Positions 1 through 64,000 of a stretch of 64,000 nucleotides of DNA are shown here, one piece after another. The notes under the pieces were generated by a model. That model was not told where the DNA came from. It was given only the letters and a program-made list of their open reading frames with translations, and ran no database searches. Source of the DNA: an uncultured Candidatus Saccharibacteria bacterium. GTDB taxonomy: Bacteria; Patescibacteriota; Minisyncoccia; UBA6257; GWB1-50-10. The stretch covers positions 44,635 through 108,634 of the forward strand of contig CAYXNB010000001.1 of NCBI GenBank assembly GCA_964466475.1. The letters run 5' to 3'. Within the stretch, counting starts at the first letter, position 1. The number at the start of each line of letters is the position of its first letter. The translations under genes and the position numbers were made by a program.

Positions 1-516
1 AAAAGCGGGTTGGTTTCTTCACTCATAATCTGCGGAGATACCCCCATCTACGCAGACTCATCCTGCGTGTACCGAGGAGGAAGTGCCTGGAGAGAAGAAC
101 TTCTTCAGGAAGGCGTTCCTGAAAGCCGCATCCTCGTGCTTCCCCATATCGCGGGGAACACACGCACGGAAGCCTGCGGCATTGTCCAGTGGGCGCATGA
201 AAGCGGCTACTTGACGTTTTCCGTTGCCGCCCACTACGTCCATATCAGGCGCGCGTACCTCACAGTCATAGAGGCCGCGCTCCAGGCGCATTCTCGCAGT
301 GGCATATTCACGCGGGTACACCCCGCATGTCCGCCAACCACCCCATGGAAAGGAGTGAAGATCTGGTCACAATCCCCAATCCCTGTTTCCTGGGAAACCG
401 CCCTTCGAATAGAGGACGAGGAGAAGATTCCCGAATACAGAGAGCGAGGACATGTCGCAACCGAGGATCGGGCTCGGTTGTATCTGAGGGCGTTTTTCGC
501 CAAAACTCCGGCTTGA
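1..516 (+). CDS. DUF218 (YdcF/SanA-like) domain protein, 5'-partial (frame open to window edge)
   Basis: Track ORF 10..516 starts on TTG but the frame is open from base 1, so the gene continues upstream; internal motifs LIICGDTPIY and FSVAAHYVHIRRAY resemble the DUF218 core; no other domain recognised. Confidence 0.4.
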   Translation, partial: KSGLVSSLIICGDTPIYADSSCVYRGGSAWREELLQEGVPESRILVLPHIAGNTRTEACGIVQWAHESGYLTFSVAAHYVHIRRAYLTVIEAALQAHSRSGIFTRVHPACPPTTPWKGVKIWSQSPIPVSWETALRIEDEEKIPEYRERGHVATEDRARLYLRAFFAKTPA

Positions 517-560
517 TACCCCGAAGTCCCTGTGCAAAAACATCTGGCACGGGGACTTTT

Positions 561-1277
561 TTAAAATTCTATTTCGGTACGAGAATTAAACATCATGTGC
601 GCTTGGACTTCTTTCGCGCAGTATTTTTTCAACAATTTTGCGAGTTCGTCTGTCGCCTCCTGTAATTCCGCATCGCTTGTCGGGGGCAGGACGTCTATTG
701 CCATAATGGCGCTTTCTGTGTCTTTAGTGATTTTCGTCCTCTCCCCTTCCCTCCAGTTCCAGCGGCGGCAGACAACTCCCCGATCATCGCGGTAGATTAT
801 TTCCCCGGGTTCGGGCGGGTCGTTTTCCTCCCCGCCAAGTTTTATGAATTCCTCGTCGCCTTCGGCAAAATCAAGCATAAGCCCACCTTCCAAGGTATCC
901 ATGTCTTCCCCGCCCACGGGAATCATATATTTTATGGAAACATAGTTATAGATATCCACGAGCGGATGAATGCCCCAAAAGTCCCTGCCTTTTAATACTT
1001 GCCGCGCGAGCGCCTCATTTGAGGGGTTGTACCGCCCGGGGTCCGCGCCGAACGCCTTGTAGGCCTCGCGCCACGATTTGATGTTCGGATGCTCCGTTGG
1101 CGCTCCAAACTCTGCGAATTCTTTTTTTAAATTTTTTTCCGCTTCCCGAAATTTTGTTTTTAATTCTTCAGGCAGAGGTTCGCTTGAAATGCCTTTCGCA
1201 ACAACCACTCCGGCCCGAAATTCGGGAAATTTTTCGAATATTTCCTTGTTAATAATGAATTTCATGGTTTTATGCAC
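561..1277 (-). CDS. B3/4 (tRNA-binding, PheT-like) domain protein
   Basis: 238-aa ORF; segment VDIYNYVSIKYMIPVGGEDMDTLEGGL matches the B3_4 domain signature (N-x-v...G-x-P-x-h-x-fD) found in PheT and stand-alone paralogs. Confidence 0.45.
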   Translation of the reverse strand: MHKTMKFIINKEIFEKFPEFRAGVVVAKGISSEPLPEELKTKFREAEKNLKKEFAEFGAPTEHPNIKSWREAYKAFGADPGRYNPSNEALARQVLKGRDFWGIHPLVDIYNYVSIKYMIPVGGEDMDTLEGGLMLDFAEGDEEFIKLGGEENDPPEPGEIIYRDDRGVVCRRWNWREGERTKITKDTESAIMAIDVLPPTSDAELQEATDELAKLLKKYCAKEVQAHMMFNSRTEIEF

Positions 1278-2154
1278 TCTTTGTAATCAATTTTTGTATA
1301 TGTTTTGCAATCTTTTGTGGATCGTACACGTCAAGAGCAATTTTGCATGGCGGGTTATTTTTCGAAAACAACGTTCTTCCCCTCTGCTCTCCCCTCTTTA
1401 CCACTCGAATTCCTGATCTTTTCCATTTTACGCTTTCGGGAAAAAATTCTATATATACCGCAAGCGGATCGTGGAGTGCAAAATTTTTTTCATGGTGAGA
1501 ATTATTCCTTTGAAACCACGTTAGAAGTATTTTTTTTAGCCATCGCGTTGATGGGTCACGTGCTGACATTTTTTTAATGTCTCCCTCGTTCCAATATACC
1601 TTACGTGTTACGTCCAAAGGCACTACTTTTACTTTTTTGTTTGCAGTATGTTTCTGAAAAAATTCTGCGCCTGCGTCAGGGTCAAATCGAATATTCGTTT
1701 CAGAATACGGGGTTTCATTTCCTGGCACCTCAAATGCTCCACCCATTATCACTATCTCTTCGGGAGGCGTCGTATATCGCATTATGTCTATTATGTTTGT
1801 CATGGGCCCCAAAGAAATTATTTTTTTATTTTCCGGAATTCTTTTTAAGGGGCGCGCTTTCCCTGAAACCTTGGGATGCACCCCCCAAAGCCCATCCGGT
1901 CCGTGAAAGTAATCTGGCCATGGACATTCCAGCGGCCTTTGCGGACTTTGCGCCCCTCGGACATATTTCCAATGCCTTGCCTTTTGATATATAAACTCCC
2001 GCGCATTTTTTCCTGTATAGCGCTCCGGAGCGTTTCCAAACGTGGAAACCAGCGTATGCGTCCCCCGGGGGGCCAATGCGCACAATAAAAAAAGCGCGAC
2101 TATATCATCGATTCCCGGATCGCTCACTATTGTGTATGTGTTTTGCATATTCAT
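1270..2154 (-). CDS. Inosine-uridine preferring nucleoside hydrolase family protein
   Basis: N-terminal DPGIDD aspartate cluster (IVSDPGIDDIVALF) diagnostic of IU-nucleoside hydrolases; length 294 aa typical. Confidence 0.85.
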   Translation of the reverse strand: MNMQNTYTIVSDPGIDDIVALFLLCALAPRGTHTLVSTFGNAPERYTGKNAREFIYQKARHWKYVRGAQSPQRPLECPWPDYFHGPDGLWGVHPKVSGKARPLKRIPENKKIISLGPMTNIIDIMRYTTPPEEIVIMGGAFEVPGNETPYSETNIRFDPDAGAEFFQKHTANKKVKVVPLDVTRKVYWNEGDIKKMSARDPSTRWLKKILLTWFQRNNSHHEKNFALHDPLAVYIEFFPESVKWKRSGIRVVKRGEQRGRTLFSKNNPPCKIALDVYDPQKIAKHIQKLITKSA

Positions 2155-2205
2155 AGTATATGTTGCGAGGCTCTTCCGAGGAAGAGCCTCGCCCGTTTTT
2201 ACACT

Positions 2206-3855
2206 TCAAGAGAGTTGGTCGAGCGTCTCGATCACCCCCTTTGTGTATGACGCTTTCGTCACATGATCGGCTGCTTGCCGATCTTTTTCGGATGCGTTCT
2301 GCACCTGTACGGAGAGGCACAGCGCGGAAGCGTGGACCAGATCGGATGCGGAATTTCCGATCATCACGCACTCTTTTTCTTCGAGATACGCCATCCACGC
2401 AATCTTCCGCAGCGCTTTTCCTTTCTGTTTGCGGAAATCTGGTTCGGCGTGAATCGCCACGAATCCATGTTCCGGAGCGATATCAACCGCCTCCCCAAAT
2501 CTTTCACGCAGTTTTGTGCCAAGGGCGCGCGCGATGACTGGATTCGGGTTTCCCTCGTCATCCAGAGTGAACACCGAGCAGCTGCGGATTCGCCCCACTC
2601 CGAAGGCGATGCCGGGTCCTTTTAAGCCGGTTTCTCCTCCGAATTCTTTCGAGACGATTTCCGTTTTCAAAACCGGCGTTCCGGTTTTTTCAGCCCACTC
2701 TTCGATTTCCCTCCGCGCCTCTTCTGGTTTCCAGTCGACGATTGCCCTTCCGTTTATCACGGCTCCGTTTTCGGAGATGGTGGGCCCCTGCAGACCGTGC
2801 CCCCTTCCCCACTCTTCGAGCATTCGGTGAGGAGAATCGGAACAAAGACCAACGCTCCACCCCCCTTTTTCCGCTTTCTCGACACTTTCTCGCAAGTGCC
2901 GTTTGTGTGCGGTGAGAACGTTTTCCTTCAGAAGGGTTTCGTTGAGGTCGATGAACACGACCCCTTTTTGGCCCTCGATCGTCACCTCAGGACCTTCGGA
3001 GCAGTCGTCGAGCACGTTATTCATGTCGGCGCACACGGCGACGAGGGGTTCCGTTCCCACATATCCCTGCCTTTGCATGTGTTTGCAAAAGAATGGGTCC
3101 GCGTCCTGAAGCGTGATGTGGGGAAACTTCTCCCAAAACACCTTGTTCAGACCCCAGACTTCCTTTGCGAACCACAGGACCTTTTCTCGAGGAATGCTCG
3201 AGCGCTTGTGTGTGTCCACAAATGGAAGAATGTAAGGAGCCCTTGAGAGAGTTCCGTCGTGGTGTCGTATGACCAACCCTCCCCCATGAGATCCCACAAG
3301 GAAGTCCCGAGGGTCGTTTAGGTCAACCACCTCTTCCTTTGTTCGCGTTTCCGTTGCCCACACCTTCGTTGCCACCTCGGGAACGCCCACCTGTATTCCG
3401 CATACGATTTCTCGTATGCGGACCTCGTATTCCCTGAGCAGATTTATTATCCGCTGGATTGTTCCTCCGGAGAAGATGTCGTCCTCCAGAAGCACGTATT
3501 CCCCCTTGGGAATACTTTCTGCCTGTTCACGGAGCGTCTTAAAGCCCGGTCGTCCTCCTATTCCGGTATCCTCTCTTCCTCCCGGAAGGAAGATCCTTGA
3601 GACCCCAAGGTTTATGTCCCCTTCGACACACGGATCCGCAGAGATTGTCGGTCCGTTTGCTCTTTTGAACATTTTCTCCCTTATGTCATGGAGATGGTGT
3701 TCTACCATTTCCACCTCTCCGCCGAACGCCTCTCTGAAAACATCGAGAAGTCCGCGCGTGAATTTTTCCCACGCTCCCATTCCCTCTCCAGCATCGAGAG
3801 GAATTCCTTCAAGAGCCCAGTCGCCTTCGTTACGGAAGATGTAGACCTTGCGCAT
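2206..3855 (-). CDS. Phosphoribosyltransferase - HAD hydrolase fusion protein
   Basis: N-terminal half has type I PRTase PRPP-binding motif (YVLLEDDIFSGGTIQRI); C-terminal half has HAD motif I (VVFIDLNETLL) and motif IV (MIGNSASD). Confidence 0.6.
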   Translation of the reverse strand: MRKVYIFRNEGDWALEGIPLDAGEGMGAWEKFTRGLLDVFREAFGGEVEMVEHHLHDIREKMFKRANGPTISADPCVEGDINLGVSRIFLPGGREDTGIGGRPGFKTLREQAESIPKGEYVLLEDDIFSGGTIQRIINLLREYEVRIREIVCGIQVGVPEVATKVWATETRTKEEVVDLNDPRDFLVGSHGGGLVIRHHDGTLSRAPYILPFVDTHKRSSIPREKVLWFAKEVWGLNKVFWEKFPHITLQDADPFFCKHMQRQGYVGTEPLVAVCADMNNVLDDCSEGPEVTIEGQKGVVFIDLNETLLKENVLTAHKRHLRESVEKAEKGGWSVGLCSDSPHRMLEEWGRGHGLQGPTISENGAVINGRAIVDWKPEEARREIEEWAEKTGTPVLKTEIVSKEFGGETGLKGPGIAFGVGRIRSCSVFTLDDEGNPNPVIARALGTKLRERFGEAVDIAPEHGFVAIHAEPDFRKQKGKALRKIAWMAYLEEKECVMIGNSASDLVHASALCLSVQVQNASEKDRQAADHVTKASYTKGVIETLDQLS

Positions 3856-4153
3856 CTACCTCTCCTATTCCACAGATTAGTTGTGAACGAACAGCGGCCC
3901 CGATTGAGGCCGCTTTAGGAAGTTTGATTCAGATTATAAATGTGTGTTCAAACGCCATAAACCGCCCTCAATTTAGAGGCGTGGGCACGACGCACTGCAG
4001 TTGTTAATGTATATTTATAATTCATTATATTTTTATCATACTCCTCTTTTGCTTCTTGTCAAGATTTCGGTTTACCGCTTCCCTTGATTATTTCCCTGGT
4101 TTTGTATAATAAGAGGCAGTTTTCGCGCTTGTTGTGTTAGAAAGGAGGGTCTC

Positions 4154-4246
4154 ATGAAGCGACATAAAATGTTCCGTCTCGAGCGTTTTGTAAGACGCAT
4201 CCGAACTTTCCTCTTCATACACGTGTCCTGGTATAAGCATGTGTAA
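4154..4246 (+). CDS. Small ORF (30 aa, MKRHKMFRLERFVRRIRTFLFIHVSWYKHV) with near-perfect Shine-Dalgarno
   Basis: AAAGGAGGG 5 nt upstream of ATG in a divergent intergenic region; too short for domain assignment; could be a leader peptide or a chance ORF. Confidence 0.2.
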   Translation: MKRHKMFRLERFVRRIRTFLFIHVSWYKHV

Positions 4247-4314
4247 CGAATAGGCGCGCGGCTTTTTCTTTTCGGAGAGCCGCGCTTCTATTTTTTTATT
4301 CTTTTTGGTCAACC

Positions 4315-4344
4315 TTGTGCTTCTGGGCATGCTATGGGTATAAT
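4315..4344 (+). promoter_or_regulatory. Putative sigma70-like promoter (TTGTGC -35, 18-nt spacer, TATAAT -10) for the downstream oxidoreductase gene
   Basis: Consensus-like TATAAT at about 4339-4344 and TTGTGC at about 4315-4320; implies the real start of the next gene is ATG 4371 rather than the track TTG 4347. Confidence 0.3.
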
Positions 4345-4370
4345 TTTTGTGTTTCTATCATACTAAAAAA

Positions 4371-5984
4371 ATGAGAATACTTACAGGCAAAAAGTGGCGG
4401 GAAGGATATCTGGACTACCACAAAACCAAGGGAGAGCAGAGGATCCAGGTGCTTGCCTTTAAAAATCTGGAAAAGCTGGAGGGTGTGTACCACACGCGGA
4501 CAAAGAGCTTGCGCCTCTTGTGGAACTACTTCCCTGTTGTCGGGCTTGAAGGACTTATTACCAAAACATGGTCCCGTTTGCGGGAAGAGCGAAGAAATGA
4601 AAAATATGTTTCCTGCGGCATCGGAAAAGTTATTGAGACCGGAGAAGTTGTCGGCTTTGTCGCCCCGTGGCACCCGGCCTTGCCGGAACGTATTGTGTTG
4701 CCGGAGGAATTGATTTTCAAACTTGATGTTTTGCCCGAATTACCGGGGGACGTGATCCTGTATGTTTCTTTGATGAAAAACGCGGATTCCTGCTTTCGCC
4801 GGAATGACAAAGGCAAATGGTGGAGTGCTGCGCGGGCGTGGAGCATCCAGTCCGGTATTACTATTACCGATGCAATGCGGGCGAAGCTTGCGGAAGGCGC
4901 GAAAAAAGAAATCGCCGAAACAAACTGGCAATCCGGTCGGCGCGTTGAATCCGCTAATCCGAGTCCGGTTTCCGAGACGAGGGGTTCCTCAACGGATTCG
5001 GGGCAAAACACCAAAAGCGGCGCACTTTTCGGGTACGGCAATTACGCGAAAATAAACATTATTCCCTACTCAAAACCTTTTGTGAATATCCGGGCAGTAC
5101 ATGAAATTGACCCGACCCAGATATTTTTGGAGCAGGGCATCAATCGGTGGGACACATCTCCCCTGCCAAGACAGGATGAAAAACACGACGTGTATTTTGT
5201 CGCGACCTACAACCATACCCATGTTCCGATCACGCTCCACGCCTTGCGGCAAGGCGCGTATGTGGTGGTGGAAAAGCCGGTTGCCATGGATTATGAGGAA
5301 TTGAACGAGTTGGAAAATGCCTTGCGCGCGGCGGGAAGAAAACTTTTTATCGGCTTCCATAAGCGGTACGGACTTTTCAACAAACTCGCGCTTCAGGATC
5401 TGGGCGTTCAATATGGCGAACCGATCTCCTACCACTCAATCGTGTACGAACTTATCCAGCCGGAACTTTTTTGGTACAACTGGCCTGTTTCGCGCAGCAC
5501 CTTTTTCGCGAACGGATGCCATCAGATCGATCACTTTCTTCATCTCAACAACTTTTCCAAGCCAAAGGATTTTGATATCAAACTTTTGGCCGACGGCGCG
5601 GTTGAGGTCTGGATTGAACTGGAAAATGGCGCGGTCTTCACCACGACGTTTAGCGAAAAGGGGGTGTTTCGCGTGGGGCCGCGGGATCATGTGGAATTAA
5701 AAGTACACAATCGGAACGTGCGGATTACGGATGCCATCAAATACCAATCCGAAGACAATTCCCGCATTATCCGCAAAAAACGGATTTTTAAGACCAACAG
5801 TTATAAAGACATGTATCAGACGATCTGCCGGAAGATCGCGGAGAAAAAAGACGGGGACACCATAGAGTCCGTCGTCATCTCAACAAAACTCATGCTGGAT
5901 TTGGAGGAAAAGCTGCAGGCGCAAAAAGGATGGGGCGACAGATATGCCCGCGCCAAAGATGAATTCTGGCGTTATTTCAGGTGA
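4371..5984 (+). CDS. Gfo/Idh/MocA-family NAD(P)-dependent oxidoreductase with about 220-aa uncharacterised N-terminal extension
   Basis: C-terminal half: Rossmann GYGNYAKINIIPY and the EKP motif (VVVEKPVAMDYEEL) typical of Gfo/Idh/MocA sugar oxidoreductases; N-terminal 220 aa has no recognisable domain. Confidence 0.6.
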   Translation: MRILTGKKWREGYLDYHKTKGEQRIQVLAFKNLEKLEGVYHTRTKSLRLLWNYFPVVGLEGLITKTWSRLREERRNEKYVSCGIGKVIETGEVVGFVAPWHPALPERIVLPEELIFKLDVLPELPGDVILYVSLMKNADSCFRRNDKGKWWSAARAWSIQSGITITDAMRAKLAEGAKKEIAETNWQSGRRVESANPSPVSETRGSSTDSGQNTKSGALFGYGNYAKINIIPYSKPFVNIRAVHEIDPTQIFLEQGINRWDTSPLPRQDEKHDVYFVATYNHTHVPITLHALRQGAYVVVEKPVAMDYEELNELENALRAAGRKLFIGFHKRYGLFNKLALQDLGVQYGEPISYHSIVYELIQPELFWYNWPVSRSTFFANGCHQIDHFLHLNNFSKPKDFDIKLLADGAVEVWIELENGAVFTTTFSEKGVFRVGPRDHVELKVHNRNVRITDAIKYQSEDNSRIIRKKRIFKTNSYKDMYQTICRKIAEKKDGDTIESVVISTKLMLDLEEKLQAQKGWGDRYARAKDEFWRYFR

Positions 5985-7129
5985 GCGGCAATCCGTTCCC
6001 CTGCTTTGCCGTCGCCGTAGGGGTTCCCTGCGCGGGACATACGCTCATATATTTCCTTGTTTTCTAAAAGTTCGCGGACGCCTGAGACAACGCTTTCTTT
6101 TTTCACTCCGACGAGCTTGCTTACCCCGGCGTCAATTCCTTCCTGCCGTTCCGTTTTTTCACGCATGACGAGTACGGGCTTCCCAAGCGATGGCGCCTCT
6201 TCCTGAATACCGCCGGAGTCGGTCAAAATGATATGGGCGTTTTTCATTGTTTCCACCATCTTGCCGTACAGCAGGGGCTCGCAGAGTTCTATATTTTTAA
6301 TGTCTTTTAATTCAGCCTTTACAACTTCGCGCACATTCGGGTTCGGGTGTACCGGAAAGATAATTTTTATTTCGGGATAGGTTTTTGCGATTTCTTTTAA
6401 CGCTTCGCAGATTTCTTTCAGCCCCTCGCCGAAACTTTCGCGGCGGTGGGCGGTTACGAGGATGGTTTTCGTAGAAGTGGATATTTTCTCCCGAGGTTCA
6501 ACCTCATTGTTTAGAGGTTGAACCTCTAAACGCGCAACGGAAAGAAGAGCGTCTATGGCCGTGTTCCCCACCACGTGGATATCCTTTTCATCAATGCCTT
6601 CGCGGAGCAGGTTTTGCTTCGCGGATTCCGTAGGCGCGAAATGAATGTCCGCGAGGCGTGCGATTAACTGCCTGTTTATTTCTTCGGGAAATGGAGCCCA
6701 CTTGTCATGAGTGCGGAGGCCTGCTTCCACGTGTGCCACCTTTATCTTGTTCAAAAATGCGAGAAAGGCCGCAAGGAAGGCGGTTAAAGTGTCGCCTTGA
6801 ACAATGACCATATCCGGCTTTTGTTTTTTCAAAAACCTCATATACCGGAGAATTCCCAAGCCGCTTTGGATTCCGGCTATTCCTTTTTGAAAAATTCCGG
6901 CCCCCCGCCCGAACATTCTGTCGCTTATGGAAATCGGAAATACGACATCAGGCTTGATGCCGAAAACCTTGAGCGTTTCCCCCAGCATCGCTCCGTGCTG
7001 GCGAAATACGCACACGCTTGTTTTCATGCCTTCCTTCCGAAGCGCGGATATGACCGGGGCGAGTTTTATGGCTTCAGGGCGAGTACCGATGACTATGCAA
7101 ATATGTTTCATAGTATTATTTTTTCCCAC
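5972..7129 (-). CDS. wecB: UDP-N-acetylglucosamine 2-epimerase (non-hydrolysing)
   Basis: Full-length match to WecB/MnaA pattern: ICIVIGTRPEAIKLAPV N-terminus, HVEAGLRT, DSGGIQEEAPSLGKPVLVMRE C-terminal motif. Confidence 0.9.
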   Translation of the reverse strand: MGKNNTMKHICIVIGTRPEAIKLAPVISALRKEGMKTSVCVFRQHGAMLGETLKVFGIKPDVVFPISISDRMFGRGAGIFQKGIAGIQSGLGILRYMRFLKKQKPDMVIVQGDTLTAFLAAFLAFLNKIKVAHVEAGLRTHDKWAPFPEEINRQLIARLADIHFAPTESAKQNLLREGIDEKDIHVVGNTAIDALLSVARLEVQPLNNEVEPREKISTSTKTILVTAHRRESFGEGLKEICEALKEIAKTYPEIKIIFPVHPNPNVREVVKAELKDIKNIELCEPLLYGKMVETMKNAHIILTDSGGIQEEAPSLGKPVLVMREKTERQEGIDAGVSKLVGVKKESVVSGVRELLENKEIYERMSRAGNPYGDGKAGERIAAHLK

Positions 7130-8286
7130 TTTTCCGTGGACGACTCTATGGAGAAATGTTCTTTTGCGTATTTGAGACCATTTTTTCCGAGCTCTTTCAA
7201 ATGCGCCTTATTATCATACATAAAAAACAGGGCTTGCAAACAAGCATATTCGTTTTCGTATGACGCTGATTCGCCGCATCCCGCGTTTTTAATAATCTCA
7301 TGCGCCTCGCTTTTTTCATGCAGAAAGCCGAGTGCCGGAAGCCCTGCCGCCATATAGCCCATGAGTTTTGCCGGAACCGCGGGAGTCGTGTTTTTCGCGG
7401 TAAGCGTGATGAGTCCCACATCCATTTCTTTCAGCAGATCTCCGTATTCCTCTTTTGGAACCCAGTTTTCGAAATGTACGTTTTCGACACTCTCTTTTTC
7501 TTTTGCCTCCACAAGCCGTTTTTTTTCCGATCCGTCTCCGCATACCAAAAATACAATGTCCGGATGCGTTTTTTCAATCTTTTTTCCGAGGCGGAGCAAA
7601 ATATCAAGCGCTTGCGAAGGACCCACGACCCCGCCGAAAAATATAATGAACTTTCCCTCCAGCCCGAACTTTTTACGAAACCCCCCTGTGTTTTTCGCCT
7701 CCGCAAACTGCCCTGCATCCACCCAGTGCGGAATGACCTCTATTTTTTCCCCCGGTACGCCCCTTTGTTCCACCAGATAATTTTTGTGCTCATGCGAGGG
7801 AGTCGCTATCACGTCGCACGCCTTGTACGCGCGGTACTCCATGCGCTCGAAATACTTAAGAGCCATCTTGTTCCGGAGCACTCCCAGATCAACCGCGTTT
7901 TGCGGAAAGATGTCCTGAACGTTTAAAACATACTTCGCTCCGTATTTCTTTTTCGCCTGTTCCGCTACCCATGCCAGGGGGAGCGGCGGGCTGTGCACGA
8001 TCGCGGCATCAATCTTCGCGCAATTTTTCTTTACCGCGCGCCAGAATATCCGCGGCATGGTAAGCCATGAAATGCCTTTTACGATAAACGACACATCGTG
8101 ATGCGGCAGGGTTTTTACGCGGATAATTTTTATTCCGTCCTCTTCCGCGACTCCGCTTTTTTCCGCCGAGGTAACGACAGCCACCTCGTGCCCCCTTTTT
8201 TGGAGCGCGGCCGCGAGCCCGCGCATGAGCTCCGCCGCGGACCGAAGATTGGGAGGATACGAATCGGTTACGATAAGTACTCGCAT
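7108..8286 (-). CDS. GT4 glycosyltransferase (WbuB/WcaI-like)
   Basis: MRVLIVTDSYPPN N-terminus and the E-x7-E region typical of GT-B group 1 transferases; gene order after wecB resembles wecB-wbuB arrangements. Confidence 0.75.
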   Translation of the reverse strand: MRVLIVTDSYPPNLRSAAELMRGLAAALQKRGHEVAVVTSAEKSGVAEEDGIKIIRVKTLPHHDVSFIVKGISWLTMPRIFWRAVKKNCAKIDAAIVHSPPLPLAWVAEQAKKKYGAKYVLNVQDIFPQNAVDLGVLRNKMALKYFERMEYRAYKACDVIATPSHEHKNYLVEQRGVPGEKIEVIPHWVDAGQFAEAKNTGGFRKKFGLEGKFIIFFGGVVGPSQALDILLRLGKKIEKTHPDIVFLVCGDGSEKKRLVEAKEKESVENVHFENWVPKEEYGDLLKEMDVGLITLTAKNTTPAVPAKLMGYMAAGLPALGFLHEKSEAHEIIKNAGCGESASYENEYACLQALFFMYDNKAHLKELGKNGLKYAKEHFSIESSTEKWEKIIL

Positions 8287-8993
8287 TAATATTCTTTATT
8301 CCTGTTTTTTAGCGTATTTGTCAGCCAATCATCGAGGAGTTCGGTGTTGGGGATGATGCAGTGCCCGCCGATCTTCCCCGGGACAGGGTTCAAAACCGGA
8401 CGCACCACGTTTTCCCTGCCCAATTTTTTGTATCCTTCGTTATAATCCCTGTTCGGGATTGTATATACTTCTTCAAAATCAAGCTCCATGGCTTCGCAGA
8501 CGCGCTTTACCTCTTTCGCGAAGAGAATGTTCCAGCCATAGTACGAAGTATCGAGAATTTTCGCGAGCTCCGTGGTTTCGCTTTTTGCGAATGTTTTTAC
8601 GGGAATTCCGATGTTTTTGAAATACGCGGCCGCCTCTTCCGCTTTTGGGCCGCCAAAATACTTTACGAAAGTTTTCATACCTTCCGCAAGATGAGGATGC
8701 GTGCCGCGCACCGGGCTATGGACCGCGTCCTTCCCTATCGCGGCCGTTGTTCCCACGGCAACGGTTCCGTGGATGATAACGAGCTCCGAATCATACTCCT
8801 TCGCGTATTCCCGGGTAACCTCGACAAAATTTTTGATCGGAGGGTAACATACGTGAAGTACGCTAAAACTTCCCTTCAGATCGCTTTTTGAATCGCGGGT
8901 TTGCACCGGATACCGGAGCGAGAGCACCTCTTTCAACGCGCTTCCGATTTCACCCTCGCCGACTATGAGATGTGTTTTTCCCCTTTCTTTCAT
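8286..8993 (-). CDS. Short nucleotide-sugar dehydrogenase-like protein (UDP-Glc/GDP-Man dehydrogenase family, lacks C-terminal UDP-binding domain)
   Basis: Rossmann LIVGEGEIGSAL, KSTVPVGTT-like LVIIHGTVAVGTT, and catalytic-Cys region KIGGHCIIPN aligned to GGSCFPKD; only 235 aa. Confidence 0.5.
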   Translation of the reverse strand: MKERGKTHLIVGEGEIGSALKEVLSLRYPVQTRDSKSDLKGSFSVLHVCYPPIKNFVEVTREYAKEYDSELVIIHGTVAVGTTAAIGKDAVHSPVRGTHPHLAEGMKTFVKYFGGPKAEEAAAYFKNIGIPVKTFAKSETTELAKILDTSYYGWNILFAKEVKRVCEAMELDFEEVYTIPNRDYNEGYKKLGRENVVRPVLNPVPGKIGGHCIIPNTELLDDWLTNTLKNRNKEY

Positions 8994-11007
8994 GTTTTTT
9001 CAGTTCGTGTATTTTAGCATCTATCATAAGCTGATACCACCAGCCCTGAAGCACATGAAACAAAAAACCCTCCTTTCCGTCAAGAATTCCCAGACGCACC
9101 ACATACCGATAGAAAAAATAGAGGCCGGGACGGATAAAGAGCGGCAGGTTTCCGTATATCCGCTCTTTTACCCACCTTCTTTTTTCTATGCGCTCCCCCC
9201 CGAGCCGCGCCTCCACCCGACCTGTTTTTTTCTCCCGCAACCGTTCGCGCGCCTCTCTTGACGAATATGAGTTATGCTTCGCGATCCAGGCCTCAAGGCC
9301 GTTTTTATTTTCATCCACAAAATCATGCTTCAGTCGTCCGGCCCGGCCACCCTGAAGCACCACGTGTTCATCCACCTCGCGCTCCTCGTACCAGGCCTTC
9401 CCCTTTCGAAACAGGCGGAGTATCCAGGTTGGATAGTACCCGCCGTGCCGGATCCAGCGGCCCAAAAAATATCCCCGCCGCTTCATGTAGTATCCCACGA
9501 TATCTTCCGGCGTTTTCGGGAGCGTTTCCCGTATCTCCCTCGCTATCTCGGGGGTCAGATATTCGTCCGCGTCAAGGCGCAATATCCAGTCGCCCCGCAT
9601 TTCTATATTTCCCAGCGCCCAGTTAAACTGGTCTGCCTGATTCTCAAACTCGTGTTCATAGAAGCGCACGCCGTACATTTTCGCGATTTCGCGAGTCGTG
9701 TCCGTGGAGAACGAGTCCACCACGATAATTTCGTCCGCGACGTCCTTTATGCTTTTCAGGCACGCCCCCAGGTTTTTTTCCTCGTTTTTCGTCAGAATGA
9801 CGGCGGTTACGGATACCTTCTTTTTTTCTTCCATACAATCTTGATAGAGCCGTATAAATTCTTCGGCGATTTTTTCTCCCGTAAATTTTTCCCTGACCAA
9901 CTCCCTTCCCCGAACTCCCATTTCCTCCGCCTCTTTTTTCAACGCTTCGCGAATCCCCCGCGCGAGCGCGTCTTCATTTTTTTCCACCACAATCCCCGCG
10001 TTCGCCTTTTTTACTTCGGGAGCGATGCCTACTCCGCTCGTAAGGACTACCGGAATTTTCAGATACATCGCCTCCACCGCGGACATTCCGAAACTTTCCA
10101 TGTATGAGGGCAGCACAAGCGTCTTCGCGGCACGAAGAAGGCCTATTTTATTCTTGCCCGTTACCAGGCCCGCGAATACCACGCTCCCTCCAAGTCCGTT
10201 CTCGGCAATCATTTTCCGAATTTCCGTTCCGTATCCGTCTTCGTCACTCCCCGCAAGGACCAGCACCACGTTTTTGTTTTCTTCCCGCACTTTTTTGAAT
10301 GCCGGAATGAGCGTGTCTATGCCTTTTATCCAGTTCAGCCGCCCCAGGAATAAAACAATGTCCTTTTCCCCCTTGCCGGCTATCCCCAAATTTTTCCGGA
10401 CGATCTCTTCCTCCTCCCCTTCTTCTTTCTCGATCTCTTCGTTTATGCCGTTCGGGATTACGCGCACCTGCCGCGGGTTCGGAAAGCCCTGCTCCTTGTA
10501 TTCCTCATATTCGCGCTCTATGGTTGTGTGCAGCGCCTCAGCGCGCGCAATATTTCTACCCTCCACAAGCGCGATGTAGAGATTTTTCAGAAGCGTCCTC
10601 CTCCCGCCCATGGCTTGCTTCATCAGGCTTCCGCGAGGCGATATGATATACGGAATTCCGTATTTTCTCGCATAGTATCCGGCGAGGGTCGAGGTTGCCC
10701 GAAAGACAGAGTCGGTGTGAATCACGTCAAACTGGCCCGCGGTTTCGCGGAGCTTTTGATGCATGGCGCGCGAATATTCCCATGCCCGAGGAAATGAGGT
10801 CGGGAAATACCACACACGCACCCCGTCCACAACCACCTCCTCGTTTTTCGGCACGTCCAGCGTGTTTTTCCCGTCCATGTCCGTGGTATAGACCGTTACG
10901 TCCACTCCTTTTTTTACCAGCCATTTGTTCAGGTTGTGCACCGAGGCAATGGGGCCCCCGTACCGGTGTGCGGGCACGTACACAGACGCGAGATGAAGTA
11001 TTTTCAT
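8950..11007 (-). CDS. Bifunctional glycosyltransferase: N-terminal GT4 domain fused to C-terminal GT2 domain
   Basis: N-terminus MKILHLASVYVPAHRYGGP plus the E-x7-E region (GT4); C-terminus VSVTAVILTKNEEKNL, VVDSFSTDTT, LDADEY (GT2 DxD); 685 aa. Confidence 0.75.
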   Translation of the reverse strand: MKILHLASVYVPAHRYGGPIASVHNLNKWLVKKGVDVTVYTTDMDGKNTLDVPKNEEVVVDGVRVWYFPTSFPRAWEYSRAMHQKLRETAGQFDVIHTDSVFRATSTLAGYYARKYGIPYIISPRGSLMKQAMGGRRTLLKNLYIALVEGRNIARAEALHTTIEREYEEYKEQGFPNPRQVRVIPNGINEEIEKEEGEEEEIVRKNLGIAGKGEKDIVLFLGRLNWIKGIDTLIPAFKKVREENKNVVLVLAGSDEDGYGTEIRKMIAENGLGGSVVFAGLVTGKNKIGLLRAAKTLVLPSYMESFGMSAVEAMYLKIPVVLTSGVGIAPEVKKANAGIVVEKNEDALARGIREALKKEAEEMGVRGRELVREKFTGEKIAEEFIRLYQDCMEEKKKVSVTAVILTKNEEKNLGACLKSIKDVADEIIVVDSFSTDTTREIAKMYGVRFYEHEFENQADQFNWALGNIEMRGDWILRLDADEYLTPEIAREIRETLPKTPEDIVGYYMKRRGYFLGRWIRHGGYYPTWILRLFRKGKAWYEEREVDEHVVLQGGRAGRLKHDFVDENKNGLEAWIAKHNSYSSREARERLREKKTGRVEARLGGERIEKRRWVKERIYGNLPLFIRPGLYFFYRYVVRLGILDGKEGFLFHVLQGWWYQLMIDAKIHELKKHERKGKNTSHSRRG

Positions 11008-12473
11008 GCTTTTTTGCGGATCATTCCCATAATTTCCCTAAATGCTTTTTCCCGCATTGTATATAACATACCCGCGTATACCGCCCCTGACAATACCACG
11101 TTCCCCAACACGTGCAGTCCGCTCATTTTTATAATCGCACTTCCCCCCGCCATGATCGCGGAGGCGGCGAGTATTTTTCCTAACTGCGGACGCACCCGCA
11201 CTCCTGAAATTTTTTCCGCAAAACCCCAGACAAGCGTCATGTAGAGAAAAGCCGTTGTCGTAGTCGCCACGGCGGCGCCGAGCGCTCCATAGGCCGGAAT
11301 GAGAAGCGCGTTTAGGGCCACATTGGTTCCTGACGCCACTATCGTCATCCAGATCGCGTTTGCCTGTTTATCGTACGCGAACAGAAGGTTGAAAAATATA
11401 GCGAATGGACTGCTTGCGATCGTCATTAAAAGCAGTATCCATAATACGCCCCCCGCTCCAATATATTCCCCACCGAATAAGAACCCCAAAAGATCGTTCC
11501 CCACCACAAATCCGCCCGCGATAAACGGAAGGGTTACGAGATACGTTGCCTGGAGCGCCCCGCGCGCGGTTTCCTCCATCCTTTTTACGTCCTTTTGATG
11601 CACGAATCTCGAGACCGCGGGAAAGATTGCGGTCGCGATGATTCCGGGCAGAATGCTTAGTATCCCCACAATCCTCTGGGATGCCGCGTATTTTCCTATT
11701 TCTTCCGCGGTTCTCCACCATCCGAGCATTACAATGTCCACGTTGAACAGAAATAGGCTCGCGAATCCGGAGATGGCAAGCGGCCAGGCGGATTTCAATA
11801 TCGGCAAAATCAGCGCCTTTTTTGCGTTTTTTATCAATCCCCTTAGGAACGGGCGCGCCATGCCCGCGGCAACGCATGCGCCGAGGATGGCTGCAAAGGC
11901 ATATCCCATGGCGAATGCCAGAGGCGTTTTTGAAATAAGGAGCGCGACTATGCCGCAAAGAGCGACCAGCGCATTTGACGCAACCGTAACCGCGGCCTCA
12001 AGCTCCATTTTTTCCTTGCCCCGAAAAAGCGCGATCAAAAAGTCCCGCATATCATCCGCCACCAAAATCAGCATGACAAGCGGCAGAATCGGCAGCGCTT
12101 CCTCCACGGAACTCAGGAACGGCGCGACTCCGACCATGAGCGCGGCCGTTACAAGAAGAAGCCCCACCTCAATCCAGAGCGCGGTTGCTATATAAAACGG
12201 CTCCTCCTCCGTTTTTTTCGCTATTTCGCGCGTAAGGATGGAGTCAACTCCTATATTTTTTATAAATATAAAAAAGCCCATGAGGCCCATGGCGTATGAG
12301 AAAACTCCATATCCTGAAGCGCCCAGAACCCGTGCCGCGTATATCACGACCAATCCCTTTAAAAGCCTGCTCCCCGCGCTTCCCGCAAAGAGCCACGCCG
12401 CGTTTTTTACTATTGTTTCCTTTGTGCCGGCCATACGCGAAACACTATGCATTTTTTCTCTCCTCCCGTCCAT
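11004..12473 (-). CDS. Wzx-like polysaccharide flippase (MOP/oligosaccharidyl-lipid flippase family)
   Basis: 489 aa, about 12-14 predicted TM helices, N-terminal IVKNAAWLFAGSAGSRLLKGLVVIYAARVLG typical of polysaccharide biosynthesis protein family. Confidence 0.65.
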   Translation of the reverse strand: MDGRREKMHSVSRMAGTKETIVKNAAWLFAGSAGSRLLKGLVVIYAARVLGASGYGVFSYAMGLMGFFIFIKNIGVDSILTREIAKKTEEEPFYIATALWIEVGLLLVTAALMVGVAPFLSSVEEALPILPLVMLILVADDMRDFLIALFRGKEKMELEAAVTVASNALVALCGIVALLISKTPLAFAMGYAFAAILGACVAAGMARPFLRGLIKNAKKALILPILKSAWPLAISGFASLFLFNVDIVMLGWWRTAEEIGKYAASQRIVGILSILPGIIATAIFPAVSRFVHQKDVKRMEETARGALQATYLVTLPFIAGGFVVGNDLLGFLFGGEYIGAGGVLWILLLMTIASSPFAIFFNLLFAYDKQANAIWMTIVASGTNVALNALLIPAYGALGAAVATTTTAFLYMTLVWGFAEKISGVRVRPQLGKILAASAIMAGGSAIIKMSGLHVLGNVVLSGAVYAGMLYTMREKAFREIMGMIRKKA

Positions 12474-13716
12474 ACGTTAGCGCCACATGAAGAACTCCTA
12501 AAATTACGAGCGATTTTATGAGTCCGGCGTAGACGGGCGAAACCCAGTCCTCCGTCCCCTTCACTACCTGGAACCAGACGACCGCGTATATCATGATGCC
12601 GGAAAGGGCTTTGCCGGACTGCTTTATCAAACATTCATATAAAAACCTCCAGACGGCTCCGAGGGCCATCATGCCCCAGATAACGCCCGCAAGTCCGAAG
12701 TTCATATACCAGTCGCCCATGTTCGTCGGTCCTATTGTCGAGGTTACGGTCGGATGAAGGATCCCCAGCCGATGACCCAGGCCGCTCCCCCCGCTTATTA
12801 CCGGCTTTGTTTTCCAAAGTATTCTCGGAGGACCCAAACTTATGAAAAATTTTTTCAGGGATTTTTCTTCGAGAAGCGGGTCTATGTTTTCCACGATTTT
12901 TGAAAACACCACAAACTGGTTCAGGCGACTTAATGAACTTTCCGCGGCAAATCGCGCGGCTCCGCCTATTGCTCCCGCCCCACCGGATGCCTCCCCAAGA
13001 TACGGGGCGAGTATCTCCGGACTTCTGCACGCGCTCCCCAGAGGGAGGGCCGTGAAAACAGCTACCGCGCATATTCCGACCAGTTTTTTCCAGCGTATCG
13101 CCCCCCCGTACCACAGGACCATACACCAAGCAATGACGGGTACGATAAACGAAGTTCTGTTGCAGGAAGGAATCGCGTAGATCATCTCGCCCGCAAACGT
13201 TCCCCACGCCGCGTACTTCCATATCCGCGATCCCGCGCCTCCCCGTGCCCGCGCGCGAAGATGCATTCCCCACGCGATTACGAGCGCGGCGTATCCAAAA
13301 ATTGAGAGCATCCCCATCGCGCTAAACCACGGGCTTTTTTCAAGCGGTGTCGGGATCACGTGAAACCGATAGGCGCCCCCCGCGATCTGGATAATCTTCC
13401 CGGCTGTCGCAAAAAACCACAGCACGAACCAAACTATACGCGCCCTTTCTTCCTTCCAATCTTTTCGCAGTCCGGCGCCTATCCTTTTTTCCGCTCCGTT
13501 CAATATTCGCATTCTGTATCCGATAAAAAAACTTGAGCATCCAAGGATCGCGTATATAAGCGCTATCGCGTTTATGTTTTTCGGAACCCCCACGCTTTCG
13601 CTAAACCAGTCCCCAACCCCCAGAATGGCGAGGAGCGGAGCCGAAAAAAATATGACCCCGTAATAGAGGGTTGCGGAAAATCCGAGAGAGAAAGGATCAA
13701 TGCCCTTCTTATCCAT
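12445..13716 (-). CDS. Polytopic membrane protein, candidate O-unit polymerase (Wzy-like)
   Basis: 423 aa, about 10+ hydrophobic segments with a large loop; sits between flippase and glycosyltransferases; no strong motif, assignment by context. Confidence 0.35.
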   Translation of the reverse strand: MDKKGIDPFSLGFSATLYYGVIFFSAPLLAILGVGDWFSESVGVPKNINAIALIYAILGCSSFFIGYRMRILNGAEKRIGAGLRKDWKEERARIVWFVLWFFATAGKIIQIAGGAYRFHVIPTPLEKSPWFSAMGMLSIFGYAALVIAWGMHLRARARGGAGSRIWKYAAWGTFAGEMIYAIPSCNRTSFIVPVIAWCMVLWYGGAIRWKKLVGICAVAVFTALPLGSACRSPEILAPYLGEASGGAGAIGGAARFAAESSLSRLNQFVVFSKIVENIDPLLEEKSLKKFFISLGPPRILWKTKPVISGGSGLGHRLGILHPTVTSTIGPTNMGDWYMNFGLAGVIWGMMALGAVWRFLYECLIKQSGKALSGIMIYAVVWFQVVKGTEDWVSPVYAGLIKSLVILGVLHVALTYGREERKNA

Positions 13717-15442
13717 GTTTTTGCTTTGTAAAATCCCTTCTCTGAATCTCTATATCGTCCACCCGTTCTTCCGTGGATTTTTCCGCAGTTATCATCACTC
13801 CATATCCCCATAAAAACGGAATCTTGAACCTGCAGATGCTGTTCAGGCGTCTCGCGCGGCGAAGCGCACGGTGCGCCCCGTACAACCATTCGTTCGTCTT
13901 TCGCAACGCCTGTTTTCCGTAGGCGGGGTAGAGGGCGAGAGCGAGGAGCGCCACCAGATGATTTGGTATCGCTACGATAATCCCGCGATAATCGGAGAAG
14001 AGGACGGAAAATCCGCTGTGCCGAAGAAGGATGTGAAGCGTTTTCGGAGAATAGACGTGGTAGTGATGATCCGGAAAATCCTGGTACAAGGGTACGCTTA
14101 AAAGCAGCTTCCCGTCCGGAGCAAGCGTCCTTCGTATTTCTTCAAGAGTTTTTTTATCTTCCCACACATGCTCCAACACCTCGGTCATCACCGCGTATTT
14201 GAAGTAATTATCGGGAAACGGAAGGGGCTCCGTAACGGACTGCCTGCGAAACCATTCCGGTTCCGCGATTCCGTTATCCACCACGTCCACCAGGTAAGTT
14301 TCTTCGCACTTTTTTTTGATGTCCGGATAGTCCCTGCCCTCATAGTCCCCTATGACGAGCACCGGTCCCCGGTCAATCGTATCCAGAATATACCTGTTTT
14401 GGGTGTATCCGCCCGGGAAGTCTGACATGGTTTTCTCCGGAAACGCCTTTCTAAAAAGTCGACGCGGAAATGTCCGCGCGCCCTTGTGGGCGCGATAGCC
14501 CAACCTCACCACCCGCCTCGGAAGAAGCAGAAACGGCAGGGCTATCCAGAATTCTAGGAAATTCCAATAAAGCCGAAATGCTTTGTTTATTTTCGGCGAC
14601 TTCGACGCGAACCCTGTTTCATGTCCCAGCGCCCGCTCCACCACAACCGCTTTCCACGCTTTTCGAAATTGCGCCCGCATTGCCCCACGCAACACTCGTT
14701 TTTTTAAAAATTTTTTAAACCGGAGTGCGACCTTAGAATAGTTTATCCCGTGCACCTCAAAGGAATCGTACCAGCGCGCTTCTCCGGACGGCTTTGGATT
14801 ACTCCACACGCACGGCTCCTGAAGAAAGCGTAATCTCCCCCCTCCTTTTGTTATCACGTGAAGCACGAGGTACAACCCTGATAGCGTTGTCCCTATGCAT
14901 TCTTCCGCGCCCCCCATCCCGCTTTCCGCCACCTCTTTTTTAATAATTGTCATCGAAGGGAACCCCAAAAGCCCTATATTGATCGCGACAATCTCGTTCG
15001 AATCCCGAAATACCCGGTCGCCACCCAAATCCAAAGCAACATCCCGTTTGTCATATACGCTTCTCGAATTTACCCAGACGAAAGACGTTTCCGGATCTTC
15101 CGTAACGCATCGGAGAACTCTTTTTACCGCGTCCGGCGCCATGACGTCGTCTCCGAACCACCAGACATATTTTCCCCCGGCTTCTTTTGTCAAAAATAAG
15201 AGCGCCATGTCGTATCCTCCTTGTTTCGCTTTCTCTCCCTTATAATACCGGAGCGTTCCCGGGAACCGCGAAATTTCTTTTTCCACTATTTGTTTTGTTT
15301 CATTGCCGGGGCTATCGTCGCGTATCACGATTTCAACCTCCGGCCTCATCTGCTTTCCCACGCATTCCAGGAATGCCCGTACCCGTTCCGGCTGATTTAT
15401 GGTCGGCAGGCAGATGCTTAAAATAATGGTTTTCTGACTCAT
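13709..15442 (-). CDS. GT2 glycosyltransferase fused to C-terminal class I SAM-dependent methyltransferase
   Basis: N-terminus IILSICLPTINQPERV, IRDDSPGNET, WWFGDDV (GT2; paralog of 21837..22862); C-terminus VLVIGDYEGRDYP and VMTEVLEHVWEDKKTLEEIRRTLAPDGKLLLSVPL (MTase motifs I and post-II); start at internal Met giving 4-nt ATGA overlap with upstream gene. Confidence 0.65.
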   Translation of the reverse strand: MSQKTIILSICLPTINQPERVRAFLECVGKQMRPEVEIVIRDDSPGNETKQIVEKEISRFPGTLRYYKGEKAKQGGYDMALLFLTKEAGGKYVWWFGDDVMAPDAVKRVLRCVTEDPETSFVWVNSRSVYDKRDVALDLGGDRVFRDSNEIVAINIGLLGFPSMTIIKKEVAESGMGGAEECIGTTLSGLYLVLHVITKGGGRLRFLQEPCVWSNPKPSGEARWYDSFEVHGINYSKVALRFKKFLKKRVLRGAMRAQFRKAWKAVVVERALGHETGFASKSPKINKAFRLYWNFLEFWIALPFLLLPRRVVRLGYRAHKGARTFPRRLFRKAFPEKTMSDFPGGYTQNRYILDTIDRGPVLVIGDYEGRDYPDIKKKCEETYLVDVVDNGIAEPEWFRRQSVTEPLPFPDNYFKYAVMTEVLEHVWEDKKTLEEIRRTLAPDGKLLLSVPLYQDFPDHHYHVYSPKTLHILLRHSGFSVLFSDYRGIIVAIPNHLVALLALALYPAYGKQALRKTNEWLYGAHRALRRARRLNSICRFKIPFLWGYGVMITAEKSTEERVDDIEIQRRDFTKQKHG

Positions 15443-16662
15443 GTTTTTTTTGCGAAGAATTTTTTTATTGTTTCCGCAATATACTCCACTTCCGCCTGCT
15501 TCAGGTACGGGTGGCATCCCACGTAAAACCCGCTCTCATTGATCCATGCTGCCACCGGATAGTCCTTTTCGATTTCTCCAAAATATTTTTTATATACCGG
15601 CTGATTTATGAGCGGCACCATCTCTCTGGTCTCTATTTTTCGTTCCTCTAGGAAATTCACCAGGTCGTGTTTCTTGCCGTTTCTCAGTACGATGGGATAC
15701 ATCATAAAATTATGATCCCTGTCCTTGGGCGCACGGGGAAGCTGAATTTCATTCTCAAGACAGGAGAGGCGTTCGGTATACACCTTTGCTATCTTCCTTC
15801 TTTTTCTGATGTTTTCCGCCCGTGTTTCGAACTGCGCCACTCCAATCGCCGCCTCAAGCTCCGTCGCCCGCATGCTGTGCCCGAACCGCACGAATGAAAA
15901 GCGCTTTTCCACGATAAGGGAAAGTTTCTTTTTGGACACATTGTCGTCCGCGTCTATATTAAGGTAGATTGAATCCCGCCCGTGGTTCATAAAACTTCTC
16001 ATGATAATTGCGAGTTCTGGATCGCTTGTAATCGCGAGTCCCCCGACTCCGGTTACCAGAAAATGCGCCACGTATGTTGAAAAACATCCCACATCTCCGA
16101 AAGACCCCACTTTCCTTCCCTTGTGCCTTGCAAACATGCATTCACAAGAATCCTCAAGCACCCGGAGGCCGCGCTTTTTCGCCACCGCCATCACGCCGTC
16201 CATGTCGCACGGGAGCCCGAACAGGTGCACGGGGAGTATCGCTTTTGTCCGCGGAGTTATTGCCGCCTCTATCTTCTCCGGATCTATGTTGTAAGTATCT
16301 CTTTCCACGTCCACAAACACCGGACGCATATTGTTGTATATGACAATATTGGAGGTAGCGATAAACGTTACCGCAGGCACGATCACTTCGTCTCCGTCCT
16401 TCCATTGGTACTTTTCTTTCATTGCCGCAAGCGCCATATGGAGCGCGCTTGTGCCGCTATTTGAAAATACGGCGAATTTCGCCCCATGCTCTTTCGCAAA
16501 TATATCCTCAAATTTTTTACTCCATGGTCCGTAAGAAAGACGCCCGCTTTTTATCACGTCTGCGAGATATTTTTTTTCCTTTGCACCGAATTTAAATCCG
16601 GCGGATCCAATGGGGTGCTTTGGTTTATATTCCATGTTTTTTTGATACAATCTCCGCTTCAT
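15439..16662 (-). CDS. PMP-dependent sugar 3-dehydratase of DegT/AHBA-synthase fold (E1/ColD-like; Schiff-base Lys replaced by His)
   Basis: DegT-family fold; active-site segment FSTYVAHFLVTGVGG aligns to FSFYANKIMTTGEGG of the bona fide aminotransferase at 23524..24627, with His at the Lys position as in ColD/E1 dehydratases; adjacent to gmd and fcl-like genes. Confidence 0.6.
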   Translation of the reverse strand: MKRRLYQKNMEYKPKHPIGSAGFKFGAKEKKYLADVIKSGRLSYGPWSKKFEDIFAKEHGAKFAVFSNSGTSALHMALAAMKEKYQWKDGDEVIVPAVTFIATSNIVIYNNMRPVFVDVERDTYNIDPEKIEAAITPRTKAILPVHLFGLPCDMDGVMAVAKKRGLRVLEDSCECMFARHKGRKVGSFGDVGCFSTYVAHFLVTGVGGLAITSDPELAIIMRSFMNHGRDSIYLNIDADDNVSKKKLSLIVEKRFSFVRFGHSMRATELEAAIGVAQFETRAENIRKRRKIAKVYTERLSCLENEIQLPRAPKDRDHNFMMYPIVLRNGKKHDLVNFLEERKIETREMVPLINQPVYKKYFGEIEKDYPVAAWINESGFYVGCHPYLKQAEVEYIAETIKKFFAKKT

Positions 16663-17578
16663 ACCATTCTATTGTTTTTCGGAGACCCTCTTCAAATCCT
16701 GTCCGCGCCCGAAAGCCGAATTCCCGTTCCGCCTTTGCTACATCCAGCATTCTTTTTGGCTGACCATCCGGCCTTGTCGGATTCCACCGTATTTTTCCCC
16801 GGAAGTTCATGTGTGCTGCTATGTTTTCCGCAAGATCTTTTATGGAGATTTCCATGCCGGACCCAAGGTTTACGGGATCGGGTTTTTCATACTTTTCCGT
16901 CGCGAGAACTATTCCTTCCGCCGCGTCTTCAACATACAAAAATTCACGCGTCGCCGTGCCGCTCCCCCACACCTCCACCTCCGCCTTTCCAGCTTCTCTT
17001 GCTTCGCGGATTTTGCGAATAAGCGCGGGAATCACGTGCGAGGAATCGAGGTCGAAATTGTCTCCGGGTCCATAGAGGTTGATCATAAGAAGATGGATAC
17101 CTGAAAACCCGTACTCCGCGTAATACGACCGCGTTTGTTCAAGCATCATTTTTTTCGCGATACCGTAAGGCGCATTTAATTCCTCCGGATATCCGTCCCA
17201 TAGAGATCCTTCGCGAAACGGAGTCGGACAATATTTCGGATAGGAGCAGACCGTCCCTATGCCCACGAATTTTTTTATTCCCGCCCTGTAGGATGCCTCC
17301 ACCATATTCAGCGCCATTGCCGCATTATCATAAAAAAGCACTGCCGGATGCTCTTTGTTGAAGCCTATGCCCCCGACCACTCCCGCGAGATGGATGACAA
17401 CATCCGCCCCGCCAACCGCGCGATCACAGGACTCTCTTTGTCGCAGATCGAATCCGGGGCGCCGGGGAACTCGAATATTTTCTTCTGCAACCCCCCGTTC
17501 GACGAGTTTTTTTCGCACATACGCGCCCAGAAATCCGGCTCCTCCTGTTACCACCACTTTTTTATCGTGCAGTATCAT
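16625..17578 (-). CDS. fcl: GDP-L-fucose synthase family epimerase/reductase (Fcl/ColC-like)
   Basis: VVVTGGAGFLGAY Rossmann, catalytic Y-x3-K (PYGIAKK), 317 aa; immediately downstream of gmd with ATGA overlap. Confidence 0.7.
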   Translation of the reverse strand: MILHDKKVVVTGGAGFLGAYVRKKLVERGVAEENIRVPRRPGFDLRQRESCDRAVGGADVVIHLAGVVGGIGFNKEHPAVLFYDNAAMALNMVEASYRAGIKKFVGIGTVCSYPKYCPTPFREGSLWDGYPEELNAPYGIAKKMMLEQTRSYYAEYGFSGIHLLMINLYGPGDNFDLDSSHVIPALIRKIREAREAGKAEVEVWGSGTATREFLYVEDAAEGIVLATEKYEKPDPVNLGSGMEISIKDLAENIAAHMNFRGKIRWNPTRPDGQPKRMLDVAKAEREFGFRARTGFEEGLRKTIEWYEAEIVSKKHGI

Positions 17579-18552
17579 CGTGTTTTCTCCTCTCTTACCC
17601 GCCGCACGTCCTCTTCGACCATCATGCGGACAAGATCTTCAAAGGAAGTTTTGGGCTTCCAGCGGAGATGCTTTTTCGCTTTTTCGATATCTGCAACGAG
17701 GTTCTCCGGCTCGTTTCTCCGCTTTTCTGTCATATTTTCCGAAACATACTTTTTCCAATCAAGCCCGAGCATTCCGAATGCCCGTTCCGTGAATTCTTTT
17801 ACCGTGTGAGTCCTGCCGGTCCCTATAACATAATCGTCCGGTTCTTTTTCCTGGAGCATAAGCCACATGGCCTCCACATAGTCGCCCGCGAATCCCCAGT
17901 CGCGCCTGGCGTTTAGATTACCCAGATTCAGCCCGCATTCCTTGCCGTACCTGATCCCTGCCGCGGCATGCGTAATTTTCCTTGTTACGTACATTTCATT
18001 CCTTCTCGGCGATTCGTGGTTAAACAAAATTCCGGTGCAAGCAAAAACTCCGTATGCTTCCCGATATATTCTTGTGAGCTGCAGCGACGCGGCTTTTGCG
18101 ACTCCGTAGACCGAAATCGGGGCATAGGGCGTTTTTTCGTTCTGAGGGAAAATTTTTGTCTTGCCGAATATCTCGCTTGATCCCGCTCCGAAAAATCTGC
18201 ACCCGCTTCCCTTTCGCTTCAGGGCGGCGAGGAATATCTGGGTTGCCATTGCGTTTATGGCGATTGTTTCCGTTTCTTCCTCCGGGCGCTGGGACTGCTT
18301 TTGGCCGGCCAGATGATAAATTTCATCCGGACGCACGGCGACCAGATTCTTCACGAAGTTTTCATCCCCCACGGATCCGCGACGCATCTTCACGCGACCC
18401 TCAAGGTGGCGTATCCTCCAAAATTCCGGACTTTTCCAAGAAATTTTTTGGCGCGTCACTCCTACTATGTCATATCCCTTTTTCAAAAGAAACTCTGCCA
18501 GATATGATCCGTCCTGTCCGGTCATTCCTGTTATTACCGCCTTTTTCTTCAT
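17575..18552 (-). CDS. gmd: GDP-mannose 4,6-dehydratase (copy 1)
   Basis: [55 protein letters not shown] hallmark Gmd motifs; start set at internal MKKKAVITG giving ATGA overlap with upstream gene. Confidence 0.85.
   Translation of the reverse strand: MKKKAVITGMTGQDGSYLAEFLLKKGYDIVGVTRQKISWKSPEFWRIRHLEGRVKMRRGSVGDENFVKNLVAVRPDEIYHLAGQKQSQRPEEETETIAINAMATQIFLAALKRKGSGCRFFGAGSSEIFGKTKIFPQNEKTPYAPISVYGVAKAASLQLTRIYREAYGVFACTGILFNHESPRRNEMYVTRKITHAAAGIRYGKECGLNLGNLNARRDWGFAGDYVEAMWLMLQEKEPDDYVIGTGRTHTVKEFTERAFGMLGLDWKKYVSENMTEKRRNEPENLVADIEKAKKHLRWKPKTSFEDLVRMMVEEDVRRVREEKTR
17831..17916. repeat. 86-bp tract 100% identical to 19782..19867 (gene-conversion tract between gmd paralogs)
   Basis: taatcgtccggttctttttcctggagcataagccacatggcctccacatagtcgcccgcgaatccccagtcgcgcctggcgtttag present in both gmd copies while flanking coding sequence is diverged. 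Confidence 0.8.
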
Positions 18553-19466
18553 GTGTTTTTTTCCCACCACCGGCACTCCGGAGCCCACTCCTTCATGCGG
18601 TTGTAGGTCAGACGAAGTCCTTCCTCTAAGGTGTGTCGCGGCTCCCAGCCGGTCAATTTTTTTACCAACGAAATGTCACATCGAAAATTCATCGGGCCGG
18701 ATACCTGCTTCCGAAGATCGCGTATTTTTTTTCCGGAAATTTCTCCCAATATATCCGCTATGCGCTTTACGCTGACCGATGTGCCAGTGCCCAGATTCAC
18801 AATTCCGGTGTATTCCGTATCCGTCAATTTTACGATTGCCTCCGCCGCATCGTCCAGATACAAAAAGTCCCGCACCGGATCCCCGTTCCAAATAGTCACC
18901 TCTTCCGGCCCTAGTATATTTTGCACTAAGGTCGGCACAAGGTCAGGACGTACAAGTTTTGTCGGTCCGTAAATGTTTGAGAATCGGATGACGATGGAGG
19001 GGACTCTGTCCTTATAAAAACACACAACCTCTTCCGACAGGTGCTTGCTAAATATATATTCGTTTACATATGGATTCGTCTCCTGACTTTCATCCACTGG
19101 CAATTTCATTTTCCTTTCATCATAGAGCAGTATGGTTGTGAAGCAGACAAATTTTTTTATGTTCCTTTTTTGAAAATAAAAGAGCGCCTTTTTTATAGGC
19201 AGAACGTTTTTTTCAATGCCGATAATCGGATCTCTGTTTATGACGTGGTGATCGGAACTTCCGATAAGAAATATCACCTTTTCTACCTCCACGCTGTCTA
19301 GCGCGCGGAGATCGTCCATGCTCTCCAGATGGATGTGCTCGTTTTTTACATAGTCCGGCGGCTTTGTTCTGCCCACCGATATAATATCGGGGTATTTTTC
19401 CAATATAATCGGCCCCAAAAATCCACTCCCTCCGAACAACAATGTTTTTCCCCCGTATTTTTTCAT
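18549..19466 (-). CDS. NAD-dependent epimerase/dehydratase (extended SDR), candidate GDP-4-keto-6-deoxymannose reductase (Rmd-like)
   Basis: LLFGGSGFLG Rossmann, Y-x3-K (YIFSK), 305 aa; sandwiched between two gmd genes. Confidence 0.55.
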   Translation of the reverse strand: MKKYGGKTLLFGGSGFLGPIILEKYPDIISVGRTKPPDYVKNEHIHLESMDDLRALDSVEVEKVIFLIGSSDHHVINRDPIIGIEKNVLPIKKALFYFQKRNIKKFVCFTTILLYDERKMKLPVDESQETNPYVNEYIFSKHLSEEVVCFYKDRVPSIVIRFSNIYGPTKLVRPDLVPTLVQNILGPEEVTIWNGDPVRDFLYLDDAAEAIVKLTDTEYTGIVNLGTGTSVSVKRIADILGEISGKKIRDLRKQVSGPMNFRCDISLVKKLTGWEPRHTLEEGLRLTYNRMKEWAPECRWWEKNT

Positions 19467-19470
19467 GTGG

Positions 19471-20505
19471 TTATAGCGTAATTCCGCTCTTTTTCAGGTC
19501 GTGCTCAAGCATCATTTTTACGAGTTCGCGGAAGGTCGTTTTCGGCTTCCACCCAAGATTCTCCCGCGCCTTTTTCGCGTCTCCCTGGAGCGCGTCTACC
19601 TCGGCCGGACGAAAGTACCGAGGGTCGATTTTGACGATAATCTTTCCGGTCCTTCTGTCCTTGCCAACCTCTTCCGTTCCCCGTCCTTCCCAGATTATTT
19701 CAAATCCCGCGAGACGGCAGGCCTCTTCCGCAAATTCCCGAACCGAGTGCGTTTCTCCGGTCGCGATGACGTAATCGTCCGGTTCTTTTTCCTGGAGCAT
19801 AAGCCACATGGCCTCCACATAGTCGCCCGCGAATCCCCAGTCGCGCCTGGCGTTTAGGTTTCCCAGATAGATGGCGTCCAGCTCGCCCTTTAATATTTTT
19901 GCCAGCGAAAGCGTGATTTTTCTCGTTACGAAATTCTCCCCCCTTCGCGGAGATTCGTGATTGAAAAGAATCCCATTGCACGCGAACAGCCCGTAACTTT
20001 CCCGATAATTCCTTGTGGCCCAGTATGCGTACACCTTTGAGACGCCATAGGGGCTGCGCGGATGAAAGGGAGTTTCTTCATTTTGAGGCGGGGGCGATGC
20101 GCCGAACATTTCGGAACTCGAGGCCTGATAGAATTTCGCCTTCGGATGATCGTGCCGCACCGCCTCCAGGATTCTCGTGGTCGCGAGCGCGGTCGCATTT
20201 CCGGTAAATTCCGGAACCTCAAAACTGACTCCCACGTGGCTTTGGGCCGCGAGGTGGTAGATCTCGTCCGGCCCCAGAGACTGAATGATACGATGCAAAG
20301 AGCTTGAATCGGTCAGGTCCCCATAGTGGAGTTCGATTCTATTCTCCCTATCATGTATGTCGGGGAAGAGGTGCTGAATCCGTTCGCGATTAAACGTGCT
20401 TACCCTCCGCACGATGCCGTGGACCTCGTACCCCTTTTCCAAGAGGAGTTCGGCAAGATACGATCCGTCTTGTCCGGTAATTCCGGTTATGAGCGCTTTT
20501 TTCAT
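19471..20505 (-). CDS. gmd: GDP-mannose 4,6-dehydratase (copy 2)
   Basis: [64 protein letters not shown]; 344 aa full-length Gmd. Confidence 0.88.
19782..19867. repeat. Partner of the 86-bp identical tract at 17831..17916
   Basis: See 17831..17916. Confidence 0.8.
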
Positions 20506-20522
20506 GTTGTTTTCTTTATTAC

Positions 20523-21800
20523 TTATTTTTCTATGACTTGAAACTCCGGCATGGGCACGATGAATTTACCTCCTCTGCCCAAAAATTCGCTCTCGCGCTC
20601 CCGAAATTCTTTCAAAAAATGCCAGGGCAGTATAAAAAAATAGTCCGGCATCGCCCTTCGCGCCTCTTCTTCGGAAATAATGGGTATCCAGGTTCCCACG
20701 GTCATTTTACCCCACTTCATGGGGTTGCGCTCCACCGCGCTTTTCACGCACGCGTTGTCCAGGCCGTAATACTGCAGAAGCGTGTTTCCCTTGGTCGAGG
20801 CGCCGTAGGCATATATCGTCTTTCCGCTTTCCGCCTCTTTTCGTATGAACGCGGATGTTGCTTCTTTTAGTTCGTCCACCCGCTCCGCAAATTCCCGGTA
20901 AATCGTTTTTTCGTCAAGACCGAGGTCTTTTTCCTTTTTTCGCATGGAGAGGACTCTGTCTTCCGCTCCCTCGCGCCTTCGGATCGACTTTCCTTCTCCC
21001 CGGACACGAATATACACCCGGAAGCTCCCTCCGTTTATATCGTTCGTTTCCACGTCAAACACCTCAAGACCGTGCCTTTCCAAAAGCCGCTCCAGGGACC
21101 TTAACGAATAATACTCCAGGTGTTCGTGGCAGATATTCCCCACTTCGTTCGTTTCCAACATGAGCGGCAAATAACTCATCTGGATAATAAACACTCCTTC
21201 AGGGTCCAGGCATTCCCGCGCTCCGCTTACAAAGGCGTTCGGATCATCCAGATCGTAAAACATAGCGATCGCGGTTATGATTTTCGCTTTTTTGTCGCCG
21301 AATTCCTTTTTCCACGCCGCAGCGGAAAAAAAATCGTTTATGATCCTGTCCGTTCCTTTTTCGTAATGCTTTTCCAGGTTTTTCGCAGGTTCGAATCCGG
21401 TTTTTACGATCCCTCCCCCCGCGTATCCCCGAAGGAGGGTTCCGTCATTTACCCCTATGTCCATCACAATATCCCCCGGTTTCAACGGGGCCATTTCTTC
21501 GGCGCGCCTTGCGATGCCGTGAAGTTCGTTCGTCATGGTTCTGTTCGTTCCGGAAAGATACCAGTACGTCCTGTAGAGCGCTTCGTTCGAGACCGTGTGC
21601 TTTAACTGAAGCAGTCCGCAACCGCCTCTTTTCTCTTCACACAGCACGAGCTCCAGAGGAGCCCGCACCCCCTCGTTTTTTTCCTCCTCCGACAAAAAAT
21701 CCGAAACATACAGATCTCCGAGAGAAAGGACGGGCAGGAGATCCGCGTTTCCGCACACCCTGCATTCCCGTATTTCCCGATATGGAGGGTTTTTGCTCAT
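20523..21800 (-). CDS. SAM-dependent sugar C-methyltransferase family protein (TylCIII/NovU-like; N-terminal Zn-ribbon + MTase + C-methyltransferase C-domain)
   Basis: N-terminal CRVCGNADL...C Zn-binding (Methyltransf_13-like), central [16 protein letters not shown] motif, 425 aa length typical of NDP-hexose 3-C-methyltransferases. Confidence 0.6.
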
Positions 21801-21836
21801 GATTGCCTTACAATATCAAAGACCTTGCTCTTTTGT

Positions 21837-22862
21837 CTATCTTTTTCTTTTCTTTAATCCTTTCCATTTCCGCTCCTCAAAAAATATTTTGTACATCCGG
21901 TAGAGCAGAATGATAACCGGGCGCGGAAGCAAAAAAAGAGGCAGAGCGACCCAGCATTCGGGGTAACTCCAGTAGAGGCGGAGCATTGTAAGTCGCTTCC
22001 CTTTCGGGGTGTCCCATCCTCCGGCCCATCCGACCACCATTCCCCGCCATACCTGGCCAAAATTTTTGGCAAGCATGGTACGAACTGCGCGCCTGGAAAA
22101 GTTCTTTTCAAACGATTTTATCACGTCGTGGAAAACAACTCCGAACACGCGGAATCCGTTATTTTCTATCTTCCCCCCCTTCGTGGTCTCGGCGACTATT
22201 TCTTCTCTCGGGGTCGGATGGCATATCACGTACGGCCCTTTCAGAAAATAATTCTTTCCCCCGCTTACGATCGCGGTCAAAACCGGCATAAGCGAGGCGA
22301 ATCCGAATCCGATTGAAACTTTTCTTCCTTTTTCCACGCCGGGCAGCGCCGCTTCCCGTTTCGCACAAAAAGTGGAGAGGAGGCCCAGATTCGCCCCCAA
22401 AAGTTCCAAAACTTCGTTGTGATCTCGAAAAAAGCCCTCTTCCCTGTCCGGGATTGCGATAAGCCCGGAGTCCGCAATCATAAAATTCGCCCAAATGAAT
22501 GAGATTTCCGGGTGTGCGCGGATGATACGGAGTACGTGGGCTATCGCGCCCTCCTTCATCTCGTCGTCGTCGCTAAACCACCAGATATATCGTCCGGAGG
22601 CGTTTTCTATCAAGAAAAGATTCGCGGCGTCAAGGCCTATTTTTTCTCCATGTACATACCGGTACCTAATCCCGCTCCCCTCGAGGAGACTTCGGGTTAT
22701 TTTTTCCGTCTCGTCGTCCGGGCTGTCGTCACGGATTACTACCTCCACCTCGTCTGTTATCTGCGGAATAATGTTTTTCAGGCACTTCTCAAAATCCTTC
22801 GGACGATTGTAGGTTGGGATGCAGACGCTCAGGATCGGTTCGTTTTTCATGTTTTTCATCAT
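21837..22862 (-). CDS. GT2 glycosyltransferase
   Basis: ILSVCIPTYNRPKDFEKCL, VVIRDDSPDDET, WWFSDDDE; paralogous to N-domain of 13709..15442. Confidence 0.7.
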   Translation of the reverse strand: MMKNMKNEPILSVCIPTYNRPKDFEKCLKNIIPQITDEVEVVIRDDSPDDETEKITRSLLEGSGIRYRYVHGEKIGLDAANLFLIENASGRYIWWFSDDDEMKEGAIAHVLRIIRAHPEISFIWANFMIADSGLIAIPDREEGFFRDHNEVLELLGANLGLLSTFCAKREAALPGVEKGRKVSIGFGFASLMPVLTAIVSGGKNYFLKGPYVICHPTPREEIVAETTKGGKIENNGFRVFGVVFHDVIKSFEKNFSRRAVRTMLAKNFGQVWRGMVVGWAGGWDTPKGKRLTMLRLYWSYPECWVALPLFLLPRPVIILLYRMYKIFFEERKWKGLKKRKR

Positions 22863-22901
22863 ACCTTGTCCTACCCTCTTTTTTCAATTACGCTTTTATA
22901 T

Positions 22902-23498
22902 ATGAAGCGCGTATATATTGCCTCATCCATGCCCATCGGGGAACGATGCCTCGGATTCGCGCGGGAACATCTGCCTGAGGGGACCCTTCTTGCCGACGAC
23001 ATGAATTCATGCGAAGTGTTTATCTCCGTATTCTATAACCAACTTATTACAAAAGAATTTATCAATTCTCGGGAGCAATGCTTAAACTTCCACGCTGGCA
23101 TTCTCCCCCAATATCGCGGTTCCGGCACCATCAACTGGGCCATTATAAACGGAGAAAAAGAAACCGGAGTAACACTCCATGAAATTGACGAAAAAATCGA
23201 CCACGGGGATGTGATTGAGGTTCGCTCCTTCCCGCTTGGGGATATGGACACGTGTGAGAGTGTGTTTAAAAAAACAGAAAAACTGGTGTTTCAAATGTTC
23301 TGTGATTGGTTTCAAAAACTCGCCCTTGGAAAATATACTGCTATCCCCCAGGACCATTCAAAAGCGCGCCTGTATTCCCGCGCGGATCTCCAAAAAGCGA
23401 AGGATCTGACCCCATATGTCCGCGCCTACCATCTGCCGGGCAAGGAGGCGGCCTATTATTACAACAGAAAGGGAGAAAAGGTCTATCTTGAATGGTAA
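22902..23498 (+). CDS. Sugar N-formyltransferase (formyl_trans_N family)
   Basis: Catalytic N-x-H...D signature NFHAGILPQYRGSGTINWAIINGEKETGVTLHEIDEKIDHGDVI; track ORF 22512..23498 trimmed to internal ATG because upstream part is antisense to the GT2 gene. Confidence 0.7.
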   Translation: MKRVYIASSMPIGERCLGFAREHLPEGTLLADDMNSCEVFISVFYNQLITKEFINSREQCLNFHAGILPQYRGSGTINWAIINGEKETGVTLHEIDEKIDHGDVIEVRSFPLGDMDTCESVFKKTEKLVFQMFCDWFQKLALGKYTAIPQDHSKARLYSRADLQKAKDLTPYVRAYHLPGKEAAYYYNRKGEKVYLEW

Positions 23499-23523
23499 TG
23501 GGTTATTCTGTATCATTCCATCC

Positions 23524-24627
23524 ATGAAAACTTCCACCCCCATCCGCATTCGGGTTTGCGAACCGGACATCGGCGAACTTGAGGTGCGCGCCGTTACGGA
23601 CGCGATCAAAAACACCTATATTTCCTCGGTTGCCCCTCCGGTCAAGGATTTTGAGGAGGCGTTTGCAAAATATTTCGGAGCGAAATACGCGGTAGCGGTC
23701 AATTCCGGGGGCTCGGCCCTTTTCCTCGCCCTGAAGGCGATTGGAGTCGGACCGGGAGACGAGGTGATCGTCCCCACCTTCACCATGATAGCAACCGCGG
23801 CCGCGGTGACCCACTGCGGCGCCCGGCCGGTATTCATTGATTCTTCCGCGGAGAGTTTCAACATGGACCCCGGGGCGATCGAGACGCTTATTACCCCCCG
23901 CACCAAGGCAATCATTCCCGTCCATCTTTATGGGGAGTCCTGCGACATGGATTCCATTATGGAAATAGCGGAAAGATACGGGCTAAAGGTGATCGAAGAC
24001 GCGGCCGAATCCCATGGCGCGAAATACAAAGGCAAGCTGACGGGCACGTTCGGCGTCGCCGGATGCTTTTCTTTTTACGCCAACAAGATCATGACCACCG
24101 GAGAGGGCGGCATGATCATTACCGATGACGACCACCTCGCGCATCGTCTGCGCCATATGCGCGGATATGATTTTGACGACTTGAAACATTTCTGGCACCG
24201 GACTATCGCGTGGAATCTTCGCATGTCCGCGCTCGGGGCCGCGCTTGGCGGAGCGCAACTCGCTCGCCTACCCGAACTTATCGCAAAGCGGCGCGCGAAC
24301 GCCGAGTATTACACGGAACGACTGAAAAGTGTTAAAGATCTCTCGTTTTTTCTGGAAAAACCTGACACGTTTTCCGTATTCTGGATGTACTCGCTTCTTG
24401 CGGAACGCAGGGATGAGCTTATGAATTTTCTCTCGAAAAACGGGGTGGAAACCCGGACGTTCTTTATCCCCATGCACCAGCAGCCGGTATATAAACAAAA
24501 GGGCAGTTTTCCCCACGCGGACCGGTACGCCGAACTCGGACTTTACCTGCCCTCTTCTTCCCATCTTTCGAACGAACAAAAAGACGAGGTAATTGCCCTT
24601 GTACGCGCGTTTTACGGCGCCTCCTAA
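23524..24627 (+). CDS. DegT/DnrJ/EryC1/StrS-family PLP-dependent sugar aminotransferase (perosamine-synthetase-like)
   Basis: FSFYANKIMTTGEGG with conserved Schiff-base Lys, VIVPTFTMIATAAAV, IPVHLYGESCDM; start at internal MKTSTPIRIRV. Confidence 0.8.
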   Translation: MKTSTPIRIRVCEPDIGELEVRAVTDAIKNTYISSVAPPVKDFEEAFAKYFGAKYAVAVNSGGSALFLALKAIGVGPGDEVIVPTFTMIATAAAVTHCGARPVFIDSSAESFNMDPGAIETLITPRTKAIIPVHLYGESCDMDSIMEIAERYGLKVIEDAAESHGAKYKGKLTGTFGVAGCFSFYANKIMTTGEGGMIITDDDHLAHRLRHMRGYDFDDLKHFWHRTIAWNLRMSALGAALGGAQLARLPELIAKRRANAEYYTERLKSVKDLSFFLEKPDTFSVFWMYSLLAERRDELMNFLSKNGVETRTFFIPMHQQPVYKQKGSFPHADRYAELGLYLPSSSHLSNEQKDEVIALVRAFYGAS

Positions 24628-24638
24628 ATATCTTCTTT

Positions 24639-25670
24639 TCAAAGCGCTCCCAATAGGCGCTCCAACTCCGTCCTCATTCCATATCCGTTCTCCACGCACC
24701 GCAGGCGGCCCGCCCGCCCCACGGCCTTTCTCGCGGCTTCGTCCGCGAGATATGTCCGTATTTTTTGGATCAACTCTTCCCGCGAACCGAAAAATTCCGC
24801 CTCTTTGCCTTCCCGGAAAAACTCCAGGTGCCTCCTGGTTCGTTCCCCCAGCATAAACCCGCCGCAGGCGGGAATTTCCACGCTTCTTGATGTTATTTCG
24901 TCCCTGTTTATCTTCCGTAAAAAACAAAGATTAATTTTTGTTCCGTTTATCGCTTTTACGTAATCCTCTCCCAGCACGGCTTCGTTTTTTACCTCCAGAT
25001 TTTTATGTCTCGCCCCGAAGCGCGCCCATCCGTTTCCCCAAACCACGATCCGGATTCCCTGCTCCGCGAGAGCGAGCATGGCGTCTGCCCGCTCCTTTTC
25101 CCATGTGCCGATAAAAGAAACCTCCGCGGAAAATTTTTTTATGTCCTCCTCCCGCATTTCCATCGGACGATGCAGCGTCTCGTCGTAGGTTTCGAGTGTG
25201 AGAAATGTTTTTTTCGCTCCCATGGCGAGGAGTTCCTTCAGGTTGTATTCTTTGGTGGTAAAGAGCATATCGTAGAGCGGCAGACATTCTTCGTAATACT
25301 TCGATTTGTTGTGAGGAGCGGCCATGTCGTCTTCGGAAAACGAAACAAATTTCGCCTTTGGCAGGAGCTCCCGCGCCCGCCGCAGGGCGCTTTTCCGTAT
25401 CATGACCCCTTTTTCTATCCATACGACTTCATACCCTCCCCTCTGCGCCTCTTCTTCCAATATCCTGTTTGCCCCGGCTCCGTCTTTCGGGAGACCAAGC
25501 TTCCACAATATCCTTTCCCCCACTCCCCCCTTCTCGCCCCTGCCCGCGCGGTCGGATATTTTGGTATGCGAATATGCCCGGACCTCGCAGCCGATATCCC
25601 GAAAGGCGCGCGAGCGCATAAAACTTCTTCCGTATTCGTTCAGGTCGCCGATGAAAAGTATGCGTTTCAT
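24639..25670 (-). CDS. CgeB-like / DUF3880 glycosyltransferase (Glyco_trans_1_2 C-domain)
   Basis: C-terminal IPACGGFMLGERTRRHLEFF...REELIQKIRTYLADEAARKAVGRAG pattern of PF13524; track ORF N-terminal 92 aa (Arg/Gly-rich) discarded, start at MKRILFIGD with ATGA overlap. Confidence 0.55.
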   Translation of the reverse strand: MKRILFIGDLNEYGRSFMRSRAFRDIGCEVRAYSHTKISDRAGRGEKGGVGERILWKLGLPKDGAGANRILEEEAQRGGYEVVWIEKGVMIRKSALRRARELLPKAKFVSFSEDDMAAPHNKSKYYEECLPLYDMLFTTKEYNLKELLAMGAKKTFLTLETYDETLHRPMEMREEDIKKFSAEVSFIGTWEKERADAMLALAEQGIRIVVWGNGWARFGARHKNLEVKNEAVLGEDYVKAINGTKINLCFLRKINRDEITSRSVEIPACGGFMLGERTRRHLEFFREGKEAEFFGSREELIQKIRTYLADEAARKAVGRAGRLRCVENGYGMRTELERLLGAL

Positions 25671-26821
25671 TTTTTTCCTGAAAGCCCGAGGGCTTTTCTT
25701 ATTCCCTCCACGTCTTTTTCGTGGCTGTATTCCCGTATGATCTTTTTTGACTCCTCGCCGAACGCCCTCCTTTCCTCCTCGTTTTCCGCGAGACGGCGCA
25801 CGTATTCCGCCAGACGCTCCGCGTTGCCGCACGGGAATACAAACCCGTTTTTCCCGTGACGCACCAGATCCGCCGCGCATCCCGCCATGTCCGAAACCAC
25901 GACAGGCAGGCCGGCGCACATGGCTTCGTTCACAACCAGGCCCCATGTTTCGCCCGCGCCCGAAGGAAGGATGAATATGTCAGATTCCGCGTACCAGTTG
26001 GGCAGCTCTTTTTGATTTTGGAAACCAGCGAAACGCACATGCTCCAATGAATTCCGCCGCACGTACTCTTCCATCTCTTTTCGCAGCGCGCCCTCCCCTA
26101 CCAGAGAAAGCGCGGGCAAAAGTTCGCGGGACATATCCCCCTTTTTTAATATGCGAAGCGCTTCCAAAATATCAAAAACCCGTTTTTTCGGTATCAACTT
26201 TCCCACAAAAAGTGCGGCGGGCCTGCCTTTATGTTTCCTCCTTTGCACCATAAAATTGGCGTTATCCACTGCATACGGGACAAAATGCATCTTTTCTTCC
26301 GGAACGCCGTAGGAGGCATAGAATTTTTTATTTTCCAGCCCGATACAGAGAACTCCCCTGCTTTTTTCAAACACCCGCCTCAAAACAATCTTTTTCATCG
26401 TCTGCTTCCAACCCGTTTTCAGGAGCTCCTGATTCAGAGGGCTTTCTCCGTGCCAGTACACCGGCGTTTTCCGCAAAAGCGCCGTAAGAAAAGCCAGCCA
26501 GTTGGTAAACGAATTCCATCCTGAAATAATGATCGCGCCGTACGCCCCCTTCCATATTTCCCGCGCAACACCCGGATTTATCTGCCCCCAGAAATTGCTC
26601 GACGGCCTTGGGGAAATATTTTTTAAAAATACGTGCCGGTATCCTCCGAGAAGCGGGGTGTCCCACTTCACTTTTTTTCCGAATTCCGGATCATAGGTTT
26701 CCTTTGCCCCGAAATCCCACGAGAAATAAACCGTGAGATCAATATCGTTTTCCGCTTCTAATCTGCGAAAGAGAGGGACTTCGTATTGTATGGCGTGCGA
26801 TTTCAGTATTGCTATTTTCAT
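25667..26821 (-). CDS. GT4 glycosyltransferase
   Basis: MKIAILKSHAIQYEVPLF N-terminus; E-x7-E (ETWGLVVNEAMCAGLPVV). Confidence 0.8.
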   Translation of the reverse strand: MKIAILKSHAIQYEVPLFRRLEAENDIDLTVYFSWDFGAKETYDPEFGKKVKWDTPLLGGYRHVFLKNISPRPSSNFWGQINPGVAREIWKGAYGAIIISGWNSFTNWLAFLTALLRKTPVYWHGESPLNQELLKTGWKQTMKKIVLRRVFEKSRGVLCIGLENKKFYASYGVPEEKMHFVPYAVDNANFMVQRRKHKGRPAALFVGKLIPKKRVFDILEALRILKKGDMSRELLPALSLVGEGALRKEMEEYVRRNSLEHVRFAGFQNQKELPNWYAESDIFILPSGAGETWGLVVNEAMCAGLPVVVSDMAGCAADLVRHGKNGFVFPCGNAERLAEYVRRLAENEEERRAFGEESKKIIREYSHEKDVEGIRKALGLSGKK

Positions 26822-26931
26822 CCCTCACATACCATGCGCAAATACCGCGTTAGTCGCACAGGTATTGCGCATACGTTTTGCACTTGTTCGACCATTTGCG
26901 CCATTGCCCAAGCGCATGTTATGTGAGGGAT

Positions 26932-27987
26932 TCATGCGTTTGCGAATTTTTCCACAAGGATTTGTACCCGTCCCTGAAAATGTTTTATGCTGTATATTGT
27001 GAGGCATTGTTCCCGTATTTTTTTTCTTTTTTCCGTGTCTCCTTTTTCGTTTTTGCGGACTACCTCCACGATGCCCCGCGCGATATCCGCCGGATCATCC
27101 GGATCCACAAGCGTGCCGAGTGCTCCGCCCAAAAGCGCCTCCCTGCATCCGTATCCGTCACTTGCCACAACCGGCACGCCGCAGGCGAGCGCTTCGATAA
27201 ACACAATCCCGAATCCTTCTTTTTTTGAGGGGAGCACGAATACGTCCGCGAGATTATAGAACGCCCTTCTGTCCTCGTTTTTTACATCCTCTACGCGCAC
27301 CACGCGCTTTTTCAGGTCCCTGTCTTTCAGTAAATCCTCCACCCGTTCATCCCTACCCCTACCTGCCAGACAATAAACGGCTTCCGGCACCTCCCGTATC
27401 ACGAGCGGCATGGCCCGGAGCACGCGGTCCTGCCCTTTTTCTTCTTCGGAGTTCAGGCGGGAAAGGGTGAGAATTACCTTTTTCCCCCGGAGGCCGAGCG
27501 CGGACACCAGATCTTCCCGCGGGGATTCTATAAAAAACAGGTCTTCGTCCACCGCGCTTGGGAGCATGAATATTTTATCCCGCGCTTCAGGCACCTGCGA
27601 AAGCGCGTGATTTTTCGTGTATTCGGAAATTACGATTATCTGTTCCGCCTCCCGCACGGCCCGGAGTTTCAATTTACTCTTGATTGCCATGGCTTCTATT
27701 CCATAGAGCGCGAGTGTGTACGGGATGCGAAGCGCGTTTCGCAGAAACAGCGCGATCGGAGAAAAATTAATATGCGCGGAGTGCAGCAGGTCCGGCCGCC
27801 GAAAAATCGCCTCGAAAAGAACGCGGAGCACGAAGAATCCCTTTGCCGTAATCCCCCTGCCGCGGAGTTCAATAAGGCGCACTTCGCAGCCGGAGGCACG
27901 GAGCGCCTTTAAAAAGTCTCTGTTATACTTTTCAATTCCTCCGACCGCGTTTACGTCGGCCGCGATAAAACATATTTTCATTGCCAT
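26932..27987 (-). CDS. GT4 glycosyltransferase
   Basis: MAMKICFIAADVNAVGGIEKY N-terminus, EGFGIVFIEALACGVPVV E-x7-E; track N-terminal extension discarded. Confidence 0.75.
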   Translation of the reverse strand: MAMKICFIAADVNAVGGIEKYNRDFLKALRASGCEVRLIELRGRGITAKGFFVLRVLFEAIFRRPDLLHSAHINFSPIALFLRNALRIPYTLALYGIEAMAIKSKLKLRAVREAEQIIVISEYTKNHALSQVPEARDKIFMLPSAVDEDLFFIESPREDLVSALGLRGKKVILTLSRLNSEEEKGQDRVLRAMPLVIREVPEAVYCLAGRGRDERVEDLLKDRDLKKRVVRVEDVKNEDRRAFYNLADVFVLPSKKEGFGIVFIEALACGVPVVASDGYGCREALLGGALGTLVDPDDPADIARGIVEVVRKNEKGDTEKRKKIREQCLTIYSIKHFQGRVQILVEKFANA

Positions 27988-28697
27988 GACATTCTGCCTT
28001 TTTTCACTTTCCTCTTCAAGCGAACGCTGAAGGCGAGCGTTCTTTTGATAAATTTCCATTGCGCTCCAAACCCGGTGTTCCAGCTCGATACTCCGTGGAC
28101 CCGCTTTCTGAAGTCCACCCGAAATCTTTTTACCCGATATCCTCTTTTTTTCGCGAGGAGGAGCGCGTAGAGATCGAGGGCAAAATCCTCGGGGGGATCT
28201 TCCCACGATTCAAAAAAACTTTTATGAAAGCAGTTCGGCTGGGCGTTTATGTCCCACAAAATTTTTCCGAAGAGCGCGCTCTCAAACACGCCCATTCCCG
28301 CGGTAAAAAACTTGTCCGTAAGCGGCCGGCCCCTTCTTTTCCCTTTTACGTAGGCGTTTTTCGGGTCTTCTTCCTGCTCCATGATGCGCATGGCGCGGAC
28401 CAGATCTTCGGGGTCGCACTGCAAATCCGCGTGCGTCCATATATACCACTCTCCTTTCGCGGCGCGGAGACCGGAGGCCACCGCCCTGCCGTATCCGGGA
28501 TGTTTTTCTTCAATACTCCGCGCGAAGGGAAATTTTTCCAGGATATTTTTCAGCACTTCGGCCGTTTCGTCTTTTGAATTATTGTCCACTAGGATCACCT
28601 CCGCGTCTTCCCTTCCCACGCTTTTTTCCAGACGCCCCAGGAGCGCGGGGATGTTTCCCGCCTCGTTGTAGCAGGGTATGACGATTGAATATTTCAT
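27978..28697 (-). CDS. GT2 polyprenyl-phosphate sugar synthase-like glycosyltransferase (DPM1/ArnC-like)
   Basis: MKYSIVIPCYNEAGNI, VILVDNNSKDET, short about 240 aa soluble GT2 typical of Dpm1/GtrB/ArnC; ATGA overlap with the GT-C gene upstream. Confidence 0.7.
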   Translation of the reverse strand: MKYSIVIPCYNEAGNIPALLGRLEKSVGREDAEVILVDNNSKDETAEVLKNILEKFPFARSIEEKHPGYGRAVASGLRAAKGEWYIWTHADLQCDPEDLVRAMRIMEQEEDPKNAYVKGKRRGRPLTDKFFTAGMGVFESALFGKILWDINAQPNCFHKSFFESWEDPPEDFALDLYALLLAKKRGYRVKRFRVDFRKRVHGVSSWNTGFGAQWKFIKRTLAFSVRLKRKVKKGRMSWQ

Positions 28698-30601
28698 ATG
28701 TCCTTGTTTCGGACAAGCATTTCTATCTTCGACCCGTATTCCCGGTCTTCTGTTATTTTCCATACTTTCCATCCCAGCCCTTCCAGCTCCCTCCGCAAAG
28801 CGTCGCCTTCCGCGAGATCGGAAATCATGACGAGGCGGATTCTTTTGTCTTTGTCTATCCCCCGCGCCCTGTTTCCCCCCTTTTCCACGAAATCATAAAT
28901 CGCCTTCTCCTTTTCGGTTTCTTCTATGCTCCAGCGGTATTGTATCTGGGGAAAGACACCGTAGGTTACTCCCGCGACATACACGCTTCCGGCATATCCT
29001 CCTTTTTTTGCCTCTTTCATCGCATCACGATACGGATGGGGAATCTCCGAGAGAACGTGGTATTCCCCCCTCTTTTTTATAATTTCCGAAAATGATACTT
29101 TCAGATCTTCTGCCGGAATATTCAGCCGCGGCAGATCGCGAAACGTCCGTATGTTAAAGATAATAAGGAGCGCCGCAAGCGACGCGAAGCAGCCCCTTCC
29201 CCACCTTCCTCTTCGCGCGCACTCCCGGCCGATCAGCGCGAGACCGAGTACCGCAAGAGGAGCCACGTATTCCGCCTGATATCTGCCGATCCCCCAGAGG
29301 CCCGGGTGTATGGAATAAAACATGTATGCTGAAACGGCCATAAGCGACACGATGCCTGCTCCCCGCCTCAGGTCCCTTGAAAAGAGAATCGCCCCTGCCG
29401 CCGCCGCCACAACCCACGGCAGGAAAACAGAGTTTTCTATCGCGTTCCATACGATTCCCGTGCGGATTGCGTACCAGACCCGCATGATTCCAATATCCGC
29501 GTGCGGGATGTCCAGCCCTCCCGCTTCCGGCACATACGATGCCGTTGTGCCGTAAAGCAAACTTTTTGCCGCAAATGGCACCATAAGGAGGATCGGCGCA
29601 AGGGTCATCATAATCCTCTTTATGTCCCGTTCTTTCGTCTTCCAGCAGTGCGCCGCGTACCATATACCGAGAGGGACTATTGCGCCCATTGCCGACTGCC
29701 GCATAAGCGAGGTAATCGAAAGAAGCGCGAACCACCAGAAAAATGCATTTTCTTTTTTATCTTCGTCTTTTTCCGAAAACGAAAGGAGGAGGGCGGCCCA
29801 AAAAAGGGCTGCCCAGACGGACTGCTCCACAATAACGCCCGCGTGCCAGAGTACCGGAATGGTGCCTACCGCAAACGCGGCAAGGCGCGCGCCCGTTTTT
29901 CCGGCGTACGCGCGCGCGTAGCGATACACAACGAACATGATCCCCAGAAGCGCCGCGAATGCGGCCAGCCGAAAACCGAGACTCGTCATGCCAAAGATCG
30001 TCCCTCCCAGCCAAAGCGGGACGAAACGAAGAGGCGGGTGGGTTCCTTCGCTTCCCCCGAGGAGTATGACCGCACTTCTCGCCGCAAGAAAGACGCTGCC
30101 CCACGCGACAACTCGCGTCCACGCGCTTCCTTTTTTCCCCAATTTCCAAAACATATACGCTCCGGCGGCTATCGCGATATTTACGAAAACAATCGCGTCC
30201 GCATAAGCCGCGTTTCCGAACCATGCCGGCATATATCCGGCGAGTGTCTGCACTATTTTTATACCGGGCAATTCGGATCCCCCCGCGTGCGAAAACGCGT
30301 CTCCGACCATGGGGCGAAGGAGCGCGTTCCACGAAAGCAAAACCATGCCTGCGACAAACAAGACCGCGCTCCACGCGTCCTCTTTTCGGAATATAAACGT
30401 TTTCACATATGTTCCCTTTTCCGCGTGAAACGTAAAAAAGACAAATATGCCGAGAAGAAGCACGGCAAGGAGCGCGTTCCAAACCGCACCGAGCCCTCCG
30501 GTCAGCGCGCCAAAAAGCCCGTAATTCCAAAAAAAGGCGAAGGCGAGTATTCCGAAAATATTTACGCGAACCGCGTATTCTTTTTGTCGCTCTATATTCA
30601 T
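28694..30601 (-). CDS. GT-C superfamily polytopic membrane glycosyltransferase (ArnT/PMT-like) with C-terminal soluble domain
   Basis: More than 12 hydrophobic helices over 470 aa followed by about 170-aa soluble domain; paired with DPM1-like GT2 as in ArnC/ArnT, GtrB/GtrC and Dpm1/PMT systems; start at MNIERQKEY. Confidence 0.5.
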   Translation of the reverse strand: MNIERQKEYAVRVNIFGILAFAFFWNYGLFGALTGGLGAVWNALLAVLLLGIFVFFTFHAEKGTYVKTFIFRKEDAWSAVLFVAGMVLLSWNALLRPMVGDAFSHAGGSELPGIKIVQTLAGYMPAWFGNAAYADAIVFVNIAIAAGAYMFWKLGKKGSAWTRVVAWGSVFLAARSAVILLGGSEGTHPPLRFVPLWLGGTIFGMTSLGFRLAAFAALLGIMFVVYRYARAYAGKTGARLAAFAVGTIPVLWHAGVIVEQSVWAALFWAALLLSFSEKDEDKKENAFFWWFALLSITSLMRQSAMGAIVPLGIWYAAHCWKTKERDIKRIMMTLAPILLMVPFAAKSLLYGTTASYVPEAGGLDIPHADIGIMRVWYAIRTGIVWNAIENSVFLPWVVAAAAGAILFSRDLRRGAGIVSLMAVSAYMFYSIHPGLWGIGRYQAEYVAPLAVLGLALIGRECARRGRWGRGCFASLAALLIIFNIRTFRDLPRLNIPAEDLKVSFSEIIKKRGEYHVLSEIPHPYRDAMKEAKKGGYAGSVYVAGVTYGVFPQIQYRWSIEETEKEKAIYDFVEKGGNRARGIDKDKRIRLVMISDLAEGDALRRELEGLGWKVWKITEDREYGSKIEMLVRNKDI

Positions 30602-31779
30602 GTATTGCGTTTTCGTAAAATCACGCGTCTCTGAAGCGCCAATACGTTTGGAGCCGCGCGCGTCAGGATCCCGTCTATTGCCCGCACTACCCGCAAAAGC
30701 GCGCGGGGCAGCGGAAGAGAAATCGTGTTCGCGATTACTCCTCCGGAGTTGAGGAAGAGGAGGCATTCCGCCCATTCCTGTTTTTCCATATCGAAATACG
30801 GAACGCCCTTCCTGAACTTTTCCGCGTCGTCAAACAGCAGATTCGGGATCGCGCAGTTTGCGGACCAGGGATCTTCAGGGTCGTTGCACACGGATTTCCG
30901 GTCAAATACGTCCACCTCAAACGAATACCCTTCGTGGCGCATAAGGCGGAGAATAAAGCGCATCAAAAGCGACGCGTTTATTTCCTGAACATAGAGCCGT
31001 CCTCCGGGTTTTAAAATCCTGGCCATTTCCTGAAAAAATTCAAGCGGGCGCGCAAGGTGGTGGATCATGTTGTTTGAAACCACGAAATCGAATTCCGCGT
31101 CCCGGAAGGGTGTGCGGAGCGCGTCCACGTTTTTCGCGTCGAGCCAGGGGTGGTCCGCGCAGTCGGTCAGAAGAAATGATTTCGCCCGTATGAATTCTTT
31201 TGCCACGCCCGAACCGCATCCCACCTCGATCCCGCGTTCATGTTCCCCGATCTGCGCGCCCATCCATCCATACCGCTCGGCGAGCAGGAACTTCAGGTTC
31301 GGAGACCCCGGTCCGTAAAAACGCTTTCGCGCGGCTTCCACGTCCCCTTCGTGCCGCATCCGGTTTTCCTCATGACGCGCCCGATACGGGGCTCGGAGAA
31401 CTCTCCCCATAAACGGCAAGTCGTGGAATACGATGTATTTTAAGACGATAAAATTTATCGTTGCCGCAAAGCCGGTTGCCGCGGCATAGGCGAAAAGAGG
31501 AGACCCCAATACGCGAAGAAGGACGGCGTTTACCGCCACGTTGCCTCCCAGGGTTATCGCGTAGAGCGCGATGAATTTGATTATTTCACGCCTTGTGATC
31601 TTTTTTCTGCCAAATGTCCAAAACGCGTTTAGCGCGTATGATGCCGCGATGCCGCACAGAAACGCGATTGCCTTTGCCGCCGAAGGGTCGAGTCGGGAAA
31701 AAAGAAAGGCATAGACCCCGGCGTCAATAGCGAGAACCGCGAATCCGGAAATAATGAATTTTCCCGCTTGATTTCTCAT
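30598..31779 (-). CDS. GtrA-like 4-TM domain fused to class I SAM methyltransferase
   Basis: N-terminal 120 aa four-helix GtrA-family topology (FIISGFAVLAIDAGVYAFLF...FIVLKYIVF); C-terminal IEVGCGSGVAKEF (motif I) and ILKPGGRLYVQE. Confidence 0.6.
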   Translation of the reverse strand: MRNQAGKFIISGFAVLAIDAGVYAFLFSRLDPSAAKAIAFLCGIAASYALNAFWTFGRKKITRREIIKFIALYAITLGGNVAVNAVLLRVLGSPLFAYAAATGFAATINFIVLKYIVFHDLPFMGRVLRAPYRARHEENRMRHEGDVEAARKRFYGPGSPNLKFLLAERYGWMGAQIGEHERGIEVGCGSGVAKEFIRAKSFLLTDCADHPWLDAKNVDALRTPFRDAEFDFVVSNNMIHHLARPLEFFQEMARILKPGGRLYVQEINASLLMRFILRLMRHEGYSFEVDVFDRKSVCNDPEDPWSANCAIPNLLFDDAEKFRKGVPYFDMEKQEWAECLLFLNSGGVIANTISLPLPRALLRVVRAIDGILTRAAPNVLALQRRVILRKRNT

Positions 31780-31785
31780 GAGATG

Positions 31786-32601
31786 CTACGCCATTGTATC
31801 GAAAAATTTTTTCCATGCCGCATCCGCTCCCGTTTTCACCTCCGCTTCGCCAAAAACGCGGTACCGATATTCCCGCTCTTCGTATGCGTAGAGGTCCTCG
31901 GGCTTTCCCCACCCTACATAAAGATCTACGTCAAATATCACACTCTTTTTCCCCATCGCCCTGTAGAAGGCGGGCATGGAGTCCACGTAGAATTCGTTAT
32001 TTACCCTCGCCTCCGCCCGCACCATGGCGTCATAGCCCGCCAAAAAATTTTTGGCGCTTTTGAAATAAAAAGAAGCCACAATGGCGTGATCGTTATACGG
32101 ATTATCCGACACCGGAATTTTTACCGATACGTCTTCAATTGTTTTTTCATCTTTTTCCAGGCGCAGCCAACCCCACGCTTCCGGCTTTTCCCTCAAAAGT
32201 TCGTTTTTGGTAAAGGTCCAGATTACGGCATCCGCTTCGCTTTTTAGGGCGACGAACCTGTCTTCGTCGTACAAAAAACTATTGTCGCACGCGGCGATAA
32301 ATACTTCTTCTTCCGGAGGGAGGGTGCGGACCGCGCACGCGGAGGTTCCGGCCTGACCAACCGGATTTTCTTCCACCATCACTTCGGCATTCGGGACCTC
32401 GCGCCTTAAAAACTCGCCCAGCCGGAATTCCTCCTCGTGTTCCTTCCGTACCACGAATATGATTTTTTCGCTTTTCGGCAGACGCTCAACTGCCCGCAGA
32501 ATCATGGGCTTGCCCGAAACCGGAATAAGAGGCTTCGGCAAAAGATAGCCGCGGTCGGCAAACCTTTTGCCCTTCCCCGCCATGGGTACGATAGTTATCA
32601 T
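31786..32601 (-). CDS. Sugar/polyol-phosphate nucleotidyltransferase (NTP_transferase fold), paralog A
   Basis: IVPMAGKGKRF...YLLPKPLIPVSGKPMI N-terminal nucleotide-binding signature; substrate not assignable. Confidence 0.55.
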   Translation of the reverse strand: MITIVPMAGKGKRFADRGYLLPKPLIPVSGKPMILRAVERLPKSEKIIFVVRKEHEEEFRLGEFLRREVPNAEVMVEENPVGQAGTSACAVRTLPPEEEVFIAACDNSFLYDEDRFVALKSEADAVIWTFTKNELLREKPEAWGWLRLEKDEKTIEDVSVKIPVSDNPYNDHAIVASFYFKSAKNFLAGYDAMVRAEARVNNEFYVDSMPAFYRAMGKKSVIFDVDLYVGWGKPEDLYAYEEREYRYRVFGEAEVKTGADAAWKKFFDTMA

Positions 32602-32661
32602 TTTTTCATACTATGCTTTTGCATCCATACTCACAAGATGTTTCTCTCTCATTCCGTGAAA

Positions 32662-33471
32662 CTACCCCCGAATCCAGGCGGGGATTGCTACCACGTTTTC
32701 CCCTCGCGCTTTTTGGAAAACCTCGAGAGTCTCCTCTTTTACCACATAAAGCTCGTATCCCAATCGCGTCAATAAGCCAATCGCTTCCTTTATTTTATGC
32801 TCAAACTCCTCCACCGAATTCGTATATTCAAATAAAATGATCGGCTTGTGTTTTTCTATTATTTCTTTTCCGCTCAGTATCACTCTTGCGTCCGATCCGT
32901 CCGTGTCTATTTTTATAAAATCTAATTTTTTGAACGTTTTGCAAAATCTGTCGAGGGTAACGGTTTGCACACTTATTTTTTCCGTAAGTTCATAATTTTC
33001 CGGATATAAACTCGCGCTTTTGTTATGCATATTTTCCCCGGGGGAGTACAGGGTCATTGTTTTTTCTTCATTGTATATAGCAATTTCGTAGCAAGTAACA
33101 TTTTTTAGTTTGTTTAACAGCAAATTTTTTTTCAATCGCTTCATGAACTCTGGATGTGGTTCTATCGCGTGTACACACTCGGAATATTTTGCCATGGGCA
33201 AAGTATATATCCCCATATTCGCTCCGATATCCAAGCATACCGAACTTTTTGTGAGGAAATACTCAAGTATCCATATAACATCGTTTTCGTACCCTCTATC
33301 CCAGTATAATCTCCAATCCATTAAACGGCTCGTATCGCAGTGGATGAGCATTTTTTTGTAGGGGATGATGCCGACAAATTGGTTTTTCCCTCCCGGCCGG
33401 TCAAATAGCCGTATTATCCTGTGTCTTCCTTTGAATTTGACGTTCCGTAAAAAATCGCGTAGTCGGTTCAT
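32662..33471 (-). CDS. FkbM-family methyltransferase
   Basis: CLDIGANMGIYTLPMAKYSECVHAIEPHPEF matches Methyltransf_21/FkbM motif; gene is markedly AT-richer than neighbours. Confidence 0.65.
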   Translation of the reverse strand: MNRLRDFLRNVKFKGRHRIIRLFDRPGGKNQFVGIIPYKKMLIHCDTSRLMDWRLYWDRGYENDVIWILEYFLTKSSVCLDIGANMGIYTLPMAKYSECVHAIEPHPEFMKRLKKNLLLNKLKNVTCYEIAIYNEEKTMTLYSPGENMHNKSASLYPENYELTEKISVQTVTLDRFCKTFKKLDFIKIDTDGSDARVILSGKEIIEKHKPIILFEYTNSVEEFEHKIKEAIGLLTRLGYELYVVKEETLEVFQKARGENVVAIPAWIRG

Positions 33472-34376
33472 GTTTTATGTTTTGCCATTTTAAGATAATT
33501 TTCCCAATAGCAAAATATTTGGTCCATCTCGCTCTTCGAAAGAGGCGAGGGTCTGTCTTTTATGTCCGCGGGGCAGTTCTCCGGAACTTCTCTCTTTTTT
33601 TTGTTTTGTTCCAAAAAATTACACACTATACGCGTCCAAAACTCGTACTCCCGCAGGTCTTCGGGCGTGCCCCACTGGAGAAAATGGGATATCTTGTCGT
33701 ACACGCCGACACGGAGTCCGTCCTCGACGAGCAGGTTGTATACCAAACTGACGTAATATTCCCCTCCGAAACCCCTGTCTTGCCTTACGCATTCTTCAAA
33801 ATATTTTTTTACGTACGCCCCCTTCCTGAAATAATACGTGCCCGGAGAATGCATGGACTTCATTTTATCCTCTTCAAACGAATGTTTTTCCCTGATTTCC
33901 CTCAAAAGGCCTTGCGCGCCAACGCGCACGCTCGCGTACAGATTTTTTTCGCGGAGGAGGTGAGGATGGAATCCGGTATAGACCGGAACGCAGCCGTCAA
34001 AACCTTCCTCTGTCATTTTGTGGCAAAAGTCTCCATAATCCCATTTCATAAAAAAATCGCAATAGTTCACGATCACCGGCTCCTCGTCTTCGATGTACCT
34101 GCTTGCCGCGAGTGCCGCGGGGACCGGTCCGGGCACGATCGTTTCCACGACCGCGATCTTCGCTTTCGGTTTCTTCTTCATAATTACTTCTTCCATATTC
34201 GTTTTCTCCAGATGCTCTTTTCTGCATACGCAGACCACGTCTTCTTCTCCCGGAAACAGATCAAACACCCATTCGATCATGGGTTTCCCGTCCACGGGGA
34301 TAAGGGGCTTGGGGAGGAGGTATCCGGCATTTTTGAACCGCGCCCCCTCTCCCGCCATTGGTATAACTATTTTCAT
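33468..34376 (-). CDS. Sugar/polyol-phosphate nucleotidyltransferase (NTP_transferase fold), paralog B
   Basis: IVIPMAGEGARF...YLLPKPLIPVDGKPMI; 302 aa with C-terminal extension. Confidence 0.55.
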   Translation of the reverse strand: MKIVIPMAGEGARFKNAGYLLPKPLIPVDGKPMIEWVFDLFPGEEDVVCVCRKEHLEKTNMEEVIMKKKPKAKIAVVETIVPGPVPAALAASRYIEDEEPVIVNYCDFFMKWDYGDFCHKMTEEGFDGCVPVYTGFHPHLLREKNLYASVRVGAQGLLREIREKHSFEEDKMKSMHSPGTYYFRKGAYVKKYFEECVRQDRGFGGEYYVSLVYNLLVEDGLRVGVYDKISHFLQWGTPEDLREYEFWTRIVCNFLEQNKKKREVPENCPADIKDRPSPLSKSEMDQIFCYWENYLKMAKHKT

Positions 34377-35371
34377 ACTCCTTTCATAAGGCGGACCCTC
34401 GCCTTTTCGCTTTCCATTTCACGGAGCCGGCGCCGCTCTTCCTCGGGAAGCCCCTGCCATGACCACCCCCTCCGCGCGATCTCTTCCATAATGTAGAGCC
34501 AGGCAACCAAAGTTTCTTCTTTTGCGAGAGATTCCGCCTCCCCCCCACGGTAATATATCTCCCCGTTTTCTTCCACCGCCATATCGCCGCAAAACACTTC
34601 CTGATCCGGAAAAAGGACCGCTTTTTGAAATTTCTTCATGTATTCCGGATTTTTTCGTGCCATCTCCCGAATATATTCCGTGCCGCTTTTCCACCCGCCT
34701 TCCGGCGCCTCTGCCATCCGGCGGACCACCCTCACCTCCGGATACCCGATCTCTCCGCCCTCGCGGAGCGCCTCATGCAGAGCGTCATGAAGACCCAGGG
34801 CGCGAGATGCGCTTTCTGCCGTTGTAATTACTCCGTGATTTTCCAGTATCCATACGCCGATATTTTCTCTTTGCCTTTTCTTTTTCTCTTCCCGTATCGC
34901 TTCCGCGAGCGGAATTCCTGGCGTACAGTACGGAATCCATGCCCAGGGCGCGCCGATCTTTTTTCCCGCGTGTTTTATCGCATCCCTTCCCTCTTTCGCG
35001 CAGGCAAAGACGTTTCCATAGACAGAATGTGTGTGGATCACGAAATTATCGAGAAGGGCATGAAACCCGGTTTCTATGGAGGGCCGAAGCGACTTTCCTC
35101 CGGAGTCCACGATCAGTTTTCCGAACGCCTCCTCTTCTCTCATTTCCTGCCACAGAGTTCCCTCGTAATAGGCGCGCGACTCTTTTTCCCGAAGCATCAC
35201 GATACCGACATTTTCTTGCACGTCTTCCAAACGATATCCCGATGCCTTGATCGCCATTTTTCCCTCTCCCTTTACGGAAATGTTCCCTCCCCCGCCCTGC
35301 ACAAAATCGGGACGCCCCCCCAGGACGCGCGCGATCCGCTCGATCTCTTTTGTGCCTTCCTTTATATCCAT
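34373..35371 (-). CDS. Class II aldolase/adducin-domain protein (fuculose-phosphate aldolase / ribulose-5-P 4-epimerase fold) with C-terminal extension
   Basis: GGGGNISVK N-terminal motif and RPSIETGFHALLDNFVIHTHSVYGNVFAC (metal-binding His cluster); start at MDIKEGTKEI. Confidence 0.6.
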   Translation of the reverse strand: MDIKEGTKEIERIARVLGGRPDFVQGGGGNISVKGEGKMAIKASGYRLEDVQENVGIVMLREKESRAYYEGTLWQEMREEEAFGKLIVDSGGKSLRPSIETGFHALLDNFVIHTHSVYGNVFACAKEGRDAIKHAGKKIGAPWAWIPYCTPGIPLAEAIREEKKKRQRENIGVWILENHGVITTAESASRALGLHDALHEALREGGEIGYPEVRVVRRMAEAPEGGWKSGTEYIREMARKNPEYMKKFQKAVLFPDQEVFCGDMAVEENGEIYYRGGEAESLAKEETLVAWLYIMEEIARRGWSWQGLPEEERRRLREMESEKARVRLMKGV

Positions 35372-37482
35372 GATTCTTGCGATTTCATCCGCCCAAATAT
35401 GACATAGACGAGAAGAATCTGAATCACGCCTTCGTGCCCATTTTTCCATTCCGGGTCTTCCCGCGCTGCGTCCCAAAGCTCCGGAAGGATCCGGTAGGCG
35501 ATTTTTTCTATCGCTTCTTTCGATATATCTCCCCGAATCTCCCCCCGCTGCCTTTCCTCAAAGAGTTCGTGCTCCACGCCCATTCCCTCTTCCGCAAGCG
35601 CGACAAGGAGCGGGTCCATACCCACGCTGTTCGCGCATTCCCAGCCGATGATTACGGAACGTTCTCCATCCCCGCTTTTGGGCGCGATTATCAGGTCCGC
35701 GTATTTTTTCTGCGCCTGTATGAATATCCGATCCTTTTCCCGTTTTTTTATCTGCTCAAGCACGCCCTCCTTCGCCTTGCCGCGCTCCCGCATGTCCCGC
35801 TCCATTTTCCAGCGCAAACGCAGGTCTTCGTCCGTATCCATAAACACCCTCATGTCGAGACGCCTTCTCATGCTTTCCAAAAACAAAGAATGCAGGCCTT
35901 CAAAAACAACAATCCGCTTGGACTCCAGTTTTTCCGGCAGAGTAAATCTGCCCGAGGAGTGGTCGTACCTTCTTCGTTCTACCGGACGCCCCTCCTTTAA
36001 CTTCGCCACGGATTCCACTTCTCCGTGAAGGTTGTTCGCGCGGGGATCGAGGTGCGTGAAGGCTTTCCACGCCTCGTGCCCCCGCTCCCATTTGTGCGCG
36101 TCATCCCCTTCTATGATCGCGGTGTTTTTTTCGCCGAACACGGCGCGCAAAAAACGCGCGACCGTGCTTTTACCGGAACCGGAATCACCCGAAATTCCCA
36201 CGAGATAGGGCTCGTAGTATATTTTGTATTTTGTATTGCTCTCCACCCCTTTTTTATAAATCCATATCACATTTACGAGAAGCGCGGTCTGCAGGAGAGT
36301 AAAGATGATCCGGAGAATTTTTTCCGCACTCCATCCGGCTCGCGCAAGAACCGCGTACGCGCGGGGAATGACTCCCGCGGACTCCGGCGACAGGGGGAAG
36401 AACGCTCCGGGAATATCCGAGTTCGGTACAAGGAGGAAGAAGAGGATGTAGAGTGCTTGCAGAGCCGCGAAAGCGTATCGGGGCGCGTTTTCTTGCTTTA
36501 TGTAAAAATACAGAAGGAATGGCAGTACCCAGTAGTACCAGCCGGGCATGGGCGCGATGAGCGCGGTCAGTATCCCGAAACTAAATCCGAGAAACATAAG
36601 GAATATGTCGCGATTATACCGCCGAAACGCCAAACTTCTCACGAAGAGCGCGACATAGACCGCGGGCACGATGTAGATCACCGCCCCCGCTCCAAGGACT
36701 ATTTTCAGGTCAAAAATCTTCTCTCCCTCTTCTCCTCCCGTTATCACGCGGCGAAATTCCGCCGAAGAAAGGAAGGGCGCGTTTGCCAGAATCCATGTTC
36801 CGAATGTCAGGCAAAAAAACGCTCCCGCCCTCCGGAGCCCGCCCGCGCCGATCCGAAATACGTACACAAGAGTAAAAGGGACGAGCGCCAAAATATGAAT
36901 TTTCGCGGCAATGGCGATACCAAGGAACACTCCCGCCTCTTTCCATTTTTCCTTGCAGAGGAAGTACAGAGCGACGAAGAGGAACATGATGGGAACGGAA
37001 TCCAGCTGTCCGTGCACGTAGTTGATATAAAAAAGGACCGGAGAGCACCAATAATAGATGAGAACTTTTTTCTCCTTTCCCTTCAGCCATCGCGCGAGAA
37101 TAAGCAAAATAACAATATCCGCGAAAAGGATCGGCAAGCGGTAGAGAAAAAGATCGAGATGAGAGATTCCTTCCGCCGCCCGCATGATCGGAGCAAGCAA
37201 TATGCCCGGAAGCCCGACAAACCAGAGCATGATCGCGCCATACGGAAAGTGGGCCGCTCCGCCCGCGCTCGCGAAATACTCATAAGGATTCTGGAACCCG
37301 CTTTGCCCGTAGTAGTTCAGAAAGGGAATAAAAAGCCGCGTTAAAAATTCCGACCCGAAGAGCGCGGCCGCAGCGAGTTTTATTCCGAGCGCCGCCAAAA
37401 AAACAGGCGATTTCAAAATACCCACCTTTGATCTGCCGTCTTTTTCTCTTAATGCGCCGCCTGCTTTTCGTATCCAGTTCAT
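35362..37482 (-). CDS. Fusion protein: N-terminal polytopic membrane domain (GT-C/DUF2029-like, about 420 aa) + C-terminal uridine-kinase/phosphoribulokinase-family P-loop domain
   Basis: C-terminus YLVGISGDSGSGKSTVARFL (Walker A), YDHSSGRF, IVVFEGLH, DMRVFMDTDEDLRLRWKMERDMRERGK match Udk/PRK family point by point; N-terminus more than 10 TM helices. Confidence 0.6.
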   Translation of the reverse strand: MNWIRKAGGALREKDGRSKVGILKSPVFLAALGIKLAAAALFGSEFLTRLFIPFLNYYGQSGFQNPYEYFASAGGAAHFPYGAIMLWFVGLPGILLAPIMRAAEGISHLDLFLYRLPILFADIVILLILARWLKGKEKKVLIYYWCSPVLFYINYVHGQLDSVPIMFLFVALYFLCKEKWKEAGVFLGIAIAAKIHILALVPFTLVYVFRIGAGGLRRAGAFFCLTFGTWILANAPFLSSAEFRRVITGGEEGEKIFDLKIVLGAGAVIYIVPAVYVALFVRSLAFRRYNRDIFLMFLGFSFGILTALIAPMPGWYYWVLPFLLYFYIKQENAPRYAFAALQALYILFFLLVPNSDIPGAFFPLSPESAGVIPRAYAVLARAGWSAEKILRIIFTLLQTALLVNVIWIYKKGVESNTKYKIYYEPYLVGISGDSGSGKSTVARFLRAVFGEKNTAIIEGDDAHKWERGHEAWKAFTHLDPRANNLHGEVESVAKLKEGRPVERRRYDHSSGRFTLPEKLESKRIVVFEGLHSLFLESMRRRLDMRVFMDTDEDLRLRWKMERDMRERGKAKEGVLEQIKKREKDRIFIQAQKKYADLIIAPKSGDGERSVIIGWECANSVGMDPLLVALAEEGMGVEHELFEERQRGEIRGDISKEAIEKIAYRILPELWDAAREDPEWKNGHEGVIQILLVYVIFGRMKSQESWI

Positions 37483-38162
37483 TGCGTTTCTTCCATTACC
37501 ACGGAGGGGATTCCGGCTAGTTCCGCGCCTTTCGCGTCCTTTGTTTCCGCGTCTCCTATCATGATCACGTCTTCGGCGCGCATGCCCAACTTGCGAAGCG
37601 CGAGGGCGAATATCGGCCTGTCCGGCTTTTCCGCTCCCGCCTCTTCGGAAGACGCCATCGCGCGCAGAAGTCCGTCCAGGCCCAGGCGCTGTATTTTTTT
37701 CATCTGAATACGCGCGGTCATGTCCGTTACGATAACTACGGGCTTTCCGGCTTTTTTACACCACAAAAGAAATTCTTGCGCGCCCTTTCTTGCCCGCATG
37801 GCGCTCAAAAAATTCTTCCAATACGCTTCTTCCATTGCGAGAACTCTCCCCGTCCGGAGCGCGCCTTCTTCCTTTTCCACGTACCGCTGAAAGTATAATA
37901 CCCTTGAGTGGCACGCGGCCTGCGCCGGAATATGTTTTTTCACCTCGGCCCGCGCCTCCCGGTACGCCTCTTCAAATTTTTGGAAGGATATGTTTTTTCC
38001 TTTTCGCGCCTCTTTCCATGCCGCGCGGAGTGCTTTTTTGTGGCACCTCTCGTAGGAGTAGAGCGTGCCGTCCAGATCAAGGAGCACCCCCTTCGCCCCT
38101 TCCACGAGGCGCCTTACCTCCCTGAACGACGAGGCGCGGGTCTGCCGCATATTATGTTTCAT
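37479..38162 (-). CDS. HAD-superfamily hydrolase
   Basis: Motif I VLLDLDGTL, motif IV IMIGDAETKD; start at MKHNMRQ with ATGA overlap; track N-terminal extension discarded. Confidence 0.65.
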   Translation of the reverse strand: MKHNMRQTRASSFREVRRLVEGAKGVLLDLDGTLYSYERCHKKALRAAWKEARKGKNISFQKFEEAYREARAEVKKHIPAQAACHSRVLYFQRYVEKEEGALRTGRVLAMEEAYWKNFLSAMRARKGAQEFLLWCKKAGKPVVIVTDMTARIQMKKIQRLGLDGLLRAMASSEEAGAEKPDRPIFALALRKLGMRAEDVIMIGDAETKDAKGAELAGIPSVVMEETQ

Positions 38163-38758
38163 ATTTCTTTTTCCCATTCGGCAACCCACTCCTTTCCCGC
38201 CATGACCGCGTCCAATTCCACGCCCAGGTCCCGAAGGGCTTTTCTGTACGGAACAATGTCTTTCCCCCGTCCCCATCGGTCCGGGGACACAAGACAGATT
38301 TTCCATTCCGGCAATATACCTACCACTTCTTCATTCAACGGCAGAGACGAGATGGTGTCAATCCAGAGCCAGTCCGCCCTTCCCTTGTATCGCTCCGCGA
38401 GATGGTAACACTCTTCTTCGCTCAGCCGCACCGCGATCTCGCGCGCACCCTCGCGAGTCGCGCGATACAAGTACGGAAACTCCACGTCAAGCAAAAAATA
38501 ATTATTTGGCGGAATGCCATACTTCTCGGCGAGATTCCTGCACCCCTCTTCGATTCCTGCTTCTTTTATATTGAATATGATGAAGGCGTGTTTATATTCG
38601 CGAAGATAATCATCAAGGTACTCTCCGCGCCCGGGATCGTGGTTTAGATAGAGGCGATCGCTCCCCGGATCGTGACGCACGTCAACCTCTACCCCGTATC
38701 GCGCGGGGATTCTTTGCAGTTCATTCCTGGTATTTACCCGATGGATGATAATAATCAT
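38159..38758 (-). CDS. Small glycerophosphodiester-phosphodiesterase-like (GP-PDE/PLC-like TIM barrel) protein
   Basis: IIIIHRVNTRNELQ...VEVDVRHDPGSDRLYLNHD follows the GP-PDE H-R...E...E-x-D-x-R...HD catalytic pattern; only 199 aa. Confidence 0.4.
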   Translation of the reverse strand: MIIIIHRVNTRNELQRIPARYGVEVDVRHDPGSDRLYLNHDPGRGEYLDDYLREYKHAFIIFNIKEAGIEEGCRNLAEKYGIPPNNYFLLDVEFPYLYRATREGAREIAVRLSEEECYHLAERYKGRADWLWIDTISSLPLNEEVVGILPEWKICLVSPDRWGRGKDIVPYRKALRDLGVELDAVMAGKEWVAEWEKEI

Positions 38759-38763
38759 TTCTC

Positions 38764-39549
38764 CTACTCCTCAATTCTTTCACGGAACGATTCTTTTAGC
38801 ATTCGCACGAGCGACCCCTCCTCGATTCCCAGAAGTTCCTCAAATTCTTTTTGTTCCATTTCCGTTGCCTTAAGCTGCACCTCGTCCAAGGGCTTCCCCT
38901 CGAATTTTTCTCTAAACAAATCCATAAACTCCCTGTTGTACCCGCGCTTCCCGGCCTCCAGAATTCTTGCCCGAAAGTCGCTTATTTCCGACCCTCCGAC
39001 CACGTGGTCAGCAAGATGAATTATTTTTTCCCCGATCGGGCGATTTTTCAAGTACTCCTCGCTCGCCTCTTCCGGCGTATTCGCGGAGGTAAGGCGTACC
39101 ACGTCTTCGGGCACCCCGAGCCGGCGCAGTGCCTCCTCGTCTTTTTCTCCGGACTCCTTATATCCGCGCCGCACTCCCCATCCGCGCATCAGAAGCACCT
39201 CCCATTTCTTCATCCAGTCGTGCAATATCGCGGCGCTCGTTATTTTTTGTCTTTCTTCTTCCGGTAACGCAAGGCGTTCTCCCAAAATATCCGCCACGAC
39301 TCCCACCATAAGCGTGTGCTCTCCGGCCACTTTCCAGTCGTCATCCGTTATCATCCAGGGCACCGCGTCCTCTTTGCTTTTCTTTACCCTTCTTCCCCCG
39401 CGAACTATCGTGCGCTCTCCCCATATTCCGCCTTTTTCCAGAATATTTTTTTCCCGCGGATGACTCTCCGCGAAACGTTCCAAATACGCCCTTCTTTTTT
39501 CCGGGTCTATATGTATCTCTTCGGGTTGTGTTTGTTTTTCAAAATTCAT
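38764..39549 (-). CDS. HD-domain phosphohydrolase-like protein
   Basis: AAILHDWMK and IHLADHVVG consistent with H...HD...H...D metal-dependent phosphohydrolase. Confidence 0.4.
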   Translation of the reverse strand: MNFEKQTQPEEIHIDPEKRRAYLERFAESHPREKNILEKGGIWGERTIVRGGRRVKKSKEDAVPWMITDDDWKVAGEHTLMVGVVADILGERLALPEEERQKITSAAILHDWMKKWEVLLMRGWGVRRGYKESGEKDEEALRRLGVPEDVVRLTSANTPEEASEEYLKNRPIGEKIIHLADHVVGGSEISDFRARILEAGKRGYNREFMDLFREKFEGKPLDEVQLKATEMEQKEFEELLGIEEGSLVRMLKESFRERIEE

Positions 39550-40349
39550 TGTTTTTTCTTTTTATCTTCCCCGCGAAGACGGCTGTTTACCTCATGCGCA
39601 ACCTCGATGAGGCGCAGCCGCATGTTTAATTCTTTTGCCCTTTGCGCGATTGCCTGCGTGTCTTTTGGAAAACAAAATCCGCCATAACCGCGATAACCAT
39701 CATCGTGCACGTCCCAGTGGCTGCTCCCTATTCTCGGGTCATGCACCAGACATTTTTTTACTGCGTCATAATTCGCATCGCCCAGCGCTTCGCAAAGATC
39801 ATATATTTCGTTCGCGAAAACGACTCGCGTCGCGAGATACGAATTTATCCAATATTTCAAAACCTCGGCTTCGGTTGAGGTTGTGATTTCCGAAAAATCC
39901 GCTTTTGGCAAAAGTTCCAAAATTTTCGGCGCGACTTTTTTTCCTTTTTCGCTTGCGTATCCGACCACCTGAATACTGGGATGTAAAAAATCCTCTTTCG
40001 CGGTTTTCGCGCGGAGAAATTCCGGATTGAAGAGAATGACCTTTTTCGGGCACATCTCCTGGAATTTTTTGGTGGAACCCGGGACGATGGTGGATTTTAT
40101 AACCGCGATTTTTCCGTCCTCGATGTTTGCCAAGGACTCCCTGACCGCGGAGTCGTCATACCCCCTGCCGTCCTCGTGGAACGGAGTGGGGACCGCGATA
40201 AAAATTATGTCCGCCCTGTTTACCTCCTCTACAGAGCCGATTTTTTTGAATTTGTCGTAGGCGAAGACATCCGCCCCATGCGATTCGAACCATTCTTTTA
40301 TAGGAGTGCCCACATATCCCAGGCCGATTATTCCGATTTTTTCTTTCAT
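39546..40349 (-). CDS. Truncated (mini) UDP-glucose/GDP-mannose dehydrogenase family protein lacking the C-terminal UDP-binding domain
   Basis: MKEKIGIIGLGYVG, KSTIVPGST, catalytic GGFCFPKD; ends about 30 aa after the catalytic Cys (267 aa vs about 390-450 normal); ATGA-coupled to UXS gene. Confidence 0.65.
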   Translation of the reverse strand: MKEKIGIIGLGYVGTPIKEWFESHGADVFAYDKFKKIGSVEEVNRADIIFIAVPTPFHEDGRGYDDSAVRESLANIEDGKIAVIKSTIVPGSTKKFQEMCPKKVILFNPEFLRAKTAKEDFLHPSIQVVGYASEKGKKVAPKILELLPKADFSEITTSTEAEVLKYWINSYLATRVVFANEIYDLCEALGDANYDAVKKCLVHDPRIGSSHWDVHDDGYRGYGGFCFPKDTQAIAQRAKELNMRLRLIEVAHEVNSRLRGEDKKKKQ

Positions 40350-41293
40350 GGTACTGCTTTGAAATATTGTATGGTGCGCATAAGACCCTCCTCAAGCAGA
40401 ACTTTCGGTTCCCACTTCAAATGTTTTTTTGCCTCGGTTATGTCCGGACGGCGGCGGCTCGGATCGTTTTCCGGCAGTTTTGTGTGTATGATTTTGCTTT
40501 TACTCCCGGTGAGCTGAATAATAATCTCCGCGAGCCGTTGGATCGTATGCTCTTCGCCCGGATTCCCCAAGTTTATGGGGCCTGTCCCCCCATGCCGCAT
40601 CATGCGGCACATGCCCTCCACCAGATCGTCCACATATTGAAAACTTCTGGTATGCGATCCATTCCCATAGATCGTGATGTTTTCTCCCCGGAGCGCCTGG
40701 TTGACGAAATTTGAGATCACCCTGCCGTCGTCCGGGCACATGCGCGGCCCGTATGTATTAAAAATGCGGATTACTTTTACATCCACGTTCCGCTCGCGGA
40801 AATAGTCAAAGCACAAAGTTTCGGCCGCGCGTTTGCCTTCGTCGTAGCACGCGCGGGGGCCTGTGGGATTCACATTCCCCCAGTAGGTTTCTTTTTGCGG
40901 ATGCTCTTCGGGGTCGCCGTACACCTCGGAAGTCGAGGCCTGGAGAAGTTTTGCCTTCTTTTTTTGCGCGAGGTCAAGAAGATTTTTCGTGCCCAGTACA
41001 TTGGTACACAATGTGAAAACAGGATTTTTTTGATATTGCGGTGGCGAGGCGGGCGAGGCGAGGTTGTAAATCTCGTCTATATTTCCCGTAATCGCGAGGG
41101 GACGAATAATATCATGTTTCAGAAAGCGAAATCGCGGCTCCTTTTTCAGGTGTGCCATATTCTCCTTTCTGCCGGTTACAAAATTGTCCACGCAAAACAC
41201 TTCGTATCCGTCCCGTAGCAGGCGATCGGCGAGGTGCGAACCGATGAATCCCGCTCCGCCCGCTACCAGCGCTTTTTTATACCCCCTTTTCAT
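40346..41293 (-). CDS. UDP-glucuronate decarboxylase (UDP-xylose synthase, UXS/ArnA-decarboxylase family)
   Basis: ALVAGGAGFIGSHL, diagnostic VDNFVTGRKENM, Y-x3-K (YDEGKRAAE), 315 aa. Confidence 0.85.
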   Translation of the reverse strand: MKRGYKKALVAGGAGFIGSHLADRLLRDGYEVFCVDNFVTGRKENMAHLKKEPRFRFLKHDIIRPLAITGNIDEIYNLASPASPPQYQKNPVFTLCTNVLGTKNLLDLAQKKKAKLLQASTSEVYGDPEEHPQKETYWGNVNPTGPRACYDEGKRAAETLCFDYFRERNVDVKVIRIFNTYGPRMCPDDGRVISNFVNQALRGENITIYGNGSHTRSFQYVDDLVEGMCRMMRHGGTGPINLGNPGEEHTIQRLAEIIIQLTGSKSKIIHTKLPENDPSRRRPDITEAKKHLKWEPKVLLEEGLMRTIQYFKAVP

Positions 41294-41897
41294 CGTCGTA
41301 TATTTTCTTTAATTCGATGACCCGCACATCATTCGGCCAATAACGGAGCGTCTTGTCCGAGAATTCCAAAATTTTTTTCCCGTCCTCTTTTACCCTGTAG
41401 AGGTCAAGCATTCCGTAGAGCGCGGGCGGAAGTTTCGGGGCGATATCCAAGACTTTTTTGTAGTACGCTTCCGATTTTTCAAAGTATCCATCTTTTCGGA
41501 ATTGCAGCCACAGGAAATGGTGCAGACGCGCGAGGTTGACTAGGTGCAGAACGTCTTCCTGGTCGGAATACCCTTCGATAAAAGTCACGAGATCCATAGA
41601 TACCTCTTCCGGCTGGATACCTTTCGATACCAGCGTGATAATGTCTCCCTGAATGAACTTTACTATCTCGTCATCGGATATCGGGGCGTTAAAATCCAAG
41701 ACGCGCCTGAAATTCTCTTTAAAGGCGGGTGCGCTCTGCACGCTTCGCGCCCCTTGGAGCGCCTCGATGTATCGCCTCGCCTTTTGGAGCGGCAGGTACG
41801 CCCCGAAGTAGAGTGAGAGGACGCAGAGAATGATCCCGCATGCACCTGCCGTGTATTTAAACGCGTTTTTCATGATGTTCCTTTCCATACGCAACAT
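41277..41897 (-). CDS. Hypothetical membrane-anchored protein
   Basis: Single N-terminal TM (GACGIILCVLSLYFGAY) then soluble domain; no motif. Confidence 0.35.
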   Translation of the reverse strand: MLRMERNIMKNAFKYTAGACGIILCVLSLYFGAYLPLQKARRYIEALQGARSVQSAPAFKENFRRVLDFNAPISDDEIVKFIQGDIITLVSKGIQPEEVSMDLVTFIEGYSDQEDVLHLVNLARLHHFLWLQFRKDGYFEKSEAYYKKVLDIAPKLPPALYGMLDLYRVKEDGKKILEFSDKTLRYWPNDVRVIELKKIYDDEKGV

Positions 41898-43191
41898 ACC
41901 AGCCGAAGGCGAGCATAATGAATATATTGATATAGATCACGAGCACGTCGAAAAGCACCAGCCCCTGAACCAGGTACGCCGCGGGCAGGGCAAAAATCGC
42001 CCCCATAACCCCGGAAGGCAGGTTTAGAAATTTTCGTTTTTTCCACAATCCCCAGTAGAATGCCGCAAACATGGAAACATAACTTACAAGACCGATCACG
42101 CCTCCGGCAACCAGATAATCAAAAAACACGTTGTGCGCCCTGTCAAACCACGCTCCGAATCCTTCTTCCGGTTTAAAATACGCGGGATTGAAGTTCTTTT
42201 GAAACAGGTATCCGAAATTTTCAGGCCCCCAACCCAGTACGGGCCGCTCCTTGAAACTTTCCCATGCAATACCCCACATGATGGTCCGGTGTTCAAAGGT
42301 CTCTGCCGTGAACGAAATGTCAAATATCCTCGATCCCGGTATCCGCCGCACGAACTCGTTTTCCCGAAAAGTCACCAAAAGGACTCCCGTGATCGCAAGT
42401 GCCGCTCCCACACCTATCGCCCACTTTCTCCATGACCTGTTCGATAGCGCCACGTAGGCGAGCATTATAAACGCTCCGGCCCCGAGCCCCAAAAACGCCC
42501 CACGGGTCGCGGCAAGCAAAAATGCTGCTCCAAAGACCGCGAGCATGCACCAGATAACGAGCGCTCCCGGAGATCTCCAAAGATGCCGCCGATACAGGGT
42601 AAAGAGAAGGTAGAATCCGTAAAACGCCGAAAAAATGAGGTACGCTGCCACATAGGCCGGATTCCCAATGGAGCCCTGGAATCGGAAGGCGGGGTCTTCG
42701 AACGTAGGCCCTATGAATCCGTTGTACCCCGCGCCCGCGCCCAGACCATAGAGCAGCATCAGGATCGCGCTCCAAAGCCCCACCCAAAAAAATTTTCTCC
42801 AGTGCTCTTCTTTGGTAAAAAGCGCTATGAGCAGAAAAAAGAAAATCCCCAGATGGATTATCTGGAGCGCCCCTTCGCCCCGCTCGAAATTTGACCAAAA
42901 CGCGACGACGCGGTTTCTCGCGAATGCGGCGGAGAGGGTGAAAAAAAATACGAACGAAGCAACCGCAAGGGTGAGCGGCTTTTTCCATGCTTCCGCGATT
43001 CTTTTTTTATCCTCTTCTTTGTTTTTTTCAAACAGAAGCCCGAGGATGAAAAAAATCAGGGAAATATCCATAATGCCCCTGAACCAAACGTATTTCCCCA
43101 CTATAAAGGGAAAGAGCGTGCTCTTGGTTACGATCGCTATCGTTACCGGCGCAAGGTAAAGAAAGAGGCGGGATATGGAGAAATACGGCAT
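41857..43191 (-). CDS. Wzy_C-family membrane protein (O-antigen ligase / O-oligosaccharyltransferase-like)
   Basis: 12 TM; ATRGAFLGLGAG and periplasmic loop with RAHNVFFDYLVAGGVIG typical of Wzy_C (WaaL/PglL/PilO family). Confidence 0.75.
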   Translation of the reverse strand: MPYFSISRLFLYLAPVTIAIVTKSTLFPFIVGKYVWFRGIMDISLIFFILGLLFEKNKEEDKKRIAEAWKKPLTLAVASFVFFFTLSAAFARNRVVAFWSNFERGEGALQIIHLGIFFFLLIALFTKEEHWRKFFWVGLWSAILMLLYGLGAGAGYNGFIGPTFEDPAFRFQGSIGNPAYVAAYLIFSAFYGFYLLFTLYRRHLWRSPGALVIWCMLAVFGAAFLLAATRGAFLGLGAGAFIMLAYVALSNRSWRKWAIGVGAALAITGVLLVTFRENEFVRRIPGSRIFDISFTAETFEHRTIMWGIAWESFKERPVLGWGPENFGYLFQKNFNPAYFKPEEGFGAWFDRAHNVFFDYLVAGGVIGLVSYVSMFAAFYWGLWKKRKFLNLPSGVMGAIFALPAAYLVQGLVLFDVLVIYINIFIMLAFGWYVAYGKEHHEKRV

Positions 43192-43223
43192 AGCGCCATC
43201 ATATCACAGGTTGCTACGACCTG

Positions 43224-45479
43224 CTACCGCGCGCCCTTTTGGGCCGTCCTGATTTTTTCAATAATTTCCCATTCCCCTTTTTCTGCAAGATCGGCCAGAA
43301 CCTTCATGTCTTCTTCCAGTCCCTCCACCCGCGCCCCCAGGTCGTTCGCTATCAAAACCGCATTTTTTGAATCCCTGGTTTTCAAGGCGTGGCGAAGCGC
43401 CCGCTCCAGATATTCTATTCGCGTAAAAGCGATCCTCCGGTTGATGCCCCGAACAACCAGATCAGTAACCTTGTCGTCCATGCCCCAGGCCGCGTACAAG
43501 AGGGCTATGTTGTGAAAATCCGATCCCAGAAACGTCTTCCATTCCGGATCGAGTTCTTCGGCGCGAGCAAGCTCTTTTTTCGCGTCTTTTTCCTGTTCTT
43601 CGTTCCCTATGGAGAGCATGAGCGCAAGATGATAGTGGGCGCGCGCGACCTCCGGGGAGAGGGCTACGGCTTCCCGCGCTACCCGGACGGATTCCTCCAC
43701 CCTTCCCTGCCCTCCCAGGGCAAAGGCGAGCTGGTAGAGAAGCTCCTGGCGTCTGGGCGCGAGTTCGAGCGCCTGGCGCGAGAGCGCTTCGGTGATCTTG
43801 TAAATTTCCTCGTGCTCGCGCGCCTGGATATGCGCGGCCTCGATGAAGCGTATAAAATTTCGTACGTCCCCCGGCTCCCGTTTTATCACCTCGTCAAGTC
43901 CCTGCACCAAGAAATTCGCCAAAGGCTTGTATGCAGGAGCCTCGAAAATTTCCGGCTGGGCCTTTTGATATATTTCTATCGTATGCGCCCGCAGGGATTT
44001 TTGTATAAAGTTATACGGTTGGTACGCTTTTTCGAGGCGACCCATAACTTCGTCCAGATTCCCCTCATTCCTTGCTCCCTCAAAGTTTCTTGCCTGGACG
44101 TAGGGCACGGCGTTATATATTACGAAAAGATACGCCGCCACTCCCGCCCCGAGAAGCGCCCCCGACCCCTTTGCCGCCGATATCTTTTTTTCCTCCTTCC
44201 CTTTCTCGGCCCGCGTGATGAAAACCAGATACCCCAGGAGCGCGAAAAGGGTGAGATAGGACAAAAACTGGTCAAACAGCACCAGGTTTTGCGTTATGTA
44301 TCCCGCGAGAAAAATCGAGAATACCTTCTTTTCATAGGTGCGTTTCCGCAAGCACCAGAGCGCCGATCCGAGAAGAAGAACGTAGGCAATAAGCCCCGCG
44401 ACACCCTGCTGAACAAGAAGGTCAAATATTTTATTGTGCGCCCGATCCAGCCACGTTTCGCCGTAGAGCGCCATGTCCGGATCATAGTGCCGAAGATAGG
44501 CGATCATGTAGTTTTCAATCCCCCAACCGAATACCGGCCGCTCCAAAAACGCCTTCCAGGAAAGTTTCCATGTCATAAGACGCATCTCTGTCGAGGAGTC
44601 CGCCCTGTCCTGAAGCGCGGTTTTCGCGAGTCGATCAAGTCCCGGCACTTTTTGCCACATTTCGTTTTCTTTTGTGTTCCAAAAAACAGCCGCAAAAACT
44701 ACGGACGCACCGAGAAGCATTAGGGATATTTTTTTCGACAGGCCCCGCCCCCGAACCGCGTTCCATATAAGAAAGACGGCTAGCGCCGCTCCCATGCCCA
44801 GAATCGCTCCGCGCGTACCCGAAAGAAATATCCCGACGGCTCCCAAAGGAAACGCTGCGAGAGACGCCCACCACCAGAATGTCTTTTGTTTCACCTCTTT
44901 CAAAAGTATGCCTGCGAACGCCATCAAAAACATAAGATGTGCGGCGAAAAACGCCGCGTTTCCTATAAAAGAATCTATTCGCTGTTTTGGTCCGAGGGCG
45001 AACGGAAAACGCTCCACTCCGGCGAATTGTAAAAATCCGTACAGCATAAGGACCAACCCTCCTCCGATCCATATTTTCAGATATGTTATCCAGTCCTCTT
45101 TTTTAAAGACCAGGGCAGTAAGCGCGAAAAGGGCCCCGTAGTGCAGCATGCCGACCAGCCCTTCGGCGCGCTCAATATTCCCCCACAGAGCGCGATAGGT
45201 GTCCACAGCAAACACCGCACTTATGGCAAGCGTTAAAAAAAATATCCCCGCGGATATTACGATCGGATGAAAGAAAAATTCCTTTTTGCCCTCTTCCTCC
45301 GTCTTTTCCCCGCGCGCCCACTTCCAAAAAATCTCCGCGGCATAGGCCACGACCGCGAGTTCCACCAATGCCCGAAAAAATACCATCTTGCCAAAAAGCG
45401 CGGGGGCTATCGCTTCTTTAGTAATCACAAGCGGGGTGAGCGCTGTGGCAAGGAGGAGGTATTTCGTTATCCGCATCAT
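43224..45479 (-). CDS. Wzy_C-family membrane domain fused to C-terminal TPR repeats
   Basis: GTRGAILGMGAA Wzy_C motif; C-terminal about 300 aa TPR-like (ALELAPRRQELLYQLAFALGG...); start moved to MMRITKYLL because a terminator hairpin overlaps the track start. Confidence 0.7.
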   Translation of the reverse strand: MMRITKYLLLATALTPLVITKEAIAPALFGKMVFFRALVELAVVAYAAEIFWKWARGEKTEEEGKKEFFFHPIVISAGIFFLTLAISAVFAVDTYRALWGNIERAEGLVGMLHYGALFALTALVFKKEDWITYLKIWIGGGLVLMLYGFLQFAGVERFPFALGPKQRIDSFIGNAAFFAAHLMFLMAFAGILLKEVKQKTFWWWASLAAFPLGAVGIFLSGTRGAILGMGAALAVFLIWNAVRGRGLSKKISLMLLGASVVFAAVFWNTKENEMWQKVPGLDRLAKTALQDRADSSTEMRLMTWKLSWKAFLERPVFGWGIENYMIAYLRHYDPDMALYGETWLDRAHNKIFDLLVQQGVAGLIAYVLLLGSALWCLRKRTYEKKVFSIFLAGYITQNLVLFDQFLSYLTLFALLGYLVFITRAEKGKEEKKISAAKGSGALLGAGVAAYLFVIYNAVPYVQARNFEGARNEGNLDEVMGRLEKAYQPYNFIQKSLRAHTIEIYQKAQPEIFEAPAYKPLANFLVQGLDEVIKREPGDVRNFIRFIEAAHIQAREHEEIYKITEALSRQALELAPRRQELLYQLAFALGGQGRVEESVRVAREAVALSPEVARAHYHLALMLSIGNEEQEKDAKKELARAEELDPEWKTFLGSDFHNIALLYAAWGMDDKVTDLVVRGINRRIAFTRIEYLERALRHALKTRDSKNAVLIANDLGARVEGLEEDMKVLADLAEKGEWEIIEKIRTAQKGAR

Positions 45480-45520
45480 ATGCCCTATTCTGCCAGGTTT
45501 TTTGTTTATCCTCAAGAAAT

Positions 45521-45548
45521 CCAAAAACCGCCCGAAGGCGGTTTTTGG
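45521..45548. terminator. Bidirectional rho-independent terminator hairpin (CCAAAAACCGCC-CGAA-GGCGGTTTTTGG)
   Basis: Perfect 12-bp stem with A/T-run flanks immediately downstream of the surface-protein gene stop (45588). Confidence 0.6.
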
Positions 45549-45587
45549 TTACGTTCGAGAACGCTTGTCGTTCTACGCCACCATTCC

Positions 45588-48500
45588 TTACTTGGAAACG
45601 GTCTTGTAGGCCGACGGCAGATCCTTCACGTAGTATCCGTTGAACCAGTCCGCGGTCGTTTCCGAATGCGCTGTATCGGTAACCGAATGATCGGACCAGA
45701 TGAATGACGGCTGTCCGTCGTGTGTCGAGGTTTCCGCCCCGTTCACTGTGGTTGCCGTTATTACTGCGGATTCCGTCAGGAAGAGACGGACTGAAGCGTT
45801 CGGGCTCGCACCCGCCGCGGTTGAAAGATCCGCGAACGGCAGCGCGACTTCATACGTCTTCGAAGATCCCGCCGCGATTTCTTCCGCGGTCGTAAGAATG
45901 ATCGTTACGTATCCGGAGTTTCCTCCAGTGATGGTCGCGTTTTGCGCCGTTGTGGACGCTACCGCGTTGCCGCTGATCGCCGAAGCGATATCCAGGTTCG
46001 AGCTTACGGACGGAGCGATTCTCTTGATCGTAATCGTTCCGGTCGTGCCCGGTACCGAGCTCAATGACGACATTGTGGCGTCTGTCATTGCCACGTTCAA
46101 CTGGATCTTCTTCCAGGAAATCTGCTCTGCCGAATCCGCGTCGATCTTGAAGGCGAATACCGGTTGAGCGTTTCCTGACCGGAGATTGTACGACTGAGTC
46201 GGCAAGCTGATTGTCGGCTTGGTCTTGTACACAACCTTCCGGTTGCCGGTCGCGGCCGTGATGGACGTATCCTTCGCGGTCGCGCCCTGCGAATCGAATC
46301 CTGCGGCCATGACGCTTACGAACACGGTTTCTCCGGAGTCAGCCCCTCCCGAATTGGTGTTCAAGGCACCTTTTACGGTCAAGGTCTTTGATCCGTTCTT
46401 CGGAACCTTCCAGCCGAGGTCGTCAACGAAGACCACGCCGGAATTGTCTCCGGAACCGGTTACCGGATATCCGTCCGCGGTGCCGATCTGCGTCGCCCCG
46501 TCATAGAGCTTCACTCTCGGCACTTCGTCCGCCGCGCCGGTTGATGTCGCTGTCGCGGAAGAGGACGTTACGACAAGAAGCTGCATGTCGTTTACCGTCA
46601 TTTCTTCGTTGGTCGCGCTAAACCGGAATTTGGCGAGCGTCTGTTCGCGTCCCGCGATCACGATGCCGGCTTCCGAGTCCTCGTCATCCGGAGCTTTCGC
46701 CACGGTGATGCTGCCCACGTCGGCAACCGTTACCACTACGCTTGCCGTGGTGGTGTTGATGCCGGAGGGGCCGCTGATCGTGGCGGAGTTTCCGTCAACG
46801 TCGGTCGCGGTAATGTAGGTTGAGTTGGAGTTTACCAATCCGAACCTCCATGTGTCGCCGTTTGTCGCGTTCGCGTCAATGTTACCCTTCAGGGTCAGCA
46901 CCTTGGTTTCACCCTTTTTCAAGGTGATGTTCAGGTTGCTGAAGGTTGTCGAAAGATCCGTGTCAAGCGACTTGGTGTCGGAAACACGGGTTTCTCCGTC
47001 ATAGAGGGCCAGGGACTGCACCTCTCCCGTTCCCAGAGTTCCGCTGCCCGCGGTCGAAGTCGTCTTGATGGACGTAATCTTCACGTCTCCGCCGGTTGCC
47101 CGGAAGGAGAAGCCCACGAGCGGAACTTTCTGAGTTCCCCGAACGTATGTCTGCGATGTCGGAGTCGAGGCAAGCTGCACGGTTACGGTCGGTACCCGCG
47201 TGTCCTGCACGTTTCCGGCGATCGTCGAGTTCGGGACGATGTCCGAGGTCGCGACGTTGGTGTTGTTGTCCAGGTTCTTAATATCTCCCGACACAAAGGC
47301 AAGGAGAGAAACCAGGATGTCGTCACCATCGTCGTTGTCCGCGTCCACGTCAACCGTTACCTTGAACCGGCGCGACTCTCCGGCAGCCATGTTGATGACG
47401 TCGGTGAATGTCACGTCAGTCGAGATTGTTACGTCCGTTGCGGAGGTTACAACCGCGTTCTTTTCCACATCCCAGACCTTCATATCCATAAACCCTTCTC
47501 CGGATTCAAGTCCGGTTGTGGTCGCGTGGAAGCGAAGGTTCTTGATCTCGACTTCGTTCTGGGACGCGAGTGTGAAGTCAAACACGGTCTGATCCTGTCC
47601 GCGGAGCGAGACGTCTCCCGCGATCGGGCCGTTGAAGGTGATGGTCACCTGTCCGCCCGAGATCGTAAGAGTGTCCGCATCCCCGTCGGCATCCAATCCG
47701 CCAATGGTCGGCAACACGGGATACCCGTACTGCTTTCCGATCGCGCGGATGTCGGACGAGGTGTCGAAGCGAATGATGATAGTATCGTTCGCCCGCGCCT
47801 TTCCGCTGATATCACCGTAGATCTTAAAGGTCCTTTGCTGACCCTTTTCGATCGTGTACGGCTTTGAAAGGACAAAAGTGATAAGATCTTTTGTTCCGAT
47901 CGAATCCGCGGTTCCGATGGTTTCGTCGTTTACCTTCAGTTTGAAGTTCGAAAGATGTTCATTCTGAATGGTTCCGGTTTCAACCACCGCGATTTTTTCA
48001 ATGATTACGTCTTCCGTTGAGGAGGCCGTAAAAATGATTTCCTGCAACAGGGCTTCTTTTTGCCCGATACGGGGGTTTGCCGGAGCAGCTCCCGAGGTCG
48101 GATCAAGTCCTCCCACGGTCTGTCCCGCTATTTCCATGAGGTTCCCCGTAACGCCGGTTATGGTCGGCGCCGCCGGTGTTCCTTCCCCGGAAACCAACTT
48201 CATGTAATTCCTGTTTCCGGTCGTTGATCCTGCCGCGATATCCGCGATCAGGGTCAAGGTCTTCACCTCGTTGTTCAAGGTGAGTTTCAAACCGGGGAAG
48301 CTTACCTCGTGCGTGGTGGAGTTCAGCGTCTTACCGCTGGTAAGCCGCGTGTCTCCCTGCATCAGGTTAAAGCTTCCGGAAACAAAGTCGGTTGTCGCAC
48401 CGATACCTTCTCTCTTGAAGACAAGGGAGTCCAAGGTTCCGGTGCCTGCGACGTTAAACTTCAAGAATTTAACGCCGCTCGCGCCTTTCGGCACCGCTCC

Positions 48501-49082
48501 CGCGCCCGCGTTATCCGCGGCGAGGGTGACCGCGATTCCCGATGAAGGAATCACGACGTTTGCCGGAGGCGGAGTTGTGGTTCCGGGAGTTGTCGTCCCC
48601 GGGGTCGTCGGCACTACCACCGCGCTCGCGATGGCATTGCGCGTCAAAGGACCGAAGTAACCGACGGAAGGAGTTACCCCCTTTGCCGCCTGCCACTTGG
48701 CCAAGGCCGCGCGAGTTGCCGGACCGAAGTAGGACGATTCGTTGCCCGGAGATCCCGCACCCGAGGCGGAAACCTGATACCCGTTCGCGTTTAAGGTCTG
48801 CTGAAGGCACTTTACGTCATCTCCTGTTGAACCCAAGGTGAGGTCTCGGGTGAACGAGCAAGAAACAGCGACAGCGCCGCCAGTGGTCCCTCCGGTCTGG
48901 GCCGCAAGTTGTCCCTGGAGCTGCGAAATCAATGCTAATAGTTGGTTGATCTGTGCCTGGAGTTGCTCGACCGTAAGGGTCTGGGCTCCTGCCACAGGCA
49001 CGATTGCAGCCGCGCCCGAGAGCCAGATGGCGGTAGATACCGCAACGCCCACAGACGCAGCCTTTTTCATGAATGTACTCAT
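45588..49082 (-). CDS. Giant repetitive cell-surface protein: signal/TM anchor, coiled-coil, peptidoglycan-binding domain, then about 950 aa of Thr/Ser/Gly-rich beta-repeat modules
   Basis: N-terminus MKKAASVGVAVSTAIWLSGAAAIVPVAGA; PG_binding_1-like GSTGDDVKCLQQTLNANGYQVSASGAGSPGNESSYFGPATRAALAKWQ; repeated modules of pattern K-T-L-T-[LV]-KG-x-[IL]-[DN]; 1164 aa. Confidence 0.7.
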   Translation of the reverse strand: MSTFMKKAASVGVAVSTAIWLSGAAAIVPVAGAQTLTVEQLQAQINQLLALISQLQGQLAAQTGGTTGGAVAVSCSFTRDLTLGSTGDDVKCLQQTLNANGYQVSASGAGSPGNESSYFGPATRAALAKWQAAKGVTPSVGYFGPLTRNAIASAVVVPTTPGTTTPGTTTPPPANVVIPSSGIAVTLAADNAGAGAVPKGASGVKFLKFNVAGTGTLDSLVFKREGIGATTDFVSGSFNLMQGDTRLTSGKTLNSTTHEVSFPGLKLTLNNEVKTLTLIADIAAGSTTGNRNYMKLVSGEGTPAAPTITGVTGNLMEIAGQTVGGLDPTSGAAPANPRIGQKEALLQEIIFTASSTEDVIIEKIAVVETGTIQNEHLSNFKLKVNDETIGTADSIGTKDLITFVLSKPYTIEKGQQRTFKIYGDISGKARANDTIIIRFDTSSDIRAIGKQYGYPVLPTIGGLDADGDADTLTISGGQVTITFNGPIAGDVSLRGQDQTVFDFTLASQNEVEIKNLRFHATTTGLESGEGFMDMKVWDVEKNAVVTSATDVTISTDVTFTDVINMAAGESRRFKVTVDVDADNDDGDDILVSLLAFVSGDIKNLDNNTNVATSDIVPNSTIAGNVQDTRVPTVTVQLASTPTSQTYVRGTQKVPLVGFSFRATGGDVKITSIKTTSTAGSGTLGTGEVQSLALYDGETRVSDTKSLDTDLSTTFSNLNITLKKGETKVLTLKGNIDANATNGDTWRFGLVNSNSTYITATDVDGNSATISGPSGINTTTASVVVTVADVGSITVAKAPDDEDSEAGIVIAGREQTLAKFRFSATNEEMTVNDMQLLVVTSSSATATSTGAADEVPRVKLYDGATQIGTADGYPVTGSGDNSGVVFVDDLGWKVPKNGSKTLTVKGALNTNSGGADSGETVFVSVMAAGFDSQGATAKDTSITAATGNRKVVYKTKPTISLPTQSYNLRSGNAQPVFAFKIDADSAEQISWKKIQLNVAMTDATMSSLSSVPGTTGTITIKRIAPSVSSNLDIASAISGNAVASTTAQNATITGGNSGYVTIILTTAEEIAAGSSKTYEVALPFADLSTAAGASPNASVRLFLTESAVITATTVNGAETSTHDGQPSFIWSDHSVTDTAHSETTADWFNGYYVKDLPSAYKTVSK

Positions 49083-49449
49083 TTTGCTGTAATTTCTGTA
49101 ATTATCGACTTAATGTTTGTTTTTGCTCGACCTTTATGTTTTTCTGCTCCCCTTTTGCCCGCCTTCGACAAGGCGAGAAAAGGGGGGTTGGTAATAAAGT
49201 AATCCTTCGATTTCTCTCAGGATGTTTTAGCCCTTTGTTTTGTAAGGTATGTAGAGCTAAAACAAAAAACTCGCTTTGGAGCGAGGTTTGCACAAATACC
49301 ACGAGTCCCCCGGACTGGTGTTATTTGTGCTTGGACAAGGCCTCACTCCTGTCTTTTGCACAATTTTGCTATTATATCCTACTTTTCAAGTATTTTCAAC
49401 CCTTTTCACTAATTATAACGATGTAACGCGGAGGGGCGTTACAGGATGT

Positions 49450-50028
49450 TTACAGCCCCCAGGAGGTTGTTCCAAGCACGAAAAGGAGAATTACGCTAAA
49501 TACTAGGCACTCTTTGAGGATGCCCTCTCGGCCCAAAGCCCCGCTTCTCGCCTTTTCCATAACCCTCCGTAAAACCAGATAAATGAGAGCCAGGATTGCC
49601 GAGAAACTCACCGGATGCAGGGGGAGAAAGTTCAAAATCCAGGCGATTTGTGCACTCAAAAATGCGGCGCCTCCGGCCAGGCACATATTCCGCTTTTTTC
49701 CGGTTTCCGCGATTTCCGCCTCTTTATAGAGCAGGGTGAAGACGATACCGACCAGAAGCAGGGTGAAGAGCCAGAAATTTTGCGGAGCGCGGAGCGAGGT
49801 GCCGAAAAACGCGGCGAGAAAGACCAGTCCCGTCATTGCCGGTTCCCACTTTTTTCCCTTTTTTATGGTCCAGAACGCGGCGACGCCCGACGCCGCCATA
49901 CCCAAAACACCTCCTTGTACAAGGCAAAATATGCCGGCTCCGGCAAGGAGCGCGTACTTAGACGCCGATCTCCACCCGATTTGCCTTAGCGTCGAACGCG
50001 ATAGTAATTTTTTGGCCTTCTGTAACAT
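49450..50028 (-). CDS. Hypothetical small membrane protein (start uncertain; overlaps clpB 3' end)
   Basis: 4-5 hydrophobic segments; no motif. Confidence 0.3.
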   Translation of the reverse strand: MLQKAKKLLSRSTLRQIGWRSASKYALLAGAGIFCLVQGGVLGMAASGVAAFWTIKKGKKWEPAMTGLVFLAAFFGTSLRAPQNFWLFTLLLVGIVFTLLYKEAEIAETGKKRNMCLAGGAAFLSAQIAWILNFLPLHPVSFSAILALIYLVLRRVMEKARSGALGREGILKECLVFSVILLFVLGTTSWGL

Positions 50029-52597
50029 CTCCTCGTATCAGCTTATCCGCGAGCGCATCCACGATGATTTTTTGGATAAGCCGCTTTATGGGTCTCGCGC
50101 CATATTCGGAGTCAAACCCTTTTTTTGCAAGGTGTGCCTCCACTTCTTTTTGAATATCCAGATCTATTCCCTTTTCTTTCAGCCGCTCCTTTACCTCGTC
50201 AAGCTCCGCGCGGACGATCTTCCGTATGTGCACTGGAGAAAGAGGGTGGAAAATGATGATCTCATCCAATCGGTTCAAAAATTCTGGCTTAAAGGTTTCC
50301 TTGAGGTCTTCTTCCACCTTTGTCCGAAACTCTTCTTCTTTGCGCCTTGCCTCTTTTATTTCTTCCGCGTCACCCCGAAATCCCAGGGACGAAAATTCCT
50401 GAAAATATTCGCTTCCCACGTTCGAGGTTAAGATAATTACGGTGTTTTTGAAGTTTACCAGCTTTCCCTTGGAATCCGTAAGCCGTCCGTTGTCCAGAAT
50501 CTGGAGCAGGATGTTGAATACTTCGGGATGGGCCTTTTCTATCTCGTCAAATAAAATGAGCGAATAGGGCCTGTGTCGCACCACTTCGGTCAACTGCCCG
50601 CCCTCTTCGTGGCCCACATATCCGGGCGGCGACCCCACAAGCCGCGCGACCGCGTGCCGCTCCATGTATTCGGACATATCGATCCGCACCAGCGCTTTTT
50701 CGTCGTTAAACATAAACTCCGCGAGAGTACGGGCAAGATGTGTCTTTCCCACGCCCGTGGGGCCGAGAAACATAAAGGAGGCGAGGGGCTTGCCCGCGTC
50801 CGCGAGTCCTGCGCGGGACCGCTTTAAGGCGCGGGAGACAGCCTCGATCGCTTCTTTCTGCCCAACCACGCTTTTTTCCAGTTCTTTTTCTATTCGCGAG
50901 AGTTTCTGCATCTCGGATTCAAGCATCTTTACCATAGGGATGCCCGTCCAGCGCGCCACAACCGAGGCAATATCTTCCTCATCCACGAATTCTTTGATGA
51001 ATTTATCGCCCCTGGTTTCGCCGATGTATTTTTTCTCGAACGCTTTTACTTCTTTTTCCGCGCGCGGCAATTCGCCGTAGAGAATCTGCGCCACTCGCTC
51101 CAGATTTCCTTCGCGCTCCGCTATTTCGGATTCACGCTTCAGATCTTCCACTTTTTTACGCAAATTATGCAGATTTTCCACGGATATTTTTTCCGCGTGC
51201 CACTTGGCCGAGAGTTCGTCGTTTTCTTTTTTGAAACGGACGAGTTCGCGCTCGACCTCCTCCAGCCGTTCTTTCGCTTTTTTTGACTCGTCGCTCGTGA
51301 GCGCGGATTTTTCTATTTCCAGTTTCGTCATCTGCCTTCTTGTCTTGTCAATCTGGGCGGGCATGCTGTCAGACTCAAGCGAGCGCGCGGCAGCGGCCTC
51401 GTCAATCAAATCCACAGCCTTGTCGGGCAGAAAGCGGTCGCTGATGTACTTTGCCGAAAGGTTTACCGCGGCCAAAATCGCGTTGTCTGAAATCTTCAGG
51501 CCATGGTGCATCTCGTATTTTTCTTTCAGTCCGCGCAAAATGGCAATGGAGTCCTCGATGGTCGGCTCCTCAACGTAAACAGGTTGGAATCTGCGCTCAA
51601 GCGCGGCGTCTTTTTCTATATATTTCTGATATTCTTTAAGCGTTGTTGCTCCTATTGCCCGGAGTTCTCCGCGGGCAAGCGCCGGTTTTAACATATTCGA
51701 GGCGTCTACCGCGCCCTCCGCCGCTCCCGCGCCGACGATCATGTGGATTTCGTCAATGAATAGAATGATCTTGCCCGCGGAATTCTGCACTTCTTTCATG
51801 AATGCCTTGAAGCGGTCTTCAAATTCCCCCCGAAACTTGGTGCCCGCAATAAGCGATCCGATGTCGAGCATCACCACCTCCCTGCCCTTCAGGGATTCGG
51901 GAACTTCTTCCGCGATGATCCTCTGGGCAAGCCCCTCCACGATCGCGGTCTTCCCTACGCCGGGCTCGCCTATCAGGACCGGATTGTTTTTGGTGCGGCG
52001 GGACAATATCTGCATGAGGCGGCGGAGCTCTTCTTCGCGGCCTATTACCGGATCCAGTTTGCCCTCGCGCGCGCGGTTTGTAAGGTTCACCGCGTATTTT
52101 TCAATCGCCTGAAATTTGGACTCCGGCATTTCGTCCGTTACTCTGTTGGCGCCCCGCAGACCTGCCAGCGTGCGCACAAGCACGTCTTTTCTCGCTCCGG
52201 CGCGCATCAAGATTTCGCCCGCGCGCGAGGGTACTTCAACAAGAGAGAGCAGCAGGTGTTCGCAGGAGATGTATTCATCGCGCCCCCGCATGGCTATTTC
52301 CGCGGCCTTATCCAAAATCCGCATAAGTTCGTGGGAAAGATAGAGCTGGCCCACAGATCCGGAGCCGGTGAATATCTTGGGGAGTTTATCAAGTTCCGTT
52401 GCCAAGTCGCCCTCCACCGCCTCGATCGCCACGTTCGAGCGCACGAGCATGGGACGGACCAGGGTGTCGGCCTCATCCAAAAGAGCCCTCAAAAGATGGA
52501 GGGCGCCGAGCTCCCCGTGATTCATGCGGGCAACCATTTCCTGCCCGTTCTGGAGTGCTTCCTGCGCTTTGATTGTAAAGCGGTGAAAATTAGGCAT
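49958..52597 (-). CDS. clpB: ATP-dependent chaperone ClpB
   Basis: 879 aa; N-domain, two AAA+ modules with Walker A (GEPGVGKTA and GPTGVGKTH), long coiled-coil M-domain. Confidence 0.95.
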
Positions 52598-52602
52598 GAC
52601 GA

Positions 52603-52839
52603 TTACGCGATTGCGAGCATTTTTGACTTTCTCGTGAATTCTCTTATATTTTTTTCTTCTTTTTTGAAGTCGTCAAAACTAAATTCGTAAAAACTTACGC
52701 GCACCATTTCTCCTTTTTTGTCATAGTCAATCACCGCGTTTCCCTGAATGTCCGAATCCGCGCTTTTTTCGTTTTTCACAATTATCGAAAGGACTTTATT
52801 TTTTTTGTCATATTCAATTTTTGGTTTTTTTTGCTTCAT
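52603..52839 (-). CDS. DUF2283-family small protein (putative antitoxin of DUF4258/DUF2283 pair)
   Basis: 78 aa; IEYDKKNKVLSIIV...NAVIDYDKKGEMVRV follows DUF2283 Y-D...D-x-L-x-I...iDyDe-x-G pattern; ATGA-coupled to upstream DUF4258 gene. Confidence 0.5.
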   Translation of the reverse strand: MKQKKPKIEYDKKNKVLSIIVKNEKSADSDIQGNAVIDYDKKGEMVRVSFYEFSFDDFKKEEKNIREFTRKSKMLAIA

Positions 52840-53147
52840 ATATATTTTTTTATTTTTGATGTTTCGATCACCGTAATGATTCTACATGTTTTCCCGCGCC
52901 ATTCTCCGGCTACCAGCAATAATCTTTCTTTCCCGTTCCTCCTGTACAATCTTTTGAATAAGAACCTTTTATTTTCGTCATAAAGTGTTTCTGTCGGAAA
53001 TTCAATGGTCTTTTTTACGTTCTCTTCCATGATTCCGCGCTCTTTCATTCGCGCTTTCGCGTGTGAAGTAATGATATATTTCACTACCCTAGTATACCTT
53101 ATTTTCCTAGAAATTGGAACCCCCCTACAAATCCGCGGGGCGCTCAC
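52836..53147 (-). CDS. DUF4258-family protein (putative toxin component)
   Basis: IITSHAKARMKERGIMEENV matches DUF4258 N-terminal i-x-t-x-HA...R-x-x-eRgI signature; start codon uncertain (GTG alternatives). Confidence 0.5.
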   Translation of the reverse strand: MSAPRICRGVPISRKIRYTRVVKYIITSHAKARMKERGIMEENVKKTIEFPTETLYDENKRFLFKRLYRRNGKERLLLVAGEWRGKTCRIITVIETSKIKKYI

Positions 53148-54429
53148 CGAGACGAATTTTTATTTCTAACACCTGATTTCCCCTCCGTACCTTCAGCGCA
53201 ATTGTTTCCCCCACGTCGTATTTTTGAATTATGGTCGCGAATGATTTTTTCTCTACTTTTTCTCCGTTTACCTCCAAAATAATGTCCTCGGCCCGCAGGC
53301 CCGCACGCGAGGCCGGAGTGTCAGGATAGACCGCGGGTCCCTCTTCGGATCCGCGAAGCACGATGCCGTATTCCACGGGCATACTTTGCTTTTTCGCGAG
53401 TTCGGGCGTGATCGGAACATACCGGATTCCCACATACGGAGTTTTGATGGTTCCTGTTGTTTTTACGGACTGGATGTCGCGCTTTGCCTGATTTATGGGA
53501 ATCGCAAAACCTATGTTTTGCGCGCCGGAGACCATGGCGGTATTTACGCCTATCACCTCTCCCTTCAGGTTCAAAAGCGGGCCGCCCGAGTTTCCGGAAT
53601 TTATCGCCGCGTCCGTCTGGATCAGCCCCTCAATGCGCTCGCTAAATCCCCCGCCGGAGGCGGTAATGTCGCGCGCGAGGCCGGAGACAACGCCGAGCGA
53701 TACGGTGTTTCTGAACTCTCCAAGCGCGTTTCCTATGGCTATGGCGGTCTGGCCGAGCTTTACCGCGTCCGAATCCCCAAGGCGGGCGGGCACGAGCCCC
53801 CGCGTTTCTATTTTTATAACCGCGAGGTCGAGGATCGGGTCGCGGGCAAGGACTTTCGCTTCATGCTTTTTTCCGTCGTTGGTAAAGACCGTGTATTCCG
53901 CGCTCTCGTCCAAGACCACGTGCTTGTTCGTTACGATAAGCCCGTCTTCTGAAATAATAAATCCCGATCCGCCCCCGACTTCCCGTTTTTCCGTTCCTCT
54001 CTGGCAGTTTGTTTCATATTGGAATCCTCCGCCGAAAAAATCCTGAAACTCCGGCGGCAGATCGCCCCAGGGGTTGTACCGGCACCGCTCGATTACGGGC
54101 ACGTCTTTTGATACGGCAATAGAAACAACCGAAGGCGAGGCCTTTTCAACCGCGCTCGTTACGGCCTCTTCATAATCAATCGCGGGTTTGTAGAGAGTTA
54201 CGGGTTTTTGTTCTTCCTTTTGTTCTTTATCCTTAATCCTTGATCCCTGATCCTCCGTGCTTGTCGCCGCGGGCGCGGATATTCCCTTAAAGAAGTTTTT
54301 AATGTCGTCCAGAATTCCGGCTTCCGCCCTATGCGGGAAGAAGCCGTTTATGGCGGCTCCTCCCAGAATTACACTCGCTATAGTTAGAACAAAAAATTTT
54401 CTCAACATGTCGAAAATCTCTAATCTCAA
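53125..54429 (-). CDS. htrA: HtrA/DegP-family periplasmic serine endoprotease with PDZ domain
   Basis: Catalytic triad context VTNKHVV (His), D (LAVIKIE), GNSGGPLLNLKGEVIGVNTA (Ser); C-terminal PDZ; N-terminal signal anchor. Confidence 0.9.
   Translation of the reverse strand: MRLEIFDMLRKFFVLTIASVILGGAAINGFFPHRAEAGILDDIKNFFKGISAPAATSTEDQGSRIKDKEQKEEQKPVTLYKPAIDYEEAVTSAVEKASPSVVSIAVSKDVPVIERCRYNPWGDLPPEFQDFFGGGFQYETNCQRGTEKREVGGGSGFIISEDGLIVTNKHVVLDESAEYTVFTNDGKKHEAKVLARDPILDLAVIKIETRGLVPARLGDSDAVKLGQTAIAIGNALGEFRNTVSLGVVSGLARDITASGGGFSERIEGLIQTDAAINSGNSGGPLLNLKGEVIGVNTAMVSGAQNIGFAIPINQAKRDIQSVKTTGTIKTPYVGIRYVPITPELAKKQSMPVEYGIVLRGSEEGPAVYPDTPASRAGLRAEDIILEVNGEKVEKKSFATIIQKYDVGETIALKVRRGNQVLEIKIRLGERPADL
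54226..54253. repeat. Heptamer tandem repeat (CTTRATC x4) inside htrA coding region
   Basis: ctttatc cttaatc cttgatc cctgatc; encodes DQGSRIKDKE on coding strand; same repeat family as 57168..57200. Confidence 0.7.
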
Positions 54430-54533
54430 AACCCTAATCTCTAAACAATCTCAAATATCAAAACTCAAAAACGTTTTTGACATTTGGGTTTTGAATTTGT
54501 TTAGAGATTAGAAATTAGGATTTAGAGATTATC
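54413..54533. repeat. About 120-bp imperfect palindrome centred on perfect CAAAAACGTTTTTG core, between SIMPL gene stop and htrA start
   Basis: Arms rich in TAATCTC/GAGATTA units: left aaaatctctaatctcaaaaccctaatctctaaacaatctcaaatatcaaaactcaaaaacg, right mirror cgtttttgacatttgggttttgaatttgtttagagattagaaattaggatttagagatta. Confidence 0.7.
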
Positions 54534-55332
54534 GTATCTCGTACGTCAACGTAACGCTCACTTGCACATCCTCGCTTCCGGGCTCGATCGAGGGCGATGG
54601 CGCACTCTCTGCCATGTCCCCTCCCATGCCAAGCGCCTCTCCCTTTGCATAATAGATTGGCGGGTATCCTCCTGCTGATTCATAAATCGAGATTAGTTTG
54701 CCGACGCGAAATCCTCCGGCTTTGGCGATCTTCTCCGCCTTTTTCTGCGCTTTTTCTATGGCCTCGGCGCGAGCGTCGTCCTGCACGCTTGTCGGGTCAT
54801 CAATGGTAAAGTTCAAACTCGAGGCCTGGTTTGCTCCGCTTTTCACCACGCCGGAGACGATGTCTCCTGCTTTCGCGAAATCGCGGATTTTCACGCTCGC
54901 GGACTGGGTGATGGTATATCCCACGATCTTTGGCGGCGGGCAGGGCTCGGCTTTTCGCGAGTCAGCGCCATATATCACCGGGCCGCATGAATAATATTCA
55001 TATCTCGGGTTTACGCTGTACTGGCTTGTTTTTATGTCTTCCTTTTTTACGCCCTGTTCCTTCAAAAAGGCGATCGCCTTATTCATTTTTTCCGTATTCT
55101 CGGTCTGAAGTTCGGCGAGTTTTTCTCCGCCCTCGGTAATGACGCTAAAGGTAAACTCCGCCACGTCCGGCACGCCGGTCGCTTTTCCTTCCGCGCTTAC
55201 GGAAAAACTGCGAAGCGATCCGGGATTAATGGATTTCCCGACCGACCCGGCAATACTCATAATGCCGTACCCGAATGCCAACACTCCCACGATGAGCGAT
55301 ATTCCCAAATAGTTTTTTATTTTTTCATTCAT
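54529..55332 (-). CDS. SIMPL-domain (DUF541) periplasmic protein
   Basis: N-terminal TM anchor; VSAEGKATGVPDVAEFTFSVI...SQYSVNPRYEY pattern of SIMPL/26-kDa periplasmic immunogenic protein family. Confidence 0.7.
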   Translation of the reverse strand: MNEKIKNYLGISLIVGVLAFGYGIMSIAGSVGKSINPGSLRSFSVSAEGKATGVPDVAEFTFSVITEGGEKLAELQTENTEKMNKAIAFLKEQGVKKEDIKTSQYSVNPRYEYYSCGPVIYGADSRKAEPCPPPKIVGYTITQSASVKIRDFAKAGDIVSGVVKSGANQASSLNFTIDDPTSVQDDARAEAIEKAQKKAEKIAKAGGFRVGKLISIYESAGGYPPIYYAKGEALGMGGDMAESAPSPSIEPGSEDVQVSVTLTYEIR

Positions 55333-55445
55333 AGTATTTATGTGATTAAAGTGGCCACTTTGTTCCTCACATATCTATCATACGATAGATTTTTTATTTT
55401 GTAACGCCTTTGAATTTCAAAGGGGGAGACAATGCTCCCCCAAGA

Positions 55446-55658
55446 TTACAACCGAATCGTCCACCCCCGCACAGAGAAGGTTCGCGCCGATGGGCTCCGC
55501 CGCCATCGGCGAATCCGCCACCGCCACGAGGGCGGCTCGACCCACCGCCCGGAATCTTCGTTCCAGATTCCCTCGACGCCAAGCAGGCGTTCCACGAGGG
55601 AAAACGGGAGTTTTGTGAGTTCTCTAATTTCATCGAGAGAGAATTCTTTGTTATTCAT
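55446..55658 (-). CDS. Small hypothetical protein (70 aa), possible HTH N-terminus, Arg/Trp-rich tail
   Basis: Good SD (GAAAGGAG 8 nt upstream); N-terminus FSLDEIRELTKLPFSLVERLLGV resembles short HTH/excisionase-like segment; sits in an atypically GC-rich 200-bp patch. Confidence 0.3.
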   Translation of the reverse strand: MNNKEFSLDEIRELTKLPFSLVERLLGVEGIWNEDSGRWVEPPSWRWRIRRWRRSPSARTFSVRGWTIRL

Positions 55659-55721
55659 AAGAATTCTCCTTTCTTCCTTTGTTAGTTTAACACAACGCTT
55701 TTTGTTTTAGAGAGGTACGGA

Positions 55722-56231
55722 TTATTGCGTAATTTCCGGGTGTTCCGCCAAATACCGGTCTCGTACGAATATTCCGAGAGTCGGCGCGGTATTTTCCATG
55801 CTTCTGTCGCGATTGTTGTACAAAAAAATTTTCAAAAACTGCATGTACGATTTATCATAAAGCGCGTGTATGGATTTAATGGCTGCTGCCTCCACATCAT
55901 ATTTAACTTGTGGATTTTCTCTATCTATGAATTCAAAAAACTCCTTCTTATTCTTTTCGAAGACATTTTCAAAACCGATATTTTTTATGAATTCCCTTCC
56001 TTTTTCCGTTAAATTGAGTGGGCTTAATGTTTGTAGTTCGTTTGGGTCAAATTTTTCGTGATATCGAGTAAGATAATTTGCCACGATTTGAACATTGTGT
56101 TTTATTTTTGTTGTTGTTTTCTCCAATTCGGATAAAATTTGAAGTTTTTTTCCAATATAAATAAGGGCCGTGACTATAGACGGAATTCCGATTGTGATTA
56201 TGATAGTGATTACAATATCCAACCATTTCAT
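55722..56231 (-). CDS. Hypothetical membrane-anchored protein, AT-rich gene
   Basis: 169 aa, N-terminal TM (IVITIIITIGIPSIVTALIYIG); about 38-40% GC vs about 55% in flanks. Confidence 0.45.
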   Translation of the reverse strand: MKWLDIVITIIITIGIPSIVTALIYIGKKLQILSELEKTTTKIKHNVQIVANYLTRYHEKFDPNELQTLSPLNLTEKGREFIKNIGFENVFEKNKKEFFEFIDRENPQVKYDVEAAAIKSIHALYDKSYMQFLKIFLYNNRDRSMENTAPTLGIFVRDRYLAEHPEITQ

Positions 56232-56250
56232 ATATTTATATTATAGCACG

Positions 56251-57459
56251 TTATGACACCAGAGCATTTTTGATTATTTTCCCTATTTTATGAGCATCTT
56301 TCTTCGTTGTTTCCCGCCCCAAACTGAAGCGGATACTCCTTCGGGCAATATCTTCCGGAATACCCATAGCAAGGAGCGCGTACGAGGCCTCTTGCGAGCG
56401 CGTGGAGCAGGCCGCGCCGGAGGAGACGGCAACTCCAAGGGCATCAAGGCGGGCGACCAGGTTTTTTGAGGCGTTTGGAAATGCGGCGTTTAGGATATGC
56501 GGGAGCGTATTTTTATTTGGCGTATTTCTTACGGCCCCTGGCACTGCTTTTTTAATTTTTTTCCACAGGCATTCTCTTAATTTTCCCAAGCGCTTTGCTT
56601 CTTTTGCCTGGATTTTTATTGCCTCTTCCGCCGCCCTTACAAACCCCACGATCGCCGGAATGTTTTCCGTGCCGGAACGAAAGCCGAATTCCTGACCGCC
56701 TCCGGTTACGATAGGATTTAGGGGATAGCCACTAGCCACTAGCGCGCCTACTCCTTTTGGTCCGTAGATTTTGTGCGAAGAAATGGTCATCATGTCCACA
56801 CCAAGTGTTTTTATGTCGCAGTCCAGATACTGGAAGGCCTGGACAGCGTCGGTGTGTACGAGCGGGTAATTGGTAATTGGTAATTGGTAATTGTTTGTTT
56901 CTTGCTTCTTCTTTCTTGTTTCTTCGCGAAACTCGCGAACCGTCTTCGCGATTTCACGTATCGGCTGAATCGTCCCCGCCACATTATTTCCATACATCAC
57001 GGACACAAAAATGGTGTTTTCATCGAGTGCGGCTTCCAGTTTTTTCAAATCCACCACTCCATTTTTGTCCACCGGAATTTCAACTATTTCCACACCTTCC
57101 CGCGCTAAATCCCGCGCGGTTTCCAAAACGGACTCGTGCTCAACCGCGGAAACAATAATTTTCGGTTCCTTAATCCTTAATCCTTGATCCTTGATCCTTG
57201 CTATCGTGCCGCGAAGCGCGAGATTGTTCGCCTCTGTCGCGGATCCGGCAAAAATCACCTGTCGAAACTCCGCTCCTACGAGACGCGCCATTTTTTCGCG
57301 CGCCATATCAAGCGCGGCCGAGGCCTCCTGCCCGAATGAGTGGAGCGAACTCGGATTCCCGAACCGCGCCGCAAAATACGGCTCCATTTCTTTTCTTGCC
57401 GCCTTTGAAACAGGAGTGGTTGCCGCGTGGTCGAGGTAGATTCTTTCTTGCCTTTTCAT
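56251..57459 (-). CDS. iscS: Cysteine desulfurase (class V aminotransferase, IscS/NifS-like) with internal low-complexity insertion
   Basis: LDHAATTP, PLP-Lys context TISSHKIYGPKGVGAL, catalytic Cys loop SSGAACSTRS; insertion EETRKKKQETNNYQLPITNYPL encoded by GGTAATT x4 tandem repeat. Confidence 0.88.
   Translation of the reverse strand: MKRQERIYLDHAATTPVSKAARKEMEPYFAARFGNPSSLHSFGQEASAALDMAREKMARLVGAEFRQVIFAGSATEANNLALRGTIARIKDQGLRIKEPKIIVSAVEHESVLETARDLAREGVEIVEIPVDKNGVVDLKKLEAALDENTIFVSVMYGNNVAGTIQPIREIAKTVREFREETRKKKQETNNYQLPITNYPLVHTDAVQAFQYLDCDIKTLGVDMMTISSHKIYGPKGVGALVASGYPLNPIVTGGGQEFGFRSGTENIPAIVGFVRAAEEAIKIQAKEAKRLGKLRECLWKKIKKAVPGAVRNTPNKNTLPHILNAAFPNASKNLVARLDALGVAVSSGAACSTRSQEASYALLAMGIPEDIARRSIRFSLGRETTKKDAHKIGKIIKNALVS
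56865..56892. repeat. Perfect heptamer tandem repeat GGTAATT x4 inside cysteine desulfurase gene
   Basis: ggtaattggtaattggtaattggtaatt; unit not a multiple of 3. Confidence 0.85.
57168..57200. repeat. Heptamer tandem repeat (CCTTRAT x4.7) inside cysteine desulfurase gene
   Basis: ccttaat ccttaat ccttgat ccttgat ccttg; encodes KDQGLRIKEPK; same family as repeat in htrA. Confidence 0.8.
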
Positions 57460-57497
57460 GAGCCCACATTAAATCATGGCAAGAGAAAAATCTATAT

Positions 57498-57995
57498 CTA
57501 CTTACGTTTTGCGTTCTGAACTTTTTCCTTCTTGGTTTCTTCCACGATTTTATAGAGATCCATCTTTCGCAAAATAACGAGGAGGAGCGTCATGCCGATC
57601 GCGCTTATCGCGGCAAAAGCCGTGAGCCCGATACCTGCCAGCATTCCGATCGCGGCAACGAACCAGATGGATGCCGCGGTAGTTAGCCCGTGCACGCGCG
57701 GCCCCTGGTGGATGATGATGCCCGCGCCCAAAAATCCGATACCGACCACTATGTTCGAGATGATGCGGAGAGCCGAACTGTTTTGCACAATTGCCTGCAT
57801 AGCAACCCCTTCGTTCGGAGTAATAAGGTAGGGCAGCGCGATACTCCCGATGGTAAAAAGCGCGGCGCCCGCGGAAACCACGATGTCCGTGCGGATGCCG
57901 GCTTCTTTGCCGACCACCTCCCGCTCCCATCCCACGATCGCGCCCAAGGCTATCGCGACTCCCAGGCGTATTATCATTTCTTCAAGCGTAAGCAT
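57498..57995 (-). CDS. mgtC: MgtC/SapB-family membrane protein
   Basis: LGVAIALGAIVGWEREVVGKEAGIRTDIVVSAGAALFT matches MgtC N-terminal signature; 165 aa, 4-5 TM. Confidence 0.75.
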   Translation of the reverse strand: MLTLEEMIIRLGVAIALGAIVGWEREVVGKEAGIRTDIVVSAGAALFTIGSIALPYLITPNEGVAMQAIVQNSSALRIISNIVVGIGFLGAGIIIHQGPRVHGLTTAASIWFVAAIGMLAGIGLTAFAAISAIGMTLLLVILRKMDLYKIVEETKKEKVQNAKRK

Positions 57996-58045
57996 GATTC
58001 TATTATACCATTTACTATTTTCTATTGTTTTGTATGATACATGTC

Positions 58046-58702
58046 ATGTTTAAATTACCCATTCCCCCCCGCGACATCCTCGTCTCCCTGAGGCGCGGCT
58101 TTCGTTTTAAGAGCCCGCTTTTCTATACCTTTGTCGCGATTCTTTTTACCGCGGCCATTATTCTCGCTTCCCATCTTTTTTCCCGCGCGGAGTTTGCGGC
58201 GGAGATTCCTCCGGAGTTTCTTGAAGCGCGGCGCGACGCCTCCCTGACCAGCAAGGAGATCGTCGTCCTTACCGAATCCGTAAACAAAGCGGTGCGCGAG
58301 ATAAATCTGTTAGATGTCGCGGAACAGCGGCCAAGGGCGATGGAGGTCGTGGAACTGGCAAAGACGGACATCGCGAGCGCGAGTTCGCGCGCCTTTGATC
58401 TTTCACGCCACCTTGAACGCATGACCCAGTCGCTTTCTTCCCTTTCCTCCGGCTCTGCCCAGCGGCTCGCGTATGCCGCGATCGCGACCGAACTTTCGCT
58501 GGTCAGCGAATTTCTTACCTATACCGAAAACTTAAACGACTTTCTCGCGAGCATCGAGCGGTCGTTTACCCGCGGCTCCACGCGCGAGGAGCAAGAGGCG
58601 ATCTCAAAAGCGTTGCATGAAGTAAACGAAAGCGCGAAAACCATCAACCGCTTAAACGACGAGTTTCTCGCCAAAATGAAACTCTTTGATACTTCGCTCT
58701 AG
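58046..58702 (+). CDS. Hypothetical membrane-anchored protein (possibly coiled-coil)
   Basis: One N-terminal TM (LFYTFVAILFTAAIILASHLF) then Ala/Glu/Leu-rich soluble region; start chosen at MFKLPIPP. Confidence 0.4.
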   Translation: MFKLPIPPRDILVSLRRGFRFKSPLFYTFVAILFTAAIILASHLFSRAEFAAEIPPEFLEARRDASLTSKEIVVLTESVNKAVREINLLDVAEQRPRAMEVVELAKTDIASASSRAFDLSRHLERMTQSLSSLSSGSAQRLAYAAIATELSLVSEFLTYTENLNDFLASIERSFTRGSTREEQEAISKALHEVNESAKTINRLNDEFLAKMKLFDTSL

Positions 58703-58723
58703 TTTTGATAAGTTTAGGATATT

Positions 58724-58795
58724 GCCCCCGTAGCACAATGGATAGTGCAGCGGCCTTCTAAGCCGCGTATGTAGGTTCGATTCCTGCCGGGGGTG
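58724..58795 (+). tRNA. tRNA-Arg (anticodon TCT)
   Basis: Cloverleaf: acceptor GCCCCCG/CGGGGGT, D-arm GCAC-AATGGATA-GTGC, anticodon stem GCGGC/GCCGC with loop CTTCTAA, T-arm GTAGG-TTCGATT-CCTGC; CCA not encoded. Confidence 0.85.
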
Positions 58796-58928
58796 CGTTT
58801 TAAATTGTTTCTCTTTTCTTTTCGTGATACCTTTTTATTGGTCTTCTATATTCGTTTTCCCTCCCTCCTGCTCTGACTCCGACACACGCGATGGCGGGAG
58901 GGAATCTGCGGGCCATGCCCGCCCGAGA

Positions 58929-58963
58929 GGCGTTTCGCGCTAGCGAACGCCTCTTTGTTTTTA
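58929..58963 (+). terminator. Hairpin (GGCGTTTCGCG-CTA-GCGAACGCC) followed by T-rich run
   Basis: Interrupted 10-bp stem then tctttgtttttatt; about 130 nt downstream of tRNA-Arg. Confidence 0.4.
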
Positions 58964-58983
58964 TTGTGCCGCGGGAGGGAATT
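58964..58983. repeat. 20-bp perfect direct copy of the tRNA-Phe 3' end region (ttgtgccgcgggagggaatt = 59131..59150)
   Basis: Exact 20/20 identity 167 bp from the genuine tRNA 3' end; additional degenerate copies of GGGAGGGAAT at about 58893 (direct) and about 59076 (inverted). Confidence 0.75.
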
Positions 58984-59097
58984 CTTCTCCCCTGTCGCGA
59001 ACTAAAGTTCGCTCCTCCTCCAAAGCCGGGCGCACTCGCTCCATCGTGCCCCGCATGCGCGAGTGTCGCCTTCAATTCCCTCCCGCATGGATACACA

Positions 59098-59126
59098 AAA
59101 AGAACTCGCGGGCGAGTTCTTTTTGT
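59098..59126. terminator. Bidirectional rho-independent terminator (AGAACTCG-CCCG-CGAGTTCT flanked by A5 and T5)
   Basis: 8-bp GC-containing stem, 4-nt loop, A-run upstream and T-run downstream on both strands; lies just 3' of the minus-strand tRNA-Phe gene. Confidence 0.65.
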
Positions 59127-59133
59127 GCACTTG

Positions 59134-59459
59134 TGCCGCGGGAGGGAATTGAACCCCCGACGCCAGCCTCTTCCAAGGCGATGTTTCCCGAATTACTCCG
59201 GGGTTCGGACTATATCATCCCCGCCTTCCGTATTCATGTTTCTCATCGAAGGCGGGGTCGGGCGCTATTTGCGAGTTTATTGTTGGGACTCACTCGCTAG
59301 TCTCTACACCTTCCCCGCAACCTTTGCCCTGCGGGGCTTGGCTCGGGATTGTCCCGCCTTGGCGGGATTTCCCCGAATTCACCCGATTTTTCTCATTCCG
59401 CATTTCTGCGAAGGGCCCCAAAGATTTAGGGCTGCGCTCTACCACTGAGCTACCGCGGC
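59134..59459 (-). tRNA. Intron-containing tRNA gene; exons assemble a canonical tRNA whose anticodon loop reads CUGAAGA, tentatively tRNA-Phe (GAA)
   Basis: 5' exon about 59427..59459: GCCGCGG-TA-GCTC-AGTGGTA-GAGC-G-CAGCC-CT; 3' exon 59134..59173: GAAGA-GGCTG-GCGTC-GGGGG-TTCAATT-CCCTC-CCGCGGC-A; all four stems base-pair; A73 discriminator; interrupted after U33 by 253 nt. Confidence 0.7.
59174..59426 (-). ncRNA. Group I self-splicing intron (253 nt) in tRNA anticodon loop
   Basis: Intron begins AAAUCUUUGGGGCC: IGS GGGGC pairs with exon-end GCCCU giving the U-G wobble at the 5' splice site (P1); R-like GGUGUAGAGACUAGC and S-like GAUGAUAUAGUCCGAAC elements form P7; P/Q-like GAAUUCGGGGAAAUCCCGCC and CAAUCCCGAG; terminal G before exon 2. 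Confidence 0.7.
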
Positions 59460-59765
59460 ATATTTAGTTTTTCTTCTGCGCTTCGCTTATTCCCTACTCC
59501 ACGATGCCTTCGGCTGCGCTCTTCCCGGGCGCGCCTTCCTTTATTATAGTATTACAAAAAATTTTTTTTGTACATTGTGCGGCTTTTGTACGTTGCGCGG
59601 CGCGGCCTCGCTTCTCTTCTTGTCTTACTTATGACGTCCTCAAACTGTCCACATATGCAGAAATTTTGAGGACGGCGCAAATTCAGCGTCGCTCTTTTTG
59701 CAACTTCTCCCCTCTTCTTGTATTCTTTTTCTGTACTCTTTTTCACTCCTTTTCACTCCATTTTT

Positions 59766-60494
59766 ATGCCATCGGTTATTGAGGTAAAAAACTTGCGAAA
59801 GGAATTCGGGAAGGCCTTGGCCGTGGACGGGGTTTCTTTTTCGGTTGAAGAAGGGACGATTACCGGACTTTTGGGGCCGAACGGCGCCGGCAAGACCACG
59901 ACCATTCAGATGATGCTCGACATCATTACCCCGACCTCGGGCGAGATTAATGTTTTTGGCCTGCCCCTTGCGAAGCATCGCGAGGAAATACTGGGGCAGA
60001 TTAATTTTTCCTCCCCCTACGTTGCCCTGCCCCTGAATCTGAAGGTTATTGAAAACCTGCTTACCTTCGCGCGACTTTACGGAGTGAAAAATCCGCGCAA
60101 AAAGATTTTGGAACTCGCGGAATTTTTTGAAATTACCGATCTTTTGCCGAAACTCACGGTAACACTCTCCACCGGCCAGATGACGCGGGTGAATCTTACA
60201 AAGGCCCTGCTAAACAACCCGAAAATTTTGCTGCTTGACGAGCCAACCGCCTCGCTCGATCCGGACATCGCGGACAAAACCAGAAAACTTTTGAAGCAGA
60301 TTCAAAAAGAGCGCGGTATCACTATCCTTTACACTTCGCACAACATGGCGGAGATCGAGGAACTTTGCGAACGCATCATCTTTTTGCAAAAAGGGCGGAT
60401 CGTGGACGACGGAACGCCTCAGGAACTTGTGAAGAAATACGGGAGAAAAGATTTGAATGAGGTGTTTTTGCATATCGCGCGCGAACAAATATGA
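59766..60494 (+). CDS. ABC transporter ATP-binding protein (ABC-2 exporter type)
   Basis: Walker A GPNGAGKTT, signature LSTGQMTRV, Walker B ILLLDEPTASLD, H-loop YTSHNM; start at ATG 59766 inside track ORF. Confidence 0.9.
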   Translation: MPSVIEVKNLRKEFGKALAVDGVSFSVEEGTITGLLGPNGAGKTTTIQMMLDIITPTSGEINVFGLPLAKHREEILGQINFSSPYVALPLNLKVIENLLTFARLYGVKNPRKKILELAEFFEITDLLPKLTVTLSTGQMTRVNLTKALLNNPKILLLDEPTASLDPDIADKTRKLLKQIQKERGITILYTSHNMAEIEELCERIIFLQKGRIVDDGTPQELVKKYGRKDLNEVFLHIAREQI

Positions 60495-61279
60495 AGTGGC
60501 ATAGAATCCAGGCATTACTCATCCGCCACCTCTACCTTTACCGGCGTTCCCTGCCCCGCATCATGGATGTTTTTTACTGGCCGGTCATGGATATTTTGGT
60601 TTGGGGATTTTTCAGCACGTATCTTGAGAAAACCAGCATGGCGGGCTTTAACGCGGTTTCCGTACTCCTTGGCGCCATGATCTTTTGGGATCTGCTCAAT
60701 CAATCTCAAAAAGCCGTGTCTGTGGCGTTTCTTGAAGACATCTGGGAGAAAAACCTCATCAATATTTTTGTCGCGCCTGTCCGGATCAGCGAATTTTTGG
60801 GAGCAACGGTTTTAATAGGGCTCGTTCGTATCGGACTTGTTTCCGTTGTGCTTGGGGGACTTGCCTTTCTTTTCTACAAATTCAATATCTTCGTGCTCGG
60901 GCTTTACCTTATTCCTTTTGTGGCAAACCTGCTTTTATTCGGCTGGATACTGGGGATTTTTACCACGGGCATTATTTTGCGCTACGGCACCCAGGCGCAG
61001 ATCCTTGCCTTTGGTTTTATCTTCATCATTCAGCCGTTTTCCGCGGTGTTTTATCCTGTTTCCGCCCTGCCTCAAGCCCTGCAAATAGTTTCTCTTGCCC
61101 TGCCCTCGGCTCATGTGTTTGAGGGGTTGCGGGCAGTGCTTTTGGGACACGCCTTTCCGGCCGGGCCACTCATCCTCGCCACCTTTATCAACGCCTTGTA
61201 TCTCGCGCTCGCGCTTCTCTTTTTTACCGCGATGTTCCGGCGCGCGAAAATAAAAGGGCTTTTGCAGAAATTGGATTAG
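60491..61279 (+). CDS. ABC-2 family transporter permease
   Basis: 262 aa, 6 TM; ATGA overlap with the ATPase gene. Confidence 0.8.
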   Translation: MKWHRIQALLIRHLYLYRRSLPRIMDVFYWPVMDILVWGFFSTYLEKTSMAGFNAVSVLLGAMIFWDLLNQSQKAVSVAFLEDIWEKNLINIFVAPVRISEFLGATVLIGLVRIGLVSVVLGGLAFLFYKFNIFVLGLYLIPFVANLLLFGWILGIFTTGIILRYGTQAQILAFGFIFIIQPFSAVFYPVSALPQALQIVSLALPSAHVFEGLRAVLLGHAFPAGPLILATFINALYLALALLFFTAMFRRAKIKGLLQKLD

Positions 61280-61893
61280 TATTTCTTCGCGCGTCGTTTT
61301 CTTGGGGGACGCACTCCGATCCACTCCGCCACAACGTGACGCAGGCCGAAGAGGAAAATAAAGATAATGAGCGCGGCGGAAAATATTTCCCGCACCACCC
61401 ATGCCTCGCGCTCTATTCCCACGCGGTACGCGAGAAAGATAAAAAGCGGGGTTACCAGCCCGAGCCAGGTCAGGACTCCCAAAAACCGATAACGGATGAA
61501 GGTGTAATATCGCACTTTCATCCAGCCGCTTAAAAAGACTACGGCCAAACTAAGGTAAATGACGAGGCGCGAAAGCGCGATTGTTTTCGCCGGATTTTCG
61601 TTGAGTGCGGTTTCTATGCGTTCGTGCTGTTTTATTTTATTTTCAATAAAACTTCCCAAAGGAGTGTTGCGCAAGGCGCGGCCGATACAATATATGAGAG
61701 ATTCGTAGCCAAGAATAACGGCAACCACTACGGATATAAATTCCCACAAGCGTATTTCTCCTCTTTGAATGAGGAGCGTGCCGATTAAGACCCCGCTTTC
61801 TCCCTGGATCGCGGAGATGACGCCGATAGTGCCGAATTTTAATGCCGGATGGCTTGCAATCCACAGGAGCGCCTGCTCTATCAAATTGCCCAT
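61276..61893 (-). CDS. DedA/VTT-domain family membrane protein
   Basis: GESGVLIGTLL and RLVIYLSLAVVFLSGWMKVRYYTFIRYRFLG resemble DedA motifs; start moved to MGNLIEQ to avoid overlap with divergently oriented arfB. Confidence 0.45.
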   Translation of the reverse strand: MGNLIEQALLWIASHPALKFGTIGVISAIQGESGVLIGTLLIQRGEIRLWEFISVVVAVILGYESLIYCIGRALRNTPLGSFIENKIKQHERIETALNENPAKTIALSRLVIYLSLAVVFLSGWMKVRYYTFIRYRFLGVLTWLGLVTPLFIFLAYRVGIEREAWVVREIFSAALIIFIFLFGLRHVVAEWIGVRPPRKRRAKKY

Positions 61894-61920
61894 TGGGATA
61901 TTATACCTTACAATGTTTTT

Positions 61921-62334
61921 ATGACTATCAAAGATCTGGAACATATCGTTCATTTCAAGGCCTCCCTGTCCGGCAAGGCAGGCGGGCAAAACCGCGATCA
62001 TCGCTCAACCAAGGTCCATATGTGGGTTCCGATCGAAGACCTCCCCCTGGAGCCGCTCCAAAAACGGCGGCTTCGCGAACACCTCTCGCATCATGTGAAT
62101 CATGATGACGAACTCTGGGTGGAGGATCAGGAGACACGTTCGCAGGATCAAAATCGGGACAAGGCGCTGGAACGCTTGCTTCACATGATTGAGGAAGCAA
62201 TCAAAGAACCGACTCCCCGCATTCCCAATGAGCCCCCACGGAGCGCGGACGAGCGGCGTTTGCAGGAAAAACATCTTGTTTCGCGCAAAAAGCAGGCCCG
62301 TTTCGAGGGCAACTTGCCGCACGGGAATCCTTAG
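61921..62334 (+). CDS. arfB: Alternative ribosome-rescue factor ArfB-like peptidyl-tRNA hydrolase (GGQ domain protein)
   Basis: FKASLSGKAGGQNRDHRSTKVHMW contains the RF-1-domain GGQ motif; about 137 aa with basic C-terminal tail typical of ArfB/YaeJ. Confidence 0.75.
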   Translation: MTIKDLEHIVHFKASLSGKAGGQNRDHRSTKVHMWVPIEDLPLEPLQKRRLREHLSHHVNHDDELWVEDQETRSQDQNRDKALERLLHMIEEAIKEPTPRIPNEPPRSADERRLQEKHLVSRKKQARFEGNLPHGNP

Positions 62335-62350
62335 TTTATGCTTTTGGCAT

Positions 62351-62427
62351 GGTGACCGTAGCTCAACTGGCAGAGCTCTAGGTTGTGGTCCTAGCGGTTG
62401 CGGGTTCGAGCCCCGTCGGTCACCCCA
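62351..62427 (+). tRNA. tRNA-His (anticodon GTG) with encoded G-1 and CCA
   Basis: G-1 + GTGACCG acceptor pairing CGGTCAC, D-arm AGCT-CAACTGGCA-GAGC, anticodon stem CTAGG/CCTAG loop TTGTGGT, discriminator C73, CCA present; A of CCA is the A of the downstream ATG. Confidence 0.85.
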
Positions 62428-63062
62428 TGAATTCATTCCGGCTTCAGATACTATTTGCCATATTCATAGCCCTGCTTATCGGCATGAATCTTTTGGGCGC
62501 GAAGATTATCCCGCTCTGGAGCGTGTTTTCCGCCTCAGTCGGAATTTTTATGGTCCCCCTAAGTTTTCTTGCCACGGATATTGTGGAGGAGGTATATGGC
62601 AAAAAAATCGCAAGGCAGTTCGTGCTTGCCGGCATGATCGCGATTTTGGTCATCATGCTTTTTGTGGCACTTTTTGTGGCGCTCCCTCCGCACGCGCGGT
62701 TTACGAACAACGAAGCGTATGTGGCGGTATTCAAAAGCTCGCTCCGCATTATGGCGGCAAGCATTATCGCCTTTCTCCTCTCCCAGTTTCACGACGTGTG
62801 GTCGTTCGGACTTTGGAAGGAGAAGACGCACGGAAAATTCCTTTGGCTTCGCACCAATGCCTCTACCGTCGTTTCCCAGGCAATAGATACGTTTCTCTTT
62901 ATGATGATCGCGTTTTATCAGATGACGCCCAAATTCACCTTTGCGTTTGTCATGGGCATCGCGATTCCCTATTATATCTTCAAGGTTGTTTTTGGAGCCG
63001 TTAGTTCCCCCCTGGTATATCTCGGGGCGTGGTGGCTCAAGGGAGAGAAAAAGCGGGATTAG
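62427..63062 (+). CDS. yhhQ: Queuosine-precursor transporter (YhhQ/Vut family, DUF165)
   Basis: SFLATDIVEEVYG, FHDVWSFGLWKEK, AIDTFLFMMIAFY match YhhQ family conserved blocks; 6 TM. Confidence 0.7.
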   Translation: MNSFRLQILFAIFIALLIGMNLLGAKIIPLWSVFSASVGIFMVPLSFLATDIVEEVYGKKIARQFVLAGMIAILVIMLFVALFVALPPHARFTNNEAYVAVFKSSLRIMAASIIAFLLSQFHDVWSFGLWKEKTHGKFLWLRTNASTVVSQAIDTFLFMMIAFYQMTPKFTFAFVMGIAIPYYIFKVVFGAVSSPLVYLGAWWLKGEKKRD

Positions 63063-63123
63063 TTTAGTGGCAAAATGGGAGTTTTCCAAACTCTAGTCGC
63101 GAGTTCGATTCTCGCATCCCGCA
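63053..63123 (+). tRNA. tRNA-Gly (anticodon TCC)
   Basis: Acceptor GCGGGAT/ATCCCGC, D-arm GTTT-AGTGGCA-AAAT, anticodon stem GGAGT/ACTCT loop TTTCCAA, T-arm GCGAG-TTCGATT-CTCGC; first 10 nt overlap the yhhQ stop; CCA not encoded. Confidence 0.8.
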
Positions 63124-63176
63124 CAATTGACTTATCTTTGTTTTTGTTTTTTAATATTTATTGAAGGGAGTTTGTC

Positions 63177-63440
63177 ATGAAAAAGATCCGCGGCCGATGG
63201 TACCTCACCGCCGGCGAGATGGTCTTGTTCGTGCTCATAGTTTCGCTTCTTCTCGGGATGGTGATTACCGCGATTCTGCGGGATCGCTATCCCGAATTTT
63301 TTGAGCCGCCCCGTCGGCCGCCCGTTTCGGCGCCGGCTCGCACGCTTAGCGCGAAGGCCCCAGGCCTTCGCGCGTTTCGTTATGAAAATTCAAAAAAATC
63401 TGATATTGTCATACATATCCCGCTTGTAACGTTACATTAA
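63177..63440 (+). CDS. Small membrane protein (87 aa), hypothetical
   Basis: SD GAAGGGAG upstream; one TM (MVLFVLIVSLLLGMVITAIL) then Pro/Arg-rich tail. Confidence 0.4.
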   Translation: MKKIRGRWYLTAGEMVLFVLIVSLLLGMVITAILRDRYPEFFEPPRRPPVSAPARTLSAKAPGLRAFRYENSKKSDIVIHIPLVTLH

Positions 63441-63479
63441 TAGATGAAACAAATTCCTTATTTACTACGTTCTACTTTA

Positions 63480-64000
63480 TGAAAGAGTCCGAGCTCATTT
63501 TACAGGCCAAAAAGGGTGATTCCGAAGCATTCGGGACTCTTTACGACACATACGCCCCGGCCATTTACCGCTTTGCGCTTTTCAAGGTCGGTACGAAAAG
63601 CGATGCCGAAGACATTACCCACGGGGTGTTTCTGAAGGCCTGGAAGAGCGTCAGGAAGTACCGGGAAGAAGGACACCCGTTTTCGAGCTGGCTCTACCGC
63701 ATCGCGCAGAACACCATCATTGACCATTACCGCTCTTCCAAGAATCATCGGGATATTGATTCCCTGCCCGAGGATTCACTTTCCGAACATCCGGGATTTG
63801 AGGAAAACGTGGATCGGGGTCTGCGCGCGGAACTGGTGCACAAGGCCATACGGGAACTTGACGACACAAGCCAGAGCGTGCTTTTAATGAAGTTCGTCAA
63901 CGACCTTTCAAACAAAGAGATTTCGGCAACGCTTCAAAAGAGCGAGGGCGCGATACGTGTTATCCAGCACCGCGCGTTAAAGCAATTAAAGACGATCCTG
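63480..64000 (+). CDS. RNA polymerase sigma-70 factor, ECF subfamily (3'-partial, runs off window)
   Basis: Region 2 FLKAWKSVRKY...SWLYRIAQNTIIDHYR and region 4 SVLLMKFVNDLSNKEISATLQKSEGAIRVIQHRALKQLK; ATG 63480, no stop before window end. Confidence 0.85.

Follow-up and report, generated by a model that had tools for sequence, protein, structure and literature searches.

Heptanucleotide arrays within two conserved genes

The genes for an HtrA-type protease and a cysteine desulfurase in the 64-kb stretch of DNA analyzed here (the window), which comes from an uncultured Parcubacteria (CPR) bacterium, carry in-frame tandem arrays of 7-nt units. The repeat class is a known one, but its position within coding sequence is unusual. 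We consider these arrays to be long simple sequence repeats (SSRs) of period 7 that probably grew in place, each from 7 nt of local sequence bordering a permissive loop. The relevant features are the following:

53125..54408, minus strand: gene for an HtrA/DegP-type serine protease, Trypsin_2 and PDZ (domain matches)
54225..54254, minus strand: heptamer array in the HtrA gene (TRF: period 7, 4.3 copies, 82% matches)
54411..54534, no strand assigned: heptamer palindrome TCTCTAA / TTAGAGA, 124 nt with 62-nt arms (self-complementarity)
56251..57459, minus strand: gene for a NifS/IscS-type cysteine desulfurase, Aminotran_5 (domain and PDB matches)
56711..56745, minus strand: weak degenerate period-7 tract at desulfurase site 3 (TRF: only 56726-56743, TAGCCAC x2.6)
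56865..56893, minus strand: AATTACC array at desulfurase site 2 (TRF, as GGTAATT: 4.1 copies, 100% matches)
56895..56924, minus strand: degenerate (GAAGAAA/CAAGAAA)x4.3 array at site 2 (TRF: TTGTTTC, 4.3 copies)
57167..57200, minus strand: heptamer array at desulfurase site 1 (TRF: 4.9 copies, 96% matches)
58000..58026, no strand assigned: weak intergenic period-7 tract, CTATTTA x3.7, between the MgtC gene and ORF 58025-58702

Because of its Trypsin_2 and PDZ domains, the ORF listed mechanically at 53125..54429 (starting with TTG at 54429) was assigned to the HtrA type; its start is probably the ATG at 54408, and the protein is 71% identical to the ortholog in L002, a Wildermuthbacteria sequence. 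The best PDB matches of the second protein are cysteine desulfurases (E = 4e-83), and it carries the PLP-lysine (SSHKIYGPKG) and catalytic-cysteine (SSGAACS) motifs.

TRF and translation agree with the earlier note that the same heptamer is repeated in frame, about four times each, in both genes. The plus strand of the HtrA array (54225-54254) reads CTTTATC CTTAATC CTTGATC CCTGATC CT, that is, GATCAGG GATCAAG GATTAAG GATAAAG on the coding strand, encoding DQGSRIKDK. At desulfurase site 1 (57167-57200) it reads TCCTTAA TCCTTAA TCCTTGA TCCTTGA TCCTTG, or GATCAAG GATCAAG GATTAAG GATTAAG, encoding (R)IKDQGLRIK. The peptides previously given for both arrays came out the same on translation, but the two DNA copies are not identical, differing at 2 of 30 positions. 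The perfect GGTAATT x4 array was likewise recovered at 56865-56893 (4.1 copies, 100% matches); it encodes NYQLPITNY, and its final coding-strand unit overlaps conserved Tyr-Pro codons (TAC CC). Directly upstream, the GAAGAAA/CAAGAAA array begins at conserved F-R-E codons and encodes EETRKKKQET, and the site-3 tract (56711..56745), which encodes LVASGYPLNP, is tentatively included in the set. Two of these arrays (56895-56924 and 56726-56743) are additions to the list in the earlier note. All TRF-listed arrays of the two minus-strand ORFs are in frame (peptides TEDQGSRIKDKE, ARIKDQGLRIKEPK, and NNYQLPITNYPL in the translations of the two ORFs). Of the six period-7 tracts counted in the window, four are in frame in the two ORFs, and every tract lies within 3.8 kb (54.2 to 58.0 kb).

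Period-7 signal and spread of the unit

With a threshold of at least 17/21 matches at lag 7, the window contained 5 tracts versus 0.03 in shuffles. Periods 4-6, 8, 9, 11-13, and 15 gave none, period 10 gave 2, and period 14 (the double of 7) gave 3, the last two each versus none expected. This independent scan agreed with TRF on four arrays (4.1-4.9 copies, 82-100% matches). The sequence CCTTRATCCTTRAT, with up to 2 mismatches, matched 7 times in the window versus 1.5 expected (0/100 shuffles reached 7), and GGTAATTGGTAATT matched 5 times versus 0.5 expected. Across 860 kb of unrelated array-bearing genomes there were 265 tracts of period 7, 52 of period 6, and 18 of period 8, and the pooled insert DNA of eight Parcubacteria orthologous genes had an identity of 0.53 at lag 7 and 0.45 at lag 14, compared with 0.24 for core DNA. 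In copy number, identity, and period excess, the window arrays are those of heptanucleotide long SSRs.

This lag-7 excess in ortholog inserts, together with the recurrence of their units, bears out the suggestion that period-7 repeats are a recurrent feature of the lineage. The further idea of an uncharacterized mini-repeat family of this lineage did not hold: (CCTTRAT)3 was found in >120 genome stretches from many phyla, mostly in non-coding arrays of 28 to 155 nt, and the unit is not lineage-specific. Arrays of (AAGGATY)n also occur in many phyla, often just 5' of start codons.

Derived insertions in permissive loops

Aligned with the window protein, solved desulfurases leave gaps of 5 residues (site 1) and 18 residues (site 2), and there are compact Parcubacteria orthologs without the inserts. 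The array segments are therefore derived, as the earlier note had supposed in calling them insertions rather than ancestral sequence. Among 120 orthologs, 87 exceed the minimum length by at least 8 aa at site 1 and 81 do so at site 2. In an AF2 model of the desulfurase (pLDDT 86.6), the site-1 array spans the end of helix 74-91 and loop 92-99, ahead of strand 100-104, and the AATTACC array falls in loop 189-199 (local pLDDT ~71), ahead of strand 200-204. The HtrA array occupies the linker from the N-terminal signal/TM segment to the protease domain, which varies in both length and sequence among four orthologs. The arrays are thus placed between helices and strands of the modeled desulfurase, or in the unstructured N-terminal linker of HtrA, in keeping with the surface loops proposed for them.

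That the segments are ordinary ancestral protein sequence merely looking repetitive, or an assembly artifact, seems to us very improbable. The site-1 peptide is indeed conserved with the nearest ortholog, and conservation of site-1 inserts among related orthologs is generally close to that of the core. However, outgroup structures and compact orthologs do not have the segments, 7-nt periodicities of 100% and 96% are unexpected in ordinary coding sequence, and the insert architecture is repeated in many independent assemblies (NCBI, ENA, JGI, and Logan), so that ortholog comparison and independent assemblies largely refute this explanation.

The site-1 array is old and not a recent insertion, since it is common to the 67%-identical Wildermuthbacteria ortholog (L002), at the same place and with a 22-nt identical run. 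The HtrA array, absent from L002, the nearest ortholog, is younger. The 22-nt run is the longest in the desulfurase gene of this genome pair, whose third codon positions are only 50% identical, and exceeds that of the catalytic-Cys motif (18 nt). Along with the (AAGGATY)n arrays found upstream of start codons, this would fit selected nucleic-acid signals (the repeated AAGGA core as a pause site of the Shine-Dalgarno type, or the array as a motif that binds a protein or forms a structure) in which the peptide is incidental. We hold such selection to be improbable. The ClpB gene of the same genome pair has identical runs of 20-26 nt, which makes the site-1 run unexceptional; other lineages have different units at the same loop, many orthologs have none, and the HtrA array is missing in the nearest relative.

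Boundary codons, copy number, and reading frame

At sites 1 and 2, the first repeat unit is made of each lineage's own conserved boundary codons. At site 1, the window has AG followed by GATCAAG twice and GATTAAG twice, L136 has CG followed by TATCAAG x4, L002 has AG followed by AATTAAG, and L133 has A followed by GATTTAA; in L135, GGTTTTA x4 arises out of K-G-F-R codons and, at site 2, a GAATTTA array begins in conserved E-F-R codons. The match between unit and flank extends to the Arg codon just before, down to its synonymous third position (at site 1, AG-G ATC AAG in the window and CG-T ATC AAG in L136), and the site-1 arrays of the window and L136 consist of an R-I-K seed plus exactly 7 codons (21 nt). 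Copy number lies at 3.9-5.0 in 21 of the 35 period-7 arrays in nine genes, and no array falls in the range 5.1-8.3; this peak at 4-5 copies may owe partly to the TRF detection threshold. The consensus unit would give an in-frame stop in 17 of the 29 in-frame tracts, and the real sequence departs exactly there; the HtrA array, for example, has GATAAAG in place of GATTAAG, which would read TAA.

In the process that we propose, reiterated replication slippage or tandem duplication would multiply a 7-nt stretch of local sequence where a permissive loop begins or ends, and an essential gene would keep only additions of 3n units without stop codons in the frame used, since 7 is no multiple of three. 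The smallest viable state would be one seed plus three copies (21 nt, seven codons), yielding arrays of ~4 copies and peptides with a 7-residue period (DQGLRIK, QLPITNY), which would afterwards change through point mutation and occasional slippage. The added residues are probably neutral passengers and not functional motifs; we infer this neutrality, like slippage itself, from the patterns above. First units made of boundary codons and the seed-plus-three copy number lead us to favor in situ slippage filtered by frame over a mobile element.

A one-unit slip in the desulfurase is predicted to shift the frame and truncate the enzyme at residue 92-99 or 214-245, while a three-unit slip keeps the frame, as expected from the earlier remark that heptamers cannot slip singly in frame. 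As to the associated idea of a hotspot of slipped-strand variation, no copy-number variation appeared among the available close relatives. Over 54502-59306, the window and the Logan assembly of run SRR5011273 have one and the same sequence, so the desulfurase arrays have the same copy numbers there, and the arrays are identical in four members of the P0002 cluster. Neither copy-number nor length variation was seen in this material (the Logan assembly and the P0002 cluster, n = 4), the nearest relative of the window being only 67% identical. This lack of length polymorphism among the relatives compared is a point against growth in place. We rejected a phase-variable contingency locus, given short arrays (~4 copies) in housekeeping genes, no polymorphism seen in the Logan assembly or the P0002 cluster, and predicted truncation of the enzyme by a one-unit slip.

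A dispersed palindrome and the case for templated insertion

The palindrome at 54411-54534 takes up the whole spacer between the SIMPL and HtrA genes. It runs from the stop codon of SIMPL and ends 3 nt short of the ATG of HtrA, and its RNA has a minimum free energy of -47.1 kcal/mol (z = -7.0). A profile built on it (nhmmer, E = 3e-19) has independent matches in L002, L133, and L136; its homologs are intergenic in L002 and L133 and in frame at desulfurase sites 2 and 3 of L131, L132, L133, and L136 (E from 1e-28 to 7e-9). In 860 kb from other phyla, the profile gave no more than two marginal matches (E ~0.002), and no Rfam family matched. The palindrome is missing from the SIMPL-HtrA spacer of L002, which has 27 nt. 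By sequence similarity, it belongs to a dispersed element family that is also present in frame in other Parcubacteria desulfurases. A peptide profile of the element retrieved 110 proteins from public metagenomes, mostly short spurious ORFs. No inverted partner was found for the arrays at 54225-54254, 57167-57200, and 56865-56893. Of these sequences only 54411-54534 is palindromic, which makes the three arrays unlikely RPE- or MITE-like palindromic elements.

Several of these data would suit templated or mobile micro-insertions, in which the arrays are pieces of a dispersed heptamer-repeat or palindromic family, analogous to Rickettsia palindromic elements or MITEs. Such pieces would reach permissive loops either through transposition or when microhomology primes a template switch to an ectopic array. 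The array in HtrA and that in the desulfurase, 2,944 nt apart on the same strand, are identical at 28/30 positions with the same C-C-T-T variant order, and independent origin does not predict a shared unit and variant order. The nearest ortholog has no such array in its HtrA gene. The clustering of all window tracts in 54.2-58.0 kb hints at a local process, and the palindrome has homologs both between genes and in frame in desulfurases, as well as its 110 metagenome proteins. Many ortholog inserts are two-armed palindromes like the dispersed intergenic element, which simple slippage does not make. Moreover, an initial 7-nt duplication in an essential ORF would be a frameshift, so that growth in place needs a +21-nt multi-unit event or a hypothetical templated step.

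We nevertheless judge micro-insertion unlikely, roughly a one-in-four prospect. The window arrays are one-armed and gave no match to the palindrome profile at E<0.01, their first units are built from lineage-specific conserved boundary codons, and we noticed no terminal inverted repeats, target duplications, or associated transposase at the array flanks. For the desulfurase arrays, the mobile origin proposed earlier fits less well than growth in place, given their boundary-codon units, and templated copying keeps a candidate only in the HtrA array, given its 28/30 match 2.9 kb away and its absence from the nearest ortholog.

Turnover of inserts among orthologs

Orthologs with a core identity of 79% already show turnover at sites 2 and 3, and near-identical alleles of one population have different inserts at sites 2 and 4. 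Both observations could speak for micro-insertion, but the replacement at sites 2 and 4 reaches into flanking residues and so looks like homologous recombination and not insertion. The AATTACC unit (LPITNYQ peptides) recurs at other loops of other orthologs and in another gene of L134; more generally, AATTACC, GATTTAG, and GAATTAAG recur at different loops and genes across lineages, which counts against in situ growth.

Taking these results together, a wider picture can be proposed tentatively, at somewhat less than even confidence. Heptamer slippage seeded by boundary codons would be a systematic, Parcubacteria-wide (perhaps CPR-wide) way of lengthening surface loops of conserved proteins in seven-codon quanta, and some arrays would become two-armed palindromes indistinguishable from a dispersed intergenic hairpin element. 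The hotspot that recurs would be the cysteine desulfurase, in which four loops turn over faster than ~20% protein divergence. If true, this would be a CPR counterpart of the in-frame palindromic elements of Rickettsia and a supply of frameshift-prone sites within essential genes.

Relationship to known repeat systems

Ogata and colleagues reportedly described, in 2000, Rickettsia palindromic elements (RPEs) that lie in frame within the genes of conserved proteins, at surface sites where they leave function intact. An RPE is a palindrome of 100-150 nt that has a defined sequence and no 7-nt periodicity. The family of the 54411-54534 palindrome behaves like them, as a small repeated element in frame in conserved genes, whereas the window arrays are one-armed tandem repeats, 28-34 nt long, with units that match the flanking sequence. 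Both PMC1779305 and PMC10969869 mention RPEs.

Published surveys found the long SSRs of prokaryotes to be most often heptanucleotide repeats and put forward polymerase slippage as the rationale (Mrazek 2007, cited in PMC4692102 and PMC4679880); the period-7 excess in the window and in the 860 kb of other genomes agrees with this. As presented in these citing papers, such SSRs are mainly intergenic, and only units that are a multiple of three are noted as common in coding DNA. The window arrays resemble the SSRs so described in their head-to-tail 7-nt units, varied unit sequence, and excess of period 7 over neighboring periods, and differ in that 4/6 tracts are in frame in conserved enzymes with a copy number of ~4 (seed plus 3). 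The TAACTGA direct repeats of marine Beggiatoaceae, cyanobacteria, and some Bacteroidetes (PMC4679880) also consist of a favored heptamer (repeated 2-6 times or more) whose stop codons on one strand limit orientation in ORFs, as here, and their occasional in-ORF copies encode a 7-residue periodic peptide (LSVISYQ). They differ in unit and lineage and lie mostly just 5' of start codons, with in-ORF copies mostly at the protein periphery (PMC4679880), while the window arrays lie inside a conserved enzyme, in loops internal to its catalytic domain. The GGGAATC / GGGGAYT repeats of Xanthomonas and Nostoc and the cyanobacterial STRR (PMC4692102) are comparable as lineage-enriched heptamer arrays. 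Some form inverted pairs able to fold into hairpins, and they vary extensively in length between related genomes; they are G-rich, G-quadruplex-prone, and intergenic (PMC4692102), in contrast to the AT-rich, coding CPR arrays described here.

An assignment to STRR was rejected, the units here being GATYAAG, AATTACC, and GAAGAAA and the host a member of the Parcubacteria/CPR whose nearest named relative is Ca. Wildermuthbacteria. STRR units in heterocystous cyanobacteria are CCCCAGT, TTGGTCA, and CAACAGT.

Heptanucleotide repeats have been regarded as an unexplained intergenic curiosity. In the window they are found within the catalytic domain and in conserved, probably essential enzymes, a natural experiment with the reading frame as the filter of what is produced. 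The flank-codon signature and the pile-up of copies at "one plus three" bear on how heptamer repeats arise. No medical or biotechnological consequence is evident. If the pattern holds across Parcubacteria, it would help to explain the often longer loops of CPR proteins compared with their homologs, provide strain-typing markers, and flag sites where gene callers and assemblers give split ORFs or spurious small ORFs. Split ORFs do occur at insert sites in another lineage, where they may be assembly errors.

Heptamer arrays in the HtrA and cysteine desulfurase genes

Tandem heptamers had been reported in the genes of an HtrA-type protease and a cysteine desulfurase, and period-7 arrays of 4.1 to 4.9 copies are indeed present there and in frame. 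All the arrays listed below lie in frame within two minus-strand ORFs, one with Trypsin_2 and PDZ domains (HtrA type) and one of the NifS/IscS type, with an Aminotran_5 domain and matches to PDB cysteine desulfurases at E=4e-83. The last two tracts were not in the earlier note. Sites 1 to 4 designate the desulfurase loops of variable length among Parcubacteria orthologs.

54225-54254, minus strand: HtrA array, period 7, 4.3 copies
57167-57200, minus strand: desulfurase array at site 1, 4.9 copies, 96% matches
56865-56893, minus strand: desulfurase GGTAATT array at site 2, 4.1 copies, perfect
56895-56924, minus strand: additional desulfurase period-7 tract, 4.3 copies
56726-56743, minus strand: weak desulfurase period-7 tract

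The window belongs to a genome of the Parcubacteria group (CPR/Patescibacteria). The nearest named relative of the desulfurase, and the closest to hand for comparison, is that of a Candidatus Wildermuthbacteria MAG (67% identity), whose locus L002 is syntenic with the window (MgtC, desulfurase, SIMPL, HtrA ... ClpB). The Logan assembly of SRR5011273 is identical to the window over 54502-59306, a span with the desulfurase arrays inside and the HtrA array outside.

Matches to two consecutive units were far more frequent in the window than in dinucleotide-preserving shuffles. Counting as a tract any 21 positions of which 17 or more match at the lag in question, we found five tracts at lag 7 (0.03 in shuffles), two at lag 10, and three at lag 14, the double of 7 (none expected for either), while lags 4 to 6, 8, 9, 11 to 13, and 15 gave zero. 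A laxer threshold gave six period-7 tracts, which all fell at 54.2 to 58.0 kb (54218-58033) of the 64 kb covered by the analysis, and none in the remaining 60 kb. By our own estimate, the probability of four independent loci falling within 3.8 kb by chance is <1e-3.

Location of the arrays in variable loops

That the arrays are derived and lie in loops, in line with the earlier note, is borne out by the residues they add to the desulfurase and by their loop or linker positions. Alignment with solved desulfurases shows a surplus in the window protein of 5 residues at the first array and of 18 at the second. Among 34 aligned Parcubacteria orthologs (378 to 493 aa), length differences concentrate at four sites, and the window arrays fall at sites 1 and 2 and, weakly, at site 3. 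Lengths of at least 8 residues above the minimum were found in 87/120 (site 1), 81/120 (site 2), 42/120 (site 3), and 29/120 (site 4) of the best 120 homologs. In the AlphaFold model (pLDDT 86.6), site 1 comprises loop 92-99 together with the last part of helix 74-91, ahead of strand 100-104, and site 2 (confidence ca. 71) loop 189-199 together with the last part of helix 167-188, ahead of strand 200-204; judging from the fold type I architecture, these helix-to-strand connections would be situated away from the PLP site. The HtrA array sits in the linker joining the N-terminal hydrophobic segment to the protease domain, 18 to 38 residues that differ in length and sequence in each of the four orthologs compared.

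Probable reiterated duplication of a local heptamer

The most telling observation on the origin of the arrays is their phase relative to the flanking codons. At site 1, lineage by lineage, the unit reproduces the conserved codons of the helix end in the form they take in that lineage, as seen in the window, L002, and three other desulfurase ortholog loci (L133, L135, and L136).

Phase of array and flank at desulfurase site 1 (slashes separate units)
Window: GCA AG/G ATC AAG/GAT CAA G/GA TTA AG/G ATT AAG/GAA
L136: AAA CG/T ATC AAG/TAT CAA G/TA TCA AG/T ATC AAG/AGG
L002: AG/A ATT AAG/...
L133: A/GA TTT AA/..., giving GATTTAG units
L135: GGT TTT A/..., giving GGTTTTA units

Even the first base of the unit tracks the Arg codon before it, at its synonymous third position (G after AGG, T after CGT). 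At site 2, the AATTACC array of the window terminates within the conserved Tyr-Pro codons (AAT TAC CCG), and the GAATTTA array of L135 starts within conserved Glu-Phe-Arg codons. In the site 1 arrays of the window and L136 and in the AATTACC array of the window, the seed is in each case extended by exactly 21 nt (seven codons). Of the 35 period-7 arrays in nine genes, 21 have 3.9 to 5.0 copies and none has 5.1 to 8.3, a peak at four to five copies that detection thresholds have perhaps sharpened. Noncoding arrays of the GATYAAG unit (the coding-strand form of CCTTRAT) range from 28 to 155 nt among the matches listed from other genomes. Among 29 in-frame tracts, 17 would acquire an in-frame stop if the array were perfect, and at exactly that codon the actual sequence deviates; the HtrA array of the window has GATAAAG in place of GATTAAG, whose frame would give TAA. 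The statement of the earlier note that heptamers are unable to slip singly in frame also holds, since a one-unit slip would cut the desulfurase short (at residue 92-99 or 214-245), while a three-unit slip keeps the frame.

Because of the phase match, the seed plus 21 nt, the clustered copy number, the avoidance of stops, and the outcome of slips, we favor an origin in which a local 7-mer would have been duplicated repeatedly in situ, with the reading frame filtering the products. Since a single 7-nt duplication would be a frameshift, array growth must be supposed to begin with several units at once or with a templated step. In situ duplication matches the published view of heptanucleotide simple sequence repeats (SSRs), which two papers rank first among the long SSRs of prokaryotes, possibly on account of the polymerase footprint (PMC4692102, PMC4679880).

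A rival reading, that the arrays are templated or mobile insertions, seems to us rather unlikely, but it draws on the resemblance between the two GATYAAG arrays. Those of HtrA and the desulfurase, on a common strand with 2,944 nt between them and in different reading frames, are identical in register at 28 of 30 positions, with the unit variants ordered alike. The HtrA array is missing from L002, while the site 1 array is present in both loci. It is therefore possible that the older desulfurase array was the template from which the HtrA array was copied; the alternative is growth from a similar Ile-Lys seed, L002 having GAA ATA AAA G at that position. The site 1 array contains a 22-nt run identical between the window and L002, the longest of the desulfurase gene, with third codon positions 50% identical between the two, which is suggestive but not decisive because identical runs in ClpB reach 20 to 26 nt.

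Recurrent motifs also speak for templating or mobility. LPITNYQ (AATTACC) recurs at sites 2, 3, and 4 of other orthologs and in another gene of the ortholog locus L134, and ELRIKN (GAATTAAG) at site 2 of several orthologs. Many ortholog inserts are two-armed, with an array, a short loop, and the reverse-complement array, and a comparable 124-nt palindrome with 62-nt arms (RNA MFE of -47 kcal/mol, z = -7) occupies 54411-54534, between SIMPL and HtrA; it is absent from L002, where this spacer is 27 nt. A profile built from the palindrome and five in-frame ortholog inserts matched further copies in L002 and L133, outside genes, and in L136, within the reading frame (E of 7e-9 to 2e-4), with only two marginal matches (E about 0.002) in 860 kb of other phyla among the stretches listed. 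From the two-armed inserts, the palindrome, and the profile copies, it follows that a dispersed heptamer-palindrome family able to sit in frame exists. A peptide profile of the element gave ca. 110 matches in public metagenomes, mostly short spurious ORFs, and missed long proteins known to carry it, so this number does not measure the protein families invaded. However, the element profile gives no match to the one-armed arrays, whose units match their flanks, which speaks against insertion. The micro-insertions proposed in the earlier note thus retain the HtrA array in their favor, with the flank-matched units and the silent profile against them.

The palindrome fills the entire SIMPL-HtrA spacer, one arm overlapping the SIMPL stop codon and the other stopping 3 nt before the HtrA ATG (54405-54411, 54529-54534), and such a very stable predicted hairpin adjoining the translation start may affect HtrA expression. 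A canonical terminator is unsupported, as a terminator and promoter scan found no intrinsic terminator in 54200-54700. The Rfam matches of the palindrome, all to plant miRNA precursor models and far under gathering scores, were dismissed as generic AT-rich hairpin likeness.

Period 7 and turnover in desulfurase orthologs

We added the DNA of seven further orthologs, making eight in all, and defined inserts against a compact 378-aa ortholog. At lag 7 the self-identity of pooled insert DNA is 0.53, and at lag 14 it is 0.45, compared to 0.24 in the core; the G+C of the inserts is 0.38 versus 0.47. The selected orthologs hold 3 to 6 period-7 tracts per gene and their flanks ca. 0.1 per kb, a contrast biased by a set partly picked for long inserts; at the unselected loci, the desulfurase gene holds 3/5 tracts in the window and 2/5 in L002. 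Site 2 carries AATTACC and GAAGAAA in the window and TCATTAG x4 in L002. Orthologs 79% identical in the core have next to nothing in common at site 2 (2/27) and site 3 (6/42), while conservation at site 1 is close to that of the core; turnover is therefore fast at sites 2 and 3, with site 1 the more stable. Cluster look-ups revealed no array-length variants in the protein clusters of the nearest ortholog. A metagenome scan for close desulfurase relatives retrieved seven loci, all at ≤50% identity; four metagenome loci (L124-L127) lack period-7 tracts and thus do not help in dating the arrays.

Desulfurase alleles at least 95% identical outside the inserts have wholly different inserts at sites 2 and 4 (clusters of ortholog proteins P0020 and P0103; alignment A3). 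Several long contigs show the gene as two ORFs, broken precisely at these insert sites (P0131 + P0133; P0135 + P0124); the breaks may be genuine frameshifts at the repeats or else errors of assembly. The desulfurase loops also contain a second kind of insert, GC-rich in-frame segments of 40 to 55 residues (e.g., ..TGRSSAPAAEAALGLSP..SETFRTK..), at site 1 in P0039, P0067, P0087 (L132 1849-1974), P0090, and P0120, also in P0035 and P0109, and at site 2 in P0103 (L134 4664-4798) and P0119. They are common to orthologs only ca. 66% identical in the core, and their DNA has hairpin-like inverted repeats and no 7-nt periodicity; they may represent an RPE-like element family.

Distribution of the unit and relation to known repeats

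The suggestion of an uncharacterized mini-repeat family of this lineage was dropped for GATYAAG, as (CCTTRAT)3 occurs in at least 120 stretches of a species-representative genome collection, against ca. 2 expected by chance (our own estimate). The matches listed come from Bacteroidota, Desulfobacterota, Verrucomicrobiota, Omnitrophota, Elusimicrobiota, Firmicutes, a cyanobacterium, and a CPR Uhrbacteria, and the majority of their arrays lie outside ORFs or in 5' leaders. Where open frames run across (CCTTRAT)n in other phyla, they were rejected as in-frame inserts, being mostly 5' leaders. The surroundings of the arrays listed hold ca. 140 further period-7 tracts of ca. 100 different units; CCTTRAT is therefore one unit of many, and what is unusual is to find it in coding sequence. 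Several genomes outside the CPR (Cloacimonadota, Bacteroidota, and others; e.g., stretches L013, L066, L038, and L113) have 7 to 10 heptamer arrays of different units within 8 kb. Arrays of (AAGGATY)n are often found directly upstream of start codons (e.g., L021, L022, and L044), in which they resemble the published TAACTGA repeats. For Beggiatoaceae, TAACTGA has also been described inside ORFs, mostly at protein termini (PMC4679880).

Structurally, the window arrays qualify as heptanucleotide long SSRs, although they are not in the intergenic location usual for this class. Cyanobacterial STRRs were ruled out, since the units differ, as were phase-variation loci (the arrays are short, in housekeeping genes, and polymorphism was not observed) and RPE- or MITE-type elements (the arrays lack a palindrome, and no termini were noticed in their flanks). 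We found no paper on heptamer repeats in the CPR/Patescibacteria literature. The main value of the arrays is their mechanistic signature, a seed match with a "one plus three" copy number; secondarily, heptamer duplication may be a general way in which the loops of Parcubacteria proteins expand.

Other features of the locus

Between HtrA and ClpB, two small overlapping ORFs (52603-53147, minus strand) are the counterparts of a DUF4258 and DUF2283 pair in L002, and this syntenic pair is likely a toxin-antitoxin-like module. The desulfurase-SIMPL interval measures ca. 0.9 kb in the window (55333-56250) versus 24 nt in L002. It contains a 169-aa ORF without Pfam match (55722-56231, minus strand) and, inside an unusually GC-rich stretch, a 70-aa ORF with an HTH-like N terminus (55446-55658, minus strand). 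Since the ortholog locus L131 has an RHH and PIN toxin-antitoxin pair at the equivalent position (5565-6222), the interval looks like a variable cassette slot. Farther along, a tRNA gene (59140-59476, minus strand) has its anticodon loop split by a full-length group I intron at 59186-59437 (Rfam RF00028, 84.4 bits versus a gathering score of 50); after in silico excision of the intron, ARAGORN identifies tRNA-Phe(GAA). On the plus strand, 58724-58796 encodes an intact tRNA-Arg(TCT).

Follow-up and report, generated by a model that had tools for sequence, protein, structure and literature searches.

A probably self-splicing, IA-like group I intron between U33 and G34 of a tRNA-Phe(GAA) gene in a Patescibacteria-type chromosome

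The interrupted tRNA-Phe gene and its fold

This locus raises the question of whether two tRNA halves that lie apart on the minus strand belong to one working gene, and of what kind of sequence separates them. In the window, by which we mean the whole 64-kb stretch of DNA that was analysed, ARAGORN at default settings and the Rfam tRNA model found only tRNA-Arg(UCU), tRNA-His(GUG) and tRNA-Gly(UCC), all on the plus strand, and the split gene was not reported. When introns were permitted, or when the two exons were first joined in silico, ARAGORN returned a canonical tRNA-Phe(GAA) in which all four stems are present and the anticodon loop reads CUGAAGA, which bears out the initial annotation as to the two halves, their strand and the Phe anticodon. 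The gene occupies 59459–59134 (minus strand, as are all features below unless stated otherwise), and a group I intron interrupts its anticodon loop between nucleotides 33 and 34. Exon 1 (nt 1–33; 59428–59459, 32 nt, GCCGCGGUAGCUCAGUGGUAGAGCGCAGCCCU) comprises the 5′ strand of the acceptor stem, the D arm, the 5′ strand CAGCC of the anticodon stem, C32 and U33, and thus ends in CAGCCCU. Exon 2 (59134–59173, GAAGAGGCUGGCGUCGGGGGUUCAAUUCCCUCCCGCGGCA) starts with GAAGAGGCUG and comprises G34, A35, A36, G37 and A38, the 3′ strand GGCUG of the anticodon stem, the variable loop, the T arm, the 3′ strand of the acceptor stem and the discriminator A73; direct reading of the sequence showed that CCA is not encoded at its 3′ end. 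The intron itself (59174–59427) begins with AAAUC and ends with CCUUG, so that its last nucleotide, ωG, is 59174. Its length is 254 nt and not the 253 nt given at first, and the U before the 5′ splice site (U-1) and the G before exon 2 are both present as originally described. Standard tRNA finders miss a gene of this kind, and without an intron-aware search the genome would appear to lack tRNA-Phe, by which completeness estimates for Patescibacteria are distorted; this point was already made in the accessible text of Nakagawa et al. (mSystems 2026, PMC13011429).

Judging from the sequence, we put the probability that a 254-nt, protein-free and probably self-splicing group I intron lies between U33 and G34 of tRNA-Phe(GAA) in this Patescibacteria-type chromosome at roughly 0.88, and the split gene is very probably genuine and functional, with a well-supported fold. 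The group I assignment of the initial annotation was checked with the Rfam model Intron_gpI (RF00028), which matched 59437–59186 from model position 1 to 253 of 253 with 84.4 bits (E 4.9e-20), well above the gathering score of 50 bits. Among ten relatives examined, nine reached the gathering score and one (L002) fell below it, and the intron in the window outscored all of those nine. Its minimum free energy (MFE) is predicted to be −104.5 kcal/mol, with G+C-rich helices, and comparison with 200 dinucleotide shuffles gave z = −4.49, none of the shuffles (0/200) folding equally well. The MFE structure by itself, with no aid from related sequences, gives P1, P2, P3, P4, P5, P6a, P7.1 and P8.

We then aligned 67 Phe introns with their exon flanks and projected a structure taken from the Rfam alignment and the Williams consensus onto the columns, which also provided the P1–P9 fold check that had been called for. 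Over the 4,267 cells of this alignment, 90.6% were standard pairs, compared with 32–50% when partners were slid by 1–3 columns and 76% when columns were shuffled. Moreover, 48 of 68 pairs had changed on both sides, and the observed measures were reached by none of 500 shuffles. Helices P2, P6a, P7.1 and P9 are nearly wholly compensatory, P3, P4 and P6 are conserved and show a degree of compensation, and P5 and the distal part of P8, both of variable length, are poorly aligned (57% and 68% paired). The compensatory changes across at least 67 species indicate purifying selection on the fold and on the pairing between guide and exon.

Covariation counts recovered the complete group I core, namely a P3–P7 pseudoknot, a P4–P6 domain, P8 and a P7 with a bulged A. 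Ahead of the core lies the P2 hairpin (59397–59412, UUCGCA-GAAA-UGCGGA), in which all six pairs are compensatory and 97% of cells are paired. The 5′ strand of P3 (59380–59386, UCGGGUG) pairs with CGCCCGA at 59258–59264 in 99.6% of cells, with three compensatory pairs. P4 (59376–59371 with 59348–59343, 100% paired) encloses P5 (59367–59362 with 59357–59352), the two together spanning 59343–59376, and is followed at 59308–59342 by P6 (59342–59340 with 59310–59308) and P6a (59336–59331 with 59318–59313), the latter 99% paired and compensatory at six of six pairs. P7, the putative guanosine-binding helix, is formed by GUAGAGACUA and GAUAUAGUCC, which are the R and S elements that had been recognized at the outset. 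Its 5′ strand, G-A(bulge)-GACUA at 59298–59304, is invariant, and its 3′ strand, UAGUCC at 59207–59212, which follows J8/7 (AUGAUA), is invariant in 67/67 sequences and lies outside the pattern used to find homologues. Because that pattern contained the 5′ strand of P7 (as AGAGACUA) as well as the loop of P7.1, the invariance of these two elements is partly a matter of construction. The stretch from the P7 5′ strand to the 3′ strand of P3 holds the P7.1 hairpin (59271–59297, 27 nt), whose stem, GCGAG with CUCGC, is 98.8% paired with four of five pairs compensatory and whose conserved loop is UGAGUCCCAACAAUAAA. P8 (59219–59257), also recovered by the MFE fold, has a 10-bp stem, CCCCGCCUUC with GAAGGCGGGG, and a 19-nt loop, and its five basal pairs are well supported. 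Finally, the P9 hairpin (59187–59202, CCCGGA-GUAA-UUCGGG) carries a GNRA loop; it is 98% paired, and six of six pairs are compensatory, in the 42 sequences that have it, and it is absent from the other 25 relatives. We also considered an archaeal or eukaryotic type of protein-spliced intron and rejected it, since the insert has a complete group I core and its position is 33/34, not 37/38.

Guide–exon pairing and the proposed splicing pathway

The pairing between the intron and its exons is the part of the fold that bears most directly on splicing. P1 (59415–59432) joins exon GCCCU and the first two intron nucleotides AA (59432–59426) to UUGGGGC (59421–59415), and the guide GGGGC that had been proposed to pair with GCCCU does so with a U·G wobble, U33·G, at the 5′ splice site, a wobble found in 67/67 homologues. 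The exons fall into two families, ...GCCCU|GAAGA with G37 (29 sequences, the window included) and ...GGACU|GAAAA with A37 (38 sequences), and the guide follows the family, being GGGGC with G37 exons and GGUCC with A37 exons. P1 columns 9/32 and 10/31 accordingly switch between G-C and C-G and between A-U and C-G together with the exon family, a double compensation. On the other side of the junction, the P10 guide UCUUU (59420–59424) pairs with GAAGA of exon 2 (59173–59169) in 98.2% of cells, and the pair opposite tRNA nucleotide 37 is U-A in 38 sequences, C-G in 29 and unpaired in none of the 67; in the window, the guide nucleotide opposite G37 is the C at 59423. This perfect covariation of P10 with nucleotide 37 fixes the 3′ splice site, and it indicates selection for alignment of the exons and hence for splicing. 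A G occupies the ω position in 74/74 tRNA-Phe calls among the matches listed.

For such splicing to take place, the split gene would be transcribed as a single precursor. Inspection by eye revealed a perfect TATAAT, a candidate −10 box, at 59543–59548, 84 nt upstream of the tRNA 5′ end, and a terminator-like hairpin, AAAAAGAACUCG-CCCG-CGAGUUCUUUUU, at 59097–59124, which starts 10 nt past A73. A promoter and terminator consensus scan returned no minus-strand signal near the gene and no sigma-70 −35 box that matches the TATAAT; the hairpin was probably missed by the scan because its T run is inside the stem. In the precursor, the guide 5′-UCUUUGGGGC would pair with GCCCU of exon 1 to form P1, by which part of the anticodon stem would be unwound and U33 placed in the U·G wobble. 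An external guanosine held in P7 would then attack 3′ of U33, after which ωG (59174) would take over the guanosine's site in P7 and the guide UCUUU would form P10 with GAAGA, thus aligning exon 2. Attack by the 3′-OH of U33 after ωG would release the intron and ligate the 72-nt tRNA-Phe with the loop CUGAAGA, and CCA would be added after ligation. We infer the catalytic steps, and the function assigned to P7, from what is established of the chemistry of group I introns.

Many group I introns require protein assistance in vivo, and the intron in the window, in which peripheral elements beyond P7.1 and P9 are absent, might likewise be a genuine intron that needs a host protein, such as a chaperone or a maturase-like factor, and would not splice autonomously in the cell. 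We regard this as improbable, and it is a refinement of the main explanation more than a true alternative to it. The predicted helices are very stable, as the folding energy given above indicates, and comparable small Patescibacteria IA tRNA introns splice protein-free in vitro, according to the accessible text of Nakagawa et al. (PMC13011429).

Relatives, inheritance and subgroup

To see how widely introns of this kind occur, we searched a single genome of each GTDB species for the pattern AGAGACTAN{4,6}TGAGN{0,2}CCAACAATAA, which describes the 5′ strand of P7 together with the loop of P7.1, and obtained at least 120 loci. ARAGORN with introns allowed made at least 74 tRNA-Phe calls on 121 loci (the 120 and L001) plus the window, 72 of them GAA and two miscalled AAA, and after sliding to the U-1/ωG register the intron was placed at 33/34 in at least 70 tRNA-Phe genes, that of the window included. 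Among the matches listed, most come from Patescibacteria (Paceibacterota/Parcubacteria, Saccharibacteria, Moranbacteria, Falkowbacteria, Magasanikbacteria, Doudnabacteria and Wolfebacteria), and a few MAGs that carry the Phe intron bear the label Bdellovibrionales or Gammaproteobacteria. Of those listed, a Paceibacterota locus (L059) matches the window best, with 74% identity over 338 nt. The same P7–P7.1 motif, again among the matches listed, also marks tRNA-Asn introns in Peribacteria and Peregrinibacteria, and it occurs in Isosphaeraceae, including the cultured Singulisphaera acidiphila, with Gln, Lys or Arg calls. It was present in 68 IMG/VR viral contigs, in none of them within a tRNA gene.

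The genes around the split tRNA encode ClpB, an HtrA-type protease, a SIMPL protein, a class-V aminotransferase (cysteine desulfurase-like), MgtC and an ABC transporter. The desulfurase, MgtC, SIMPL and HtrA genes also adjoin a split tRNA-Phe in L068, L076, L091 and L004, with 49–58% amino acid identity; these loci, from MAGs labelled Paceibacterota, Jorgensenbacteria and 'Patescibacteria group', are syntenic with that of the window. On this synteny and similarity we assign the window to a Patescibacteria genome of the Parcubacteria type. By exact protein matches, the same organism was located on one further piece of DNA only, a 4.8-kb Logan contig of run SRR5011273 that ends within the intron, and an exact 44-mer scan of JGI metagenome contigs gave no match. 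No homing endonuclease gene was found in the 254-nt intron, which is too small to hold one and is overlapped only by short spurious ORFs, and this together with the conserved neighbour genes suggests that inheritance was probably mainly vertical. A plus-strand ORF of 185 aa (58891–59448), antisense to the tRNA gene, was likewise treated as spurious, since its 'homologues' in tblastn arise from its overlap with the conserved intron. An origin from phage was also rejected, as none of 50,697 phage records matched the locus in blastn and the neighbour genes are cellular.

An intron that lacks a homing endonuclease gene is not actively mobile, and one might therefore suppose that it is catalytically incompetent, that the split gene is a decaying pseudogene and that another, uninterrupted tRNA-Phe gene serves translation. 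This seems very unlikely to us. All core elements are intact, the RF00028 score is above those of the nine scored relatives, and the exons make a perfect cloverleaf in ARAGORN, while the compensatory changes described above speak for continued selection on both the fold and the guide. Moreover, none of the 214 uninterrupted tRNAs in ~0.9 Mb of the relatives' loci is a tRNA-Phe. We favour a functional intron, and read in this way the locus is one more clearly resolved case of a ribozyme that is widespread, probably inherited mainly by vertical descent and housed in a reduced genome; the covariation in its P1 and P10 is unusually clean.

In the Michel–Westhof classification, subgroup IA is marked by extra pairing inserted after the 5′ strand of P7 and before the 3′ strand of P3. 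The intron in the window has one such hairpin, P7.1, and no P7.2. Introns of subgroup IC3 have nothing between P7 and the P3 3′ strand, where the intron in the window has its 27-nt, covariation-supported hairpin; when aligned, the IC3 introns of tRNA-Leu, fMet, Ile and Arg, the classic cases, show no hairpin of the P7.1 type. On these features the intron would be IA-like and not IC3, which fits the assignment made for the phylum by Nakagawa et al. (PMC13011429), in whose accessible text no Patescibacteria tRNA intron (0) was assigned to subgroup IC. The IA-like lineage with P7.1 is typical of Patescibacteria tRNA introns.

The initial annotation, which regarded tRNA-Phe as outside the classic bacterial cases, had suggested that the insertion site might be undescribed, and this did not hold: publications already cover the class, its site and its pattern across the phylum, and the window adds a member of a catalogued and common class. 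Position 33/34 is the classic insertion position of tRNA-fMet, and, as counted above, at least 70 genomes carry the intron there in tRNA-Phe. In the accessible part of Williams (bioRxiv 2020, 10.1101/2020.01.27.920355), a scan of ~80,000 bacterial genomes raised the number of intron-bearing tRNA types from the four classic ones to 21, and the 26 sequences that seed the covariance model include Mba55.Phe.2Ug, in which site 2 denotes 33/34. In the available text of Nakagawa et al. (PMC13011429), an intron is reported at 33/34 of Phe(GAA) in Doudnabacteria GCA_016699995.1, with three methods agreeing; endonuclease genes are confined there to introns >500 bp, and in vitro self-splicing is demonstrated for Asn and Asp 35/36 introns, which in that text are the only ones assayed.

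Comparison with these sequences, as far as the two papers are accessible, places the intron of the window close to both Phe introns. It shares with Mba55.Phe.2Ug the tRNA-Phe host, the site 33/34, U-1, ωG, an identical P1 (GCCCUAAAUCUUUGGGGC) and the P7.1 loop GUGAGUCCCAACAAUAA, with 81% identity over aligned positions; the two come from different species, and the intron in the window is 20 nt longer (254 versus 234 nt), its P8 being extended and its P9 a true hairpin capped by a GNRA loop. The intron of GCA_016699995.1 resembles it in gene, site, loop (CU|GAAGA with G37) and an exon 2 beginning with GAAGA; the introns are 82% identical over aligned positions and the spliced tRNAs are identical at 55 of 72 positions. 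Unlike the intron in the window, that of GCA_016699995.1 has 211 nt, lacks P9 and has another guide and anticodon stem (GCCU / GGGC). The Patescibacteria tRNA-Asn and tRNA-Asp 35/36 introns of Nakagawa et al. (2026) come from the same phylum and have an IA-type core with a P7.1 hairpin; they differ in host tRNA and position, and, in the accessible text, some of them carry HNH endonuclease genes, of which the intron in the window has none. The cyanobacterial tRNA-fMet(CAU) intron ('fMet.2Ug') has the identical insertion position, 33/34, but it is an IC3 intron without P7.1 in another tRNA, and some copies carry PD-(D/E)XK endonuclease genes. Finally, the introns of Azoarcus tRNA-Ile and Anabaena tRNA-Leu(UAA) are small, bacterial and self-splicing anticodon-loop introns with the same logic of a P3–P9 core and a P7 very similar to that of the window (GUAGAGACUA / AUAGUCC), but they are IC3 introns inserted at 36/37 and 34/35, respectively, and in them P7 and the 3′ strand of P3 are not separated by a hairpin.

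The splice boundary, nucleotide 37 and the intron tail

Enumeration of the eight possible anticodon-loop sites showed that U-1 and ωG are satisfied at 33/34 and 37/38 only, and that only 33/34 combines a U-1 inside the U·G pair of P1 with a G before the 3′ exon. Although at 37/38 (CUAAAU|A) a U likewise precedes the 5′ site and a G the 3′ site, and 2-nt boundary errors of ARAGORN and tFind are documented for other Patescibacteria introns in the accessible text of Nakagawa et al. (PMC13011429), we rejected this site as almost certainly wrong, since its U sits in the P1 loop outside any U·G pair, the anticodon would be AAA, it is unavailable in relatives whose introns begin with GG or GA (33/34 works in all), the covariation of P10 with nucleotide 37 is compatible with 33/34 only, and ARAGORN, tFind and a BLAST-based protocol agree on 33/34 in the Doudnabacteria homologue (same source).

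With the boundary at 33/34, nucleotide 37 belongs to exon 2, and the G at this position, which had been singled out as unusual, is real but is not peculiar to the locus. Nucleotide 37 of tRNA-Phe is usually A in bacteria, and G37 is typical of archaea and eukaryotes, where it gives rise to m1G and wyosine derivatives; G37 is also known from some reduced bacterial genomes. Among the matches listed, G37 is present in about 30 relatives, to which the published Doudnabacteria gene can be added, and A37 in about 39. G37 is a lineage trait, common to the whole subfamily.

The G37 subfamily has a second feature outside the core. In these introns, five nucleotides that end 3 nt before ωG are complementary to the 3′ strand of the anticodon stem in exon 2, giving a subfamily-specific 'pseudo-anticodon stem'. 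Pairing averages 4.66 of 5 in this subfamily, compared with 3.71 ± 0.10 (maximum 4.0) in 1,000 trials with swapped partners, and 22 of the 29 G37 sequences have an offset of exactly 3. The tail varies together with the exon, for example GACGC/GCGUC, CACGC/GCGUG and AUGCU/GGCAU, and nothing similar was seen in the 38 sequences of the A37 family. In the window, the tail UCGCC (59177–59181) forms four of five pairs with GGCUG of exon 2 (59168–59164), so that its own helix is weak, and a normal P9 is present. Most introns of the G37 family lack P9, and in the shortest of them the tail helix may replace it, or the helix may keep the precursor tRNA-shaped; on the complementarity described here, it may also occupy the exon-2 strand that is freed while exon 1 is held in P1.

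These two features raise the possibility, which we put forward tentatively and with more doubt than confidence, that intron and tRNA of the G37 subfamily co-evolve at two points outside the core, namely the P10 guide with nucleotide 37 and the tail with exon 2. The coupling of P10 with nucleotide 37 and the tail helix are not mentioned in the accessible parts of Williams (2020) and Nakagawa et al. (2026), and we regard them as modest new details. If such co-evolution is true, the intron would be tied to the position that sets the modification of the anticodon loop, presumably m1G with G37 and an i6A-type modification with A37.

Pairing of the intron with exon 2

Two forms of tRNA-Phe, G37 and A37, are present among these genomes, and in alignment A1 (67 tRNA-Phe introns with their exon flanks; columns 25/366) the guide nucleotide of P10 is C in the 29 sequences with G37 and U in the 38 with A37, with zero exceptions. 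In the window, the two partners are 59170 (tRNA nucleotide 37) and 59423 (guide) on the minus strand. The presence of G37 implies that the anticodon loop carries a modification other than that of typical bacterial tRNA-Phe.

The same alignment showed that, in the G37 subfamily, the intron tail 3 nt short of the last intron nucleotide (omegaG) pairs with exon 2 (4.66/5 versus 3.71 in controls), and that the tail sequence covaries with the exon. Judging from these sequences, the tail in this subfamily appears to mimic the anticodon-stem strand of exon 1. The helix is weak in the window, where 59181-59177 pairs with 59168-59164 (minus strand). It was not found in the A37 subfamily in A1, and P9 is missing from most of the introns that carry it.

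Relatives of the intron and their detection

A member of the A37 family from Moranbacteria (L002:2435-2710) fell below the gathering score of RF00028, yet aligned well with the family; some members evidently escape the standard Rfam model. In IMG/VR, 68 viral contigs (L122-L189) share the P7-P7.1 motif (AGAGACUA...UGAG..CCAACAAUAA), and one of them, L129, passed the Rfam group I threshold. Because ARAGORN detected no tRNA around the motif in any of the 68, these viral copies presumably interrupt other genes.

Introns of the same lineage also lie in tRNA genes of cultured Planctomycetota, namely Singulisphaera acidiphila DSM 18658, Singulisphaera sp. Ch08 and Tundrisphaera lichenicola. For the Isosphaeraceae loci (L018, L019, L051 and others; for example L019:5326-5607), the ARAGORN call for the host tRNA varies between Gln(CUG), Lys(CUU) and Arg(CCG), and the intron boundaries are therefore uncertain. 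Since these carriers are cultivable, splicing of this intron lineage could be tested there.

Surrounding sequence

An ORF of 185 aa (58891-59448, plus strand) runs antisense to the intron and exon 1. Its tblastn matches in other loci are due solely to overlap with the conserved intron RNA, and we regard the ORF as spurious; a gene caller could wrongly annotate it as a conserved hypothetical protein. Just 3' of the tRNA, a symmetrical A5-stem-loop-T5 hairpin (59097-59124, minus strand) resembles a bidirectional intrinsic terminator, though it was not flagged by the consensus scan.

The Logan contig SRR5011273_8652 (L001) is 100% identical to the window across a 480-nt overlap and stops inside the intron; an exact-protein look-up yielded no other contig from public assemblies. 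Across ∼57 kb (561-57995), long ORFs are nearly all on the minus strand and GC skew is persistently negative. Within this region, a 1,164-aa protein (45588-49082) has a peptidoglycan-binding domain as its only recognisable domain.
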